From: Fastidiosibacter lacustris | Lineage (GTDB): Bacteria > Pseudomonadota > Gammaproteobacteria > Francisellales > Francisellaceae | Assembly (NCBI RefSeq): GCF_003428155.1 | Contig: NZ_QLIR01000001.1 | Coordinates: 224,558-256,557, forward strand | Direction: 5' to 3' | Length of the DNA stretch: 32,000 nucleotides | In this document: positions 1 to 32,000 of the stretch, one piece after another | How positions within the stretch are numbered: the first letter of the stretch is position 1 | Layout: each line of letters starts with the position of its first letter | Program-made: the position numbers and the translations under genes | The notes under the pieces: generated by a model | What the model was told of the DNA's origin: nothing | What the model saw: the letters and a program-made list of their open reading frames with translations, nothing else | The model's database searches: none

Positions 1-130
1 GTCAGTCAATCCTCTTGGAGGAATATGCAAGAGGCTTAATTGTTGAAGAGGAAACACATATAGGCGAAGTAGAGAAGATGCTGAAAAAGCCAGTATAGCT
101 TTACTGATTAGGTTTTTGGTTAGTTTTTAA

Positions 131-988
131 TTATGATTGAGTGGTCATCGTTGTTACGGTATTTGCAATATGCACTGTGCGCTGTGGAAAGGGAATTTCA
201 ATATTGTTTTCATCAAAACAAAGTTTAACAGACTCATTTAGATGCCATTTTGTTTCAAAGTAATCAGCTCTGTTTGTCCAATAGCGAACAATTAAGTTGA
301 CACTATTATCTCCAAGCGCGTCAACACGTACGATAGGTTGTTTATCATCGATTTTAATGATTTTTTCATTTTGATCAACTAATTGTTGCAATAGCTTTTT
401 GGCAAGTAATAGATCACTACTATAACCAATACCAATGATAAAATCATTGCGGCGAAATTCATTGTTTGAAAAATTAGTAATAATGCGAGAAGTGACAAGG
501 CTATTAGGGACTTTTATTTCTCTCCCATCTGTTGTCCTAAGTGTACAAAAAACAAAACTAATGCTTTCTACAGTGCCAGATGTACCACCTAGATCAACAA
601 ATTCTCCAATCTTAAAAGGACGAGTAGAAACGATCATAATACCAGAGACGACAATATTAGCAGATGTTCTAAGCGACATACCAATACCAACAAGTACAGC
701 AGCAATGCCTGCGGTGAAAGGTGTCGTAGAAATACCAAGCGTATTTAAGGCAATCAGGATGACAAAGATAACCAAAAAGACGTGCATGATTTGCATCAAA
801 AACATGGTTACAGCTTTATCTAATCGAGTCTTAAACAATACTTTTTGAGTATTATTTTTGATGATTTTGGCAGCAATTAAGCCAACTACCAGAATAATAA
901 TTGCAATGACTATTTGTGGTAAGTATTCAAGGATTAAGTTTAATAGCCACTGAAAATATTGATTAAAGTTTTGGATGCTCATCTCCAT
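131..988 (-). CDS. mscS: Small-conductance mechanosensitive channel, MscS family
   Basis: 285-aa ORF. N-terminal hydrophobic helices are followed by the MscS pore/beta-domain signature (RPFKIGEFVDLGGTSGTVESISF, TLRTTDGREIKVPNS, ITNFS). Length matches E. coli MscS. Confidence 0.85.
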   Translation of the reverse strand: MEMSIQNFNQYFQWLLNLILEYLPQIVIAIIILVVGLIAAKIIKNNTQKVLFKTRLDKAVTMFLMQIMHVFLVIFVILIALNTLGISTTPFTAGIAAVLVGIGMSLRTSANIVVSGIMIVSTRPFKIGEFVDLGGTSGTVESISFVFCTLRTTDGREIKVPNSLVTSRIITNFSNNEFRRNDFIIGIGYSSDLLLAKKLLQQLVDQNEKIIKIDDKQPIVRVDALGDNSVNLIVRYWTNRADYFETKWHLNESVKLCFDENNIEIPFPQRTVHIANTVTTMTTQS

Positions 989-1078
989 AAATGCATTCCT
1001 AATTTAAGATTTTATGTTTTGTAGTGGCTTATAAAGATACAAGAAGTAGGAAATAGTGCAAGTTGAAAATTGCTTATT

Positions 1079-2560
1079 TTAATCAATCACTTCATTGATT
1101 TGGTGACTATCTGTTTTACTGGCGCTATGTATATATTTATTTAAGAATGGGCGCGATAACCACATTAATAATGCAATAACAAGAGTTACAATTCCAATTT
1201 GTGCAAAGACACTTGTATAAACGTGCAAGCTTTCAAGTGTGGTTAATTCTATACCTGTTGGCGGAGAGGTTAGGTTTCCTACATAAGCACCCAAAGGTCC
1301 TGCAAGCATACTTGTTAGAAACCATATTCCCATTACAAATCCTGACATAGCACGTGGGCAAAGTTCCGCAACCATTGCAATACCAAGACCGGATACCAAT
1401 AGCTCACCAATAGATTGTAATGTATAAGTTAAAACCATCCACCAAGGAGAGGCTAAACCTGTTTCTGCTGCTGTGAAGCGTGGTAGATATAAAACTAAGA
1501 AAGCAAGACCACATAAAGTCATACCAAAACAGAATTTAGTTACATGTGTACCTGGAATTTTTTTATAGAGCACTGCTAAAATGGGTGAAACAATAACGAT
1601 GACAAGAGGATTTAGAACTTGATAAGATGCAGCGGGGATTACCCAGCCAAAAACATTATTATCAATATTATGAAGTGCAAAGAAGGTCAGTGAAGTTGGC
1701 ATTTGGTTGTATAAAACAAAGAACACAATTCCTTCTAGGATTAGTAAGAAAGCAATCAGCATTCTAGTACGGTCAGAGCCTTTAAGTGACAGTGCAGTTT
1801 TTAGGAAGTATAAGAAGCCACCAGCTACAACGATGTATACAATGGTATAGCAAATTGTGGTGTGTGGTAACAACTTGCCAAACACAATAACGGCAACAAT
1901 TGAAGTAACAATTACAGTGATTAAACGTCCAAAAACCATTGGCTTGGCGCCTGCTTCCGTAGAGATTGAACCAAGTACTTTGTAAAACACGAAATAATTT
2001 AATAGTCCAAGCAGTAAGCCAAAAGAACTGATCCAAAAGGCTGCTTCCCAGCCGAACTGTTGAGCGGCAATAGGGGCAATAAGAATAGAAACAAACGAAC
2101 CTAAGTTAATTGCCATGTAATATAAAGTCATTGCACCATCTAATGCAGGATCTCCTTTTTCATAAAGTTTAGAGATTAATGAAGAGGGATTTGCTTTAAA
2201 AAGAGCATTACCAACGATGATACCACCAAGTGCATAAAAAATGGTATCTTGATTGGATAAAGCTAAGGCAATATAAGAAATAAGTAATATAATTGCACCT
2301 AAAGCAACCGTGCGTTTTGCTCCTAAGTATTTGTCACCAACGTAGCCCCCCACCCAAACAAAGCCATACACAAAAGCCGAAAAGGAACCAAAGGTATAAA
2401 TACTGAGCTCTTGGCTAAAGCCTAAGTAGCTAACAAAATAAAGTGCTAGAATTGCTTGCGTGGCATAATAACCAAAACGTTCCCATAATTCAATTCCCCA
2501 GATTACCCAAAATGGTTTAGGCAAGCCACGTGAGGCAAGGACCTCATTAGACATATTCAT
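1079..2560 (-). CDS. Proton-dependent oligopeptide transporter (POT/PTR2 family)
   Basis: 493-aa polytopic membrane ORF with the PTR2 signature WGIELWERFGYYATQAIL near the N-terminus. Confidence 0.85.
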   Translation of the reverse strand: MNMSNEVLASRGLPKPFWVIWGIELWERFGYYATQAILALYFVSYLGFSQELSIYTFGSFSAFVYGFVWVGGYVGDKYLGAKRTVALGAIILLISYIALALSNQDTIFYALGGIIVGNALFKANPSSLISKLYEKGDPALDGAMTLYYMAINLGSFVSILIAPIAAQQFGWEAAFWISSFGLLLGLLNYFVFYKVLGSISTEAGAKPMVFGRLITVIVTSIVAVIVFGKLLPHTTICYTIVYIVVAGGFLYFLKTALSLKGSDRTRMLIAFLLILEGIVFFVLYNQMPTSLTFFALHNIDNNVFGWVIPAASYQVLNPLVIVIVSPILAVLYKKIPGTHVTKFCFGMTLCGLAFLVLYLPRFTAAETGLASPWWMVLTYTLQSIGELLVSGLGIAMVAELCPRAMSGFVMGIWFLTSMLAGPLGAYVGNLTSPPTGIELTTLESLHVYTSVFAQIGIVTLVIALLMWLSRPFLNKYIHSASKTDSHQINEVID

Positions 2561-2818
2561 CCCCTTAAAACATTATAAAGTTGAACAAAATATAAACTTC
2601 CATTGCCCATCATTCCGCAGTATTTTTTGAAGCACGATGGGTAATAGGTATGTTTGGCTGGAAATACTAAAGCTTATTGTGTATTCTCAGTTTGCTTTAT
2701 TGGTCAGCGCAGTTCCCTGTTAGAGGTACTAACTTCAAACCTCCTATCCTGGAATAGTTATAAATTGTTTTGAAAGTGAAAGCAACTGTTTAGTTGTAAT
2801 TTATTACAGGTGCTCACG

Positions 2819-3709
2819 TCATTTACGAATACCACAGATAAGCGCCCATTCATCTTTAAACACTGGCTTTGACAATGTAAAATATTGACTGAAAATTTCA
2901 CTTACTTCATCAACTTGCTCTTGCAAAATGCCGGATAGTGCAAGCTTGCCACCCATTTTGACATAACTTGCGATGGTAGCTGCTAGCTCAATCAAAATGC
3001 CAGCTAAAATATTAGCAATAAGTATATCAGCTGCAAGTGGCATTGGTACATCCTGTGGCAAGCAAGGTGAAAAACCAACAACGATAGTATTTTTATCAGC
3101 GTTTGCTTTGCTTGCGATGATAGCTTGTGGATCATTGTCAATCGCAATAACCGATTTAGCACCTAGTTTTCTTGCTGCAATACCCAAAATTCCTGAGCCT
3201 GTGCCAAAGTCTATAACGCTTTCACCACCTTTTATTTCGCGATCCAACCAGTTTAAGCACAAGGCAGTTGTTTGGTGTGTTCCTGTACCAAATGCTAGAC
3301 CTGGGTCCAGTAAAACATTTATTTGATTAGGGTCGTGGCTTGGCGGTACAAACCAACTAGGATAAATCCAAAGTTTTTGACCAAATTGCATCGGTTGAAA
3401 ATCGTTCATCCAAGCACGTGTCCAGTCTTGGTCAGCAAATTCACGTACTTTGATTTCACCAATGATAAACAGTTTCAGTCGACTTTGATTGAGTTTGATA
3501 GTAACTTTATTATGATCATACTTTTCAGTAAAAAGTGCAACTAACACTACTTCATCCCATAGTGGGTTTTCACCTACTTTTGGCTCAAGGATAGGTTGAT
3601 CTTTAGCATCTTGATAGCTAATAGAGCAAGCACCTTCTTCTATTAAAAAATTTTCTAATGTAGAAAGGTGAACTTGTAAACAAGTTAGTGAGAGTTCTTT
3701 CCAAAGCAT
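2819..3709 (-). CDS. prmA: Ribosomal protein L11 methyltransferase
   Basis: 296 aa. Contains DPGLAFGTGTHQTTALCL and the SAM motif DFGTGSGILGIAA. Sits downstream of accBC, as in many gammaproteobacteria. Confidence 0.9.
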   Translation of the reverse strand: MLWKELSLTCLQVHLSTLENFLIEEGACSISYQDAKDQPILEPKVGENPLWDEVVLVALFTEKYDHNKVTIKLNQSRLKLFIIGEIKVREFADQDWTRAWMNDFQPMQFGQKLWIYPSWFVPPSHDPNQINVLLDPGLAFGTGTHQTTALCLNWLDREIKGGESVIDFGTGSGILGIAARKLGAKSVIAIDNDPQAIIASKANADKNTIVVGFSPCLPQDVPMPLAADILIANILAGILIELAATIASYVKMGGKLALSGILQEQVDEVSEIFSQYFTLSKPVFKDEWALICGIRK

Positions 3710-3714
3710 AATAA

Positions 3715-5064
3715 TTACGCTTTCTCTTTTTCAAGCATTTTTTCGAGAAAATGAATATTGGTTCCACCATTTTGGAAGTCACGATTAGCAAGAATTTTAT
3801 GGTGAAGTGGAATATTAGTTTTGATTCCGCTGATAATCATCTCTTCTAACGCACTTTGCATGCGCTGAATGGCAATATCACGAGTGCGTGCATGAACGAT
3901 TACCTTTGCAATCATCGAGTCATAGTTAGGTGGCACGAAGTATTGTGAGTAGATATGTGAGTCGACTCGAACTCCAGGACCACCAGGGGCATGATAAATT
4001 TCAATTTTTCCAGGACAAGGTAGCATTTTCTCAGGGTCTTCAGCATTAATACGGCATTCTATTGCATGCCCTGTAATTTTAATGTCTTCTTGATTGAAGC
4101 TTAATGTTCCACCTGAGGCAATGCGAATTTGCTCTTTAATCAAATCAATATTAGTAATAGATTCAGTGACAGGATGTTCTACCTGGATACGAGTGTTCAT
4201 TTCAATGAAGTAAAACTCACCATTTTCATATAGAAACTCAAAAGTACCTGCTCCACGATATTTAAGTATTGTGCATGCTTCCACGCAGCGTTGACCAATT
4301 TTTTTGCGTTGTTCATCAGTCAAACCGAGTGCTGGTGCTTCTTCAATGACTTTTTGATGTCGGCGTTGAGTTGAACAATCACGCTCAAATAAGTGAATAG
4401 CATTACCCTGCCCATCACCAAATACTTGAATTTCAATATGTCGTGGATTTTCTAAGAACTTTTCCATATAGACCATATCGTTATTAAAAGCCATTTTGGC
4501 TTCGGCTTGTGTCATTTCGATAAATTTAAGCAAGTCTTCTTTTTTACGCACAACTCGCATACCACGACCGCCACCGCCTCCAGCTGCTTTGATCATAATG
4601 GGATAACCAATTTCATCTGCCATGGCAAGGTTTTTTTGAGGGTCTTTACTAATCGGACCATTTGAGCCTGGAACGCATGGAACTCCCGCTTTTTTCATGT
4701 TTTGAATTGCAGCAACCTTGTCTCCCATGATGCGAATGCTTTCGGCACGTGGACCTATAAAAATGAAGCCGCTTTTTTCAACAGACTCAGCAAATTCGGC
4801 ATTTTCAGACAAAAAGCCATAACCTGGATGTATGGCATCAGCACCTGATAATTCAGCTGCTGCGATGATTGCTGGAATGTTTAAATAACTTTGTGTAGGG
4901 TTTGCAGGACCAATACAGATTGTTTCATCTGCAAGTTTAACGTGCATTAAATCCCGATCAGTTGTCGAATGAACCGCAACGGTTCTAATCCCAAGCTCTC
5001 GACAAGCGCGTAAAATTCTAAGTGCAATTTCGCCGCGATTGGCGATAAGGAGTTTTTTAATCAT
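3715..5064 (-). CDS. accC: Acetyl-CoA carboxylase, biotin carboxylase subunit
   Basis: 449 aa. ATP-grasp motifs [10 protein letters not shown] and [15 protein letters not shown]-terminus [11 protein letters not shown]. Confidence 0.97.
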
Positions 5065-5174
5065 ATGAGACCTATTTATTTCTATTTATCTTATCGATAT
5101 GAAGTAATTTATAAGTTTCTTAATTTTTATTGAGCTTTAAGCTTCAAGGTTTTAATAATAAAAAATAAGTTTAC

Positions 5175-5651
5175 TTAGCCAATAACAAACAATGGTTGGT
5201 CGTATTCAACCGGTGTGCCATCACTCACGAAAATCTTAAGTACCGTGCCAGTTATTTCCGCTTCAATTTGATTCATAATTTTCATCGCTTCAATGATACA
5301 AAGGGTATCCCCTTTTTTAACTGTTTGTCCTTCGGTGACAAATGGCGCAGCACCTGGCGAAGGGGATTGATAGAAAGTTCCCACCATCGGTGATTTAACT
5401 TGATGTCCTTGTGGTATGCTTGGTGCTGTTTGAGTGGATTGTTTAGCCACTTTTTCTTCTAAAGTAGTTGGAGTAGTTTGCACCGTTGGAGTTTGATGAA
5501 TAATTTGTGGAGACATTGTGTGCATAGCAATATGATGATGTGGCTGAATGCCAGTGATACGGATCGAAGTTTCACCCTCTTTAATTTCAATTTCGTTCAC
5601 GTTTGATTTTTCAATAAGTGCGATTAGCTGTTCTATTTTTTTAATATCCAT
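5175..5651 (-). CDS. accB: Biotin carboxyl carrier protein of acetyl-CoA carboxylase
   Basis: 158 aa. Pro/Thr/Gln-rich linker and a C-terminal biotinyl domain with the [11 protein letters not shown] lysine motif. Immediately upstream of accC. Confidence 0.95.
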
Positions 5652-5795
5652 TTGTGTTAATTAACCTTTTCTTTTAATGATAATTAAACTTTTCCAGCCC
5701 AGTATTGTTACGATAAAAGCATAAAATGTCACGCGTTTGTTTTGCTTTTTAGATGAGATTATCACATACCAGGATGACCTTACTTGAGTTAACTT

Positions 5796-6242
5796 CTAAA
5801 TGCAATTATGTTGACAGTAGTCGATGGCAGCAATCATGGCTAGCTCATAACCTTGAGCACCCATCCCTGATATGACACCATAAGCAATGTCTGAGAGATA
5901 AGAATGATGGCGAAAAAGTTCGCGTTTATAAAGATTTGATAAATGTATTTCAATAAATGGGATATGAATCGCTAACAGTGCATCTCGAATAGCAACACTG
6001 GTATGTGTATAAGCAGCTGGATTGATGATGATAAAATGAACGTTACCTTGAGCTTGTTGGATTTGATCAACGATTTCACCTTCATGGTTGGATTGAAAAC
6101 AAATACAATTCATTTTTTTCTCTTCTGTTAAAGAGCTAAGTTTTTGATTAATACTATTTAATGTTGCAGTGCCATATACATCCGTTTCACGTTGACCAAG
6201 TAAATTTAGGTTTGGTCCATGAATTACAAGAATTTTTGCCAT
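5796..6242 (-). CDS. aroQ: 3-dehydroquinate dehydratase, type II
   Basis: 148 aa. Contains [18 protein letters not shown] and [16 protein letters not shown]. Classic aroQ-accB-accC arrangement. Confidence 0.93.
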
Positions 6243-6243
6243 T

Positions 6244-7074
6244 TTAATGATTTTCCTTAATTAAGTTCATTGCATCGACGCGATAAAACTCTTTGTTATC
6301 TATACAATAAGCACTCAACTGTCCACCCCAAACACAGCCAGTATCAAGGTTAATACATCTGGGATTATTAGTTTTACCGTTAAGTGCTGCCCAGTGACCA
6401 AAAATCAGTATATATTCACTATCGATTTTAGGGTTAGGAAAATTAAACCAAGCATCAAAACCATTTGGCTTTTGCATAAGCTCACCCTTAAAATTTAAAT
6501 CTAAGCGACCCTCAGCATTACATAAACGCATGCGAGTAAAATAATTTGCAATACAACGCCAGCGATTAATTCCTTCAAGCTCATTGTTCCACTGATTAGG
6601 TTCATTACCAAATAAGTTACTCATAAAGTGCTGAAAGCACATGTCGGTTTGTAGTACAAATTCAAGCTCTAGCGCTAAGTGTTTGGCTTTTTTCAACGAC
6701 CAGATGGGTGGAATCCCAGCATGGGTAACAATATGTTTTTTATGTGAGTATAAAAAACGTTGATGACGTAGCCATTTCATTAATTCGTCTTTGTCAGGAG
6801 CATTTAATATTTGCTGTAAAGTATCTTTTTTGCCTAGGGGTAAATAACCAAAAGCTACAGCTAGAAGGTAAAGGTCATGGTTGCCAAGTATAACTTTGGC
6901 GGATTTAGCAAAAGATTTCACAAGACGCAGCACTTCTAAAGACTTAGGACCACGATTAACTAAATCGCCAGCGAAAATCAGTTTATCTTGTTTAGGATTA
7001 AATTTAATCTTTTGCAACAGTGCACAAAGCTCATCGTAACAACCTTGAACGTCTCCAATTAGATAACTTGGCAT
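6244..7074 (-). CDS. apaH: Bis(5'-nucleosyl)-tetraphosphatase, symmetrical
   Basis: 276 aa. Metallophosphatase motifs [22 protein letters not shown] and GH. Follows rsmA. Confidence 0.9.
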
Positions 7075-7850
7075 GAGTGTGCTCCGATATAATTACTTAG
7101 CATGACAAAATCACTGACACTGAGGTTTTCAGGGCGCAGGCTCACATCAATTGGTAAGCTTTGCATTTTTTCACGGCATACAAGAACCTTTAAAGTATTG
7201 CGTAGTGTTTTGCGGCGCATTTGAAAAGTTTGTTTTACGATTTCTGAAAACAGTTGATAATTCTTTGCAATGATGGGTGGTTTAACATAAGGAGTAAGGC
7301 GTAAAATACGTGATTCAACTTTTGGCTTTGGATGAAATGCGTGTGCAGGTACATCAAATAATCCTTCACATTTAAAATGGTACTGTAGCATGACGCTCAA
7401 GCGACCGTAGTTTTTTTCAGATGGATAGGCAACGATACGATCAACAACTTCTTTTTGTAGCATAAAGTGCATATCTTTGAAAAATTGCGCATAATCAATC
7501 AAGTGAAAAAGGAGTGGGGAGGAGATGTTGTAAGGCAAGTTGCCAATGAGTTTGATTTTTTGTCCTTGGTAAAAATCATTAAAGTTAACGGTTAAAACAT
7601 CTTGTTGGCGAATGTTTAATTTACCATAGGCTGCACACGCTGCTTTTAATGGTAATACTACATCCGTATCAAACTCTATGACTTGAATTTCTTTGGTAAT
7701 AGCTAAAATATGTCTTGTTAGTGCACCAAGACCCGGACCAATTTCAATAACTTGATCCTTTTCTGTAATATGTGCTTGGTGAATAATGTTGGCAATAATC
7801 TGTTCATCCTGTAAGAAATTTTGACCCAATGATTTTTTTGCCTTGTGCAT
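7059..7850 (-). CDS. rsmA: 16S rRNA (adenine1518/1519-N6)-dimethyltransferase
   Basis: 263 aa. Contains KSLGQNFL, IEIGPGLGALT and GNLPYNISSP. Its 3' end overlaps the apaH start by 16 nt. Confidence 0.95.
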   Translation of the reverse strand: MHKAKKSLGQNFLQDEQIIANIIHQAHITEKDQVIEIGPGLGALTRHILAITKEIQVIEFDTDVVLPLKAACAAYGKLNIRQQDVLTVNFNDFYQGQKIKLIGNLPYNISSPLLFHLIDYAQFFKDMHFMLQKEVVDRIVAYPSEKNYGRLSVMLQYHFKCEGLFDVPAHAFHPKPKVESRILRLTPYVKPPIIAKNYQLFSEIVKQTFQMRRKTLRNTLKVLVCREKMQSLPIDVSLRPENLSVSDFVMLSNYIGAHSCQVI

Positions 7851-7852
7851 GC

Positions 7853-9241
7853 TTACTCCTCAGGGAGATTTAGATTATGCTCTACGATTTCAACATAAGC
7901 ACTATCGCGCAAGGACAGTATCCAAGTTTTAAGCGCTTGTTGTGCATTTTCGTTAAAAAGCGCCATCATGGCTTGTTCTTTTCGATAGGCTTCAGTGTCA
8001 TCCTCTTTACGTTCACCTAAAACTTCAATAATTTGCCAGCTATTATTGACCTTAAAAGGCTGGGATACTTTATTGACTGTGGCATTTTTGACGGCTTGTG
8101 CAAAAGCAGGTGCTTGAGTACTTAAGCTTATCCAGCCCATATCACCGCCTTGTTCTATATTATTAGTTGCATCTGAGTTTGCTTTTGCTAGATCAGCAAA
8201 AGATTGACCATTGTCTATAGCATTTAGTATACGTATAAGCTTTGCTTTGGCCTCATTGTCATTGACAACAGGTGATAGATTGATCACGATTTGTTTGACG
8301 TGATATTTTTCGATAAAATGCTTAGCATTGTCAGGTACTCTACTGTCAATAAGCTTTATAATTTGCACACTACCATTGGCAATAAATGGTTGACTAATTT
8401 CTCCCTTTTGAAGTGTTTCTACTTTATCTCTATAAATCACAGGTAATTCGTTTAGCGTTTTCCAGCCAAGTTCACCACCGCTGTTTGCATTCCCTGCTTG
8501 TGAATATTTTTTAGCTGCTTCACTAAAGCTCATTTTCCCTTCAATAATAGATTGAACGATTTTGTTGGCTTGAATAATAATATGATCTTCATCTTGTGAG
8601 GTTCGATTATCAAGCGAGGACAAGACAATATTTTGCACGTCATATTCTGTTTGGTGGTTATTAAAATGCTTTTTGATATATTTATCTATTTCAGTTGGTG
8701 AAATGTAGAGCTTGTTTGCAATAGCTCGTTGTTGGAGTTTATTAATGATCAATTGATCTTTTACGGTTTGATAATAGTCGCTAAAGGCAAGGTGTGCATC
8801 TTTTAACTTTTGTTTTAATTGTTCCATTGTAATGCCATTTTGCATCGTAACTTCGGCAATTGATGTGTTAACTTCATCGTCCGTTACCATAATGCCTTGC
8901 CTTTTTGCCATTTGTAAGGCAATGGTTTGGTTAATAAGCTGTTGCAGAACCTGCCTTTGTAAGTTTAATTGATCTGGGATCTGCACATTTGGGTTGCCCT
9001 CTAATTGTGCCTTCGTTTTTGCAACTTCGATGTTTAGTTGGTCAAGTGTGATTGCTTGATCATTAACAATCGCAACGATTTTGTTGATTAAATGCTTGCC
9101 TTTTATGGGGTGTTTTGTAGCTGGGTCTGTTTGTAAATTAGTTTTTTGTAATAAAGTAGGTGGTGTGTCTGCAAATGTGTACGTGCTTAAAACTAAGCTA
9201 CTTGTACATAAAACTAACTTTAATGTGGAACGTAAGTGCAT
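7853..9241 (-). CDS. surA: Periplasmic chaperone / peptidyl-prolyl isomerase SurA
   Basis: 462 aa. N-terminal signal peptide and two parvulin-type domains (GGELGW, GGDMGW). Positioned between lptD and rsmA. Confidence 0.9.
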   Translation of the reverse strand: MHLRSTLKLVLCTSSLVLSTYTFADTPPTLLQKTNLQTDPATKHPIKGKHLINKIVAIVNDQAITLDQLNIEVAKTKAQLEGNPNVQIPDQLNLQRQVLQQLINQTIALQMAKRQGIMVTDDEVNTSIAEVTMQNGITMEQLKQKLKDAHLAFSDYYQTVKDQLIINKLQQRAIANKLYISPTEIDKYIKKHFNNHQTEYDVQNIVLSSLDNRTSQDEDHIIIQANKIVQSIIEGKMSFSEAAKKYSQAGNANSGGELGWKTLNELPVIYRDKVETLQKGEISQPFIANGSVQIIKLIDSRVPDNAKHFIEKYHVKQIVINLSPVVNDNEAKAKLIRILNAIDNGQSFADLAKANSDATNNIEQGGDMGWISLSTQAPAFAQAVKNATVNKVSQPFKVNNSWQIIEVLGERKEDDTEAYRKEQAMMALFNENAQQALKTWILSLRDSAYVEIVEHNLNLPEE

Positions 9242-9317
9242 GAAATAGATTAGCTCAAGTTAATTAGTGAGGGCATTATATACTACTCACTAAGGTATTG
9301 AATAGCTTTTCTAGCCT

Positions 9318-11939
9318 TTAGTTAAATCCAGCTTTTGGTGTATAGCCTGGAATCATAGTGAGCCTTTGATCAAGTGAACTTTCGCTAGTACCACCTAGCC
9401 CTTTTAGCTCAAATTGAATAATGAAAGCATTGGTTAAAGGTCCTGTAATTTGAGAGGGATTGTTTGGATCACTAGATGAATTGACATATCTTTGTGCTAA
9501 GAAGCGAATTGCCCAACTGCAGGCATCATATTGAATGCCAGCAAACATGTTAGTCGTATGGCGTGAATTAAACGCATAACTCCACAATCCTGTGATTGAC
9601 CAATGAGGATTGAGTTTCCAGATAGTGGAAAAAGTAATTTGTGATAGTGAGTCAGGTAAACTACCTGCTTGAATTTGCTCTGGTGTGAGTGCTGCATAGT
9701 TATTTTTAATATTTTGGTAACCAATGTTAAAAATATGACTTTCGTTTGGTATATATTGTATTTGATAGGTTTGTAAGTCTATATTGTTGTTTTGTGGATT
9801 ATAAGTTGCATTGGTCATGAGTTGCCAATGTGGCAGAAACCGATAATTAAAAAATGCAGCTATATCAGAGGTGTTTGTGTTATAAAATGGGATTTTTGAG
9901 CTTGGGTTGGCACAATTAGCATTTGTACCTGAGCATAATGATACTTCACGATTCGCAAAATAAATAATTTGTCCAATTCCAGCGCTTAAAACATTTACAC
10001 CAGTTTCTTGGTGATTGACAGATGTTTCTAAAGCATATGCGAGTTGGTTAGCATTATTAATTCGGTCAATACCAGTAAAAACGTTTGTCTGAAACAATGA
10101 AGTATAAGAGAAATTATTTAAAGAAGTGTCAAACAGTGGAATGTTACTTTGGTTTTGATAGGGGATATAGGTGTAAAAGAGTCTAGGTTCTAAGGTTTGA
10201 GTGTAGTTGTGCTGATTAAAACTAAAATTATGATCAAAGTATAATCCTGTATCAATATTAATAATCGGAAGGCTGCGAATGATGTTTTGATCAGGATATT
10301 GGTTTTGGCTAAAATTAGGCGCAGTTGCAGCATTTCTGCTTTGTAAGCTATAAGCAGTTTCAGATAGGGTTATAGATGGGATAAAAAATCCCCAGTTTTT
10401 TTGAAAAGGAAAGCTGAGTTTTGGTGCACTGTAGTAACGTTGTCCTTGAACTTGGGATACATTATTTAAACCCGGTTTATAAAAATAAGTAAATTGGTTA
10501 TTCCACTCAAAGTTCATATGAGGTAATAAGCTTGGGTAACTCACATTAACATTGATTTGCGGCATCATCCAATAAGGTCGGTTGGCAAGATATATGGTAT
10601 CATCAATTACATCATAAGATTGAACGATTGCATTGATATTCCAGTTTTCATCGTTATAGTTTAGTTGTGCTTGTCTATTCAATAAAGTTTGTGTTGATAA
10701 ACCCATATTGTCACTATCAAAATCATTATAAAAATCTTTATCACCCACATATTGATAATTAAAATAGCTTGACCAATTCCTACCATACTGACCATTATCT
10801 GTAATAGAAAGCGCTTTACGATCAGTGTTAGCAATGCGATCATGTGGCATGTATTGCATATCTAAACTACCATTGTGCGTTTGAGTTAAATAACGAAAGT
10901 TGCTACCGATTAAAACGCCTTTATGATTATAGATGGTTGGTGTTAATAACAGATCATAATTAGGTGCCGTGTTCCAGTAAAAGGGCGTAGAAAGGTAATA
11001 ATCTGAGTTGCTGTTATAGCCGGCAGTAGGATATAAAAATCCGCTGCGTCGGCGATTGTCAATTGGAAAAGTCATATAAGGCCAGTATAAAATTGGTATG
11101 TCTTTGGCGTAAAATAAAGTGTTATATGCAGTCCCTAGTCCTGATTCTCGGTCTAAATCAAGTGTTGTTGCACTGAGTATCCAATCATTGCCATAAGGGC
11201 TATCAGTGGTATAAGTAGCATTTTTTAAAGTATAATTTGTTTTGCTATTTTGAATGATCTTATCAGCATGACCGTGAGCAAAACCTGTGAAGTTATTTTC
11301 TTTTTCTATTACCTCATCAGAAGCTAAATTTGCCATTGAGCCACTTGGTTTTTGGCGTACACGAATAAGGTAATAAGTATCATCTAAGGTTGCTGTGTTA
11401 TTGGTAATATTTGCATTACCTTGAGAGCCAATGGCAAGCTGTCCAGGTTGACTTAAATTAACATTACCAGTAAGGCTGACATTACTGATTTTTTTATCTT
11501 CATTTTGTGTTAAAACGGCTTTATCTGCTGAGAGATATTGGTTTCCTTTTCTAACTTCAACCGCGCCTTCAGCAGTAATCGTACCACTTTGGGCATATTG
11601 ATATTGTTGAGCGTTGATCTTTGCTTCATTAGAAGGACCTTTGATAATCGGATATTGATAATAATAACCCCCACAAATATTATTTAGGTCCGTTGACGGT
11701 AACCAGCCTAAAGCATCAGCAATAATCTGCTTTTTTTCTTTAGGTAAGATATTTTTTTTAAATAAATCAGCATTGTTATTGTTGGTTTGGACACATTTCC
11801 AAGTATCTCCATTTGCTGTACATTGCCATGATTTTTGTAGTGGGTTTTCAATGGTGATCTTGCTGCTACCCATAGTAGGGAGCGTGCAAATTATCGCTAA
11901 GGGTAAAACCTTTTTATGTAACTTTATTGTTTTTTTCAT
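9318..11939 (-). CDS. lptD: LPS-assembly outer-membrane protein LptD
   Basis: 873 aa. Signal peptide, aromatic- and Asn-rich beta-barrel composition. Conserved position upstream of surA. Confidence 0.9.
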   Translation of the reverse strand: MKKTIKLHKKVLPLAIICTLPTMGSSKITIENPLQKSWQCTANGDTWKCVQTNNNNADLFKKNILPKEKKQIIADALGWLPSTDLNNICGGYYYQYPIIKGPSNEAKINAQQYQYAQSGTITAEGAVEVRKGNQYLSADKAVLTQNEDKKISNVSLTGNVNLSQPGQLAIGSQGNANITNNTATLDDTYYLIRVRQKPSGSMANLASDEVIEKENNFTGFAHGHADKIIQNSKTNYTLKNATYTTDSPYGNDWILSATTLDLDRESGLGTAYNTLFYAKDIPILYWPYMTFPIDNRRRSGFLYPTAGYNSNSDYYLSTPFYWNTAPNYDLLLTPTIYNHKGVLIGSNFRYLTQTHNGSLDMQYMPHDRIANTDRKALSITDNGQYGRNWSSYFNYQYVGDKDFYNDFDSDNMGLSTQTLLNRQAQLNYNDENWNINAIVQSYDVIDDTIYLANRPYWMMPQINVNVSYPSLLPHMNFEWNNQFTYFYKPGLNNVSQVQGQRYYSAPKLSFPFQKNWGFFIPSITLSETAYSLQSRNAATAPNFSQNQYPDQNIIRSLPIINIDTGLYFDHNFSFNQHNYTQTLEPRLFYTYIPYQNQSNIPLFDTSLNNFSYTSLFQTNVFTGIDRINNANQLAYALETSVNHQETGVNVLSAGIGQIIYFANREVSLCSGTNANCANPSSKIPFYNTNTSDIAAFFNYRFLPHWQLMTNATYNPQNNNIDLQTYQIQYIPNESHIFNIGYQNIKNNYAALTPEQIQAGSLPDSLSQITFSTIWKLNPHWSITGLWSYAFNSRHTTNMFAGIQYDACSWAIRFLAQRYVNSSSDPNNPSQITGPLTNAFIIQFELKGLGGTSESSLDQRLTMIPGYTPKAGFN

Positions 11940-12044
11940 TGATTAAATATTATCCTTTTGCTCATTTGTCAGGATTTCTAGGTTTCTTTGAGCCAAAACT
12001 ACTGCTATTCTATCGCGTTGTTGATATATTTCTAGGAAAAAGTC

Positions 12045-13109
12045 GTGCAATCGAGATTTTTACAGATCATAGAGTGGTTAGAAGTACTTTTCCCAAAAGT
12101 GGAACCAACTTTAATTCCTATTATTGGTGACGCAAGCTTTCGCCAGTATTATCGCGTTGAGATTCAAGCTAAAAGCTATGTTGTCATGGATGCCCCTCTT
12201 GATCGAGAAAAACCAGATGCTTTTTTTCGAGTGGCACGTCTTTTAAGATATTTCAATTTGAATGCACCGCAATGTTATGCCTATCATCAAGAAGGTGGTT
12301 TTTTACTATTAGACGATTTTGGAGATATTCAGTTTTATGATGTACTTTACAAAGTGCATTCACATTCACTGTCATTTTACCAAGATGTATTGACGCTTAT
12401 TCCTAAATTCTGGCAAATCGAGAAAAGCTTGTTTCCTAACTATGAGAAAACGAAATTCAAGAGCGAGTTAGATGTCATGAAAATTTGGTTTTGGCAGTGG
12501 CTGGCTTTGGATGAGCAAACGCTAAAGCAACTAGAACGTCCTTATGAAAAATTACAAAAAATGTTAGTTGATTATGCCATAATACAACCAACAGTCTTTG
12601 TTTATCGTGATTTTCACAGTAAAAATATTATGTATATGGATAAAAAATTAGGTTTGATTGATTTTCAAGATGCCGTAAATGGTCCGATAACCTATGATTT
12701 GGTTTCAATATTAAAAGACTGCTACGTTAGTTTGCCACAGAGTTTTATTGATGAAGCGCTAGCGAGTTTTTATTATCAAGCAAAGCGTGATAAAAGGTTA
12801 GCAGAGGAAGTTTCTTATGCAACATTTATTAAGTGGTTTGATTGGATGGGGTTGCAGAGGCATTTGAAGTGCTTGGGCATTTTTACACGTCAAGATTTGC
12901 AGCATAAGAGGGAAAATTATCTGATTTATCTGCCGCGAGTAATACTTTATGTGAATGAGGTTTTAGTAAAATACCCAGAGCTTAACTTTTTTTATGAAGA
13001 TTGGCAGCGTTACGTTTTACCTGTGTATTATGAAAAAGTTGTGGCACTCAGTAATAGAGTAGTAAACCCGATTAAATTTGATGATACAAATAGCATATTA
13101 ACATATTAA
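12045..13109 (+). CDS. Aminoglycoside-phosphotransferase-fold kinase, AmgK-like (anomeric MurNAc/GlcNAc kinase candidate)
   Basis: 354 aa with a GTG start. APH-fold motifs FRQYYRV, YRDFHSKNIM and LIDFQDA. Divergent from lptD, as amgK is in pseudomonads. No murU partner follows. Confidence 0.6.
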   Translation: MQSRFLQIIEWLEVLFPKVEPTLIPIIGDASFRQYYRVEIQAKSYVVMDAPLDREKPDAFFRVARLLRYFNLNAPQCYAYHQEGGFLLLDDFGDIQFYDVLYKVHSHSLSFYQDVLTLIPKFWQIEKSLFPNYEKTKFKSELDVMKIWFWQWLALDEQTLKQLERPYEKLQKMLVDYAIIQPTVFVYRDFHSKNIMYMDKKLGLIDFQDAVNGPITYDLVSILKDCYVSLPQSFIDEALASFYYQAKRDKRLAEEVSYATFIKWFDWMGLQRHLKCLGIFTRQDLQHKRENYLIYLPRVILYVNEVLVKYPELNFFYEDWQRYVLPVYYEKVVALSNRVVNPIKFDDTNSILTY

Positions 13110-13132
13110 GTTAAAAGGTAGAGTATATAATT

Positions 13133-16100
13133 ATGTCAGTGCGTTTTGTTCATTTAAAAGTGCACAGCGAATATTCGCTTATGGATAGCATCATTCGCAT
13201 TAAGCCGATGTTGTCAGAATGCGTGCAGCGTAAGCTTCCAGCAATTGCATTAACAGATATGTGTAACCTATTCGCTGCTGTAAAATTCTATAAAGCAGCA
13301 TTAGATCAAGGCATTAAACCAATATTTGGTAGTGAGATTTATATTCAGGTGGATGAACGGATTCATCCATTAACTCTCATCGCAAAAGACAATGCAGGGT
13401 ATCAAACGATTGTTGAACTTATTTCATATGCTTATTTAAATGCTACACGTAAAGATGGCATTCCAATATTACCCAAAAATGAGCTAGCAAGCTTTAATTT
13501 CTCTCAAGTTTTTGTATTAAGCGGTGGACAAAAAGGTGAGCTAGGTTATGCACTTATGACTCAAGATTATAAAGAAGTCCTAGCTTTGCTTGATACTTAT
13601 ATGCAAATCTTCCCTAGAAATAATTTCTTTATTGAACTGCAACGCTTAGGAGTTGACGGTGAAGAGCGATATATCCAAAGTGTAATTGAGTTGGCAAAAG
13701 ACCAACATATTGCAGTTGTCGCAACTAATGATGTACGCTTCTTAGATGAAGAGAATTATTCTGATCATGAGATACGTGTGGGGATTTACCAGGGTTATAC
13801 ACTCTTGGATCAAAACCGTAAGAGCCAATATACGACTAAGCAATATTTGCGATCTAGCGATGAGATGTGTGAGCTTTTTGCTGACATTCCACAGAGTTTA
13901 TCCAATACTGTTTATATTGCTGAGAATGCAAATGTGACGTTTAAATTGGGTGGTGCGGTTTTACCACGTTTTGAAATCCCACAAAACATGACCGAGGCAG
14001 AATATTTTGCCAAAGTTTCTTATGAAGGATTAGAAGAGCGTTTTGATTTTATTTTGCACGATAAAAGTGAACAACAAAAACAAATGCTTAAAAAAAAGTA
14101 TAAAGCACGTTTGCAATTAGAGGTTGATGTTATTTGTCAGATGGGTTTTCCAGGTTATTTTTTAATTGTTGCTGATTTTATTCAATGGTCCAAAGATAAT
14201 GGTATCCCTGTGGGACCAGGACGAGGATCAGGTGCAGGATCGCTAGTTGCTTATGCACTTAAAATTACTGATATTGACCCTATCCCATATGGGTTGCTGT
14301 TTGAGCGTTTTTTAAACCCTGAACGTGTGTCAATGCCAGATTTTGATATTGATTTTTGTATGGATGGTCGCGATAGCGTCATTGAATATGTAGCACAAAA
14401 GTATGGAAGTGAGAGCGTGTCCCAAATTATTACTTATGGCTCAATGGCAGCAAAAGCAGTAGTGCGTGATGTAGGACGTGTATTAGCGCAGCCTTATGGT
14501 TTTGTGGATAAAATCGCGAAGCTTATTCCAAATGATTTAGGGATTAAGCTTAAAGATGCTTGTGCGCCAGATACGCCATTATATGAGCTATGTCAGCAAG
14601 ATGAAACCGCAGATGAAATTATCAAAATTGCACTTAAACTAGAAGGGCTTACCAGAAGTGTGGGGAAGCATGCAGCAGGAGTTGTAATCTCCCCATCAAA
14701 GGTAACGGATTTTTCACCGATTTACTGTGAAGAAGGTTCAAAACAGCTTGTAACTCAGTTTGATAAAAAAGATGTAGAAGATGTCGGACTCGTGAAGTTC
14801 GATTTTTTAGGACTTAGAAATTTAACTATTATTGATAATGCGTTAAAAATTGCTAATAAACAAAGACGTTTGCAAGGTGAAGCTGATTTAAACATCGTAC
14901 TTATTCCAATGAACGATAAAAAGACGTTTCAATTATTGCAAAATGGCGAAACAACGGGTGTGTTCCAGCTTGAATCTCGAGGAATGAAAGAGCTAATTAA
15001 GCGTCTTAAACCAGATTGTTTTGAAGATATTATTGCATTGGTTGCTTTATATCGACCCGGTCCACTTGGTTCTGGGATGGTAGATGACTTTGTTAATCGT
15101 AAGCATGGTCGCCAACGAGTAAGTTACCCACATCCAGCTTTGGAAGAGGTTTTAAAAGAGACTTATGGAACGATTTTATACCAAGAACAGGTCATGCAAA
15201 TTGCGCAAATTTTGGCAAATTATTCTTTAGGTGGAGCGGATTTATTGCGTCGAGCAATGGGTAAAAAAAATCCAGAGGAAATGGCAAAGCAGCGTGAAAC
15301 TTTTGAAAAAGGGGCCTTTGAAAATGGTATTGATCGCAAGCTCGCTAGTTCCATTTTTGATTTAATGGAAGAGTTTGCTAAATATGGTTTTAACAAGTCC
15401 CATTCTGCAGCTTACGCGCTTGTATCATATCAAACGGCATATTTAAAAGCACATTATCCGCAGGCGTTTATGGCGGCAGTTTTGTCATCTGATATGGATA
15501 ATACCGAAAAGGTGGTCAACTTTATTAATGAATGTCAGAAGATGAAATTAAGTCTTGTCTTACCTCATATCAATATCAGCGATTATTACTTCACCGTAGA
15601 TAATAAGGAGCAGTTGGTATATGGGCTAGGTGCGGTTAAAGGTGTTGGTTTTGCTGCCATTGACGGGATTTTAACAGAGCGTGTTAAAAATGGTGTATAT
15701 AAAAATTTATATGACTTGTGTTTGAGAGTAGACTTACGTAAGGTGAATAAGCGCGTATGTGAAGCACTTATTTATGCTGGCGCAATGGATGGATTTGCGA
15801 ATAATAGGCAAACGCTTATTGCAACTCTAGAAGATGCAATGAAATCAGCTGACCAAAAAACGCAAATGCAAAGTAGTGGACAGTTGGATCTATTTGGTTT
15901 TGATGAGGTTGGGATAGAGGATCTTCAATCTAATAAAGATCTAAGTAAGGTTGAAATTCCTAATTGGACGATAAAAGATAAGCTTATCTATGAGAAATCT
16001 GTGCTTGGTATGTTTTTGTCAGGACACTTAATCGATGAAGATCGCTTTTGGCTTAACTACTTTAAAGTGACACCATTAAATAGGATTACTCCAACAACAC

Positions 16101-16615
16101 GTAAAGAATCTATTTTACTTGCTGGTGTAGTTGTTTCGATAGCACAACGTAAAACAAAGTCAGGTAAACTTATGGGAGCGTTGCAGATTGATGATGGTTA
16201 TGAGCGTTTAGAGTTAGTCATATTTAGTGACCTTTACGATAGTGTGAAACACATGATTAGCGTCGATCAAACAGTTATTGTTGAGGGAGAAGTGAGTATT
16301 GATGGTTACAATGATCAGTTAAGGATTAATGCTCTTGATATTCAACCGATTGAACAATATGTCGATTTGACTATCAATACATTAAATTTCAATCTGCCAA
16401 TAGATAAGCTAAAAGTGCTATATGATATATTGTTGTTGGCAAGTAATGGTAAAGGCGAATCAAACTTAGCGACGAAAAAAGTAAAATTGACAATTACAGG
16501 TAGTGATTATCAGCTTATGACTATGGTAGATAAGTTAGCAATCAGTGCCTATGCTCTAACAGGTAAAATAAACATGTTATCACAACATCAAATTGAGCTA
16601 ACGCTGTTCGCTTAA
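13133..16615 (+). CDS. dnaE: DNA polymerase III alpha subunit
   Basis: 1160 aa. PHP domain FVHLKVHSEYSL; polymerase core GPGRGSGAGSLVAYALKITDIDP and PDFDIDF. Confidence 0.98.
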   Translation: MSVRFVHLKVHSEYSLMDSIIRIKPMLSECVQRKLPAIALTDMCNLFAAVKFYKAALDQGIKPIFGSEIYIQVDERIHPLTLIAKDNAGYQTIVELISYAYLNATRKDGIPILPKNELASFNFSQVFVLSGGQKGELGYALMTQDYKEVLALLDTYMQIFPRNNFFIELQRLGVDGEERYIQSVIELAKDQHIAVVATNDVRFLDEENYSDHEIRVGIYQGYTLLDQNRKSQYTTKQYLRSSDEMCELFADIPQSLSNTVYIAENANVTFKLGGAVLPRFEIPQNMTEAEYFAKVSYEGLEERFDFILHDKSEQQKQMLKKKYKARLQLEVDVICQMGFPGYFLIVADFIQWSKDNGIPVGPGRGSGAGSLVAYALKITDIDPIPYGLLFERFLNPERVSMPDFDIDFCMDGRDSVIEYVAQKYGSESVSQIITYGSMAAKAVVRDVGRVLAQPYGFVDKIAKLIPNDLGIKLKDACAPDTPLYELCQQDETADEIIKIALKLEGLTRSVGKHAAGVVISPSKVTDFSPIYCEEGSKQLVTQFDKKDVEDVGLVKFDFLGLRNLTIIDNALKIANKQRRLQGEADLNIVLIPMNDKKTFQLLQNGETTGVFQLESRGMKELIKRLKPDCFEDIIALVALYRPGPLGSGMVDDFVNRKHGRQRVSYPHPALEEVLKETYGTILYQEQVMQIAQILANYSLGGADLLRRAMGKKNPEEMAKQRETFEKGAFENGIDRKLASSIFDLMEEFAKYGFNKSHSAAYALVSYQTAYLKAHYPQAFMAAVLSSDMDNTEKVVNFINECQKMKLSLVLPHINISDYYFTVDNKEQLVYGLGAVKGVGFAAIDGILTERVKNGVYKNLYDLCLRVDLRKVNKRVCEALIYAGAMDGFANNRQTLIATLEDAMKSADQKTQMQSSGQLDLFGFDEVGIEDLQSNKDLSKVEIPNWTIKDKLIYEKSVLGMFLSGHLIDEDRFWLNYFKVTPLNRITPTTRKESILLAGVVVSIAQRKTKSGKLMGALQIDDGYERLELVIFSDLYDSVKHMISVDQTVIVEGEVSIDGYNDQLRINALDIQPIEQYVDLTINTLNFNLPIDKLKVLYDILLLASNGKGESNLATKKVKLTITGSDYQLMTMVDKLAISAYALTGKINMLSQHQIELTLFA

Positions 16616-16684
16616 ATGAGCTTTGTGTTACAATACAAAAGTTTTACAACAAAATAAGCTAAGTAATAAAATATAGAGGTTGAT

Positions 16685-17437
16685 ATGGCTGGTCATAGTA
16701 AATGGGCAAACATAAAGCATAGAAAAGCAAAAGAGGATGCTAAACGTGGCAAAATTTTCACTAAACTCATTCGCGAAATTACAGTTGCGGCACGCATGGG
16801 GGGGGCTGATAAAGACTCCAATCCACGTTTGCGTGCAGCTATGGCAACAGCGTTTAGCAATAACATGACTAAAGACACTATTGATCGCGCAATTAAAAAA
16901 GGTGCTGGTGGGGAAGAGGGTGGAAATCTAGAGGAAATTCGTTATGAAGGCTATGGACCTGCTGGAGTTGCTGTTATTGTAGATTGTATGACAGACAATC
17001 GAAATCGAACGGTTGCAGAAGTGCGTCATGCGTTTAGCAAATCAGGGGGGAATTTAGGTACAGACGGTTCAGTATCATATATGTTTAATAAAAAAGGTAT
17101 CATCAGTTTTGAATCAGATTACAATGAAGATCTCGTTATGGAAGTGGCATTGGAGTCTGGCGCACTGGACATCATTACTTATGATGATGGCTCAATCGAT
17201 GTTATTACTGATCCAAATGATTTTTTCGAAGTTAACGAGGCATTACAGGTTAAAGGATTAAAAGCAGTTTCAGCAGAAGTGACTATGGATGCTGATATGA
17301 AGTCAAATATAGATGACCTAGAAATTGCTCAAAAGGTTTTAAGCATGATTGATCGTTTAGAAGATTTAGATGATGTACAAAGCGTTTATACGAATGCTGA
17401 GTTTGCTGATAGTGTTATGGATGTCTTGGGTTCGTGA
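16685..17437 (+). CDS. yebC: YebC/PmpR-family transcriptional regulator
   Basis: 250 aa with the N-terminus [32 protein letters not shown]. Upstream of ruvC, as is typical. Confidence 0.92.
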
Positions 17438-17949
17438 TTATTTTAGGTATTGATCCTGGATCAAGGATCACAGGCTTTGGTGTTTTAAAAATACAGGCAA
17501 AAGATTGCTTATACCTTACCAGTGGTTGTATTCGGATCACTAAGGAAAATACAGGTGAGCGTTTAAAACAAATTCAAGACAGCATTCATGAGATCATTAG
17601 TGCATATCGACCAACAGAAGCGGCAATTGAGCAGATTTTTATGTTTCAGAATCCAGGTGCAGCCTTAAAGCTTGGACAAGCTCGAGGGGTGGCAATGTGC
17701 ACATTAGCAAATAATAATTTGCCGATCAATGAGTATTCCGCAAAGCAAGTCAAGCAAGCAGTTGTGGGAAATGGCAATGCTTCAAAATATCAAGTACAGC
17801 ATATGGTGCAAACGTTTTTGCAGCTAAGTAGCAAACCGCAAGCAGATGCAGCAGATGCTTTAGCTATTGCGATTTGTCATTTTCATAGTTACAACAGTCT
17901 TACCTATATTCCTGGTGCCACAAAAATTGTAAGAGGACGCTTAAGGTGA
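17434..17949 (+). CDS. ruvC: Holliday junction resolvase RuvC
   Basis: 171 aa. Contains [15 protein letters not shown]. The GTG start overlaps the yebC stop (GTGA). Confidence 0.92.
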
Positions 17950-18602
17950 TTGGTCGCATAAGAGGCGAGTTGTTAGAAAAGCAACCACCTATGGTTCTGG
18001 TTGAAGCTTGTGGTGTGGGTTATGAAGTATGGGTGCCGATGAGCTCAATTTATCAATTGAGTGATATAGGTCAAGAAGTCATTTTATATACCCATTTTGT
18101 GGTAAGAGAAGATATACAACAACTTTATGGTTTTGCAACAAAATCAGATCGAAGACTCTTTCAGGAATTAATAAAGGTCAATGGAATTGGTGCAAAAATG
18201 GCATTGGCTATTTTATCAGGAATGGATGGTTCGACTTTAGTAAAATGTATAGAATCGCAAGATCACGACTTATTATGTACTGTTCCAGGTATAGGCAAAA
18301 AAACCGCAGAGCGTATAATAATTGAAATAAAAGATAAAATTAATAAACTTGCCTTGGAATTAGATGCTTTAACAACAGGAAACTTAAACTTAAATAAGAA
18401 GGTAAATGTGCAGCAAAGTGGAGTCAGTAACCAAACCGAAACGATGTACCAACAAAGTGCAATTATTCATCAAGCGCTAGATGCACTAGAAGCATTAGGT
18501 TATAAGCGCAAAGAAGCAGAAAAATATGTGCATAAAGTAAAATCTCAAGCAGATACGGTAGAGGCACTTATTCGTTTGGCATTACAGGCAACTCAAAAAT
18601 AA
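17946..18602 (+). CDS. ruvA: Holliday junction branch migration complex subunit RuvA
   Basis: 218 aa. N-terminus MIGRIRGEL; HhH motifs [14 protein letters not shown] and [13 protein letters not shown]. The GTG start overlaps the ruvC stop. Confidence 0.92.
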
Positions 18603-18688
18603 AAATACTGGCAGTAAAAACTCTATTTTTTTGATATATTTGTCGCCCTCAGTAATAGTAATAGAGATTGATTCAATCGGGAGGGTCT

Positions 18689-19981
18689 ATGGGTGCTTTA
18701 TCTTATCAAGATAAACTTTCACAATTACCACTAACACGATCTTGGTTTGTGGTGATTATTATTTCGTTCTTTTTCTTTTTTGAGTTTGGTTTAGGTAATG
18801 CTTTTAATACTCTAACACCGGCAATTCTAGATGCTTATCCTGAGTTGACACCAGTGAGTGTGAGTTTTATTGCAAGTTTATATTTTTATACCAATATTAT
18901 TGGTCTTATCCCCGCAGCTTATGTATTAGATCGTTTTTCACCTCGCCTGGCCATTACTATTGCTTTATTGGTTTGTGCAATGAGTATTTTTATAATGACT
19001 TTGACTAATAATGTTTATGTAATGGGTGCCTCACGGTTATTGATAGGAGCAGGTGCGAGCTTTTGCCTAATTGGATGTGTGCGTATTGCAACGAATTGGT
19101 TTCCAGCAAATCGACTTGGTTTTGTGATTGGTATTATCATTGCAATTGGGATGTTAGGTGGTTATACAGCACAAGCGCCAATTGGTTATTTATTAGATGC
19201 TTTTGGGTTAAATGGTACTTTGTACATTATTGGTTTTTTTGGATTGTTTTTGGCAGTATTGATCTTTACTATTGTGCGTGATGCACCAGCTTCATTACAA
19301 TCAGAACGTTATGCACAAACAATAGCAGTCAAAACCGAATCTATTGTGCATACACTCAAAACAGTGCTGGCAAAGCCACAAAATTGGTATTGTGGGCTTT
19401 ATGTTGGCTCAATCAACGTTGGCACTTGGATGTTGGGTGGAATGTGGTCGAATGAATATTTAATAAAAACGCATGGTGTAGATATGAGTGAGGCGCGTTC
19501 TATTACTGGCTATATCTTCTTAGGCATGATTTTTGCTTACCCATTTTGGGGATGGTTAACTGAGAGTATGAATCGTCGTAAACAACCCCTTATCATAGGA
19601 GGTATGCTTTCTGTGGTGATTATTCTCATTATTATGTTTTGTACAGTAAGCGTAACCCAGTTGTCTATATTGTTTTTCTTACTTGGTTTTGTTACCAGTG
19701 CACAAATGGTTGCCTATCCTGTGGTAGGTGAGACAAACCCAATGAAAAATAACGCAATTGCGACAAGCATAGTATCGATCAATTCATTGCTTTGGGGTGG
19801 GGTAATTGCCATGCCATTGTTTGGTATGCTTACTACACACTTCAATACAATAAAAGGTTTAGACGCGATGGCAGCCCCTGGACTTAATTTTGGTATGGGG
19901 ATTTTGCTAATTGGCTTTATCATTAGTATTATATTTGCATTGTTAGTGAAAGAGACGTATTGTAAGCGTCAAGTCGATTAG
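18689..19981 (+). CDS. MFS transporter
   Basis: About 430 aa, hydrophobic throughout, with a roughly 12-TM pattern. I prefer the ATG at 18689, preceded by GGGAGGG at 18679-18685, over the TTG at 18668 in the ORF track. Confidence 0.75.
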
Positions 19982-19994
19982 AAGAAGGGAAAAT

Positions 19995-20942
19995 ATGCAG
20001 TTTCTTGAATTTGAAAAACCAATTGCAGAGCTTGAAGCAAAAATTGAGGCTTTAGCAAAATCCAGTGCACATAATCAAGATGTTCAGCAGGAGATTGAGA
20101 AGCTTCAATCCAAAACTTCAGACTTAATGAAAAAAATTTATAGTGGATTAACCGATTGGCAAATTATTCAATTGGCACGCCATCCTGAACGTCCTTATTT
20201 TTTAGATTTGTTAGCTAAAATTTTTACCGACTTTCAAGAGCTGCATGGAGATCGTGCTTTTGCTGATGATAAAGCAGTGATTGGTGGTATGGCTAAGCTT
20301 GGAGATAGACCTGTTATGGTTATCGGTCAAGAAAAAGGGCGTAAAACTAAGGATAAACTTAGACATAACTTTGGAATGATGCACCCTGAGGGATACCGTA
20401 AGGCTTTGCGCCTAATGAAACTTGCTGAAAAGTTTAATATGCCGGTAGTGACCTTTATTGATACGCCTGGTGCTTACCCTGGTGTTAAAGCAGAAGAGCG
20501 TGGTCAAAGTGAAGCCATTGCTCGTAATTTACTTGAGATGTCTAAACTCAATGTGCCTATTATCTGCGTTGTAATTGGTGAAGGCTGTTCGGGTGGTGCA
20601 TTAGGAATTGGCGTTGGTGATAAGCTTGTCATGCTTGAATACAGTTATTTTGCAACGATTTCACCAGAAGGATGTGCTTCGATTTTATGGAAAACAGCTG
20701 ACAAAGCAGCCGATGCTGCTGAGATTATGGGTATTACCGCTAAGCGCTTAAAAGAGCACAATATTGTCGATGAAGTCATTAAAGAACCGTTAGGTGGTGC
20801 GCATCGCAATATTGATGCAGCTGCAAGTGAAATCAAAGAAACTTTACAGCGTCTATTATTTGAGCTTACTGCTTTAAGTAATGAAGAGCGTTATCAAAGA
20901 CGTTATCAAAAACTTATGTCTTTTGGTGCATTTGAAGGCTAA
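19995..20942 (+). CDS. accA: Acetyl-CoA carboxylase carboxyltransferase alpha subunit
   Basis: 315 aa. Contains [23 protein letters not shown] and [14 protein letters not shown]. Confidence 0.96.
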
Positions 20943-20944
20943 TT

Positions 20945-23218
20945 TTATTTCCATAAATATCTCTTATTCTGTTGTTGAGTAGATAAATACAGATAATCAG
21001 GATAGCCTTGATCTTCTTGTTTATCGTTTTTAGACTTTAACAATCTTAGACTGTTAAAGACAACCAATAAAGATGCCCCCATATCGGCGCCAATTGCCAT
21101 CCAAATATTAGCTAATTCTAGCAAGGCTAATATCATAAACATCACTTTAAGTCCTAGGGAGAAAATGATGTTTTGTTGAATAATGCTTTTAACGCCTTTG
21201 GCATGCTTGATAAGCCACGGTAGCTTTGCTAAATCATCCGACATAAGTGCAATATCGGCGGTTTCAATAGCAACGTCACTTCCTGCTTTACCCATTGCCA
21301 GACTTAAATCAGCACTTGCTAATGCTGGAGCATCATTAATACCATCCCCAACCATGGCTACGGTTTGATATTTTGCTTTTAAAACTTTGATTTTATCGAC
21401 CTTATCTTGTGGTAACAGCTCAGCATATACCTCATCTAGTTGTACTTTTTGGGCAATAAATGCGGCAGCTCCCTTATTATCACCTGTTAAAAGCACGGTT
21501 TTAATTCCTAGTTGGTTAAGTTCAGCTAAAGTTGATTTAGCATTTTCTTTGAGGCTGTCAGCAACCGCAAATAAACCCAAAATATGATTCTTATTGGCAA
21601 AAACCAAAAGTGAATGACCAGATTTTTCAAGTTGTAAAATCTGATCATGAAAGTCATTTAGATCTTCGGTGATTTCTGTTTTTTCGTGTAAATACTGATG
21701 GCTTCCAATCCAGTATTGATGTCCGTTAATATTTCCACAAATAGCTTTGCCTTTTACGATTTGAACATTGTTGGCTGTATATGGTTGATTAAGTTTAAGT
21801 ACATCAAGTTTAGTAAAGATTGCATGTGCTAATGGGTGATTATTCCCTTTTTCTAAAGCTGCGGCTAATTGTAAAAGTTCATTATCTGAATGCTCTTTGG
21901 AAATATTAATAATAGACTGAATAACAGGTTTACCTTTTGTGATGGTCCCTGTTTTATCAAAGGCAATAGCTTTGAGTTTTGCTGGGATTTCTAAAAAACT
22001 TCCTCCTTTTACTAAAATACCGTGACTTGCAGCAGCACTTAAACCAGAGACAATAGTAACTGGAGTTGAGATAACCAAAGCACAAGGGCACGCAATGACG
22101 AGAATCACTAGAGCCTCGTAAATCCAGTTATACCAGCTACCAGAAAAGAACAAAGGTGGAACAAATGCAACTAATACCGCAAAGAGCATCATAATGGGGG
22201 TGTAATATTTGGCAAATCGTTCTACCCACATTTCAGATTTCGCCTTGTTGACTTGAGCCAATTCAACTTGGCGAATGATATTGGCAAGCATTGAATCTGT
22301 AACAAGCTTGGTGACTTTGACATAAAGTACACCATCTTCATTTAAGCTACCTGCAAATACCGAATCTCCTGGTTTTTTTAAAACAAGGAGTGACTCTCCT
22401 GTAACAGGTGCTTGATTAATAAAGCTTTGCCCTTCTTTGATGATCCCATCTAAGGGGATCCGCTCACCTGGTTTAATAACGATTGTGGCACCAATATTGA
22501 CTTCTTCTACTGGTTTAATGTCGATGTCTTTATGATGTGAGCAATAAACATTGGCGATATCAGGGCTAATTTCTAATAATGCTTGAATAGCTTTACGCGC
22601 TTTATCAACACTCCATGACTCAAGTAAAGTTGCAATAGAAAATAAAAATACAATCATTGTAGCTTCCAGCCATTGTCCTAATAAAATTGCACCAATGACT
22701 GCGATAGTCATTAATAGGTTAATGTCAGGACGCATGCGTTTTAAGGAGGTAAGAGCTTTGGGGTAAATATAAACCCCACCAATGATAAGTGCTAAGGCAT
22801 AAAATATTAAAGCGCTAATAGGTTGCCCAAAACGAGAAGAATGGTTGTCTAGAAGCGCGTGTAAAAAACCATGTTCACTGCCATGAATGATATAGCCTAT
22901 TGCTAGAAATATCGCGCATATGAGGGTTAATATTGTCTTTTGCTGTTTTTGCCAAAACCCTTGGTGGTTATTTTTGTGACTTTGTTGATATTGCAGCCAG
23001 CACGAAAAACGATAACCAGTAGCTTTGAGTTTTTTTTCTATGTCGCTTTTAGTAAAGCGGTTGTCTTGGTTATAAATGATAAGCTTACCTTTTAATAGGT
23101 TAAATTGTAGCAGGGACTCATCTTGTACGTATGGTAAAAGCTCACGCTTAATAACAGCAATTTCATCTGCACAGTCCATACCATAAATTTTATATTCAAA
23201 CATTTTATTGACCTTCAT
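20945..23218 (-). CDS. Heavy-metal P1B-type ATPase, Zn/Cd/Pb class
   Basis: 757 aa. N-terminal HMA-like domain, TM6 CPC motif (ACPCALVISTP), DKTGT, HP (NHPLAHAI), GDGINDAP and a TM8 GADMG Asp. An ArsR/SmtB regulator lies upstream. Confidence 0.9.
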   Translation of the reverse strand: MKVNKMFEYKIYGMDCADEIAVIKRELLPYVQDESLLQFNLLKGKLIIYNQDNRFTKSDIEKKLKATGYRFSCWLQYQQSHKNNHQGFWQKQQKTILTLICAIFLAIGYIIHGSEHGFLHALLDNHSSRFGQPISALIFYALALIIGGVYIYPKALTSLKRMRPDINLLMTIAVIGAILLGQWLEATMIVFLFSIATLLESWSVDKARKAIQALLEISPDIANVYCSHHKDIDIKPVEEVNIGATIVIKPGERIPLDGIIKEGQSFINQAPVTGESLLVLKKPGDSVFAGSLNEDGVLYVKVTKLVTDSMLANIIRQVELAQVNKAKSEMWVERFAKYYTPIMMLFAVLVAFVPPLFFSGSWYNWIYEALVILVIACPCALVISTPVTIVSGLSAAASHGILVKGGSFLEIPAKLKAIAFDKTGTITKGKPVIQSIINISKEHSDNELLQLAAALEKGNNHPLAHAIFTKLDVLKLNQPYTANNVQIVKGKAICGNINGHQYWIGSHQYLHEKTEITEDLNDFHDQILQLEKSGHSLLVFANKNHILGLFAVADSLKENAKSTLAELNQLGIKTVLLTGDNKGAAAFIAQKVQLDEVYAELLPQDKVDKIKVLKAKYQTVAMVGDGINDAPALASADLSLAMGKAGSDVAIETADIALMSDDLAKLPWLIKHAKGVKSIIQQNIIFSLGLKVMFMILALLELANIWMAIGADMGASLLVVFNSLRLLKSKNDKQEDQGYPDYLYLSTQQQNKRYLWK

Positions 23219-23239
23219 TTTAATTACCTTGCCCCTGCT

Positions 23240-23545
23240 TTAATGATTTTCCTCTGCCCAATGTTGATACATGTCTTTTAAAATACAGTGCACATGATCG
23301 TCATATAACGAGTAGAATATTTGCTTCCCTTGGCGTTCACCTTTGATTAAACGTTGCTCTTTTAATAAGCGTAAATGATGACTTATTAAAGGTTGTGATA
23401 AGTTAAGTATTTCTACAAATGTTTTCACAGCAGTTGGTTCTTGAGCACACATAAATAAAATGCGCATTCTATTGCCATCTCCCATTAGTTGGCAAACAGC
23501 AGAAATTTTAGTTAAAACATTATCTTTTATCGCTGACATGATCAA
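23240..23545 (-). CDS. ArsR/SmtB-family metal-responsive repressor (alpha5-site type)
   Basis: 101 aa. Winged HTH LSQPLISHHLRLLKE. The C-terminal DDHVHCILKDMYQHWAE fits the alpha5 pattern D-x-H-x10-H-x2-E of SmtB/CzrA. Lies 21 bp upstream of the ATPase. Confidence 0.85.
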   Translation of the reverse strand: MIMSAIKDNVLTKISAVCQLMGDGNRMRILFMCAQEPTAVKTFVEILNLSQPLISHHLRLLKEQRLIKGERQGKQIFYSLYDDHVHCILKDMYQHWAEENH

Positions 23546-23556
23546 TCCATTATTTT

Positions 23557-23580
23557 TTATATAAAATTTTTTTTATATAA
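23557..23580. promoter_or_regulatory. Candidate operator: perfect 10-4-10 inverted repeat TTATATAAAA-TTTT-TTTTATATAA upstream of the ArsR/SmtB gene
   Basis: The arms are exact reverse complements and lie 12-35 nt upstream of the regulator start codon. The sequence is pure A/T, so chance or a promoter -10 element cannot be excluded. Confidence 0.3.
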
Positions 23581-23741
23581 TTTAAGTTAAAAACTAGGTG
23601 ATGTAAAGAAGAGTTTAATTAAGATGACATTTGGCAGTATCGAAATTGTATTAGCAGCAATTATTTAATTATCGTTGATATGATAATTATTTTTTTTAGT
23701 GGTAAAGCTTGTTTGTTATTATGTTTAAGTATTCTTAACTA

Positions 23742-24368
23742 CTATGGTGCGTTGTTATCAGGCTTATTGTCAATTGTCACGATGTCAATCCGATTGTGAC
23801 ACAATTTAGTTAGTGTTTGGCATGTGATTTTATATTGATCAACGGCAACTTCAAAAACAGCACTAACCCTATCGCTGAAAAATTCTTTTATGGGGGTGAG
23901 TTTAAGTGTATGTAGTGCTTGTTGTATCATTGCCGTATCGTGATATTGATAGTTAATACTAAAGATTTTTGTAACGATAAGCGGAATGAGTTGTGCATGA
24001 GCAATTACTTCACTTGCCGCTTGACCATAAGCTCGTACCAAGCCCCCAACGCCTAACTTTGTGCCACCAAAAATACGACTAACAATAATAACGACATTAA
24101 ATAAAGCTTTGCCTTGAATATGATTTAAGATTGGTTTGCCAGCAGAACCAGAAGGTTCGCCATCGTCACTAAAACGAGTAAGATTATTATCCAATATCTG
24201 ATAAGCCCAACAGTGATGATTGGCATTTGGATACTGTTGTTGTGCTTGTTGTAAATAAGCCTGCAATTTATGAGTTTTGTCAAGCGGATGCAAAGAAGCG
24301 ATAAATCGCGATTTTTTAATTGGTTCAATCTCGTATTGAAAGGGTTCTGCTATGGTGGAGTAAGCCAA
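23742..24368 (-). CDS. yigZ: IMPACT/YigZ-family protein
   Basis: 208 aa. UPF0029 motifs IKKSRFIA, DDGEPSGSAGKPIL and FGGTKLGVGGLVRAY. Non-ATG start. Confidence 0.85.
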   Translation of the reverse strand: MAYSTIAEPFQYEIEPIKKSRFIASLHPLDKTHKLQAYLQQAQQQYPNANHHCWAYQILDNNLTRFSDDGEPSGSAGKPILNHIQGKALFNVVIIVSRIFGGTKLGVGGLVRAYGQAASEVIAHAQLIPLIVTKIFSINYQYHDTAMIQQALHTLKLTPIKEFFSDRVSAVFEVAVDQYKITCQTLTKLCHNRIDIVTIDNKPDNNAP

Positions 24369-24593
24369 CGTTTTTTCTTTAAGATTTAAGGTAGGTTATT
24401 TTAGGGGTTATCTTAGCTTAATTTAAAAGTATTCCTAAATATTTTATTTTGTTTTTTCATGTTGTTATTTGTAATTAAGTTTACATTTTTTTTGAGATAG
24501 GGTATTTTCTGAATTGGGAAAATTTATAAGTATTTGTGATGAAAAGGTTTATTTGTCACAATTTATTAAAGAAGGATAGGTAGAACGATTATT

Positions 24594-26871
24594 ATGGAAA
24601 ATATTAGAAATTATTATGCTCACTCAGGAAACTTGATGGACAAATCAGATTGGCAGCTATTATCTGATCATTTGCAAACGGTGGCTGATATAGCTTGGCA
24701 TAATGCACGCTATACTGGTTGCGAAGGACTTGCTGCTTTGGCTGGTTTGCTCCATGACTTAGGAAAATATACCAAAGAGTTTCAAGCACGTTTGGAAGGT
24801 TCAAGCAGAAAAGTTGATCATGCAACTGCGGGAGCAAAAATTGCAGCAGAAATTTTGCCAGATAAGTTGTTGAACGGTTTCCCTTTCTTTAAGTTAATTG
24901 CCTATGCAATCGCGGGACACCATGCAGGGCTTGCTAATGGCATAGATGAGGGTGATGGTAGAAGCTGTTTAAAGGATCGCTTAAGTCAAAACTTTGGCAA
25001 AGAATTATGTGTATTGGATGAGTTAGCATGGAAAAGTGCATTGCAACTACCATCAAGAGAATCTCTTACACTAAAGATTAAACTACATCCAGATACTGAC
25101 TTTCATGGCTTTCAATATGCTTTTTTGATTCGCATGATTTTTTCTTGTTTGGTCGATGCTGATTTTATCGATACAGATAGATTTTACAAAAAACTTAAAA
25201 ATAAACCTTGGTTAAGAGGTGAATATCCACACTTAAACGAACTTAAAATTCAACTGGATGATTATTTGGTAAGAAAACAGGAGGGGTGTGAAGATACTTT
25301 TGTTAATCAATTGCGTCATGAAATTCTTTTAAACGCTAGAAAAAAAGCACAATTATCTCCAGGATTATTTAGTCTAACCGTGCCGACAGGTGGTGGTAAA
25401 ACACTGACATCGATGGCGTTTGCTTTAGACCATGCTTTGGCACATAACATGCGCCGAGTGATCTATGTTATTCCTTTTACCAGTATTATCGAACAGAATG
25501 CAAAAGTTTTTAGAGAAGTTTTTGGTGATTTGGGAGAGTCTGCCGTTTTGGAACACCATAGCAATTTTAATGATCGCACAATTACAAATGAAGAAACTCA
25601 AGATAAGCTTAAATTGGCGATGGAAAATTGGGATATGTCTGTGATAGTAACAACTGCGGTTCAATTTTTTGAATCGCTGTTTGCGGATCGTCCTTCACGC
25701 TGCCGAAAATTGCATAATATTACAGAAAGTGTGATTATCTTGGATGAAGCACAAACGCTACCACTAAAATTTTTGCGCCCTGTGATGGCGGTAATTGATG
25801 AGTTAGCTCGAAATTATCATTGTTCAGTTGTTCTTTGTACGGCAACACAACCTGCTTTATGTCAACCAGATTTTGACAAGGGATTTGTTAATGTCAGAGA
25901 AATTGCCCCTAATCCAAGTAAGTTATTTGACGATTTAAGCTTGGTTAGTATAAGCCATTTAGGTGAATTGACAGACGATGAAATTTTAGCTCGTATGATA
26001 GATAATGAGCAAATTTTAACAATCGTCAATAATCGTCGTCATGCTCAATCGTTGTTCCAATCATTGAAAGAGCGTCAAGTAGAAGGTATTTTTCATTTGA
26101 CTACACTCATGTGCGCGATACATCGCACAAAAAAGTTAGAAATCATTCGTAAAAGACTTAAAGAGAAAAAAAACCTGTCGCGTTGTCTCAAGTTCATTAA
26201 TTGAAGCAGGGGTCGATGTTGATTTTCCTTATGTAATGCGTGCTGAGGCAGGTTTAGACTCCATAGCTCAAGCTGCAGGACGCTGTAATCGTGAACGTAA
26301 AAGGGCAAAAGAAGACAGCCACGTTTGGATTTTTAAATCACCAGATTGGCAAGTTCCACCAGAGCTAAAAAGTTTAGCGGCTGGTATGCGATCAACTTTG
26401 CGTCAAAATTTTGACAATCTGCTGGGGCAGGAAGCAATTAAGACTTATTTTTCGGAAGTCTACTGGCGCAAAGGTGCTGAGTTAGATCAAAAACAGCTTT
26501 TAAAAGACTGTAGCAATCATGCAAAAAAACTGAGTTTTCCATTTCAAAATATTGCAAGAGATTTTCTTATGATTGAAAGTTGTATGCAGCCAGTATTTAT
26601 CCAGTTTGATAATGAAGCGGAGCATTTATTGAAAGAGTTGGAGGTAACGGATGATGTAAGCCGCATATTACGTAAACTACAACCTTATATAGTGCAGATT
26701 CCAAAGCAAGGGTTTGATAGTTTGGTAGCTACTAATGCCGTACAAACGGTGGCGCCTTATCGATTTCAAGAACAGTTTTGGGTACTGATCAATCGTGATA
26801 TATATGATGATGAATGTGGTATCAGTTGGGATAATCCAACTTTTATGAAGGCTGAGAGTTCCATCTTTTGA
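24594..26871 (+). pseudogene. cas3: Type I-C Cas3 (HD nuclease + SF2 helicase), split by a +1 frameshift in an A8 run
   Basis: ORF 24594-26204 carries the HD motifs (LHDLGK, DHATAGA), helicase motif I TVPTGGGKT and motif II ILDEAQ. ORF 26236-26871, whose frame is open from 26140, continues with CRVVSSSLIEAGVDVDF and motif VI QAAGRCNRE. Removing one A from 26166-26173 joins the two as ...RLKEKK-TCRVVSS.... Confidence 0.9.
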
Positions 26872-26886
26872 GAACAATCAAAAGAA
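26862..26886 (-). promoter_or_regulatory. Predicted Cascade binding site: TTC PAM plus a 22-nt partial protospacer for the mini-array pseudo-spacer
   Basis: The minus strand reads TTC|TTTTGATTGTTCTCAAAAGATG. The pseudo-spacer is TTTTGTTTGTTATCAAATGATG.... They are identical at positions 1-22 except 6, 12 and 18. The site overlaps the cas3 stop codon (26869-26871). Its PAM edge is 7 bp upstream of the -35 hexamer at 26894. Confidence 0.7.
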
Positions 26887-26893
26887 AAAATAT

Positions 26894-26922
26894 TTGACTT
26901 AACTTATGTTTGAATTTAGAAT
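26894..26922 (+). promoter_or_regulatory. Sigma70-type promoter TTGACT-17 nt-TAGAAT
   Basis: -35 TTGACT (26894-26899), an exactly 17-nt spacer, and -10 TAGAAT (26917-26922). An A-rich UP-like tract (26880-26893) lies upstream. The promoter points toward the small ORF, the mini-array and cas5. Confidence 0.55.
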
Positions 26923-26957
26923 CCTTCTTAAGGAGTTTAAGCAGCTGGAAGTGAAAC

Positions 26958-27107
26958 ATGAAAAATTGTTGGGCGATCCATATTGAAAAAAATGAGAGTG
27001 GGAAGCTGATATTAAAATTTGGTGGACAGCTGCATTTTCCAGTAAAAACTGTAGGATGGAGTTTTGCTGCACTTTTAGTTGTAGTGGTGGGAAAGTTCTT
27101 TTTTTGA
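26958..27107 (+). CDS. Hypothetical 49-aa peptide with a hydrophobic C-terminal segment (candidate small membrane toxin or leader peptide)
   Basis: ATG at 26958 is preceded by GGAAG (26946-26950). Hand translation: MKNCWAIHIEKNESGKLILKFGGQLHFPVKTVGWSFAALLVVVVGKFFF, ending at TGA 27105-27107. It is too short for the supplied ORF track. It lies between the promoter and the mini-array. No homology is claimed. Confidence 0.4.
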   Translation: MKNCWAIHIEKNESGKLILKFGGQLHFPVKTVGWSFAALLVVVVGKFFF

Positions 27108-27133
27108 ATTTTCACCTATTCATTGCGATTGTA

Positions 27134-27221
27134 GTCGCATCTCATGTGAATGCGTGGATTGAAACTTTTGTTTGTTATCAAATGATGAGATCGCACCCCA
27201 TGCGGGTGCGTGGATAAGGAG
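27134..27221 (+). CRISPR. Degenerate two-repeat type I-C mini-array (creA/CreR-like): psiR1, a 24-nt pseudo-spacer, psiR2
   Basis: psiR1 (27134-27165) is GTCGCATCTCATGTGAATGCGTGGATTGAAAC. The pseudo-spacer (27166-27189) is TTTTGTTTGTTATCAAATGATGAG. psiR2 (27190-27221) is ATCGCACCCCATGCGGGTGCGTGGATAAGGAG. Both repeats fit the known I-C pattern GTCGC-hairpin-GCGTGGATTGAAAC and are 21/32 identical to each other. Confidence 0.85.
27155..27210 (+). ncRNA. Predicted mature crRNA-like RNA: 11-nt 5' handle, 24-nt guide, 21-nt 3' hairpin
   Basis: Boundaries come from applying the known Cas5d cleavage position (3' base of the repeat stem) to psiR1 and psiR2. The handle is UGGAUUGAAAC. The 3' hairpin is CGCACCC-CAUGC-GGGUGCG. 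Prediction only, with no expression data. Confidence 0.45.
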
Positions 27222-27227
27222 GCAGAG

Positions 27228-27908
27228 ATGGCTTATGGTATTAAGCTGCATGTGTGGGGAGAGTATGCTTGTTTTACCAGACCCGAAATGAAGGTGGAGC
27301 GCGTATCTTATGATGTAATTACGCCATCTGCGGCCAGAGGGATTTTGGAGGCAATTCACTGGAAACCCGCGATTTGTTGGGTGATTGATCGCATTCATGT
27401 GTTAAAACCTGTGCGTTTTGAAACGATTAGGCGAAACGAGTTAGGGAATTGCAAAATTTCTACCTCTAAAGTCAGTGGTGCAATGAAGCGTAAAAGTACT
27501 CAAGATTTATATTTTTTGATTGATGATGGAGATAATCGTCAACAAAGAGCAACGACACTTTTGCGTGATGTTGGTTATGTGGTTGAAGCACATTTTGAGT
27601 TAACTAATAAAGTAGGTAATGAAGATTCAGTTGGCAAGCATCTTGATATATTTAATCGCAGAGCGCGCAAAGGACAATATTTTCATCAGCCTTGCTTGGG
27701 AAATCGTGAATTCCCTGCTTATTTTTCGTTGATTGAGTCGGATGAGGATTTTCCTCTTTCTGAGTTAAGTCAAGAGACTAAAGATTTAGGTTGGATGTTG
27801 CATGATATTGATTTTGCCAATGCCGCGACCCCAAAATTCTTTCGCGCCAAATTAATAAATGGAGTGATTGATGTTCCGCCTTTTAGAACTTTGGGGGTGG
27901 TGCAATGA
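27228..27908 (+). CDS. cas5: Type I-C Cas5 (Cas5d/Cas5c), Cascade subunit and pre-crRNA endonuclease
   Basis: 226 aa from the ATG at 27228, which has a strong SD AAGGAGG (27216-27222) 5 nt upstream. The N-terminus MAYGIKLHVWGEYACFTRPEMKVERVSYDVITPSAARGILEAI is the canonical Cas5d start. The stop overlaps the cas8c ATG (ATGA). Confidence 0.93.
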   Translation: MAYGIKLHVWGEYACFTRPEMKVERVSYDVITPSAARGILEAIHWKPAICWVIDRIHVLKPVRFETIRRNELGNCKISTSKVSGAMKRKSTQDLYFLIDDGDNRQQRATTLLRDVGYVVEAHFELTNKVGNEDSVGKHLDIFNRRARKGQYFHQPCLGNREFPAYFSLIESDEDFPLSELSQETKDLGWMLHDIDFANAATPKFFRAKLINGVIDVPPFRTLGVVQ

Positions 27909-29731
27909 TTCTAACCGCTTTAACCCAATATTATAATCGACTGGCGAATACGGAAAAAGGTGCAAAAGTACCTGCTTATGGATTTAGTGAAGAAAAAATC
28001 GGCTATATTTTAGTGCTGTCTGAGTCAGGGGAGTTAGTGGATGTTGTGCCTAATTTCACCGATGAAAAAAAGCCCAAAGCAAAATTAATGAGCGTACCAT
28101 GCCCAGAAAAAAGAACATCAGGTATTAAGCCTAACTTTTTGTGGGATAAAACGGCATATGTTTTAGGTGTCTCACTGCCAAAAGACAAAAAAAGTGAATC
28201 AACGTTTGAGCTATCGCTACCTAATTTCGAGGCTTTTAAGAGCTATCATCTCAAATTATTAAAAAATCAAGAAGAGAAAGGTCTAAAGGCATTGTCCAAT
28301 TTTTTACAAAATTGGCAACCAGAAGAATTTGAAAGTTCATTGTGTACACCTGAAATTTTGGATGCCAACGTGATATTTCAATTGGATGGTGTTAGGCAAT
28401 ACATTCACGAGTCCCAATTGGCTAAGGCAATTTGGGCGAATCAACTGAAATCAGATGATGCATCTGATGATGCTATGTGTCTGATAACAGGTACTCAAAC
28501 GCCTATTTCAAGATTGCACCCAGCAATTAAAGGTGTCTCTGGTGGACAAAGCTCCGGAGTGTCGATTGTTTCCTTTAATAAAGAATCATTTGAATCTTTT
28601 GGCAAGAAACAAGGTGATAATGCACCAGTTTCTGTACAAGCTGCTTTTGCCTATACGACTGCCTTAAACTACCTATTACGCGACGAAAATAATCAAGTTA
28701 TCAGCTTGGGTGATACTAGCGTTGTTTTCTGGGCATTAGCTAAAAAAGAAGAACAGGCAAAAAAAGTAGAATCTTTCTTTATGATGGGGTTTAATCCGCC
28801 ATCACCTACCGATGACAGTGAAACAGTTCAATTGAATGCTGAGTTAGAGAAGTTTACTAAAGGTCGACCCTTGGCAGAGATTGATCCTGAGCTTGATCCT
28901 GACACCCAGTTCTTTATTTTGGGATTGACGCCTAATGCAGCGCGTCTTTCGATTCGTTTTTGGTTACAAACTAGTTTTGGTCAGATTCAGCAAAGACTTG
29001 CTGAGCATTTTCAAGATTTAGCCTTAGCTCCTTTACCTTGGAAAACACCACCATCTATTTGGCGTCTTTTATTACAGCTAAGTCCTCATCGTGAAGGGCA
29101 GAAAAGTAAGATAGATGATGTCCCAGTACATTTGGCTGGAGAGTTAATGCGTTCTATTTTGACGGGGCAGCGTTATCCAAGATCTATTATTGCACAAATT
29201 TTATCTAGATTTAGAGCTGATGGAGATATTGGGGGTTTAAGAATTGCTATGGTAAAAGCTGTTTTGCAAAGAGAATTTAGGAAAAATTTGATAACAGAGG
29301 AGATCCCTATGAGTTTAGATGAGTCAAATACCAATCAAGCGTATTTGCTTGGCAGGCTTTTTGCCGTGTTAGAGAATATACAGGAAAGAGCTTTGGGTGA
29401 TAAGTTGAATGCTACGATTGCTGATAAATACTATGCTTCAGCCTCAACTGTGCCATATTCAGTTTATCCGCGATTACTATCAGGAAGCAAACATCACTTG
29501 TCTAAAGTTCGCAAAGATAAACCAAAGTTAGCAGTCTATTTGGAAAATAGGCTTGGTCAAATTATGACACAATTACCAACAGAATTCCCACGCCATTTTT
29601 CTATCGAAAATCAAGGGCGTTTTTCGATTGGCTATTATCAGCAAAAGTTCACCCCCTCTAAAGAAAAAGAAGATCCAAAAGACAAAGAAGATCCAACTAA
29701 GTCTATTGATGAAACACAAGGAGTAGAATAA
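27905..29731 (+). CDS. cas8c: Type I-C large subunit Cas8c (Csd1)
   Basis: 608 aa. Sits between cas5 and cas7. The N-terminus MILTALTQYYNRL and the C-terminal AYLLGRLFAVLE region are typical of Csd1. Confidence 0.92.
   Translation: MILTALTQYYNRLANTEKGAKVPAYGFSEEKIGYILVLSESGELVDVVPNFTDEKKPKAKLMSVPCPEKRTSGIKPNFLWDKTAYVLGVSLPKDKKSESTFELSLPNFEAFKSYHLKLLKNQEEKGLKALSNFLQNWQPEEFESSLCTPEILDANVIFQLDGVRQYIHESQLAKAIWANQLKSDDASDDAMCLITGTQTPISRLHPAIKGVSGGQSSGVSIVSFNKESFESFGKKQGDNAPVSVQAAFAYTTALNYLLRDENNQVISLGDTSVVFWALAKKEEQAKKVESFFMMGFNPPSPTDDSETVQLNAELEKFTKGRPLAEIDPELDPDTQFFILGLTPNAARLSIRFWLQTSFGQIQQRLAEHFQDLALAPLPWKTPPSIWRLLLQLSPHREGQKSKIDDVPVHLAGELMRSILTGQRYPRSIIAQILSRFRADGDIGGLRIAMVKAVLQREFRKNLITEEIPMSLDESNTNQAYLLGRLFAVLENIQERALGDKLNATIADKYYASASTVPYSVYPRLLSGSKHHLSKVRKDKPKLAVYLENRLGQIMTQLPTEFPRHFSIENQGRFSIGYYQQKFTPSKEKEDPKDKEDPTKSIDETQGVE
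29309..29731 (+). CDS. cas11c: Cas11c small subunit from an internal in-frame start within cas8c
   Basis: In-frame ATG at 29309, preceded by GAGGAG (29297-29302) with 6-nt spacing. It yields 140 aa starting MSLDESNTNQAYLLGRLFAVLE. Internal translation of Cas11 from cas8c is established for type I-C. Confidence 0.6.
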   Translation: MSLDESNTNQAYLLGRLFAVLENIQERALGDKLNATIADKYYASASTVPYSVYPRLLSGSKHHLSKVRKDKPKLAVYLENRLGQIMTQLPTEFPRHFSIENQGRFSIGYYQQKFTPSKEKEDPKDKEDPTKSIDETQGVE

Positions 29732-30601
29732 ATGACTATCCAACATCGTTATGAATTTGTTTATTTTTTTGATGTCACTAATGGTAATCCAAATGGCGAT
29801 CCTGATGCAGGAAATATGCCTCGTCTTGATCCTGAATCTAGCAAAGGATTAGTGACGGATGTCAGTTTAAAACGTAAAATCCGTAACTACATTCAGTTTA
29901 GTAATGAAAATAAGCCTGGCTATGACATTTATGTGCAAGAAAAAAGTATATTAAATCAGCAGAATCAGAAAGCTTATGATGCTTTAGAAATTAAAGCAGA
30001 ACCTAAAAAGTTACCAAAAGATCAGGAAAAAGCTAAAGCTATTACTGATTGGATGTGTGCTAATTTCTTTGACGTTCGCGCTTTTGGTGCAGTCATGACA
30101 ACGGAAGTGAATTCAGGTCAGGTGCGCGGACCATTTCAGTTAGCATTTGCAAAATCAATTGATCCAATTATTCCTTTGGAGATCTCTATTACGCGAATGG
30201 CGGTGACGAATGAGAAAGATTTAGAAAAAGAACGTACGATTGGACGCAAACATATTGTGCCTTATGGTTTATATCGTGTACATGGTTTTATTTCAGCAAA
30301 ACTAGCAGAAAAAACAGGGTTTTCTGAAAGTGATTTAAGTAAATTGTGGAAAGCCTTAGAAATGATGTTTGAACACGATCATTCTGCTGCTCGTGGTGAG
30401 ATGTCAGCACGTAAGTTGATTGTATTTAAACATCAGGATATGCTAGGGAATGCTCCAGCGTACAAGTTATTTAATCGTGTTACTGTTGAGCGTGTGAAAG
30501 GTGAATTAGGTACGCCAGCCAGTGCATTTGATGATTATGTAATTCATTTGGATACGTCAGGCTTAGAGACTTTAGGAGTTGAAGCGAGAGAGCTTTTTTA
30601 A
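29732..30601 (+). CDS. cas7: Type I-C Cas7 (Csd2) backbone subunit
   Basis: 289 aa. Contains FDVTNGNPNGDPDAGNMPR and DVRAFGAVMT, which are typical Csd2/Cas7 motifs. Confidence 0.93.
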   Translation: MTIQHRYEFVYFFDVTNGNPNGDPDAGNMPRLDPESSKGLVTDVSLKRKIRNYIQFSNENKPGYDIYVQEKSILNQQNQKAYDALEIKAEPKKLPKDQEKAKAITDWMCANFFDVRAFGAVMTTEVNSGQVRGPFQLAFAKSIDPIIPLEISITRMAVTNEKDLEKERTIGRKHIVPYGLYRVHGFISAKLAEKTGFSESDLSKLWKALEMMFEHDHSAARGEMSARKLIVFKHQDMLGNAPAYKLFNRVTVERVKGELGTPASAFDDYVIHLDTSGLETLGVEARELF

Positions 30602-30608
30602 CTGTGTT

Positions 30609-31223
30609 ATGTCGGATATATTAATCTCCCTTTCCGCCCTCCAGCACTATGCCTTTTGTCCTAGGCAATGTGCGCTTATTCACAATGAGCAAGTGTGGTC
30701 AGAGAATTGGTTGACCGCTCAAGGGCAGCAATTACATCAGCGTGTTGATAGTGGCGTGCCTGAAACACGCAAAGGGATTCGTTATGAGCGAGCTGTGCGT
30801 GTTTCAGCACCTAAACTGGGCTTAGTTGGTAAGCTTGATCTTATTGAAGTGGATATTAAAACAGGTATTTGTTTTCCAGTGGAATATAAACGTGGCAAGC
30901 CAAAACAAGATCATATCGATCTTATTCAGTTATGTGCGCAAGTATTGTGCCTTGAGGAGATGCTTAAACTGAGCATTAATCATGTTGCAATGTGGTATTG
31001 GCAGACAAAGCATCGCATTGAGGTTGTATTAACGCAAAGCTTGCGTGATGAAACGCTGACTATAATTGAAAAAACAAGGATGTTACTGGAAAGTGGGATG
31101 ACTCCTAAAGCCAAATATGAGAAAAAGTGTGATGCCTGTTCATTATACGATTTGTGTAACCCAAAACTTATGTTTAAAGACAAAAGCAAAGTATATGTGA
31201 ACATGCTTTTTCAGGAGGGATAG
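30609..31223 (+). CDS. cas4: Cas4 RecB-like exonuclease
   Basis: 204 aa from the ATG at 30609. Contains LQHYAFCPRQCAL and the C-terminal Cys cluster CDACSLYDLC (Fe-S). The DxK-type core reads VGKLDLIEV..EYKRGK. Confidence 0.9.
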   Translation: MSDILISLSALQHYAFCPRQCALIHNEQVWSENWLTAQGQQLHQRVDSGVPETRKGIRYERAVRVSAPKLGLVGKLDLIEVDIKTGICFPVEYKRGKPKQDHIDLIQLCAQVLCLEEMLKLSINHVAMWYWQTKHRIEVVLTQSLRDETLTIIEKTRMLLESGMTPKAKYEKKCDACSLYDLCNPKLMFKDKSKVYVNMLFQEG

Positions 31224-31226
31224 GCA

Positions 31227-31895
31227 TTGAAAAAATTACAAAACACACTCTATATCACCAAACAAGGCGCTTATTTGCACAAGGAACGTGAGACACTGGT
31301 CATTGAAGTTGAAAAGGAAAAAGCAATGCAGTTGCCTATTCATGCAATTCAGGCGATTTATTGCTTTGGTAATGTTATGGTATCACCTTTTTTGCTGGGA
31401 TTTTGTGGTGAGAATAATGTCCATTTGGCATTTTTTACTGAATATGGTCGTTTTCTTGGGCGTTTACATGGCACACAAAGTGGTAATATCTTGTTAAGGA
31501 AAGCACAATATAAAATTGCAGAAACTGATCCTGTACCTATTGCCAGAAATATAATTGCGGCAAAGCTTAATTCTTCACGAGCGGTATTATATCGCAGGTT
31601 ACGCAATCATGGGGAAAATAAAGCGGTTGAAAATGCAGTTGAGCAAATAAGTTATACTATCAGGCGCTTGCAAAAGACAGAAACTTTGGAGGCAAATTTA
31701 GGTTTAGAAGGTGAGGCTGCCTCCGTGTATTTTAGTGTTTTTAATGAATTGATTTTATCTGCTGTACAACCTGATTTTACTTTCGATATACGTAGTCGCA
31801 GACCTCCGTTGGATCCTGTTAATGCTATGCTATCATTTTTATATAGTGTCGTTGGAAATGATATTAGAGTTCCTTCCAAACCGTATTTAATCTAG
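31227..31895 (+). pseudogene. cas1: Cas1, 3'-truncated; native sequence ends near 31866
   Basis: TTG start after AGGAGGGA. The first ~213 aa are Cas1-like (TLYITKQGAYLHKERETLVIE, PPLDPVNAMLSFLYS). The frame then runs into unrelated sequence and stops at 222 aa, whereas I-C Cas1 proteins are typically ~340 aa. The catalytic C-terminal half is absent. Confidence 0.85.
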
Positions 31896-32000
31896 CAAAA
31901 TAGCTATTTAAAAATTAAAGGTGGATATGATCAATGAGATGGGAAACGATAAACAAGTTAGCAGCAGATGAGTTTCGTCGTTTAACAGGTGTAAAAAAGC
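31867..32000 (+). mobile_element. Left end of an insertion sequence interrupting cas1; the boundary is approximate
   Basis: Cas1 similarity is lost abruptly after ...GNDIR. An AT-rich leader, the SD AAAGGTGGA and a transposase-like ORF start follow. The other IS end lies outside the window. Confidence 0.5.
31934..32000 (+). CDS. Transposase N-terminus (partial, runs off the window), HTH_Tnp_4-like as in IS5-family/DDE_Tnp_4 elements
   Basis: Hand translation gives MRWETINKLAADEFRRLTGVKK.... The L..eF+R.tGV+k pattern is typical of N-termini of this transposase class (e.g. ISFtu2-like). Only 22 codons are visible. Confidence 0.45.
   Translation, partial: MRWETINKLAADEFRRLTGVKK

Follow-up and report, generated by a model that had tools for sequence, protein, structure and literature searches.

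A degenerate mini-CRISPR unit in a type I-C cas operon and its predicted role as a guide to the promoter of an unannotated small membrane-protein gene

Introduction

Why would a type I-C CRISPR-Cas locus carry, just upstream of its own cas5c gene, a spacer-like segment that matches the end of its own cas3? The locus lies in a 32,000-nucleotide stretch of Fastidiosibacter lacustris DNA (the window; all coordinates refer to it), and a preliminary description of this DNA had read the match as a product of selection on Cascade binding, with every sixth guide position free to drift. Here we ask how the segment and its surroundings are built, whether the match recurs in related loci, what lies between guide and target, and which regulatory arrangement these features best fit.

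Results

A guide-like segment matches a site at the end of cas3

The match involves three elements:

27166-27189, plus strand: pseudo-spacer psiS, TTTTGTTTGTTATCAAATGATGAG, 24 nt long (canonical spacers are 34-35 nt)
26860-26883, minus strand, position 1 at 26883: target (protospacer-like) site, TTTTGATTGTTCTCAAAAGATGGA, overlapping the last four codons and the stop of cas3
26884-26886, minus strand: PAM, 5'-TTC-3' (GAA on the plus strand), directly preceding the target

The target spans the cas3 stop codon (TGA, 26869-26871). Over the 24 nt compared, psiS and target differ at positions 6, 12, 18, 23 and 24 only, and all 19 of the pairing positions within 1-22 are matched. On re-reading, the preliminary description proved correct in its coordinates, its TTC PAM and its placing of the mismatches within positions 1-22 at 6, 12 and 18. 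It had also stated that complementarity ends after position 22, which holds for the window strain; in a sister assembly (99.84% identical) with T at 26862, where the window has C, pairing ends at position 21. Guide complementarity extends to 19 of 20 possible pairing positions in the window and to 18 of 20 in the sister strain.

Could such a match arise by chance? The earlier proposal that the site be checked for uniqueness can be answered for both strands of the window, where the target is single and the runner-up has 14 of 19 matches and lacks the TTC. No match to the 24-mer with three or fewer mismatches occurred in 100 shuffles. From base composition, 2.5e-8 sites combining TTC with the 19 bases are expected on the two strands of the window, close to the 1e-8 first estimated by hand.

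The guide lies within a degenerate one-spacer unit

The segment 27134-27215 is a degenerate one-spacer mini-CRISPR (psiR1-psiS-psiR2) inside the type I-C cas operon, directly upstream of cas5c. Around psiS, it consists of the following parts:

27134-27165, plus strand: left repeat-like sequence psiR1, GTCGCATCTCATGTGAATGCGTGGATTGAAAC, its final 14 nt identical to the canonical repeat
27155-27165, plus strand: predicted 11-nt 5' handle, TGGATTGAAAC, kept within psiR1
27190-27215, plus strand: right repeat-like sequence psiR2, ATCGCACCCCATGCGGGTGCGTGGAT, with the canonical 7-bp stem and 5-nt loop kept (-12.8 kcal/mol)
27190-27210, plus strand: predicted 21-nt 3' handle, the part of psiR2 that holds the Cas5c hairpin

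The canonical repeat used for comparison (GTCGCACCCCGCATGGGTGCGTGGATTGAAAC, 32 nt, ending in ATTGAAAC, stem-loop of -12.5 kcal/mol) was taken from the array of the sister strain, which consists of 4 repeats and 3 spacers and lies outside the window. In psiR2, the remainder of the repeat sequence has been replaced by the ribosome-binding site of cas5c. The unit has two features expected of a regulatory crRNA-like RNA: repeat-like sequence outside an array, with the 5' handle kept on one side of a spacer-like segment and a 3' hairpin on the other, and PAM-proximal complementarity to a chromosomal site with the cognate PAM. In the window strain a G to A change at 27149 disrupts one pair of the psiR1 stem and may reduce processing of the unit.

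An Rfam search with psiR1 gave only a sub-threshold match to CRISPR-DR9 (16.9 bits, where the gathering score is 45), and Tandem Repeats Finder returned nothing for the sister strain's array, which is plain on reading the sequence. Viral contigs were scanned for phage-borne sequences that mimic the guide (ATTGAAACTTTTGNTTGTT); the 8 matches had no repeat-like flanks and were treated as chance.

The Cascade genes are intact in a locus with damaged cas3 and cas1

The genes of the locus are:

24594-26871, plus strand: cas3 (HD nuclease and helicase), in two frames, 24594-26204 and 26236-26871; Pfam HD, DEAD and Cas3_HD
27228-27908, plus strand: cas5c, starting with ATG preceded by AAGGAGG; Pfam Cas_Cas5d, 5e-49
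27905-29731, plus strand: cas8c; Pfam Cas_Csd1, 2.9e-190, with an NCBI protein name that specifies type I-C
29732-30601, plus strand: cas7; Pfam Cas_Cas7, 1.8e-106
30579-31895, plus strand: cas4 and cas1, the adaptation genes; Pfam Cas4 and Cas1

The signature genes cas3, cas5c (Cas5d), cas8c (Csd1), cas7 (Csd2), cas4 and cas1, together with the 32-nt stem-loop repeat of the sister assembly's array, identify a type I-C locus. In the window strain a single additional A, within the A8 run at 26159-26166, splits cas3; the sister assembly has A7 there and encodes a single 758-aa Cas3. Divergence from the sister assembly after 31867 truncates cas1 to 222 aa. An insertion sequence was considered for the region after this break, a label that is unjustified, as the first 22 residues of the following ORF gave no Pfam match. 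All of cas5c, cas8c and cas7 (27228-30601) are intact and have the same lengths in the sister assembly. Intact Cascade genes beside a truncated cas1 and a cas3 that appears frameshifted would fit a dependence on Cascade, as a single case.

Guide and target co-vary across related loci

If the match is maintained by Cascade binding, related loci should bear its marks. The comparison set comprised 166 type I-C loci, namely 165 relatives and the window; in the genome scan there were at least 506 Cas5c relatives, of which the best 80 were read. The same layout is present in 35 of the 166 loci, which contribute 33 distinct guide/target pairs with 18 distinct seeds, and across the 33 pairs guide and target co-vary. 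In all 18 representatives the cognate seed score is 9-10 out of 10, a level reached by 0 of 306 non-cognate pairings. Matching at positions 6 and 12 is at chance, 0.19 compared with 0.26 for shuffled partners; in the per-position tally it is 0.21 at 6 and 0.24 at 12. Positions 13-17, which lay outside the selection criteria, match at 0.69 compared with 0.31 for shuffled partners, a value reached in 0 of 5000 shuffles; taken singly, positions 13-16 match at 0.70-0.88 and those from 18 onward at about 0.3. Most relatives pair only to position 11-17, and the window's reach to 22 is the longest of the 33 pairs.

A search of the relatives that was blind to the PAM found TTC at 33 of 52 seed matches, and TTC is also present in all 7 extra loci. 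The targets of the relatives lie 7-74 nt (median 21) beyond the last cas3 sense codon. Co-evolution of guide and target with positions 6 and 12 unconstrained is a further feature of a regulatory crRNA-like RNA, and the co-variation, the chance-level matching at 6 and 12 and the TTC enrichment together support the original reading, in which Cascade binding directed by the pseudo-spacer is under selection and the sixth positions drift. The 18 independent seeds also amount to a natural data set on which guide positions are read by Cascade.

The target adjoins a predicted promoter

What would Cascade bound at this site affect? One further element lies just to the right of the PAM:

26894-26922, plus strand: predicted sigma-70 promoter, TTGACT-17 nt-TAGAAT, with 10 of 12 consensus bases

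Transcription is predicted to start near 26929, 43 bp from the PAM. The -35 hexamer begins 8 bp beyond the PAM and does not overlap the target, so that occlusion in the window strain would depend on the Cascade footprint. Relatives have promoters of 9-11 of 12 consensus bases that point to cas5c, with the -35 hexamer overlapping the seed or sitting 5-12 nt beyond it. At many loci seed and -35 hexamer coincide; guides beginning TGTCA correspond to the reverse complement of TTGACA. A target at or near a promoter, as expected of a regulatory crRNA-like RNA, is thus present in the window with respect to a predicted start, and the same adjacency recurs in the relatives.

Terminator prediction over 26500-27500 found none, either in the stretch from promoter to cas5c or after cas3. 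A consensus scan, which a weak promoter could escape, detected no promoter-like site between the small ORF described below and psiR1, and in relatives psiR1 comes after, or overlaps, the stop codon of this ORF. The independent guide promoter of CreTA and CrePA modules was therefore not found here, and the supply of an antitoxin would rely on read-through from cas3 or on leaky expression.

The cargo is an unannotated small membrane protein

Between promoter and guide lies one reading frame:

26958-27107, plus strand: unannotated small ORF, 49 aa, MKNCWAIHIEKNESGKLILKFGGQLHFPVKTVGWSFAALLVVVVGKFFF, with a membrane helix at the C terminus and a polar N-terminal region for which strands are predicted

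Its ribosome-binding site, GGAAG, is weaker than the GGAG or GAGG of relatives, and the NCBI gene calls returned for the sister assembly include no gene at this position. A word-indexed search with the 49-aa protein yielded no candidates; homologues were found by exhaustive phmmer and profile searches. Small membrane proteins of about 50 aa are encoded in 28 of the 166 loci and are the commonest cargo of this type I-C branch. They form two families, one of the window type (W.I.I.K...K..L.F.GG, then a membrane helix) and one with an acidic N terminus, and both are conserved under moderate purifying selection. The window-type homologues that were looked up lie between cas3 and cas5c in 7 of 7 cases. 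Across the loci looked up, the small proteins are found strictly in this slot and are mostly unannotated, so that screens starting from annotated cas-operon inserts would probably miss them.

Searches of Pfam, PADLOC and PHROGs with the 49-aa protein gave no match, nor did tblastn against records of phages and plasmids. A holin match to one second-family member only (E = 0.24) was disregarded. The AlphaFold model is of moderate confidence (pLDDT 67). Elsewhere in type I-C the same slot holds cargo already known from abortive or defence systems, such as two TIR proteins with SLATT, and by lineage the cargo comprises the two small-protein families, DUF2188, TIR plus SLATT, or a nucleoid-protein cluster. 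We tentatively suggest that the ~50-aa proteins form a class of membrane toxins or abortive effectors, repressed by Cascade, that has so far been overlooked, a proposal to which we give slightly less than an even chance.

Discussion

How might guide, target, promoter and cargo work together? We consider it very probable, from the sequence and from analogy with published systems, that the mini-CRISPR guide directs Cascade to repress the promoter of the small ORF and of cas5c-cas8c-cas7, forming a negative feedback. The anatomy of the unit, the PAM, the co-variation, the free positions 6 and 12 and the promoter adjacency follow from the sequence and its comparison with relatives. Processing of the RNA, DNA binding without cleavage and repression are steps that we infer from published type I-C homologues. 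The unit would be transcribed rightward with its neighbours, and Cas5c would cut the transcript to release a crRNA-like RNA of ~56 nt, made up of the 11-nt handle, the 24-nt guide and the 21-nt hairpin. Type I-C Cascade loaded with this RNA would read the TTC PAM at 26886-26884 and pair with the plus strand at 26883-26860. Bound 8 bp upstream of the -35 hexamer, it would block initiation, and probably read-through from cas3 as well. The promoter would drive the 49-aa gene, then the guide, then cas5c-cas8c-cas7; with functional Cascade present, both the small protein and Cascade would be kept low, and loss of Cascade, or its inhibition by an anti-CRISPR, would let the promoter fire.

Such a site must also avoid cleavage by Cas3. 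Limited pairing is the usual explanation for escape from Cas3 cleavage. Since pairing in the window is nearly full, Cas3 avoidance would here have to rest on the short 24-nt guide.

Does derepression of the small protein do harm, so that the module would act as a safeguard like those of CreTA and CRISIS? We regard this as about evenly balanced. Should the protein prove toxic, it would represent a minimal protein effector, enforcing dependence on Cascade and punishing its inhibition by anti-CRISPRs, and a compact part for kill switches and anti-CRISPR screens. Toxin, guide and Cascade would then come from one transcript, as a single self-limiting circuit for addiction and anti-anti-CRISPR defence, unlike classical CreTA.

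It is also possible that the module is purely autoregulatory, as in CreR: by the same binding mechanism, the guide would serve only for self-repression of Cascade, and the small ORF would be harmless or otherwise useful. No terminator is predicted between the promoter and cas5c-cas8c-cas7 downstream of it, and the apparent co-transcription of guide and cargo is more in keeping with a feedback loop than with a toxin and antitoxin of the classical kind. Autorepression of the CreR type is known from types I-B, I-E and V-A, creA-like elements lacking an obvious toxin have been noted in type I-C (10.1101/2023.03.10.532045), and four related loci (L043, L065, L069 and L071) have promoter and guide with no convincing ORF. 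However, in type I-C loci that lack the module the gap between cas3 and cas5c is 16-70 nt, which suggests co-transcription with cas3 and no need for an internal promoter. The module brings its own strong promoter plus a conserved membrane-protein gene, and the cargo varies by lineage while the regulatory logic stays constant, which is the pattern of CreTA and CRISIS cargo. In L002, moreover, a single deletion removed the promoter and the ORF along with the 5' portion of the guide. We therefore give pure autoregulation substantial weight, clearly below an even chance.

Promoter repression by guided Cascade also has to be weighed against an effect on elongation. Cascade at the cas3 stop codon could halt polymerase arriving from the cas3 promoter and so uncouple Cascade from Cas3, with the orientation of the site as the key. 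The preliminary description had emphasized this strand orientation and a roadblock within the transcript. The guide would indeed pair with the non-template strand of rightward transcription, cas3 has no terminator after it, and the orientation is shared by 27 of the 33 pairs, whose targets are on the minus strand. Yet in the other 6 the target is on the plus strand and keeps the same position relative to the promoter; the identity of seed and -35 hexamer in many loci argues in the same direction, and published type I-C units repress isolated reporter promoters without upstream transcription (10.1101/2024.12.27.630466). Since orientation is variable and the -35 adjacency is conserved, promoter occlusion is the better-supported mode, and we consider a roadblock unlikely.

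A helix between RNAs would dispense with DNA targeting altogether. The two arms are reverse complementary, lie ~280 nt apart on the same strand and probably belong to one cas3-cas5c transcript, where such an inverted repeat could form a long-range helix that affects processing or translation. Pairing of this kind leaves unexplained the conserved TTC beside the target, the chance-level matching exactly at positions 6 and 12 with positions 13-17 matched, and the Cascade handle and Cas5c hairpin that flank the guide, and it seems very improbable. Finally, a chance match or a decaying self-targeting spacer, tolerated through the broken cas3 (frameshifted in the window, where cas1 is truncated too), is almost certainly not the explanation, given the expected number of such sites above and a layout that co-varies in dozens of loci, including some with full-length cas3 gene calls; as far as the comparison goes, the co-variation refutes it.

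Repression of a promoter by Cascade with a crRNA-like guide has a close precedent. Shu et al. described and tested, in type I-C, a crRNA-like RNA encoded between cas3 and cas5c through which Cascade represses inserted genes (10.1101/2024.12.27.630466), and the present locus is a new example of that arrangement. In both cases the unit is directly upstream of cas5c, the cargo lies between cas3 and the unit, and the target is right before the cargo, with a 5'-TTC-3' PAM, and guide and target disagree at positions 6 and 12 as well as towards the PAM-distal end; the published units achieve 4.8- to 60-fold repression (10.1101/2024.12.27.630466). These two-repeat units have an 11-nt handle and a 21-nt 3' handle and give a 57-nt RNA, compared with a predicted 56 nt here, and transcription starts 37-46 bp from their targets, compared with a predicted 43 bp (10.1101/2024.12.27.630466). 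Two of their systems recur among our related loci, Shaseng (two TIR proteins plus SLATT) in L057 and L066 and a Tudigong-like cluster in L049. The ten described systems, collectively CRISIS (Nezha, Gabija, Wukong, Erlang, Tianpeng, Shaseng, Guanyin, Longwang, Tudigong and sole-Sir2), are, judged by their descriptions, unlike the single-helix cargo of ~50 aa; they have much larger cargos, and the smallest membrane cargo, that of Longwang, has 2TM plus extra helical domains. The hosts also differ, Neisseria there and a Thiotrichales bacterium here, and the guide/target pair points to a type I-C system outside Neisseria in which Cascade represses transcription of the locus that encodes it.

CreTA and CrePA are CRISPR-repressed toxin-antitoxin modules, known from type I-B in Haloarcula and type I-F in Acinetobacter (PMC8501985, PMC9458426, 10.1101/2024.01.05.574328). 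As predicted for the window, a degenerate mini-CRISPR in the cas operon guides Cascade to the promoter of the adjacent small gene, with a PAM present and limited or periodic pairing. The gene repressed in CrePA codes for a protein, like the ORF in the window, and the module sits in the cas3-csy1 gap. The toxins known from these modules are tRNA-sequestering small RNAs or a KilAC-domain protein, and none is a membrane peptide. Furthermore, separate promoters are predicted for creA and creP, whereas in the window no guide promoter was found and guide and cargo are apparently co-transcribed.

Cas-regulating RNAs of the CreR kind have been described in types I-B, I-E and V-A, with creA-like elements mentioned for type I-C (10.1101/2023.03.10.532045), and Shmakov et al. 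described regulatory mini-arrays in types I-E and I-F1, noting mismatches at positions 6 and 12 for I-F1 (PMC10120712). A mini-array is present in 7% of type I-C loci (10.1101/2023.03.10.532045, PMC10120712). As predicted for the unit in the window, these target a promoter that feeds effector cas genes, and like that unit they have a spacer shorter than normal. They were described without protein-coding cargo between target and guide, and type I-C is merely listed there.

The cargo itself resembles the toxins of type I toxin-antitoxin systems, such as Hok, TisB and Fst, which are also ~50 aa with a single membrane helix and are tightly repressed behind a strong promoter. We detected no sequence similarity to them, and the resemblance is a lead only. 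Those toxins are repressed by antisense RNA, whereas repression in the window would be transcriptional, through Cascade. Compared with all of these systems, the new element here is the cargo, a tiny unannotated membrane protein tied to the regulatory slot in many Proteobacteria.

A guide-like segment matches the end of cas3

The locus is of type I-C (cas3, cas5c, cas8c, cas7, cas4, cas1), and 360 bp separate cas3 from cas5c in the window, which belongs to Fastidiosibacter lacustris (Gammaproteobacteria, Thiotrichales).

Features of the cas3–cas5c interval, window coordinates
26860–26886, target (read on the minus strand) and PAM, matched by the guide
26894–26922, rightward, predicted sigma-70 promoter, TTGACT-17-TAGAAT, 10/12 consensus
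26958–27107, small ORF, 49 aa, between promoter and psiR1
27134–27165, psiR1, repeat-like, last 14 nt as in the canonical repeat
27166–27189, plus strand, pseudo-spacer, 24 nt
27190–27215, psiR2, repeat-like, running into the cas5c ribosome-binding site AAGGAGG
27228, ATG, start of cas5c

The pseudo-spacer, TTTTGTTTGTTATCAAATGATGAG, occurs once in the window, and the minus strand from 26883 to 26860 reads TTTTGATTGTTCTCAAAAGATGGA, directly preceded by TTC. On re-reading, the match is as the preliminary description gave it: all 19 pairing positions within positions 1–22 are identical, the only mismatches there fall at 6, 12 and 18, and complementarity ends after position 22, with 23 and 24 mismatched. 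The target covers the TGA stop codon (26869–26871) of the cas3 C-terminal ORF. That description had also argued against coincidence and proposed a uniqueness scan. The match is not due to chance, as base composition predicts 2.5e-8 such sites in the window and, on both of its strands, the best other sites reach 14/19, none with TTC.

The window's own CRISPR array lies past the window end. In the sister strain assembly GCA_024208055.1 (99.84% identical), the canonical repeat is GTCGCACCCCGCATGGGTGCGTGGATTGAAAC and the three spacers are 34–35 nt; this array (L081, 10869–11100) holds no further spacers, and its final repeat is degenerate (…GTGGATTAAGAC). The 11-nt handle TGGATTGAAAC is part of the repeat end that psiR1 retains, and psiR2 retains the complete hairpin (7-bp stem, 5-nt loop; −12.8 kcal/mol) and lacks the handle. 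Judged by sequence, handle and hairpin are the parts that a Cas5c-processed guide needs; the predicted RNA of 56 nt (27155–27210) would consist of the 11-nt handle, 24-nt guide and 21-nt hairpin.

Within the module, window and sister strain differ at only two positions. At 26862, T in the sister is C in the window, a synonymous change in cas3 that adds a pair at guide position 22, the longest pairing among the pairs compared (the sister pairs to 21). At 27149, G in the sister is A in the window, which removes one psiR1 stem pair and alters the fold (−8.5 to −6.7 kcal/mol). Elsewhere, an A8 run (26159–26166) splits the window's cas3 into two frames, while the sister, with A7, encodes an unbroken Cas3 of 758 aa; the split may reflect a true frameshift, slippage or an error in sequencing the homopolymer. 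The two assemblies also diverge inside cas1 (31868–32000), leaving a truncated 222-aa Cas1 at what looks like an insertion. The novel sequence, which has no second copy within the window, opens an ORF (MRWETINKLAADEFRRLTGVKK...) that runs beyond the window edge and has no Pfam match.

Guide and target change together, except at every sixth position

With the window Cas5c as query, we collected 80 genome loci (the best 80 of at least 506 Cas5c relatives) and 80 metagenome loci, and added others through small-protein homologues, for a total of 166 including the window. The cas3–cas5c gap is 16–70 nt in most loci, ~330–390 nt in a sizeable minority and 1.5–4.4 kb in a group that is mainly Neisseria, Haemophilus and related Pasteurellaceae. 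Pairs were called where a handle motif upstream of cas5c preceded a spacer-like segment whose first 11 nt, minus position 6, matched a TTC-flanked site just beyond the cas3 stop codon at ≥9 of 10 positions.

This layout was found in 35 of the 166 loci (window counted), yielding 33 distinct pairs with 18 distinct 5-nt seeds. Guides and targets diverge widely among lineages, yet each guide fits its own target: cognate pairs reach 9–10/10 in 18/18 seed representatives, and non-cognate guide/region combinations do so in 0/306. The co-variation that the preliminary description had proposed to look for is thus present. When the search ignored the PAM, TTC adjoined 33 of 52 seed hits (~1/64 expected), and in four additional distinct loci, reached via the small protein, the best such hit was the TTC site (4/4). 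In one window-type module (L132, 1141–1501), the guide TGTCT-A-ATGTAATT and the target TGTCT-ATGTAATT match only when the base at guide position 6 is passed over, which looks like a single-base bulge at the flipped position.

Frequency of guide/target match by position, 33 pairs
Position 6, 0.21
Position 12, 0.24
Positions 13–16 (outside the selection criterion), 0.70–0.88
Position 17, 0.48
Position 18 onward, about 0.3

Partners were shuffled 5000 times using one representative per seed. Matching at positions 13–17 (0.69; shuffled mean 0.31) was reached in 0/5000 shuffles, whereas positions 6 and 12 (0.19; shuffled mean 0.26) did not differ from the null. The expectation that every sixth position goes unread is therefore borne out as pairing blocks of 5 nt. 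In relatives, pairing typically stops at position 11–17.

The target adjoins a predicted promoter

The relatives carry a strong, rightward-facing sigma-70 promoter (9–11/12) that overlaps the seed or begins 5–12 nt past position 1; where a guide starts with TGTCA, it is the reverse complement of the −35 element TTGACA. For the window and the loci closest to it, this offset is 11–12 nt, i.e., 8 bp beyond the PAM; transcription is predicted to start near 26929, 43 bp from the PAM. The comparison supports the earlier proposal of Cascade binding. Very probably, judging from these features and from analogy with published systems, the mini-CRISPR would yield a crRNA-like RNA that directs Cascade to the TTC site, where the complex would bind without cutting and repress the adjoining promoter.

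How might repression occur? Since target orientation varies (27 minus strand, 6 plus strand) while promoter proximity is conserved, and given the distance from PAM to start, promoter occlusion appears likelier than an elongation roadblock, in which Cascade on the target would halt transcription arriving from cas3. The emphasis of the preliminary description on strand orientation does not hold, as orientation is not conserved. However, a roadblock could act alongside occlusion, because no terminator is predicted after cas3 in the window, nor between the promoter and cas5c. As psiR1 lies close behind the small ORF, overlapping its stop codon in some relatives, and terminators are not predicted, a single transcript would carry the small ORF, the guide and cas5c-cas8c-cas7. 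Occlusion by Cascade and guide of the promoter that feeds both would then form a negative feedback loop. The guide pairs at 18 (sister strain) or 19 (window) of 20 possible positions; its short length may be what would avert Cas3 cleavage.

A small membrane protein occupies the cargo position

Window-type homologues of the 49-aa protein occur in the same slot and layout in Vibrio metschnikovii, Methylotenera, Thiodiazotropha, Oleiphilus, Brachymonas, Thiomicrospira and many metagenomes. They share a short polar N terminus, a W.I.I.K...K..L.F.GG motif and a hydrophobic helix of ~20 residues. In Thauera, Azoarcus, Lysobacter and others, this slot holds a second family, which combines an acidic N terminus and an alternating L.L.L/K motif with a membrane helix; family HMMs matched 28 of 166 loci (18 window-type, 10 second-type). 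Because synonymous and non-synonymous codon changes are about equally numerous in close homologue pairs, the sequences indicate moderate purifying selection. An AlphaFold model of the 49-aa protein has three short strands and a helix (29–48) at moderate confidence (pLDDT 67).

Exhaustive phmmer against 1.8 billion representatives returned three small homologues only, and profile searching across 5.8 billion proteins gave 18, all 46–87 aa, three named "hypothetical protein" and the others without descriptive names. Genomic context was looked up for seven, and each is encoded in a type I-C locus between cas3 and cas5c. Phage and plasmid records (tblastn), Pfam, PADLOC and PHROGs yielded no match. 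As no gene is called here in the set returned for the sister assembly at NCBI, screens relying on annotated insertions would probably overlook it.

Other intervals differ in content. In Glaesserella and Neisseria weixii (L064, 7496–7989; L074, 7554–7989), the same guide/target layout encloses a 76-aa DUF2188 protein that matches PADLOC defence candidate PDC-S16 (E = 8e-34). Four Burkholderiales loci (L043, L065, L069, L071; Aquabacterium, Ramlibacter) have a plus-strand target, a strong promoter (up to 11/12) at 40–46 nt from guide position 1 and no convincing ORF in the 140–285 nt cargo, which may be an RNA or serve pure autoregulation. In four others with gaps of ~338 nt (L016, L052, L067, L072), a conserved ~110-aa ORF (...YPNGKIYVG...NYFGS...GYNRWP...) starts at the cas3 stop codon; it is an unrelated accessory gene that has no Pfam match, and the gap has no mini-CRISPR.

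Could the cargo protect Cascade? By sequence and analogy, we consider it an evenly balanced question whether the small protein would be harmful when derepressed, such that the module safeguards Cascade and punishes inhibition by anti-CRISPRs. In favor, cargo varies while the regulatory logic stays constant, and bona fide abortive cargo sits in the same slot elsewhere. The window also keeps its Cascade genes intact despite an apparent frameshift in cas3 and a truncated cas1. Further, an Alteromonadaceae MAG (L002, 7923–8001), whose gap is merely 78 nt, retains a pseudo-spacer 3′ end and psiR2-like hairpin similar to those of V. metschnikovii (L001), and looks as though a clean deletion had removed everything from the target through the promoter, small ORF and psiR1 into the 5′ part of the guide. 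Against it, no separate guide promoter was found in the window, and the small ORF has a weak ribosome-binding site.

Comparison with described systems

CreTA and CrePA modules are already known (PMC8501985, PMC9458426, 10.1101/2024.01.05.574328), as is CreR autorepression, for which type I-C was merely listed (10.1101/2023.03.10.532045). In type I-F1 mini-arrays, mismatches fall at positions 6 and 12, and among type I-C loci 7% have a mini-array (PMC10120712). The preprint of Shu et al. (10.1101/2024.12.27.630466) describes type I-C loci, mainly of Neisseria, whose cas3–cas5c interval holds inserted genes and, directly behind them and ahead of cas5c, a solitary repeat unit. A crRNA-like RNA with an 11-nt handle (57-nt products from two-repeat units) partly matches a site just before the inserted genes, with TTC or TTA as PAM and mismatches tending toward positions 6, 12 and the PAM-distal part. 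Transcription starts 37–46 bp downstream of the target, repression of the promoters in E. coli expressing type I-C Cascade is 4.8- to 60-fold, and derepression, for example by an anti-CRISPR, leads to abortive effects. Since this architecture is published, the window pair is a further case of a described regulatory class.

In three Haemophilus and Neisseria loci, 2–3.3 kb of cargo is bounded by a TTC target at the stop codon of cas3 and, ahead of cas5c, by a mini-CRISPR. The two ThsB-like TIR proteins and SLATT protein of L066 (3550–5584) are the preprint's Shaseng, to which the homologous SLATT and one of the TIR genes in L057 (5935–7989) also correspond, and L049 (4652–8001), with a nucleoid-associated protein (NA37) and two hypothetical proteins without Pfam match, resembles Tudigong. 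The DUF2188 cargo was not found among the systems named in the searched passages of the preprint. By their descriptions there, none of the ten cargos resembles the small membrane protein, which thus seems to be a new element of the module and, being unannotated, is the part that deserves follow-up.

Follow-up and report, generated by a model that had tools for sequence, protein, structure and literature searches.

In the type I-C systems of Neisseria and relatives, the crRNA-like RNAs of CRISIS (bioRxiv 10.1101/2024.12.27.630466) are encoded in the cas3-cas5c interval, immediately before cas5c, and repress a cargo, which is a defence system of 1.5-4.6 kb (Nezha, Gabija, TIR, Sir2, and others). 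Their repeat-like unit(s) have an 11-nt 5' handle, the target with its TTC PAM lies upstream of the cargo promoter, and the expected RNA product is ~56-57 nt long. In the type I-F CrePA of Acinetobacter baylyi (bioRxiv 10.1101/2024.01.05.574328), a protein-coding ORF lies between cas3 and the effector genes, and its promoter is targeted by the two-repeat mini-array CreA through a partial match with a cognate PAM. The repression does not need Cas3, and the encoded CreP is a 103-aa KilAC-domain inhibitor of cell division. The mini-CRISPR antitoxin of the type I-B CreTA (Haloarcula hispanica) is processed by Cas6 and guides Cascade to the promoter of the neighbouring toxin CreT, which is thereby repressed; CreT is an RNA sequestering a rare tRNA. 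The Cascade genes are addictive in this system, while cas3 and the adaptation genes are not; a CRISPR-repressed toxin makes Cascade, rather than Cas3, addictive (review PMC12737573). The Cas-regulating RNA CreR (shown in I-B, I-E, and V-A and noted in I-C; bioRxiv 10.1101/2023.03.10.532045) has by definition no toxin gene; its target adjoins the promoter of the effector genes, and Cascade represses itself. Finally, the type I toxins (Hok, TisB, Fst-like) are proteins of ~50 aa with a single hydrophobic helix, missed by annotation and controlled by an RNA antitoxin through antisense pairing with the mRNA.

The window, i.e., the whole stretch of 32,000 nt analysed here, contains a type I-C CRISPR-Cas operon of Fastidiosibacter lacustris; the subtype was assigned from the cas-gene profile matches and the comparison with a sister strain, and cas2 and the CRISPR array lie beyond the window. 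Between cas3 and cas5c, we found a cassette consisting of a target site, a promoter, a small ORF, and a mini-array. It shares with CRISIS the subtype, the position, the handle, the PAM, the target placement, the expected product of ~56 nt, and the predicted repression of the cargo. However, the whole cassette is only ~340 nt long, its cargo is a ~50-aa one-helix membrane protein absent from the annotation, and no anti-phage role is indicated; CRISIS-type loci were also present among the relatives found (L050, L055, L058, L060, L064, L077, and L079). As in CrePA, an ORF between cas3 and the effector genes has its promoter targeted by a two-repeat mini-array with a partial match and a cognate PAM, and the repression is predicted not to need Cas3, but this ORF, which has no Pfam match, resembles a gene for a small membrane peptide, a putative toxin. 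The likeness to CreTA extends to the repeats, since in both systems the 5' handle is retained in psiR1 and the 3' handle in psiR2; here, the putative toxin is a conserved protein instead of an RNA, and processing would be performed by Cas5c. Unlike CreR, the cassette has a conserved ORF between the promoter and the mini-array, whereas the ORF-less cassettes of two related loci (L045 and L076) fit CreR exactly. The ORF resembles the type I toxins in length, its hydrophobic helix, and having been missed by annotation, but it has no sequence similarity to them, its membrane-damaging role is only putative, and its control would be transcriptional via Cascade. No description of a cassette with a ~50-aa membrane-protein cargo was found in the literature searched. 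We assign the cassette to the already known type autoregulated by a crRNA-like RNA and Cascade, with an apparently undescribed ~50-aa cargo.

Table 1. Features of the cas operon and of the cassette, in positions of the window
Feature	Position	Strand	Remarks
cas3, 5' fragment	24594..26204	+	HD nuclease and first helicase motifs; premature stop
cas3, 3' part (+1 frame)	26152..26871	+	helicase motifs V/VI and C-terminal domain
A8 homopolymer, +1 frameshift site	26166..26173	+	A7 in the sister strain
Target of the crRNA-like RNA	26860..26886	-	protospacer-like site 26883..26860, TTC PAM 26886..26884; overlaps the cas3 stop codon
Sigma-70-type promoter TTGACT-17-TAGAAT	26894..26922	+	best promoter-like site in 24300-27400, 10/12 positions
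Small ORF, 49 aa (cassette cargo, candidate toxin)	26958..27107	+	N-terminal beta-hairpin, then C-terminal hydrophobic helix
psiR1, first repeat-like sequence	27134..27165	+	25/32 positions match the canonical repeat
psiS, 24-nt pseudo-spacer TTTTGTTTGTTATCAAATGATGAG	27166..27189	+	canonical spacers 33-35 nt
psiR2, second repeat-like sequence	27190..27221	+	canonical 7-bp stem kept
cas5c	27210..27908	+	intact; TIGR01876 177 bits (cut-off 85); protein identical in the sister strain
cas8c	27905..29731	+	intact; TIGR01863 558 bits (cut-off 218.65)
cas7c	29732..30601	+	intact; TIGR02589 387.8 bits (cut-off 182.25); exact-protein look-up gives the sister strain
cas4	30609..31223	+	intact ORF; TIGR00372 132 bits; start as in the sister-strain call
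cas1, truncated	31227..31867	+	~first 214/339 codons kept
Foreign DNA inside cas1	31868..32000	+	133 nt, no similarity to the sister strain past the junction

The mini-array described in the sequence-only reading was confirmed at 27134-27221, where psiR1 carries one SNP. The canonical repeat GTCGCACCCCGCATGGGTGCGTGGATTGAAAC was taken from the array of the sister strain, and psiR1 was compared with it by eye. The last 15 nt of psiR1 are identical to the canonical repeat, including the 11-nt 5' handle TGGATTGAAAC, and its hairpin is weakened; the SNP (27149, G to A), which was probably derived in the window lineage, takes a C-G pair out of this hairpin. The fold of psiR2 has the same structure as the canonical repeat (-12.8 vs -12.5 kcal/mol), and at its 3' end, the repeat has decayed into the Shine-Dalgarno sequence of cas5 (AAGGAGG). 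A psiR1 with the 5' handle and a psiR2 with the hairpin are also found in the experimentally characterised CreA/CreR and I-C crlRNAs (bioRxiv 10.1101/2023.03.10.532045; 10.1101/2024.12.27.630466). The pseudo-spacer matches its target at 19 of 24 positions (mismatches at 6, 12, 18, 23, and 24), which was the best match among the 64,000 positions searched in the whole window; when 5000 shuffled spacers were compared with all 986 TTC sites, only 5 of them did as well. The PAM lies 7 nt from the -35 box here, while the related locus L003 has an 8-nt gap and L005 an overlap. In approximately 22 other I-C loci at the species level, the pseudo-spacers differ and the targets co-vary with them; these targets are located at TTC sites 4-70 nt past the cas3 stop of the respective locus, and their mismatches concentrate at positions 6 and 12 (0/200 shuffles each). 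The TTC PAM, the mismatches at every sixth position, and this co-variation support the mini-array as a genuine Cascade guide, directed at the promoter that precedes the small ORF together with the mini-array and cas5-8-7.

The AF2 model of the 49-aa protein (mean pLDDT 71) has two strands (residues 5-11 and 17-23) and one helix (residues 29-48). Homologs are located in the corresponding place in 10 species-level loci, and 5 further loci have members of a second subfamily there, so that the position, length, and motif of the ORF are conserved across 15 loci, the window included. The protein had no match in Pfam, NCBIfam, or PADLOC. Since the two ORF-less loci have the mini-array, the cassette can function solely in Cas regulation, free of a toxin. 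Moreover, the small ORF must be tolerated at a basal level because it belongs to the same transcription unit as Cascade.

We propose, with moderate confidence, that a self-regulated conserved cassette lies between cas3 and cas5c, that immunity was recently lost, and that Cascade has been retained through the cassette. The promoter would drive the small ORF, the two-repeat mini-array, and then cas5c-cas8c-cas7 by read-through. Cas5c would trim the mini-array transcript to a crRNA-like RNA in which the 5' handle of 11 nt is followed by the 24-nt pseudo-spacer and a hairpin handle of 21 nt, and Cascade carrying this RNA would bind the TTC-flanked site abutting the -35 box. The R-loop formed by such a short guide would be insufficient to license Cas3, leaving the promoter repressed and the DNA uncut. 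In the resulting negative feedback, Cascade would limit its own expression as well as that of the small ORF. Once de-repressed, the small membrane protein would most likely be harmful, like a type I toxin or the protein toxin CreP. The cell would then be penalised for the loss of Cascade or for its blocking by an anti-CRISPR, and the loss of cas3 or cas1 would be cost-free. In the window strain, immunity would have been lost recently, by the frameshift in the A-run of cas3 and by an IS5-like insertion cutting cas1. An addiction of this kind, making Cascade hard to lose and depending on the putative toxicity of the small ORF, is plausible, although a single lineage is insufficient as proof.

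The cas3 frameshift noticed earlier was confirmed as one extra A (A8 vs A7) relative to both the sister strain, 'Ca. Nebulobacter yamunensis' (L001), and the related locus L002, and it leads to the premature stop. The extra A is the sole gap in the 14.6-kb alignment with the former and in the 6.4-kb alignment with the latter. By tblastn, Cas3 residues 1-526 are in frame 0 and residues 520-758 in frame 1; the sister strain encodes Cas3 as one 758-aa ORF. The 5' fragment matched NCBIfam cas3_HD (110.6 bits) and, partially, cas3_core, and the 3' part was listed as an ATG ORF at 26236-26871. In a published comparison (PMC9837558, Table S2e), a split 'rgy' and cas1 are reported as pseudogenes of F. 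lacustris whose Nebulobacter orthologs are intact; this 'rgy' is probably Cas3 under a wrong name.

Only positions 1-216/340 of the type I-C Cas1 model TIGR03640 were matched (259 bits, cut-off 385), and the identity to the sister strain ends abruptly at 31867/31868. The 22 aa of an ORF opening at 31934 match only annotated IS5-family transposase genes, and because these matches are weak (E=2-4), the assignment of the interrupting DNA to the end of an IS5-family element is no more than probable. Thus, of the truncation of cas1 by an IS claimed earlier, the cut after codon ~214 stands and the nature of the insert is probable. Similarly, the adaptation module had been described as damaged, but cas4 is intact, so cas1 is its only visibly broken gene. 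The claims about the Cascade genes were borne out: cas5c, cas8c, and cas7 score far above the NCBIfam cut-offs, have no nucleotide difference from the sister strain, and are tightly coupled, by an ATGA overlap in one case and an adjacent stop/start in the other.

The sample consisted of one decayed lineage and one sister strain, the only one found in the collections searched. The two are 99.87% identical (18 SNPs in 14.6 kb), and all cas genes of the sister strain are intact. Since a strain at 0.13% divergence has both cas3 and cas1 whole, the lesions are strain-specific and very recent; for the IS insertion, the sequence-only reading had itself named such a circumstance among its grounds for refutation. 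Nonsynonymous changes numbered 6 in the 3.5 kb of cas3/4/1, 0 in the 3.4 kb of the Cascade genes (p~0.02), and 2 in ~6.5 kb of flanking genes. The six are K331T, P349S, and G378E in cas3, A126V (the single substitution of cas4), and T32K and I157N in cas1; they are mostly derived in the window lineage and lie at invariant or conserved sites. P349S, G378E, A126V, and I157N are both derived and non-conservative; position 349 is invariant in 72/72 homologs, and G378E adjoins motif II. Judged from these substitutions, cas3, cas4, and cas1 are under relaxed constraint and beginning to drift, while cas5c/8c/7 are unchanged. None of the 9 cas-gene SNPs (p~0.002) and none of the 6 nonsynonymous changes (p~0.018) falls within cas5c, cas8c, or cas7; both values are post hoc and based on small numbers.

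It is possible, though less likely, that the erosion is neutral and very recent: two random hits, a Cascade intact for lack of time, and a cassette that is a CreR-type autoregulator without a role in gene survival. At so small a divergence, intact Cascade genes are expected under neutrality too, and by gene length, two disruptions would both miss them by chance with p~0.55^2=0.31, which is not significant. Synonymous changes in the Cascade genes are likewise zero (~2.5 expected), which protein-level selection cannot account for, so the asymmetry is perhaps partly due to chance or uneven divergence. Neutral erosion also agrees with the genome content of F. lacustris, which has 25 IS copies and 1914 ORFs, 129 of them predicted pseudogenes (PMC9837558), and with the ORF-less mini-arrays. 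In addition, when the integrity of the cas genes was tabulated against the presence of the cassette in 162 related I-C loci, cassette-bearing loci showed no trend toward losing cas3 or adaptation genes preferentially; with the window left out, the broken genes were 3 Cascade, 0 cas3, and 3 cas4/cas1, contrary to the expected preferential retention of Cascade. Yet a Cascade equally useless after the loss of cas3 would drift at the same rate as cas3/4/1, which is not the pattern of the nonsynonymous changes, and it takes more than Cas autoregulation to explain why a small membrane protein is encoded, and conserved, between target and mini-array. We infer that selection, rather than lack of time, keeps Cascade intact. 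The claim that the mini-array module selects for Cascade retention holds in part: the guide to its own promoter and the drift of cas3/4/1 speak for it, the recency of the lesions, the 162-locus table, and the probably derived SNP in the psiR1 hairpin against it.

An artefact, in which a mistake in sequencing or assembling the homopolymer produced the extra A, the cas1 cut is an assembly break or a chimeric contig end, and the locus is as intact as in the sister strain, is very unlikely. The indel is indeed one base in a homopolymer, the window stops 133 nt past the junction, cas1 is marked 'end of contig' in the published table (PMC9837558 Table S2e), and the 536-aa frameshifted product was not found in any record searched. 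However, the F. lacustris assembly has a coverage of 100x (PMC9837558), the ORF past the junction resembles IS5-family transposases, as for a real insertion, and the derived substitutions, several of which hit conserved sites of Cas3, Cas4, and Cas1, would be unexpected in functional genes at such divergence. Because this lineage has derived, non-conservative changes in cas3, cas4, and cas1 and none in cas5/8c/7, the frameshift is unlikely to be a plain read error. A selected loss of interference seems unlikely as well. Here, cas3 and adaptation would have been inactivated as costly, for example owing to a self-targeting spacer or the recruitment of Cas3 to the near-complete target of the cassette, or the A-run would be a reversible on/off switch, and Cascade, harmless without Cas3, would not be selected against. 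The pseudo-spacer does pair with its chromosomal target over positions 1-22 save 6, 12, and 18, and the SNP at 26862 makes this match one base longer than in the sister strain; homopolymer indels are reversible, and transcriptional slippage could partly rescue them. Against this, cas3 is intact in 41 of the 42 cassette-bearing loci with a scorable cas3, the window being the only exception, which means that the self-target is normally tolerated. Furthermore, the CRISPR array with any self-targeting spacers lies outside the window, and the further damaging substitutions in cas3 speak against a switch still in use. Retention of Cascade through the cassette remains our preferred reading.

The Cascade genes contain one further feature. 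An internal start in cas8c (Met469 at nt 29309, with GAGGAG upstream) leaves a 140-aa product, which is a plausible Cas11c candidate.

The cas operon of the window (24594-32000) was assigned to type I-C using the NCBIfam models: cas3, cas5c, cas8c and cas7c, without cas6, are followed by cas4 and cas1. Cas5c, Cas8c and Cas7 were scored with subtype-specific models and reached 177, 558 and 388 bits (cut-offs 85, 219 and 182), and Cas4 reached 132 bits with the general model TIGR00372 (cut-off 65). The assignment of cas3 covers the HD domain and a partial helicase core, and cas1c aligns only to positions 1-216 of the 340 in its model, that is, to the first two thirds. The same models identified yigZ, an arsR-type regulator and a zntA-type ATPase upstream of the operon. 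No CRISPR array was found within the window, and cas2 lies beyond its edge.

An exact-protein look-up with Cas5c returned contig JAMBMW010000001.1 of assembly GCA_024208055.1, which belongs to the sister strain 'Candidatus Nebulobacter yamunensis' (L001), together with a Logan read-set assembly (L002). The exact look-ups with Cas5 and Cas7 gave only the sister strain and a read set with identical SNPs, which is probably the same strain. 'Ca. Nebulobacter yamunensis' is an endosymbiont of the ciliate Euplotes and is conspecific with the free-living Fastidiosibacter lacustris SYSU HZH-2T at an ANI of 99.38% (PMC9837558). No relatives above 85% were returned by the genome-collection scan with Cas5c, or above 76% by the metagenome scan with Cas8c, and the lack of closer relatives makes a within-species or within-genus dN/dS comparison impossible. 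The window and L001 are 99.87% identical across 14,659 bp and differ there by 18 SNPs and one gap; the alignment ends at 31867. The operon of L001 is complete and consists of cas3 (758 aa), cas5c, cas8c, cas7, cas4, cas1 (339 aa), cas2 and an array of four repeats after cas2; the repeat is GTCGCACCCCGCATGGGTGCGTGGATTGAAAC, and the trait expected of type I-C is an adjacent array with a 32-nt hairpin repeat that ends in ATTGAAAC. CRISPR-Cas is intact in the obligate ciliate endosymbiont and decayed in the strain of the window, probably free-living F. lacustris, and over 24594-31867 this pattern is the reverse of the genome-reduction expectation.

The only gap in the alignment is one additional A in a run within cas3 (A8 in the window, A7 in L001), which bears out the frameshift claimed by the sequence-only reading. 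It alters Cas3 past residue ~526, ahead of helicase motifs V and VI, and no exact-product record was found for the resulting 536-aa fragment. Transcriptional slippage on an A run could restore a small fraction of full-length mRNA, by which the A8 allele may be leaky rather than null. In cas1, the identity to L001 breaks off, and the 133 nt past the junction, all that is visible of the element in the window, open an ORF whose first 22 aa match IS5-family transposase genes only, and weakly (tblastn E=2-4, two hits). The foreign sequence had no match in Pfam or NCBIfam or among plasmids, and no second copy within the window. The cut in cas1 is as had been claimed, and the element is a probable IS5-family insertion; the wider statement that the adaptation genes are broken holds for cas1 only, as cas4 is intact. 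Meanwhile, the Cascade genes proved to be intact, cas5c, cas8c and cas7 having zero nucleotide differences from L001, and the ATGA overlap, the adjacent stop and start codons and the plausible Cas11c start inside cas8c (Met469 with GAGGAG upstream) were all found. The Cas3 fragment also matches the NCBIfam rgy model weakly; rgy stands for reverse gyrase, a label that Cas3 helicases can draw. Among the F. lacustris pseudogenes with intact Nebulobacter orthologs, a split 'rgy, 258' and 'cas1 (end of contig)' have been listed (PMC9837558 Table S2e), by which the window is probably the end of an F. lacustris contig. cas3 and cas1 have truly decayed, but recently and in this strain only.

By gene length, the probability that both miss the three Cascade genes is p~0.55^2=0.31, which is not significant, and the background of F. 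lacustris comprises 129 predicted pseudogenes among 1914 ORFs and 25 IS copies (PMC9837558). The substitutions relative to L001 were also counted: 3 synonymous and 3 nonsynonymous changes in cas3, 1 nonsynonymous change in cas4, 2 nonsynonymous changes in the retained part of cas1, none in the 3,392 bp of the Cascade genes, and 5 synonymous and 2 nonsynonymous changes in ~6.5 kb of flanking housekeeping genes. The changes were then polarised against up to 72 homologs. Four were derived in the lineage of the window: Cas3 P349S, within the PVIVTT helicase motif, where Pro is present in 72/72 homologs; Cas3 G378E, six residues before the DEAQ box, where 52/72 homologs have Gly and 0/72 Glu; Cas4 A126V, where all homologs have Gly or Ala; and Cas1 I157N, where nearly all homologs have a hydrophobic residue. 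Cas3 K331T and Cas1 T32K are at variable sites. All 6 nonsynonymous cas changes lie outside Cascade (p~0.018 by length), and cas3, cas4 and cas1 hold 6 of the 8 nonsynonymous changes of the whole aligned coding sequence (p~0.005), both values being post hoc and based on tiny numbers. These results suggest that in the window lineage constraint has been relaxed on cas3, cas4 and cas1 but not on Cascade, and the damaging changes in these three genes argue that the frameshift is real and not a read error. The Cascade genes also have 0 synonymous changes against ~2.5 expected (P(0)~0.08), for which protein-level selection cannot account.

Between cas3 and cas5c the window contains a cassette made of a targeted promoter, a small ORF and a mini-array of two degenerate repeats (psiR1 and psiR2) around a pseudo-spacer (psiS).

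Coordinates of the lesions, the Cascade genes, the cassette elements and the small ORFs (window positions unless another locus is named)
Feature	Position	Remark
A run in cas3	26166-26173	A8 in the window
Target of psiS	26883..26860	minus strand, TTC PAM
Promoter-like site	26894-26922	TTGACT-17-TAGAAT
Small ORF	26958-27107	49 aa, subfamily A
psiR1	27134-27165	25/32 positions as in the repeat; last 15 nt identical, including the 11-nt 5' handle
psiS	27166-27189	24-nt pseudo-spacer (canonical spacers 33-35 nt)
psiR2	27190-27221	canonical 7-bp stem retained; 3' end is the cas5 Shine-Dalgarno
cas5c	27210-27908	
cas8c	27905-29731	
cas7	29732-30601	
cas1 junction	31867/31868	end of identity to L001
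Small ORF, L003	9733-9885	subfamily A
Small ORF, L005	9709-9870	subfamily A
Small ORF, L014, L021, L030, L039, L048, L054, L087		subfamily A
Small ORF, L024, L025, L027, L041, L071		subfamily B

As psiR1 carries the 5' handle and psiR2 the hairpin (fold of -12.8 kcal/mol, compared with -12.5 for the canonical repeat), the arrangement is that of crRNA-like mini-arrays (CreA/CreR/crlRNA). The best match of the pseudo-spacer on both strands of the whole window is a site with the TTC PAM of type I-C, to which it pairs at 19/24 positions, with mismatches at positions 6, 12, 18, 23 and 24; in type I R-loops every sixth position is unpaired. Of 5000 shuffled spacers, 5 reached 19/24 with some TTC site of the window (986 sites in all). 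Among the promoter-like sites of this region, the best has its -35 box 7 nt downstream of the PAM and is followed in order by the small ORF, the mini-array and cas5. Transcription is predicted to start near 26929, and the crRNA-like RNA would be ~56 nt long with the 5' start UGGAUUGAAAC. By analogy with known mini-array systems, Cascade with this guide would repress the cassette promoter without cleavage.

Two of the 10 SNPs of the cas region lie in this regulatory pair. The G to A change at 27149 in psiR1, probably derived in the window, takes away a C-G pair of the hairpin according to folding. The SNP at 26862 (target position 22 and also cas3 codon 756) matches the pseudo-spacer in the window and not in L001. 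Two further candidates in the cassette were rejected. The stretch GCAGCTGGAAGTGAAAC (26941-26957), directly before the ATG of the small ORF, resembles the 3' handle part of the repeat, GCGTGGATTGAAAC, with one indel, but it is not conserved in L003 or L005 and is probably a coincidence; a 53-aa ORF overlapping the mini-array (27056-27217) has no protein-level conservation.

Scanning the genome collection with Cas5c yielded 80 I-C loci at species level, whose cas3-cas5 spacers fall into three groups: <=100 nt (many loci), ~305-370 nt (~22 loci) and 1.5-2.2 kb (Neisseria, Haemophilus). The repeat-handle motif is present before cas5 in the longer-spacer classes, and the pseudo-spacer downstream of it differs between species. 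In ~22 loci the pseudo-spacer matches a TTC site 4-70 nt after the stop codon of the cas3 of the same locus, and the mismatches concentrate at positions 6 and 12 (0/200 shuffles each). In L003 (Vibrio metschnikovii) a TTGACA -35 box lies 8 nt from the PAM, and in L005 (a Methylotenera MAG) the -35 box and the target overlap. Such co-variation of spacer and target is strong evidence of a functional guide-target pair, and the comparison indicates that the mini-array truly guides Cascade, as part of an autoregulatory cassette that is conserved. Two loci, L045 and L076, have the mini-array without the ORF. The loci of the Alteromonadaceae type, L004 (9936-10015) and also L088 and L089 (cas3-cas5 gap of ~56-60 nt), are the closest relatives after Vibrio; target, promoter, small ORF, psiR1 and pseudo-spacer are missing from them, and what they retain is a psiR2-like hairpin remnant with the conserved cas5 leader. 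The cassette is evidently gained or lost as a block.

An ORF of ~50 aa between promoter and mini-array was found in 15 species-level loci and forms two subfamilies, with 10 loci in subfamily A, that of the window, and 5 in subfamily B. The hosts include Vibrio, Methylotenera, Thiodiazotropha, Oleiphilus, Brachymonas, Azoarcus, Thauera, Lysobacter and others. Both subfamilies have a hydrophobic tail; it is preceded in subfamily A by the motif W-x-[IV]-x-[IV]-x-K...F-x-G and in subfamily B by an acidic N-terminus and alternating hydrophobic residues. AlphaFold2 with 11 sequences predicted a beta-hairpin (residues 5-11 and 17-23) and a C-terminal helix (29-48) with a mean pLDDT of 71. Searches against Pfam, NCBIfam and PADLOC at permissive thresholds gave no match, and no likeness to known defence proteins was found. 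A profile search of 5.8 billion proteins returned only 10 family members, all of them unnamed 'hypothetical' proteins.

Several known systems resemble this cassette. CreTA is an I-B mini-array system that converts Cascade to a repressor. CreR has been reported for types I-B, I-E and V-A, with I-C elements noted (bioRxiv 10.1101/2023.03.10.532045), CrePA for type I-F with a KilAC protein toxin (bioRxiv 10.1101/2024.01.05.574328), and such mini-arrays have been surveyed computationally (bioRxiv 10.1101/2023.03.03.530964). In type I-C, experiments have verified that crRNA-like RNAs from the cas3-cas5c interval, which have an 11-nt 5' handle and use a TTC PAM, repress cargo defence systems (bioRxiv 10.1101/2024.12.27.630466). 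The Neisseria/Haemophilus-type loci that we recovered are of this last class: some of their cargo genes have TIR-like or ATPase-like N-termini, and their near-invariant pseudo-spacer TAAAGTAGTTAGATTAGTCAGCTA targets a TTC site just past cas3, which fits published CRISIS. These loci, with large cargo genes in the same position and a cas3-cas5 gap of 1.5-4.6 kb, are L050, L055, L058, L060, L064, L077, L079 and many of L091-L163. As in CRISIS, the cargo of the window sits in the cas3-cas5c interval with the target upstream of it, and a repeat unit precedes cas5c. Unlike that of CrePA, its cargo showed no KilAC homology in the three databases. By analogy with CreTA and CrePA, the conserved membrane-type ORF sits where a toxin gene would be expected. 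In the literature searched, we found no description of a compact I-C cassette with a ~50-aa membrane-protein cargo.

For 162 loci, the integrity of every cas gene was set against whether the handle motif precedes cas5. Broken genes in handle-positive loci (n=64) numbered 1 for cas3 (the window), 0 for cas5, 2 for cas8c, 1 for cas7, 2 for cas4 and 2 for cas1 (one being the window), and in handle-negative loci (n=89) 6, 2, 1, 4, 1 and 0, respectively, where some calls may be MAG or assembly errors or alignments running past gene ends. L041, which the tblastn table offered as a second decayed locus, was rejected, its cas3 being a single intact 760-aa ORF. The general claim that cassette loci preferentially lose cas3 and the adaptation genes thus found no trend in its favour, in a test of low power, given the small number of decayed loci. 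Judging by gene integrity, an I-C locus that bears the cassette is normally complete and functional.

It is believed that CRISPR-repressed toxins protect CRISPR effectors from being lost. If, by analogy, the small membrane protein were such a toxin, Cascade would be unlosable and cas3 and the adaptation genes losable, as in CreTA and CrePA; both lesions and the 6 nonsynonymous changes of the window are outside Cascade (p~0.02), while the 162 loci show no such trend. Cascade may instead have been retained for another regulatory role. It may also be intact because there was too little time for decay: the lesions are recent, and their position agrees with chance. The lineage-specific excess of damaging changes outside Cascade (p about 0.01-0.02) gives modest support to Cascade being still under selection after the loss of immunity. 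We consider it possible, though doubtful, that the ~50-aa peptides are a new class of CRISPR-repressed membrane toxins making Cascade addictive, and that the F. lacustris type strain would then have a Cas3-less, addicted Cascade kept only as an RNA-guided repressor. Should the small protein prove harmless, the locus would be one more CreR-type autoregulator with a recent, unremarkable pseudogenisation.

To our knowledge, natural cases of immunity decay around a retained effector are scarce. The locus of the window provides one in a strain that can be cultured and for which a nearly identical, intact sister strain serves as control; it also draws attention to a cargo family of I-C loci that is compact, widespread and unannotated.

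The 3' end of psiR2 (27211-27221), which would be the 5' handle of a next crRNA, is also the Shine-Dalgarno sequence of cas5 (AAGGAGG), and therefore cutting by Cas5c at the hairpin base would sever the cas5-8-7 mRNA just before the ribosome-binding site. L021 resembles the window in this overlap, and in L003 the ribosome-binding site is 40 nt further downstream.

Follow-up and report, generated by a model that had tools for sequence, protein, structure and literature searches.

We found a conserved gene for a 49-residue protein in the 356-bp spacer between cas3 and cas5c of a type I-C CRISPR locus of Fastidiosibacter lacustris. The gene lies directly behind a promoter which adjoins a target of a guide encoded in the same spacer. 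The locus was analyzed within a stretch of 32,000 nucleotides, which is hereafter called the window. Comparison of related loci indicates that the ORF encodes a genuine, conserved protein and occurs at the cas3–cas5c position only, and the 49-residue protein may be a toxin that is released on disabling of the CRISPR machinery. The regulatory layout is already known from the 'CRISPR-supervised' systems of Neisseria I-C loci, whereas the miniprotein is unlike any cargo described so far.

Organization of the cas3–cas5c spacer

The spacer contains a TTC-flanked target, a promoter, the 49-codon ORF, and a degenerate mini-array (PsiR1, PsiS, and PsiR2) in this order, and the mini-array abuts the ribosome-binding site of cas5c (Table 1). 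The succession of the cas3 stop (26871), the ORF (26958–27107), the mini-array (27134–27221), and cas5c (from 27228) is of the type found in the Neisseria I-C CRISIS systems. The ORF, its GGAAG site, and the 49-aa peptide had been reported in the initial annotation and are present as described. The same holds for the promoter TTGACT-17 nt-TAGAAT, which was placed 7 bp beyond the PAM behind an A-rich tract.

Table 1. Features of the type I-C locus in the window.
Feature	Position	Strand	Basis
cas3 (HD nuclease + helicase)	24594..26871	+	Pfam HD, DEAD, ResIII
Protospacer-like target of the locus's own crRNA-like RNA	26862..26883	-	PsiS match over 22 nt
A-rich tract between target seed/PAM and -35	26880..26893	+	read from sequence
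PAM 5'-TTC-3' (protospacer strand), type I-C consensus	26884..26886	-	gaa on plus strand
Sigma-70-type promoter TTGACT-17-TAGAAT	26894..26922	+	10/12 consensus match
Shine-Dalgarno GGAAG, 6 nt before ATG at 26958	26947..26951	+	sequence
Small ORF, 49 aa (MKNCWAIHIEKNESGKLILKFGGQLHFPVKTVGWSFAALLVVVVGKFFF)	26958..27107	+	homologues at same position, 'family A'
PsiR1, degenerate CRISPR repeat GTCGCATCTCATGTGAATGCGTGGATTGAAAC	27134..27165	+	compared with true repeat GTCGCACCCCGCATGGGTGCGTGGATTGAAAC, L081 array
PsiS, spacer-like guide, 24 nt TTTTGTTTGTTATCAAATGATGAG	27166..27189	+	target match
PsiR2 ATCGCACCCCATGCGGGTGCGTGGATAAGGAG	27190..27221	+	repeat hairpin intact
cas5c, Cascade subunit + pre-crRNA endonuclease	27228..27908	+	Pfam Cas_Cas5d, E 4.5e-49
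cas8c (Csd1)	27905..29731	+	Pfam Cas_Csd1, E 2.9e-190; identical to WP_116963181.1
cas7 (Csd2)	29732..30601	+	Pfam Cas_Cas7, E 1.8e-106; identical to WP_116963182.1

A scan of positions 26500–27400 detected no terminator-like site, including after cas3. Besides TTGACT-17-TAGAAT, the scan of the same region gave a single weak promoter-like site, and TTGACT-17-TAGAAT is the sole strong one between cas3 and cas5c. The ORF, the guide, and cas5c-cas8c-cas7 probably form one transcription unit. Since they are packed so tightly that too little room is left for separate promoters, the two models of the initial annotation, addiction to a toxic peptide and autorepression of the Cascade operon, are not mutually exclusive, as was already proposed there.

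In the window, a +1 frameshift at an A8 run (26166–26173) interrupts cas3, which results in ORFs 24594–26204 and 26236–26871. A second assembly, L081 (GCA_024208055.1; 99.87% identical), has A7 instead and encodes an intact Cas3 of 758 aa. Exact look-ups showed that the 49-aa product is not recorded by NCBI or other gene callers and that no called gene corresponds to the Cas5c of the window from its ATG start. A description of the 49-aa protein was not found. Two antisense ORFs on the minus strand (26843–27115 and 26899–27072) were rejected as they are not open in relatives.

Conservation of the miniprotein gene

When the window peptide alone was searched with phmmer against 1.84 billion proteins, three proteins of 46–52 aa were matched (E 5e-7 to 6e-4). 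Six long proteins (568–2785 aa) in the same list were regarded as spurious, the matches being to short hydrophobic stretches, and a word-indexed protein search with the peptide alone returned nothing. When 80 loci were searched with tblastn, Vibrio metschnikovii gave a match (E 1e-10) in the corresponding place, and the profile of this family, designated family A, gave 13 proteins of 46–65 aa (E 8e-17 to 2e-8). Homologues occupy the same position in every relative with readable context, which amounts to at least 16 loci from several orders, and every homologue context that was read is cas3–ORF–cas5c in a I-C locus. The initial annotation had counted absence of the peptide from related loci against its proposal, but it is in such loci, at the same position, that the homologues lie. 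The hosts of family A include Thiotrichales, Vibrio, and Methylophilaceae. A metagenome scan built on the five sequences closest to the window protein gave one locus, of which the protein is the same as that of L084 and L085.

The ORF frame is the only one open in 12 loci. Substitutions at the first, second, and third codon positions numbered 8, 4, and 12 in one pair of loci, 10, 4, and 13 in another, and 0, 0, and 4 in a third, so that third positions are favored. The amino-acid sequence is conserved across orders, whereas the DNA is not alignable (56–60% nucleotide identity). A Shine-Dalgarno sequence precedes all homologues, with GAGGAG, AGGAG, or GGGAG at the same spacing in the relatives. 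These data bear on the proposal that the ORF is a cis-acting leader peptide, of which the translation rather than the product would adjust how the downstream guide and cas5c are transcribed or processed. Such a role would agree with the ORF being the first of the transcript and with its stop codon lying 26 nt before PsiR1 in the window and closer to it or overlapping in other loci. It is nevertheless very improbable, since the protein is conserved across orders with a third-position bias in the DNA, the hydrophobic C-terminus is retained, and there is no attenuator or terminator structure. The 'regulated leader' of the initial annotation, if taken as purely cis-acting, is thus unlikely because the amino-acid sequence is under selection.

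The cas3–cas5c slot is also occupied by an unrelated family, family B, in I-C loci of the Thauera/Azoarcus type. Its members are likewise proteins of ~50 aa with a C-terminal membrane segment. Merging of families A and B into one family was rejected by hhalign (probability 0.8%), and the two families together comprise ~20 protein clusters.

Predicted structure of the miniprotein

AF2 modeled strands at residues 7–11 and 17–21 and a helix at residues 29–48. The helix had a pLDDT of ~85, while confidence in the N-terminal hairpin was low (pLDDT 54–61). The basic N-terminal part is accordingly predicted to be a beta-hairpin and the C-terminus to be a membrane helix. A hydrophobic C-terminus had been noted in the initial annotation, and it is present; the length of ~19 uninterrupted residues given for it does not stand, because 15 uncharged residues (31–45) are followed by K46 in the sequence KFFF. 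The membrane segment of the window protein is therefore short. Among the 14 members of family A, 13 have an N-terminal part with a net charge of +1 to +6, and 13 have 14–25 uncharged residues at the C-terminus. The most conserved part of the protein is not the membrane segment but a polar N-terminal motif (W5, K11, F21, and G23). This conservation counts against a toxic function, as it is no less compatible with a specific protein–protein function than with generic damage to the membrane.

No family for the miniprotein was found in Pfam, NCBIfam, PADLOC, or PHROGs, and none of the 14 family members matched Pfam at E up to 1. The best hits were insignificant matches to a lambda holin in NCBIfam (E 0.14) and to a holin/anti-holin in PHROGs (E 0.14). 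A tblastn search of phage and plasmid records gave no significant match. The lack of similarity to any known toxin family in these four collections also counts against a toxin.

Small hydrophobic toxins of type I toxin–antitoxin systems (Hok, TisB, Fst, Ldr, and Ibs) have ~20–60 aa and one membrane helix. They have no sensor domain, and their activity is set purely by the expression level. The miniprotein resembles them in size, in its single predicted membrane helix, and in having no sensor domain, and its activity would likewise depend on expression. Pfam includes models of Hok, Ldr, TisB, Fst, and Ibs, and membership of the miniprotein in the Hok/Gef, Ldr, TisB, Fst, Ibs, or holin models was rejected in view of the missing Pfam match and the insignificant holin matches. 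The miniprotein also differs from these toxins in that a conserved basic domain, predicted to be beta-hairpin-like, precedes its C-terminal membrane segment, and in that it would be controlled by CRISPR interference at the DNA level rather than by antisense RNA.

A guide and its target in the same spacer

The target overlaps the cas3 stop codon (26869–26871), and the two arms at 26862–26884 and 27165–27187 are complementary at 20 of 23 positions. Over a length of 22 nt, PsiS matches the target at 19/19 pairing positions, and the sole mismatches are those at positions 6, 12, and 18, which are not paired by Cascade. The target is unique in the 32-kb window, the other reported match being the PsiR1/PsiS junction itself, and a further target of the guide, such as one at the cas3 promoter, is absent from the window. 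Viral contigs were scanned for phage sequences mimicking the guide (handle and seed), and none was found.

The end of PsiR1 (GTGGATTGAAAC) is identical to that of the true repeat of the same species, and the final 11 nt of PsiR1 are predicted to form the 5' handle of a crRNA-like RNA. The canonical hairpin of PsiR1 is disrupted by A27149, where L081 has G. This stem-breaking SNP and the frameshifted cas3 raise the possibility that the copy in the window is partly decayed. When PsiR1 was compared with Rfam, a sub-threshold match to CRISPR-DR9 was obtained and nothing else. PsiR2 retains the canonical 7-bp hairpin (−12.8 kcal/mol, compared with −12.5 kcal/mol for the true repeat), and its 3' part has diverged into the cas5c Shine-Dalgarno sequence AAGGAGG (27216–27222). 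RNA folding of 27100–27240 revealed no structure beyond the repeat hairpins (z-score −0.59) and no attenuator. Thus repeat-like sequences with a hairpin and handle nucleotides lie inside the cas locus, and the guide between them is partly complementary to a PAM-flanked site of the same locus; these are the features by which a crRNA-like RNA or mini-array is recognized. PsiS has 24 nt, or 25 nt if A27190 is counted, and is ~10 nt shorter than the real spacers of the L081 array (34–35 nt). This difference hints at protection from cleavage.

In each of the 16 family-A loci there is a target on the minus strand with a TTC PAM, of which 9–10 of 10 seed positions match the guide. At least nine distinct guide/target sequences occur among them and covary, and the mismatches cluster at positions 6 and 12. 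This covariation supports the view of the initial annotation that the mini-array, the TTC-PAM target, and the promoter constitute a Cascade-guided repression module. The elements, their order and packing, and the covariation of guide and target can be read directly from the loci compared. In the family-A loci, the handle motif of PsiR1, which lies 22 nt into the repeat, begins 16–48 nt past the ORF stop, indicating that PsiR1 overlaps the end of the ORF in some of them. The stop codon of family B lies inside PsiR1.

The promoter and its position relative to the target

The −35 hexamer TTGACT (26894–26899) and the −10 hexamer TAGAAT (26917–26922) are separated by 17 nt, and the gap between the PAM and the −35 hexamer is exactly 7 bp (26887–26893), so that the hexamer starts 8 nt after the PAM. 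The transcription start site (TSS) predicted from the −10 hexamer is at ~26929–26931, ~43–45 bp from the PAM. The A-rich tract may be an UP element. A promoter match of at least 10/12 was obtained in 9.5% of spacer shuffles, and the scan gave 2 sites where 2.9 were expected; the match alone is thus within chance. The promoter is credible not because of its score but because the position of TTGACA, 8–9 nt past the PAM, is conserved in the relatives L001, L083, and L084.

The shuffling result, the G+C content of the window (37%), and the failure of NCBI and other gene callers to call the 49-aa product would all suit the idea that the ORF and the promoter are chance features of an AT-rich spacer in which the mini-array alone matters. 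This idea is scarcely credible, as it is already contradicted by the comparative data, namely significant homologues at the cas3–cas5c position only, an open frame specific to the ORF in 12 loci, and conserved Shine-Dalgarno sites.

It had been cautioned in the initial annotation that repression might be of uncertain strength, since the target is upstream of the −35 hexamer. Such a position of the target is also found in Neisseria I-C CRISIS, in which the −35 hexamer is adjacent to the target and the TSS is 37–46 bp downstream, and promoter–reporter fusions with this arrangement were repressed 4.8- to 60-fold (bioRxiv 10.1101/2024.12.27.630466). In these fusions there was no upstream transcription. 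This result argues against the view that Cascade bound at 26862–26886 mainly roadblocks read-through from cas3 and leaves the downstream promoter largely unaffected. Such a roadblock would be consistent with a target that lies outside the core promoter and overlaps the 3' end of cas3, with the lack of a terminator after cas3, and with the loci free of the module, in which cas5c starts 9–60 bp past cas3 and is presumably co-transcribed with it. The −35 hexamer is nonetheless inside the protospacer in L025, L031, L088, and other loci, which suggests that promoter occlusion is the conserved theme. A roadblock as the main effect is hence improbable, and blocking of read-through and repression of the promoter are not mutually exclusive.

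A proposed circuit with the miniprotein as guard

The promoter would transcribe the miniprotein gene, the crRNA-like RNA gene (PsiR1-PsiS-PsiR2), and cas5c-cas8c-cas7, in that order. By analogy with published I-C systems, we infer that Cas5c cuts both repeat-like hairpins to produce a guide of ~56 nt, in which PsiS (24 nt) would be flanked by a 5' handle of 11 nt and a 3' handle of 21 nt. Cascade carrying such a guide would bind the TTC-flanked site directly upstream of the −35 hexamer and block RNA polymerase. Self-cleavage by Cas3 is most likely prevented by the shortness of the guide. The levels of the miniprotein, the guide, and Cascade would then be kept at a low set point and would increase when Cascade is lost or inhibited, for instance by an anti-CRISPR. 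As the 'cargo' of the circuit, the miniprotein is most likely harmful at a high dose and would be gated by transcription alone. It could act as a guard like CreP or the CRISIS cargoes, arresting or killing cells of which Cascade is disabled. The toxicity itself is a guess, albeit a plausible one, and membrane depolarization is likewise a guess. The whole circuit with the miniprotein as guard cargo is the best explanation that we can offer, and we regard it as slightly on the probable side. The analogous replacement by the unrelated family B, which has the same shape and is found in the same slot, counts in its favor. Points against it are the promoter match within chance, the short membrane segment, the low AF2 confidence for the N-terminal hairpin, the dispensability of the module in L002, and the possible partial decay of the copy in the window.

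The miniprotein may instead be a non-toxic accessory factor in an operon under a homeostatic autorepressor of the CreR type. It could be, for example, a membrane-anchored adaptor or regulator of which the conserved, cytosolic N-terminal hairpin acts on a Cas protein or on a host membrane complex. Many bacterial membrane proteins of 40–60 aa, such as AcrZ, MgrB, and MgtS, are regulators and not toxins, and regulators being common among small membrane proteins speaks for this role. So do the higher conservation of the N-terminal motif than of the membrane segment and the confinement of the gene to I-C loci. An ORF co-transcribed with Cascade must moreover be tolerated whenever Cascade is made, and that a toxin sharing the promoter of Cascade must be tolerated at its steady-state level counts against the guard. 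On the other hand, replacement by an unrelated family of the same shape elsewhere would be expected of exchangeable effectors or toxins more than of a protein dedicated to partnering Cas. The gene is missing from most I-C loci, the cas3–cas5c gap being <125 bp in ~35 of 80 loci, and every experimentally characterized cargo of the slot is a defense or toxic system. A non-toxic accessory role is thus rather unlikely, although it deserves more weight than a roadblock or a leader peptide.

Relation to known CRISPR-repressed systems

The closest known counterpart is Neisseria I-C CRISIS, in which RNAs of 57 nt, with handles of 11 and 21 nt, are made from two-repeat units and the targets of the crRNA-like RNAs have TTC or TTA as the PAM (bioRxiv 10.1101/2024.12.27.630466). 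The present locus shares with it the I-C subtype, the order of cas3, TTC-PAM target and promoter, cargo, solitary repeat unit, and cas5c, the −35 hexamer adjacent to the target, mismatches at positions 6 and 12, and a two-repeat unit with predicted 11-nt and 21-nt handles and a spacer of ~25 nt. Derepression of the cargo on inhibition of Cascade is expected in both. CRISIS cargoes overexpressed from strong inducible promoters harmed the growth of E. coli, and cargo-dependent loss of transformants was observed with Nezha, Wukong, and Shaseng under inhibition of Cascade by AcrIC9 (bioRxiv 10.1101/2024.12.27.630466). In contrast to those systems, the present locus carries only one 49-aa protein as its cargo, which has a single predicted C-terminal membrane helix and no PADLOC match. 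The insert is only 356 bp, and in place of Neisseria the hosts include Thiotrichales, Vibrio, and Methylophilaceae. The miniprotein is unrelated to all ten cargoes described, namely Nezha, Gabija, sole-Sir2, Wukong, Erlang, Tianpeng, Shaseng, Longwang, Guanyin, and Tudigong; the Longwang cargo has two membrane helices and a long helix.

CreR, like the present mini-array, is a degenerate mini-CRISPR in the cas locus. Its guide partly matches the promoter of the effector cas genes and brings about autorepression, as is probable here too; I-C examples were noted bioinformatically, and experimental validation concerned I-B, I-E, and V-A only (bioRxiv 10.1101/2023.03.10.532045). Mini-arrays occur in 7% of I-C loci (PMC10120712). 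CreR in the strict sense is defined without a toxin or cargo, whereas here the presumably repressed transcript starts with a cistron for a conserved 49-aa protein, and this assignment was therefore rejected.

In CrePA of Acinetobacter I-F, Cascade represses CreP, a 103-aa soluble KilAC protein of phage origin that blocks cell division (bioRxiv 10.1101/2024.01.05.574328). As in the present locus, a small protein gene lies in the spacer between cas3 and the Cascade genes, its promoter is targeted with a PAM by the neighboring CreA mini-array through extended partial complementarity (19 nt in CrePA and 22 nt here), and CreP was proposed as a guard against anti-CRISPRs. The miniprotein is not CreP, since the 14 family members are of 46–65 aa without a Pfam match, compared with ~100 aa for the KilAC-domain protein. 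It differs further in that it is predicted to be membrane-anchored and has no phage homologue, and the Cascade subtype and the PAM are different as well.

CreTA systems are found in I-B of haloarchaea and in I-F of Acinetobacter and Pseudomonas. Their CreT toxins are small RNAs that act via tandem rare arginine or isoleucine codons or via proline codons. Their logic is that of the circuit proposed here, as a mini-CRISPR guide and Cascade repress a harmful gene nearby and the Cascade genes are thus not easily lost. The label 'CreT-like' of the initial annotation fails in its strict sense, because tandem AGA, AGG, AUA, or proline codons are absent from the ORF, in which P28 is the only proline, and because it is conserved as a protein.

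Implications and distribution

A preprint of June 2026 distinguished only three classes of CRISPR-repressed toxins, which are tRNA-sequestering RNAs, the KilAC protein CreP, and proline-codon RNAs. In type I-C, only large defense cargoes from Neisseria have been described so far, and research on how crRNA-like RNAs control cas genes and guard toxins is still young. We consider it conceivable, if short of probable, that the I-C loci of many Proteobacteria hold an unrecognized class of Cascade-gated miniproteins of ~50 aa with a C-terminal membrane helix, comprising at least two unrelated families, which act as toxins. Each would be encoded by the first cistron of a single self-repressed transcript, from which the guide RNA and Cascade are also produced. 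The miniproteins would add a fourth kind to the CRISPR-repressed toxins, namely minimal effectors without a sensor domain, and loss or inhibition of Cascade would lead to growth arrest or abortive infection. If true, it would account for the persistence of Cascade genes where cas3 decays, as in the window. If toxic, the miniproteins would be smaller than any protein effector so far linked to CRISPR supervision, and the module would be a genetic part of ~350 bp coupling Cascade activity to cell fate, with possible uses in screens for I-C anti-CRISPRs and in stabilizing I-C tools. If not toxic, they would be a new I-C-specific accessory protein. The cas3–cas5c slot is widely held by tiny genes, which are often uncalled or labeled hypothetical.

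A miniprotein gene occupies this slot in 14 of the 80 closest Cas5c loci, and the module is patchy among close Cas5c relatives, as expected of an accessory or selfish cargo. In L002, of which Cas5c is 82% identical, the promoter, the ORF, PsiR1, and the guide seed are gone, apparently by one deletion, indicating that the module is dispensable.

Target, promoter and guide in the window

The initial annotation described a near-consensus promoter and a 49-codon ORF beyond a Cascade target, and all of the features that it named were found where it had placed them, including the 7-bp distance from the PAM to the -35 hexamer. A repeat finder detected 20/23 complementarity between arms at 26862-26884 and 27165-27187. 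In the PAM register, the guide and target show exactly three mismatches, at spacer positions 6, 12, and 18. Since type I Cascade flips out every sixth nucleotide, these positions would be unpaired, and because the mismatches are confined to them, 19/19 pairing positions match over 22 nt. No further guide-target site of this kind was found within the 32-kb window. The promoter sequence is present, but a 10/12 match alone is within chance, as 9.5% of shuffles reach this score; support for this putative promoter is comparative and comes from relatives.

Features between cas3 and cas5c (PsiR1 and PsiR2, degenerate repeats; PsiS, spacer-like guide of the mini-array)
Feature	Position	Strand	Remarks
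PAM	26884-26886	minus	gaa on plus = TTC on minus strand
Promoter	26894-26899 (TTGACT), 26917-26922 (TAGAAT)		17-nt spacer; 10/12 match
Shine-Dalgarno of small ORF	26947-26951		GGAAG
Small ORF	26958-27107
PsiR1	27134-27165
PsiS	27166-27189		24 nt
PsiR2	27190-27221		3' end turned into cas5c Shine-Dalgarno site AAGGAGG (27216-27222)
cas5c start	27228		ATG, just past AAGGAGG

The small ORF as a conserved gene

When 80 Cas5c-anchored loci from GTDB species representatives were searched by tblastn, a check proposed in the initial annotation, the peptide matched relatives at the same position. Matches upstream of cas5c were obtained in Vibrio metschnikovii (44% identity, E 1e-10) and in a Nitrosomonadales MAG and a Methylotenera MAG; an Oleiphilus MAG and a further gammaproteobacterial MAG match by eye. 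The window peptide alone retrieved three proteins of 46-52 aa from 1.84 billion representatives by phmmer (E 5e-7 to 6e-4), and a 12-member profile retrieved 13 clusters of 46-65 aa from 5.8 billion proteins (E 8e-17 to 2e-8). None of these clusters carries a Pfam domain, and the sole source name given is 'hypothetical protein'. We refer to the ORF and its homologues as family A. All members with a readable neighborhood occupy the cas3-cas5c interval of an I-C locus. Family A had no match in Pfam, PADLOC, PHROGs, or NCBIfam and no significant match among phage or plasmid records.

In 12 loci, the frame of the ORF alone stays open across the region while the other five are closed, and a Shine-Dalgarno sequence is present at the right spacing in every member examined. 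Substitutions by codon position in related pairs ([8,4,12], [10,4,13], [0,0,4], and [23,11,31]) favor the third position and avoid the second. We thus have high confidence that the ORF is a true protein-coding gene specific to I-C loci. A cis-acting leader peptide, which the initial annotation also considered, is contradicted by this conservation at the protein level and is very unlikely. That promoter and ORF are chance features is extremely improbable.

In the alignment of family A, a polar motif near the N-terminus is conserved (W5, K11, F21, G23), and the hydrophobic C-terminus behind it varies. From an alignment of 14 sequences, AlphaFold2 predicted short strands at 7-11 and 17-21 with low confidence and a helix at 29-48 (pLDDT ~85). 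The N-terminal part is net basic in 13/14 members, and an uncharged C-terminal run of 14-25 residues is likewise present in 13 of the 14. Taken together, the polar motif, the predicted helix, and the charge pattern suggest a tail-anchored membrane protein with a cytoplasmic N-terminus.

Guide, target and promoter in related loci

In 16/16 family-A loci, the target is on the minus strand and its TTC PAM points toward the promoter; 9-10 of 10 seed positions match. At least nine guide/target pairs are distinct among the lineages; because the guides differ by lineage, the complementarity is maintained by covariation. Mismatches concentrate at positions 6 and 12, and PsiS ranges from 21 to 34 nt.

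Two promoter geometries were observed. In the window and the comparison locus L001, as well as in L083 and L084 as read off the sequence, TTGACx starts 8-9 nt past the PAM. In L003, L020, L025, L031, and L051, the best-scoring -35 lies within the PAM-proximal protospacer; L061 and L075 resemble this layout and L088 shows it. The first geometry is the one characterized for Neisseria I-C, with a -35 that directly adjoins the target and a TSS 37-46 bp downstream of it (Shu et al., bioRxiv 10.1101/2024.12.27.630466). In that study, the promoters were repressed 4.8- to 60-fold in E. coli expressing Cascade, and the mechanism was confirmed for the Nezha promoter through compensatory mutations. The predicted TSS of the window promoter is at ~26929-26931, roughly 43-45 bp from the PAM. 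The target does lie upstream of the -35, as the initial annotation had cautioned, but the doubt that it raised about repression is answered by the same geometry repressing in Neisseria. The two-repeat units of Neisseria I-C give RNAs of 57 nt, of which the 5' handle takes up 11 nt and the 3' handle 21 nt (bioRxiv 10.1101/2024.12.27.630466); this leaves a spacer of ~25 nt, matching the 24-nt PsiS. Based on the covariation and the direct experimental precedent in the same subtype, it is likely that the guide-Cascade complex represses the window promoter.

Variation in the cas3-cas5c slot

The 80 loci form three classes by the spacing between the cas3 stop and the cas5c start: ~10-125 bp with no insert, ~255-390 bp including the window (356 bp), and >1 kb, where large cargo is present and most loci are from Neisseria and Pasteurellaceae. 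This slot is a hotspot. The middle class contains family A in eight loci and a second set, family B, in six. Family B consists of 46-56 aa ORFs with a C-terminal membrane segment (for example, MEREPESSNHLEIDLRLKVSSKWRLRSLVWWVVATLGSFFLILIGK), which have the same shape as family A and another sequence. It occurs in Thauera/Azoarcus-type and other I-C loci (L019, L022, L024, L035, L061, L075; L093-L098), and each ORF is accompanied by its own TTC-PAM target and guide. Its database relatives likewise lie between cas3 and cas5c. L035, L061, and L075 may form a group separate from the rest. Joining families A and B was rejected, with an hhalign probability of 0.8% and no detectable relation.

In L002, an Alteromonadaceae MAG whose Cas5c is 82% identical to that of the window, only the last few nucleotides of PsiS and a PsiR2-like hairpin are kept directly after cas3 (6926-7000). 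This looks like the remnant of a single deletion of target, promoter, ORF, PsiR1, and guide seed.

Other arrangements were also seen. In some other middle-class loci, the guide has its target on the plus strand and no ORF is obvious. In L043, L065, L069, and L071, the mini-array target is on the plus strand, 8-17 bp past the cas3 stop, its PAM is at the end away from a downstream TTGAC-type promoter, and there is no obvious small ORF; these may be a pure CreR-type arrangement with reversed target orientation. Further middle-class loci contain a ~110-aa ORF in the slot, which overlaps the cas3 stop in L016 (6660-7004), L067 (6657-7004), and L072 (2897-3229), and similarly in L052. Its N-terminal 'YxITYPNGKIYIGK' motif is GIY-YIG-like by eye; no Pfam match to these ORFs and no clear mini-array in their loci were found. 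A Glaesserella MAG and Neisseria weixii (L064, 6543-6806; L074, 6634-6870) encode a DUF2188 protein of ~80 aa (Pfam E 1e-21) in the slot, with a guide and a TTC-PAM target 13 bp past cas3 in L064; this protein may be another small supervised cargo. Some miniprotein loci (L086/L087, 7671-8130; L088, 7856-8165) lack cas4, cas1, and cas2 after cas7, where toxin-antitoxin genes (HicA; DUF433/DUF5615) stand. In L097 (28-1380), a DDE transposase occupies the expected place of cas3, and the miniprotein and Cascade genes persist.

Transcription of the module

No terminator-like site was found in 26500-27400, and the single further promoter-like match there is weak and inside the mini-array. The ORF stop is 26 nt from PsiR1 in the window, and this distance is shorter or overlapping in relatives; the family-B stop codon is positioned inside PsiR1, and PsiR2 contains the cas5c ribosome-binding site. 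From the missing terminator, the tight packing, and this overlap, we infer that one transcript carries the ORF, the guide, and cas5c-cas8c-cas7. If Cas5c made its canonical cut past the PsiR2 hairpin, between 27210 and 27211, the leader of the cas5c mRNA would be 17 nt long. At 27159-27186, the PsiR1 handle and PsiS make up a weak TTGAAA-16-AATGAT match (9/12), absent by eye in relatives; if active, it would provide basal cas5c transcription independent of Cascade.

Relation to known systems and proposed function

The regulatory part is of the known crRNA-like RNA kind (CreA, CreR, SRU), with which it shares a repeat-like hairpin with handle, a PAM-flanked partial self-target, and, as in the SRU, the position before cas5c. 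The presence of a cargo gene sets it apart from a strict CreR. The proposed CreT-like toxin did not hold, as the ORF shows protein-level conservation and has no tandem codons that are rare or encode proline. CreP has a KilAC domain, whereas the miniprotein does not. The architecture is shared with CRISIS, the CRISPR-supervised immune systems of I-C, a likeness known here from sequence whereas CRISIS is defined by a defense/toxicity phenotype; the cargo is none of the ten described. For CRISPR-repressed toxins, a June 2026 preprint in the same field lists only three classes and does not include a membrane miniprotein of I-C. Full-text literature searches found no description of the ORF, although it may be mentioned in supplementary strain lists. 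We class the element with the Cascade-supervised cargoes of type I-C, the cargo here belonging to a miniprotein family not described before. The observation of the initial annotation is confirmed and its interpretation partly supported.

The most likely mechanism is the following chain, which as a whole we consider somewhat more probable than its failure. Cascade with the locus's own short guide would bind next to the -35 and keep the transcript at a low set point, and when Cascade is lost or inhibited, the miniprotein would be derepressed along with the guide and Cascade. A Cascade that acts chiefly as a roadblock to cas3 read-through, to which its position upstream of the -35 had pointed, is compatible with this chain and improbable as the main role. 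The weakest step, put forward tentatively, assigns the miniprotein a role as dose-dependent toxin or abortive-infection effector. In favor of this role are its membrane helix, the lack of a sensor domain, its patchy distribution, and its replacement elsewhere by an unrelated protein of similar shape; moreover, CRISIS cargoes harmed E. coli growth when overexpressed, and three tested CRISIS systems killed cells upon Cascade inhibition. However, the miniprotein shares its promoter with Cascade, its polar motif is conserved better than the membrane segment, and no known toxin resembles it. That it is instead an accessory membrane protein without toxicity, within a CreR-type loop, is possible but rather doubtful.

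State of the window copy

The type I-C operon (24594-31895) comprises cas3, cas5c, cas8c, cas7, cas4, and cas1 by Pfam, and its Cas7 and Cas8c are identical to WP_116963182.1 and WP_116963181.1 of Fastidiosibacter lacustris (NCBI). A second assembly of the locus, L081 (GCA_024208055.1), is 99.87% identical over 8.1 kb and shows the downstream CRISPR array (repeat GTCGCACCCCGCATGGGTGCGTGGATTGAAAC, spacers of 34-35 nt). Three of the 11 differing positions touch the system. An A8 homopolymer (26166-26173; region 26160-26236), which is A7 in L081, introduces a +1 frameshift that splits the window cas3; Cas3 of L081 is intact (758 aa). The A8 run may be an error of sequencing, or else cas3 is inactivated or phase-variable with the Cascade genes intact. 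In the case of a real change, cas3 is in decay next to intact Cascade genes, which is what a Cascade-guarding module would allow, as a matter of consistency and not of evidence. Of the 10 SNPs relative to L081 and the comparison locus L082, two affect the regulatory RNA system. One, A27149 in the PsiR1 stem (G in L081), disrupts a hairpin pair, and the canonical fold is lost; the other, C26862 (T in L081), extends the guide-target pairing to position 22.

Upstream of cas3, the minus strand of the window (23240-24368) carries an ArsR-family HTH gene and an Impact_N/UPF0029 gene, and a WYL-domain regulator immediately precedes cas3 in Thiomicrospira (L083, 632-1624). The ArsR-family gene or the WYL-domain protein could be an additional transcriptional regulator of the respective I-C locus.

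Follow-up and report, generated by a model that had tools for sequence, protein, structure and literature searches.

What does a pair of degenerate CRISPR repeats do when it lies inside a type I-C cas operon, between cas3 and cas5? Type I-C is among the commonest CRISPR subtypes and is used in genome editing, and its regulation is poorly known. We analyzed such a pair, together with the short spacer-like sequence that it encloses (hereafter the mini-array), in a 32,000-nucleotide stretch of Fastidiosibacter lacustris DNA, which we call the window. As judged from sequence comparison, the mini-array very probably encodes a crRNA-like regulatory RNA of the CreR/CreA class, here in type I-C, by which Cascade would repress its own operon.

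Degenerate Repeats and a Short Spacer in the cas3–cas5 Gap

The mini-array is flanked by cas3 and cas5c, which belong to a type I-C operon (Table 1), in agreement with the earlier note, which had located the element between cas3 and cas5. The product of cas5c is both the pre-crRNA endonuclease and a subunit of Cascade, and its sequence is 100% identical to the Cas5c known from Fastidiosibacter lacustris. Damage is apparent in cas3 and cas1 but not in cas5, cas8c, or cas7, which are intact. Both halves of the split cas3 align with 71–73% identity to an intact 756-aa Cas3, and the frameshift, which falls in a homopolymer, may be real decay or a sequencing error. With this apparent frameshift in cas3 and a truncation in cas1, the system that houses the circuit proposed below may be decaying. 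Considered as an insertion sequence, the stretch that follows the truncated cas1 had no plasmid or NCBIfam match and no second copy in the window. No CRISPR array was found in the 32-kb window.

Table 1. Features of the type I-C locus and of the mini-array, in window coordinates.
Feature	Position	Strand	Description
cas3	24594–26871	+	Split by a frameshift in an A-run at ~26166–26176
Protospacer-like target	26860–26883	-	TTTTGATTGTTCTCAAAAGATGGA (5'-3', minus strand); overlaps the last 4 codons of cas3
PAM	26884–26886	-	5'-TTC-3' (plus strand GAA)
Sigma-70-type promoter (predicted)	26894–26922	+	TTGACT-17-TAGAAT; 10/12 consensus matches
ORF49 (49-aa ORF)	26958–27107	+	Product MKNCWAIHIEKNESGKLILKFGGQLHFPVKTVGWSFAALLVVVVGKFFF; first gene after the targeted promoter
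psiR1	27134–27165	+	Degenerate I-C repeat with weakened hairpin; GTCGCATCTCATGTGAATGCGTGGATTGAAAC
crRNA-like RNA (predicted mature form, 56 nt)	27155–27210	+	Would arise by Cas5c cleavage at the 3' base of each hairpin
Spacer-like sequence	27166–27189	+	24 nt; TTTTGTTTGTTATCAAATGATGAG
psiR2	27190–27215	+	First 26 nt of the I-C repeat; aTCGCACCCCATGCGGGTGCGTGGAT
cas5c	27228–27908	+	TIGR01876, E = 4e-52; Shine-Dalgarno AAGGAGG at 27216–27222
cas8c	27905–29731	+	Full length; TIGR01863, E = 2e-167
cas7	29732–30601	+	Full length; TIGR02589, E = 3e-116
cas4	30579–31223	+	
cas1, truncated	31227–31895	+	Model positions 1–216 of 340, then unrelated sequence

A type I-C repeat is a 32-nt unit that consists of GTCGC, a 7-bp G+C-rich hairpin with a 5-nt loop, and then GCGTGGATTGAAAC; this 14-mer occurs exactly once in the 32-kb window. 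A covariance model that we derived from 31 array repeats, all from other I-C loci, was run with filters off against both strands of the window. It matched psiR1 over its full length (27134–27165, 33.6 bits, E = 1.5e-7) and psiR2 at model positions 3–26 (27192–27215, 29.6 bits, E = 2.2e-6), with no third significant match on either strand (next best E = 1). The genuine array repeats used for comparison were those of related loci, and psiR2 is identical to the array repeat of the related locus L089 at 23 of 26 positions. An Rfam scan returned a single match, to CRISPR-DR9 at 27131–27165, which is sub-threshold (E = 0.93). By sequence, psiR1 and psiR2 belong to the type I-C repeat family, the type that is a Cas5c substrate.

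The two elements are degenerate in different parts. In psiR1 the 11-nt 5' handle TGGATTGAAAC is complete (27155–27165) and the stem is reduced to 5 bp (CGCAT/ATGCG). psiR2 forms a perfect 7-bp stem with a 5-nt loop and provides a 21-nt 3' handle (27190–27210); where the final 6 nt of the repeat would stand, it has AAGGAGG instead, which serves cas5 (ATG at 27228) as Shine-Dalgarno sequence. Between them, the two elements supply precisely what a single crRNA requires. The earlier note had described two elements of the I-C pattern with these same intact and lost parts; both the model matches and the sequence agree with that description, and its coordinates and base counts all hold, including the 56-nt span 27155–27210. 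Processing by Cas5d/Cas5c, which Nam et al. and Garside et al. are said to have described in 2012, reportedly gives an 11-nt 5' handle and a 21-nt 3' handle. The 56-nt RNA of Table 1 is what this handle rule would yield when it is applied to the sequence read here. Since the psiR1 stem has only five Watson-Crick pairs, efficient Cas5c cleavage at psiR1 is not assured. The RNA fold of the whole region is no stabler than that of shuffled sequences (z = -0.72), and only the two local hairpins matter in it.

Immune CRISPR arrays have identical full repeats and 33–35-nt spacers, lie after cas2 behind a leader, and carry spacers against foreign DNA. Judged by its sequence, the mini-array is not an immune array, because its repeats are unequal, psiR2 is shortened, the spacer is short and self-matching, and the element is located before cas5. 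Spacers of mini-arrays measure 23–29 nt, against 33–35 nt in the arrays of related loci.

A PAM-Flanked Target Adjoins the Predicted Promoter

The 24-nt spacer was compared with all positions on both strands of the window. It matches a site about 250 bases upstream of the mini-array (26883–26860) at 19 of 24 positions, with mismatches solely at positions 6, 12, 18, 23, and 24. Spacer positions 6, 12, and 18 are flipped out by Cas7 in Cascade and hence unpaired; because these are the mismatched positions within 1–22, all 19 of the 19 pairing positions in that range match. The run of 19 matched pairing positions compares with a maximum of 10 for 2000 shuffled spacers at any TTC site and a longest run of 12 for 2000 random 24-mers drawn from the window. 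The site is flanked by TTC, and TTC/TTY is the I-C PAM according to two reports (PMC8406640; 10.1101/2023.08.05.552134).

A predicted promoter has its -35 box 7 nt from the PAM; it is the sole strong site in 26200–27400, as a consensus match only, and has a predicted transcription start at ~26929. Downstream of it come first the 49-aa gene (ORF49), then the mini-array, and finally cas5-cas8c-cas7. The stretch from the promoter to cas5 has no predicted terminator, and no separate creA promoter was predicted for the mini-array. The site that Cascade would occupy extends from about -43 to -70, that is, upstream of the -35 box and not covering it, so repression would have to arise by steric occlusion from the PAM-side subunits.

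This target bears on one alternative to a regulatory guide. The element could be a cis-acting RNA processing site only, at which Cas5c cuts separate the ORF49 and cas5 mRNAs or adjust their stability, with no DNA targeting. The fusion of psiR2 to the cas5 ribosome-binding site is consistent with such a role, since Cas5c cleavage would yield a cas5 mRNA that starts 5 nt before the Shine-Dalgarno sequence. It leaves unexplained, however, a PAM-flanked target that stands beside a promoter and covaries with the spacer, and we regard it as very unlikely.

Guide and Target Covary among Relatives of the Locus

Cas5 relatives at 85–87% identity (L081, L082, L085, and L089–L092), among them Thiomicrorhabdus sp. 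Kp2 and several metagenomic contigs, have no mini-array, and their cas3-cas5 gap measures 20–56 nt; the module is therefore dispensable for I-C function. The closest relatives, L093–L096 at 88% identity, have in common with the window the whole 360-nt module, which consists of the target, an invariant TTGACT, the 49-aa ORF, psiR1, the spacer, and psiR2. Their spacer is unlike that of the window, yet it matches their own TTC-flanked site. ORF49 is also present in L097–L100 and L229, in each case between cas3 and the mini-array with cas5, and there again the spacer is a different one and its own upstream site is matched.

The spacers and their own TTC-flanked sites are TTTTGTTTGTTATC and TTTTGATTGTTCTC in the window, TTTGTATGTTTTGT and TTTGTATGTTTAGT in L093 (L096 is alike), TTTTAACTATTTTT and TTTTAACTATTATT in L097, TGTCAAATGTTAGC and TGTTAAATGTTAGC in L098, and TATTAAATGTTTTT and TATTATATTTTATT in L229. 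Six lineages thus carry five clearly different seeds, all of them self-matching, which constitutes covariation of guide and target. The -35 box TTGACT is unchanged in the alignment of the window with L093–L096, and the -10 box is weak in the relatives (TAATGT). L093 and L229 both carry the module and a WYL regulator, and we rejected the idea of a clean anti-correlation between the two.

In its sequence the mini-array has every feature by which the CreR/CreA class is recognized: degenerate repeat-like sequences around a spacer-like sequence within a cas locus; a spacer complementary, from the PAM-proximal end, to a PAM-flanked site adjoining a promoter of the locus; and a spacer-target match maintained across evolution, in six lineages each with its own site. 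The earlier note had proposed a CreA-like or Cas-regulating RNA, a reading that the sequence evidence supports; CreA/CreR elements are defined by a PAM-flanked target beside a promoter of their own locus. The note had also reckoned with a true repeat unrelated to the element, and with a decaying remnant in which handle and hairpin are unconserved. On the first point, both repeats fit the I-C family, and in L093, where the mini-array coexists with a genuine array, the array repeat downstream of cas2 is related to psiR2 of that locus, which it resembles; the second is taken up with the survey below. The target, the conserved 49-aa gene that separates it from the mini-array, and the published I-C creA-like predictions are absent from that note.

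About One Third of Surveyed Type I-C Loci Contain a Similar Element

We surveyed 80 I-C loci, one genome per species, for matches to the query GTGGATTGAAAC with at most 2 mismatches upstream of cas5. A match to this repeat 3' end occurs 53–272 nt upstream of cas5 in 26 of the 80 loci, where the calculated chance expectation is ~1 over all 80 loci. In every case the match leads into a short spacer, then a hairpin and the ribosome-binding site of cas5. A TTC-flanked partial spacer match lies in the cas3-cas5 gap of 16 of these 26 mini-array loci, mostly on the minus strand and in many cases mismatched at positions 6 and/or 12. In L011 and L025 the spacer match lies upstream of cas3, and in 8 of the 26 the target search found none. 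In loci with a predicted promoter, its -35 box is often immediately adjacent to the PAM, as in L020, L029, and L059. These sequence matches suggest that a guide directed at its own locus precedes cas5 in about a third of I-C loci.

Nineteen repeat-like elements (18 psiR copies upstream of cas5 and one genuine L093 array repeat) were aligned by fitting them to the covariance model, a procedure that favors pairing; in this alignment pairing holds in 97.5% of stem cells, and both sides have changed in 5 of the 7 pairs. The homologous loci keep the handle and the hairpin, the latter with compensatory changes, which is the opposite of an unconserved remnant.

The element might instead have no function, being what is left of a former, decaying CRISPR array or a repeat that was inserted by chance. 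This would accord with the degeneracy of its repeats, with the damaged appearance of cas3 and cas1, and with its absence from close relatives. Against it stand a spacer-target match with a PAM and with mismatches at flipped positions, the covariation of spacer and target across lineages, the preservation of handle and hairpin through compensatory changes, and the recurrence of the element in about one third of the surveyed I-C loci. We consider this explanation extremely improbable.

A Model for Autorepression by Cascade

The DNA itself shows that the repeats are of the I-C family, that the spacer matches a PAM-flanked site, how this site lies relative to the promoter, and that the module is conserved and covaries; from these observations we infer a circuit of processing, binding, and repression that proceeds without cleavage of the target. 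In this model, the promoter at 26894–26922 would drive one transcription unit comprising ORF49, the mini-array, and cas5-cas8c-cas7. Cas5c would cut at the hairpin bases of psiR1 and psiR2 and release the 56-nt RNA, with its 11-nt 5' handle, 24-nt spacer, and 21-nt hairpin handle, which would assemble with Cas5, Cas8c, Cas7, and Cas11 into a shortened Cascade. This complex would read the TTC PAM and pair with 26860–26883, placing Cas8c against the -35 box and blocking RNA polymerase. Cascade would in this way dampen expression of its own genes, of the guide, and of ORF49, in a negative feedback loop. Because Cas3 of type I-C is recruited only to a full 35-nt R-loop (10.1101/2023.08.05.552134), which a 24-nt spacer cannot form, the target would presumably not be cut. 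Loss or inhibition of Cascade would release the promoter; such derepression follows from the logic of the circuit, as in CreR and CreTA.

CreR/CreA elements operate in this way in types I-B, I-E, I-F, and V-A (10.1101/2023.03.10.532045; 10.1101/2023.03.03.530964; 10.1101/2024.10.29.618823; 10.1101/2024.01.05.574328). The CreR elements of I-B, I-E, and V-A (Liu et al. 2023, 10.1101/2023.03.10.532045) are likewise degenerate mini-CRISPRs in a cas locus; their spacer matches a site that has a PAM and lies next to the promoter of the effector genes, and the predicted outcome, as for the element in the window, is autorepression without cleavage. The window element differs from them in four respects. 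It is of type I-C, with predicted processing by Cas5c; it runs directly into the ribosome-binding site of cas5, within the very operon that it is predicted to regulate; nearly the whole of its shortened 24-nt spacer is complementary to the target, as compared with ~11 nt in CreR; and its promoter and mini-array are separated by a conserved 49-aa gene.

In the extent of pairing it is closer to the I-F1 mini-array of Pseudomonas aeruginosa YL84 (Shmakov et al. 2023, 10.1101/2023.03.03.530964), whose shortened spacer likewise has a near-complete match, with mismatches at positions 6 and 12, to a target in the Cascade promoter region; repression there needs Cascade and not Cas3 (10.1101/2023.03.03.530964). 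Unlike the window element, the YL84 mini-array belongs to type I-F1, is processed by Cas6f, uses a CC PAM, is reported to be transcribed opposite to cas3, and has no associated small-protein gene described.

Type I-C itself is represented in this literature by predictions. Elements resembling creA were found manually in I-C loci (10.1101/2023.03.10.532045), and no mention of I-C occurs in the main text of Shmakov et al. 2023 (10.1101/2023.03.03.530964). A third report (10.1101/2024.10.29.618823) names CreR elements of Neisseria sicca I-C, of the same subtype and predicted role as the element in the window, and shows that I-C crRNA-like regulators are already in curated collections. Viral Cracr arrays that mimic a CreR are reported there for Neisseria sicca; none was found for the window spacer, and eight viral matches to ATTGAAACTTTTGNTTGTT, all of which lack the upstream part of the repeat, were rejected as chance matches. 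A search of the searchable literature found no experimental type I-C case of a CreR/CreA-like element. The kind of element is thus already known, its I-C cases have been predicted without characterization, and the window holds a clean I-C variant: an unusually clean example, in that the match is full barring flipped positions, the promoter is clear, and six lineages covary. If the circuit works as proposed, it would offer a compact model of I-C Cascade autoregulation and a natural design for short non-cleaving guides.

A Conserved 49-Residue Protein Is Encoded between Promoter and Mini-Array

ORF49 consists of a polar N-terminal part and a hydrophobic C-terminal helix. An AlphaFold2 model, built on a shallow alignment, has three short strands within residues 7–26 and a helix at 29–48 with a pLDDT of ~80, and the protein is predicted to be a tail-anchored membrane protein. 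Homologues of 49–52 aa occupy the equivalent position in five other lineages and are 29–52% identical to ORF49 of the window; Glu10, Lys11, Lys16, Phe21, Gly22, and Gly23 are invariant in the family, and the Shine-Dalgarno sequence is also conserved. Across the six lineages the family was found only between cas3 and the mini-array with cas5, an association that appears to be undescribed. A word-index search with the window peptide alone returned no candidates, while an alignment query succeeded, and the profile found the more distant members P0124, P0125, and P0129. A protein-pattern scan of metagenomes for relatives of ORF49 confirmed nothing, and the matches to a degenerate DNA pattern, at least 120 in number, were rejected as chance. 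No family, toxin or other, in Pfam, NCBIfam, PADLOC, or PHROGs matched ORF49. For annotation this means that ORF49 falls outside four protein-family libraries, in a locus whose mini-array matches no Rfam family at threshold.

What the gene does bears on what the circuit is for. Under one reading, the circuit only tunes Cascade levels, with ORF49 as a membrane protein that is co-regulated and harmless, or as a leader peptide, with some other role. In its favor, the targeted promoter has to be the driver of cas5-cas8c-cas7, and Liu et al. list many creA-like elements, I-C included, whose targets adjoin an effector promoter with no toxin. A regulator of this plain kind would control the effectors with no toxin gene in between; in the window cas5-cas8c-cas7 do lie behind the targeted promoter, and a conserved 49-aa gene precedes them. 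The family has kept its length and motifs at 29–52% identity and is strictly linked to the mini-array, which argues for a protein function tied to the circuit. We hold a purely tuning role to be plausible, if somewhat short of probable.

The other reading is nested in the CreR/CreA-class explanation and adds one claim to it, namely that ORF49 is a toxin whose promoter is silenced by Cascade together with the mini-array RNA, as in the guard modules CreTA (Haloarcula hispanica I-B; Acinetobacter I-F) and CrePA (A. baylyi ADP1 I-F). Loss or inhibition of Cascade, whether by mutation, Acr, or Racr, would then free the toxin and stop or kill the cell, which would be addicted to cas5-cas8c-cas7. Both known modules likewise have two divergent repeat-like sequences around a short spacer, and a small gene that comes first after the targeted promoter, between cas3 and the Cascade genes; in A. 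baylyi this is creP, which lies beside creA between cas3 and csy1 and provides a precedent for a protein as the toxin (10.1101/2024.01.05.574328). The toxins of CreTA and CrePA are small RNAs or a 103-aa KilAC-domain protein, to which ORF49, as a 49-aa predicted membrane peptide and candidate toxin, is unrelated. Several features of the locus agree with a guard: ORF49 comes first after the targeted promoter; its family is conserved at 49–52 aa with invariant residues and occurs only beside the mini-array and cas5; and cas3 and cas1, which repression does not need, look damaged in the window, where cas5, cas8c, and cas7 are intact. L098–L100 have no adjacent cas4-cas1-cas2.

Other features weigh against it. 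ORF49 appears to be co-transcribed with the cas genes that it would guard, so some ORF49 expression must be tolerated. The characterized creA and creT/creP genes have separate promoters, whereas in the window ORF49, the mini-array, and the cas genes appear to share a single promoter, and no promoter of its own is predicted for a creA. ORF49 lacks a toxin-family match in the four libraries named above, and the cas3 frameshift, lying in a homopolymer, may be a sequencing error. As a description of the main function of the module, we regard a CreTA/CrePA-type guard as a reasonable but tentative possibility.

The resemblance of ORF49 to known toxic peptides is one of build. Its modeled short beta-sheet and 20-residue hydrophobic helix, its size, and its hydrophobicity recall type I toxins such as Hok, TisB, and Fst, which are likewise under 60 aa with one hydrophobic helix. 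It differs from them in having no sequence similarity to any library family, in the placement of the hydrophobic helix, which is C-terminal and follows a conserved polar part of 28 residues, and in its control, which would be transcriptional and exerted by Cascade instead of by antisense RNA. ORF49 may, with less than even confidence on our part, be a CRISPR-repressed toxin. If the circuit works, the gene points to a possible new class of CRISPR-repressed membrane toxins directed against anti-CRISPRs.

At other I-C mini-array loci the equivalent position is held by unrelated small ORFs that contain a hydrophobic stretch and end at psiR1, which favors the guard reading. Compared with dinucleotide shuffles, their per-locus p values are mostly below 0.1, and Fisher combination over the 14 loci without ORF49 gives ~5e-6. 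Sequence homology between ORF49 and the small ORFs of other I-C lineages is undetectable, which speaks against the guard reading. A suspected homology to the small ORFs of the Delftia, Sinimarinibacterium, and Candidimonas loci had come from an initial alignment of 4 hand-picked sequences and was unsupported by leave-one-out and profile-profile tests.

We put forward a broader conjecture, and hold it rather doubtfully: many I-C cas3-cas5 gaps may hold a three-part guard, made up of a Cascade-repressed promoter, a small tail-anchored membrane-peptide toxin, and a crRNA-like antitoxin that Cas5c processes, all transcribed together with the Cascade genes. The toxin would be ORF49 here and an unrelated hydrophobic peptide in other lineages. 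Such a guard, if real, would be without precedent in two ways, as a CreTA-type module of I-C and as one whose toxin is a membrane peptide, and it would explain why Cascade genes persist where cas3 or the adaptation genes are lost. Among the small peptides of the other lineages, only those of L016 and L043 are mutually related (phmmer E = 1e-3).

Predicted targets of the mini-array and candidate promoters of the operon

In two of the other type I-C loci compared, L011 and L025, which come from one uncultured Neisseria sp. MAG and one uncultured Propionivibrio sp. MAG, the mini-array that precedes cas5 has a TTC-flanked match about 1.8 kb upstream. This site lies before cas3 rather than within the cas3-cas5 gap, which suggests that the mini-array in these two loci controls a promoter for the whole operon. 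A further promoter-like site (TTGAAA-16-AATGAT) overlies the mini-array in the window and is made up of the end of psiR1, the first degenerate repeat, and the A+T-rich spacer; transcripts from it would start within psiR2, the second repeat, and yield cas5 mRNA without the guide RNA.

Coordinates of features in the window and in other type I-C loci
Feature	Locus	Position
TTC-flanked mini-array match	L011	3564-3587
TTC-flanked mini-array match	L025	4148-4171
Promoter-like site	window	27159-27186
cas3 frameshift region	window	26160-26240
Truncated cas1 and the sequence after it	window	31227-32000
ORF downstream of cas1 (MRWETINKLAADEFRRLTGVKK)	window	from 31934
RhuM and RelB/ParE genes	L098-L100	cas7 end to ~10000
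ORF between cas7 and cas4	L093	7704-7928
Hydrophobic small ORFs	L016, L030, L043, L031, L029, L059, L020	~5700-5920 each

Integrity and gene content of the loci

In the window, a one-base frameshift in an A-run (aaagagaaaaaaaacctg) divides cas3 into ORFs of 536 and 211 aa, and the second frame encodes the 21 cas3 residues separating the two alignments. The frameshift may reflect genuine decay or phase variation, or the homopolymer may have been misread in sequencing. cas1 covers model positions 1-216 of 340 and then stops, giving way to unrelated sequence in which a new ORF opens. This arrangement is consistent with an insertion; the sequence after cas1 showed no IS family, no plasmid match and no second copy within the window.

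Among the more distant carriers of ORF49 (the conserved 49-aa ORF), L098-L100 retain cas3, ORF49, the mini-array and cas5-cas8c-cas7, with RhuM and RelB/ParE genes after cas7 in place of cas4-cas1-cas2, and represent a further module-bearing locus without adjacent adaptation genes. Most close relatives (L081, L082, L089-L092, L093 and L229) carry a gene for a WYL-domain transcription regulator upstream of cas3, and this gene occurs in relatives with and without the mini-array module alike; the window has an opposite-strand YigZ gene there and no WYL gene. An additional ORF of 74-91 aa, with no Pfam match, separates cas7 from cas4 in the closest relatives, L093-L096; the window lacks this ORF, and its cas7 and cas4 genes overlap.

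In seven other I-C loci, whose hosts include Delftia, Sinimarinibacterium and Candidimonas, the interval from the Cascade target to psiR1 contains small ORFs that encode a hydrophobic stretch. These ORFs are unrelated to ORF49, and the Delftia peptide is related to that of Sinimarinibacterium (phmmer E 1e-3).
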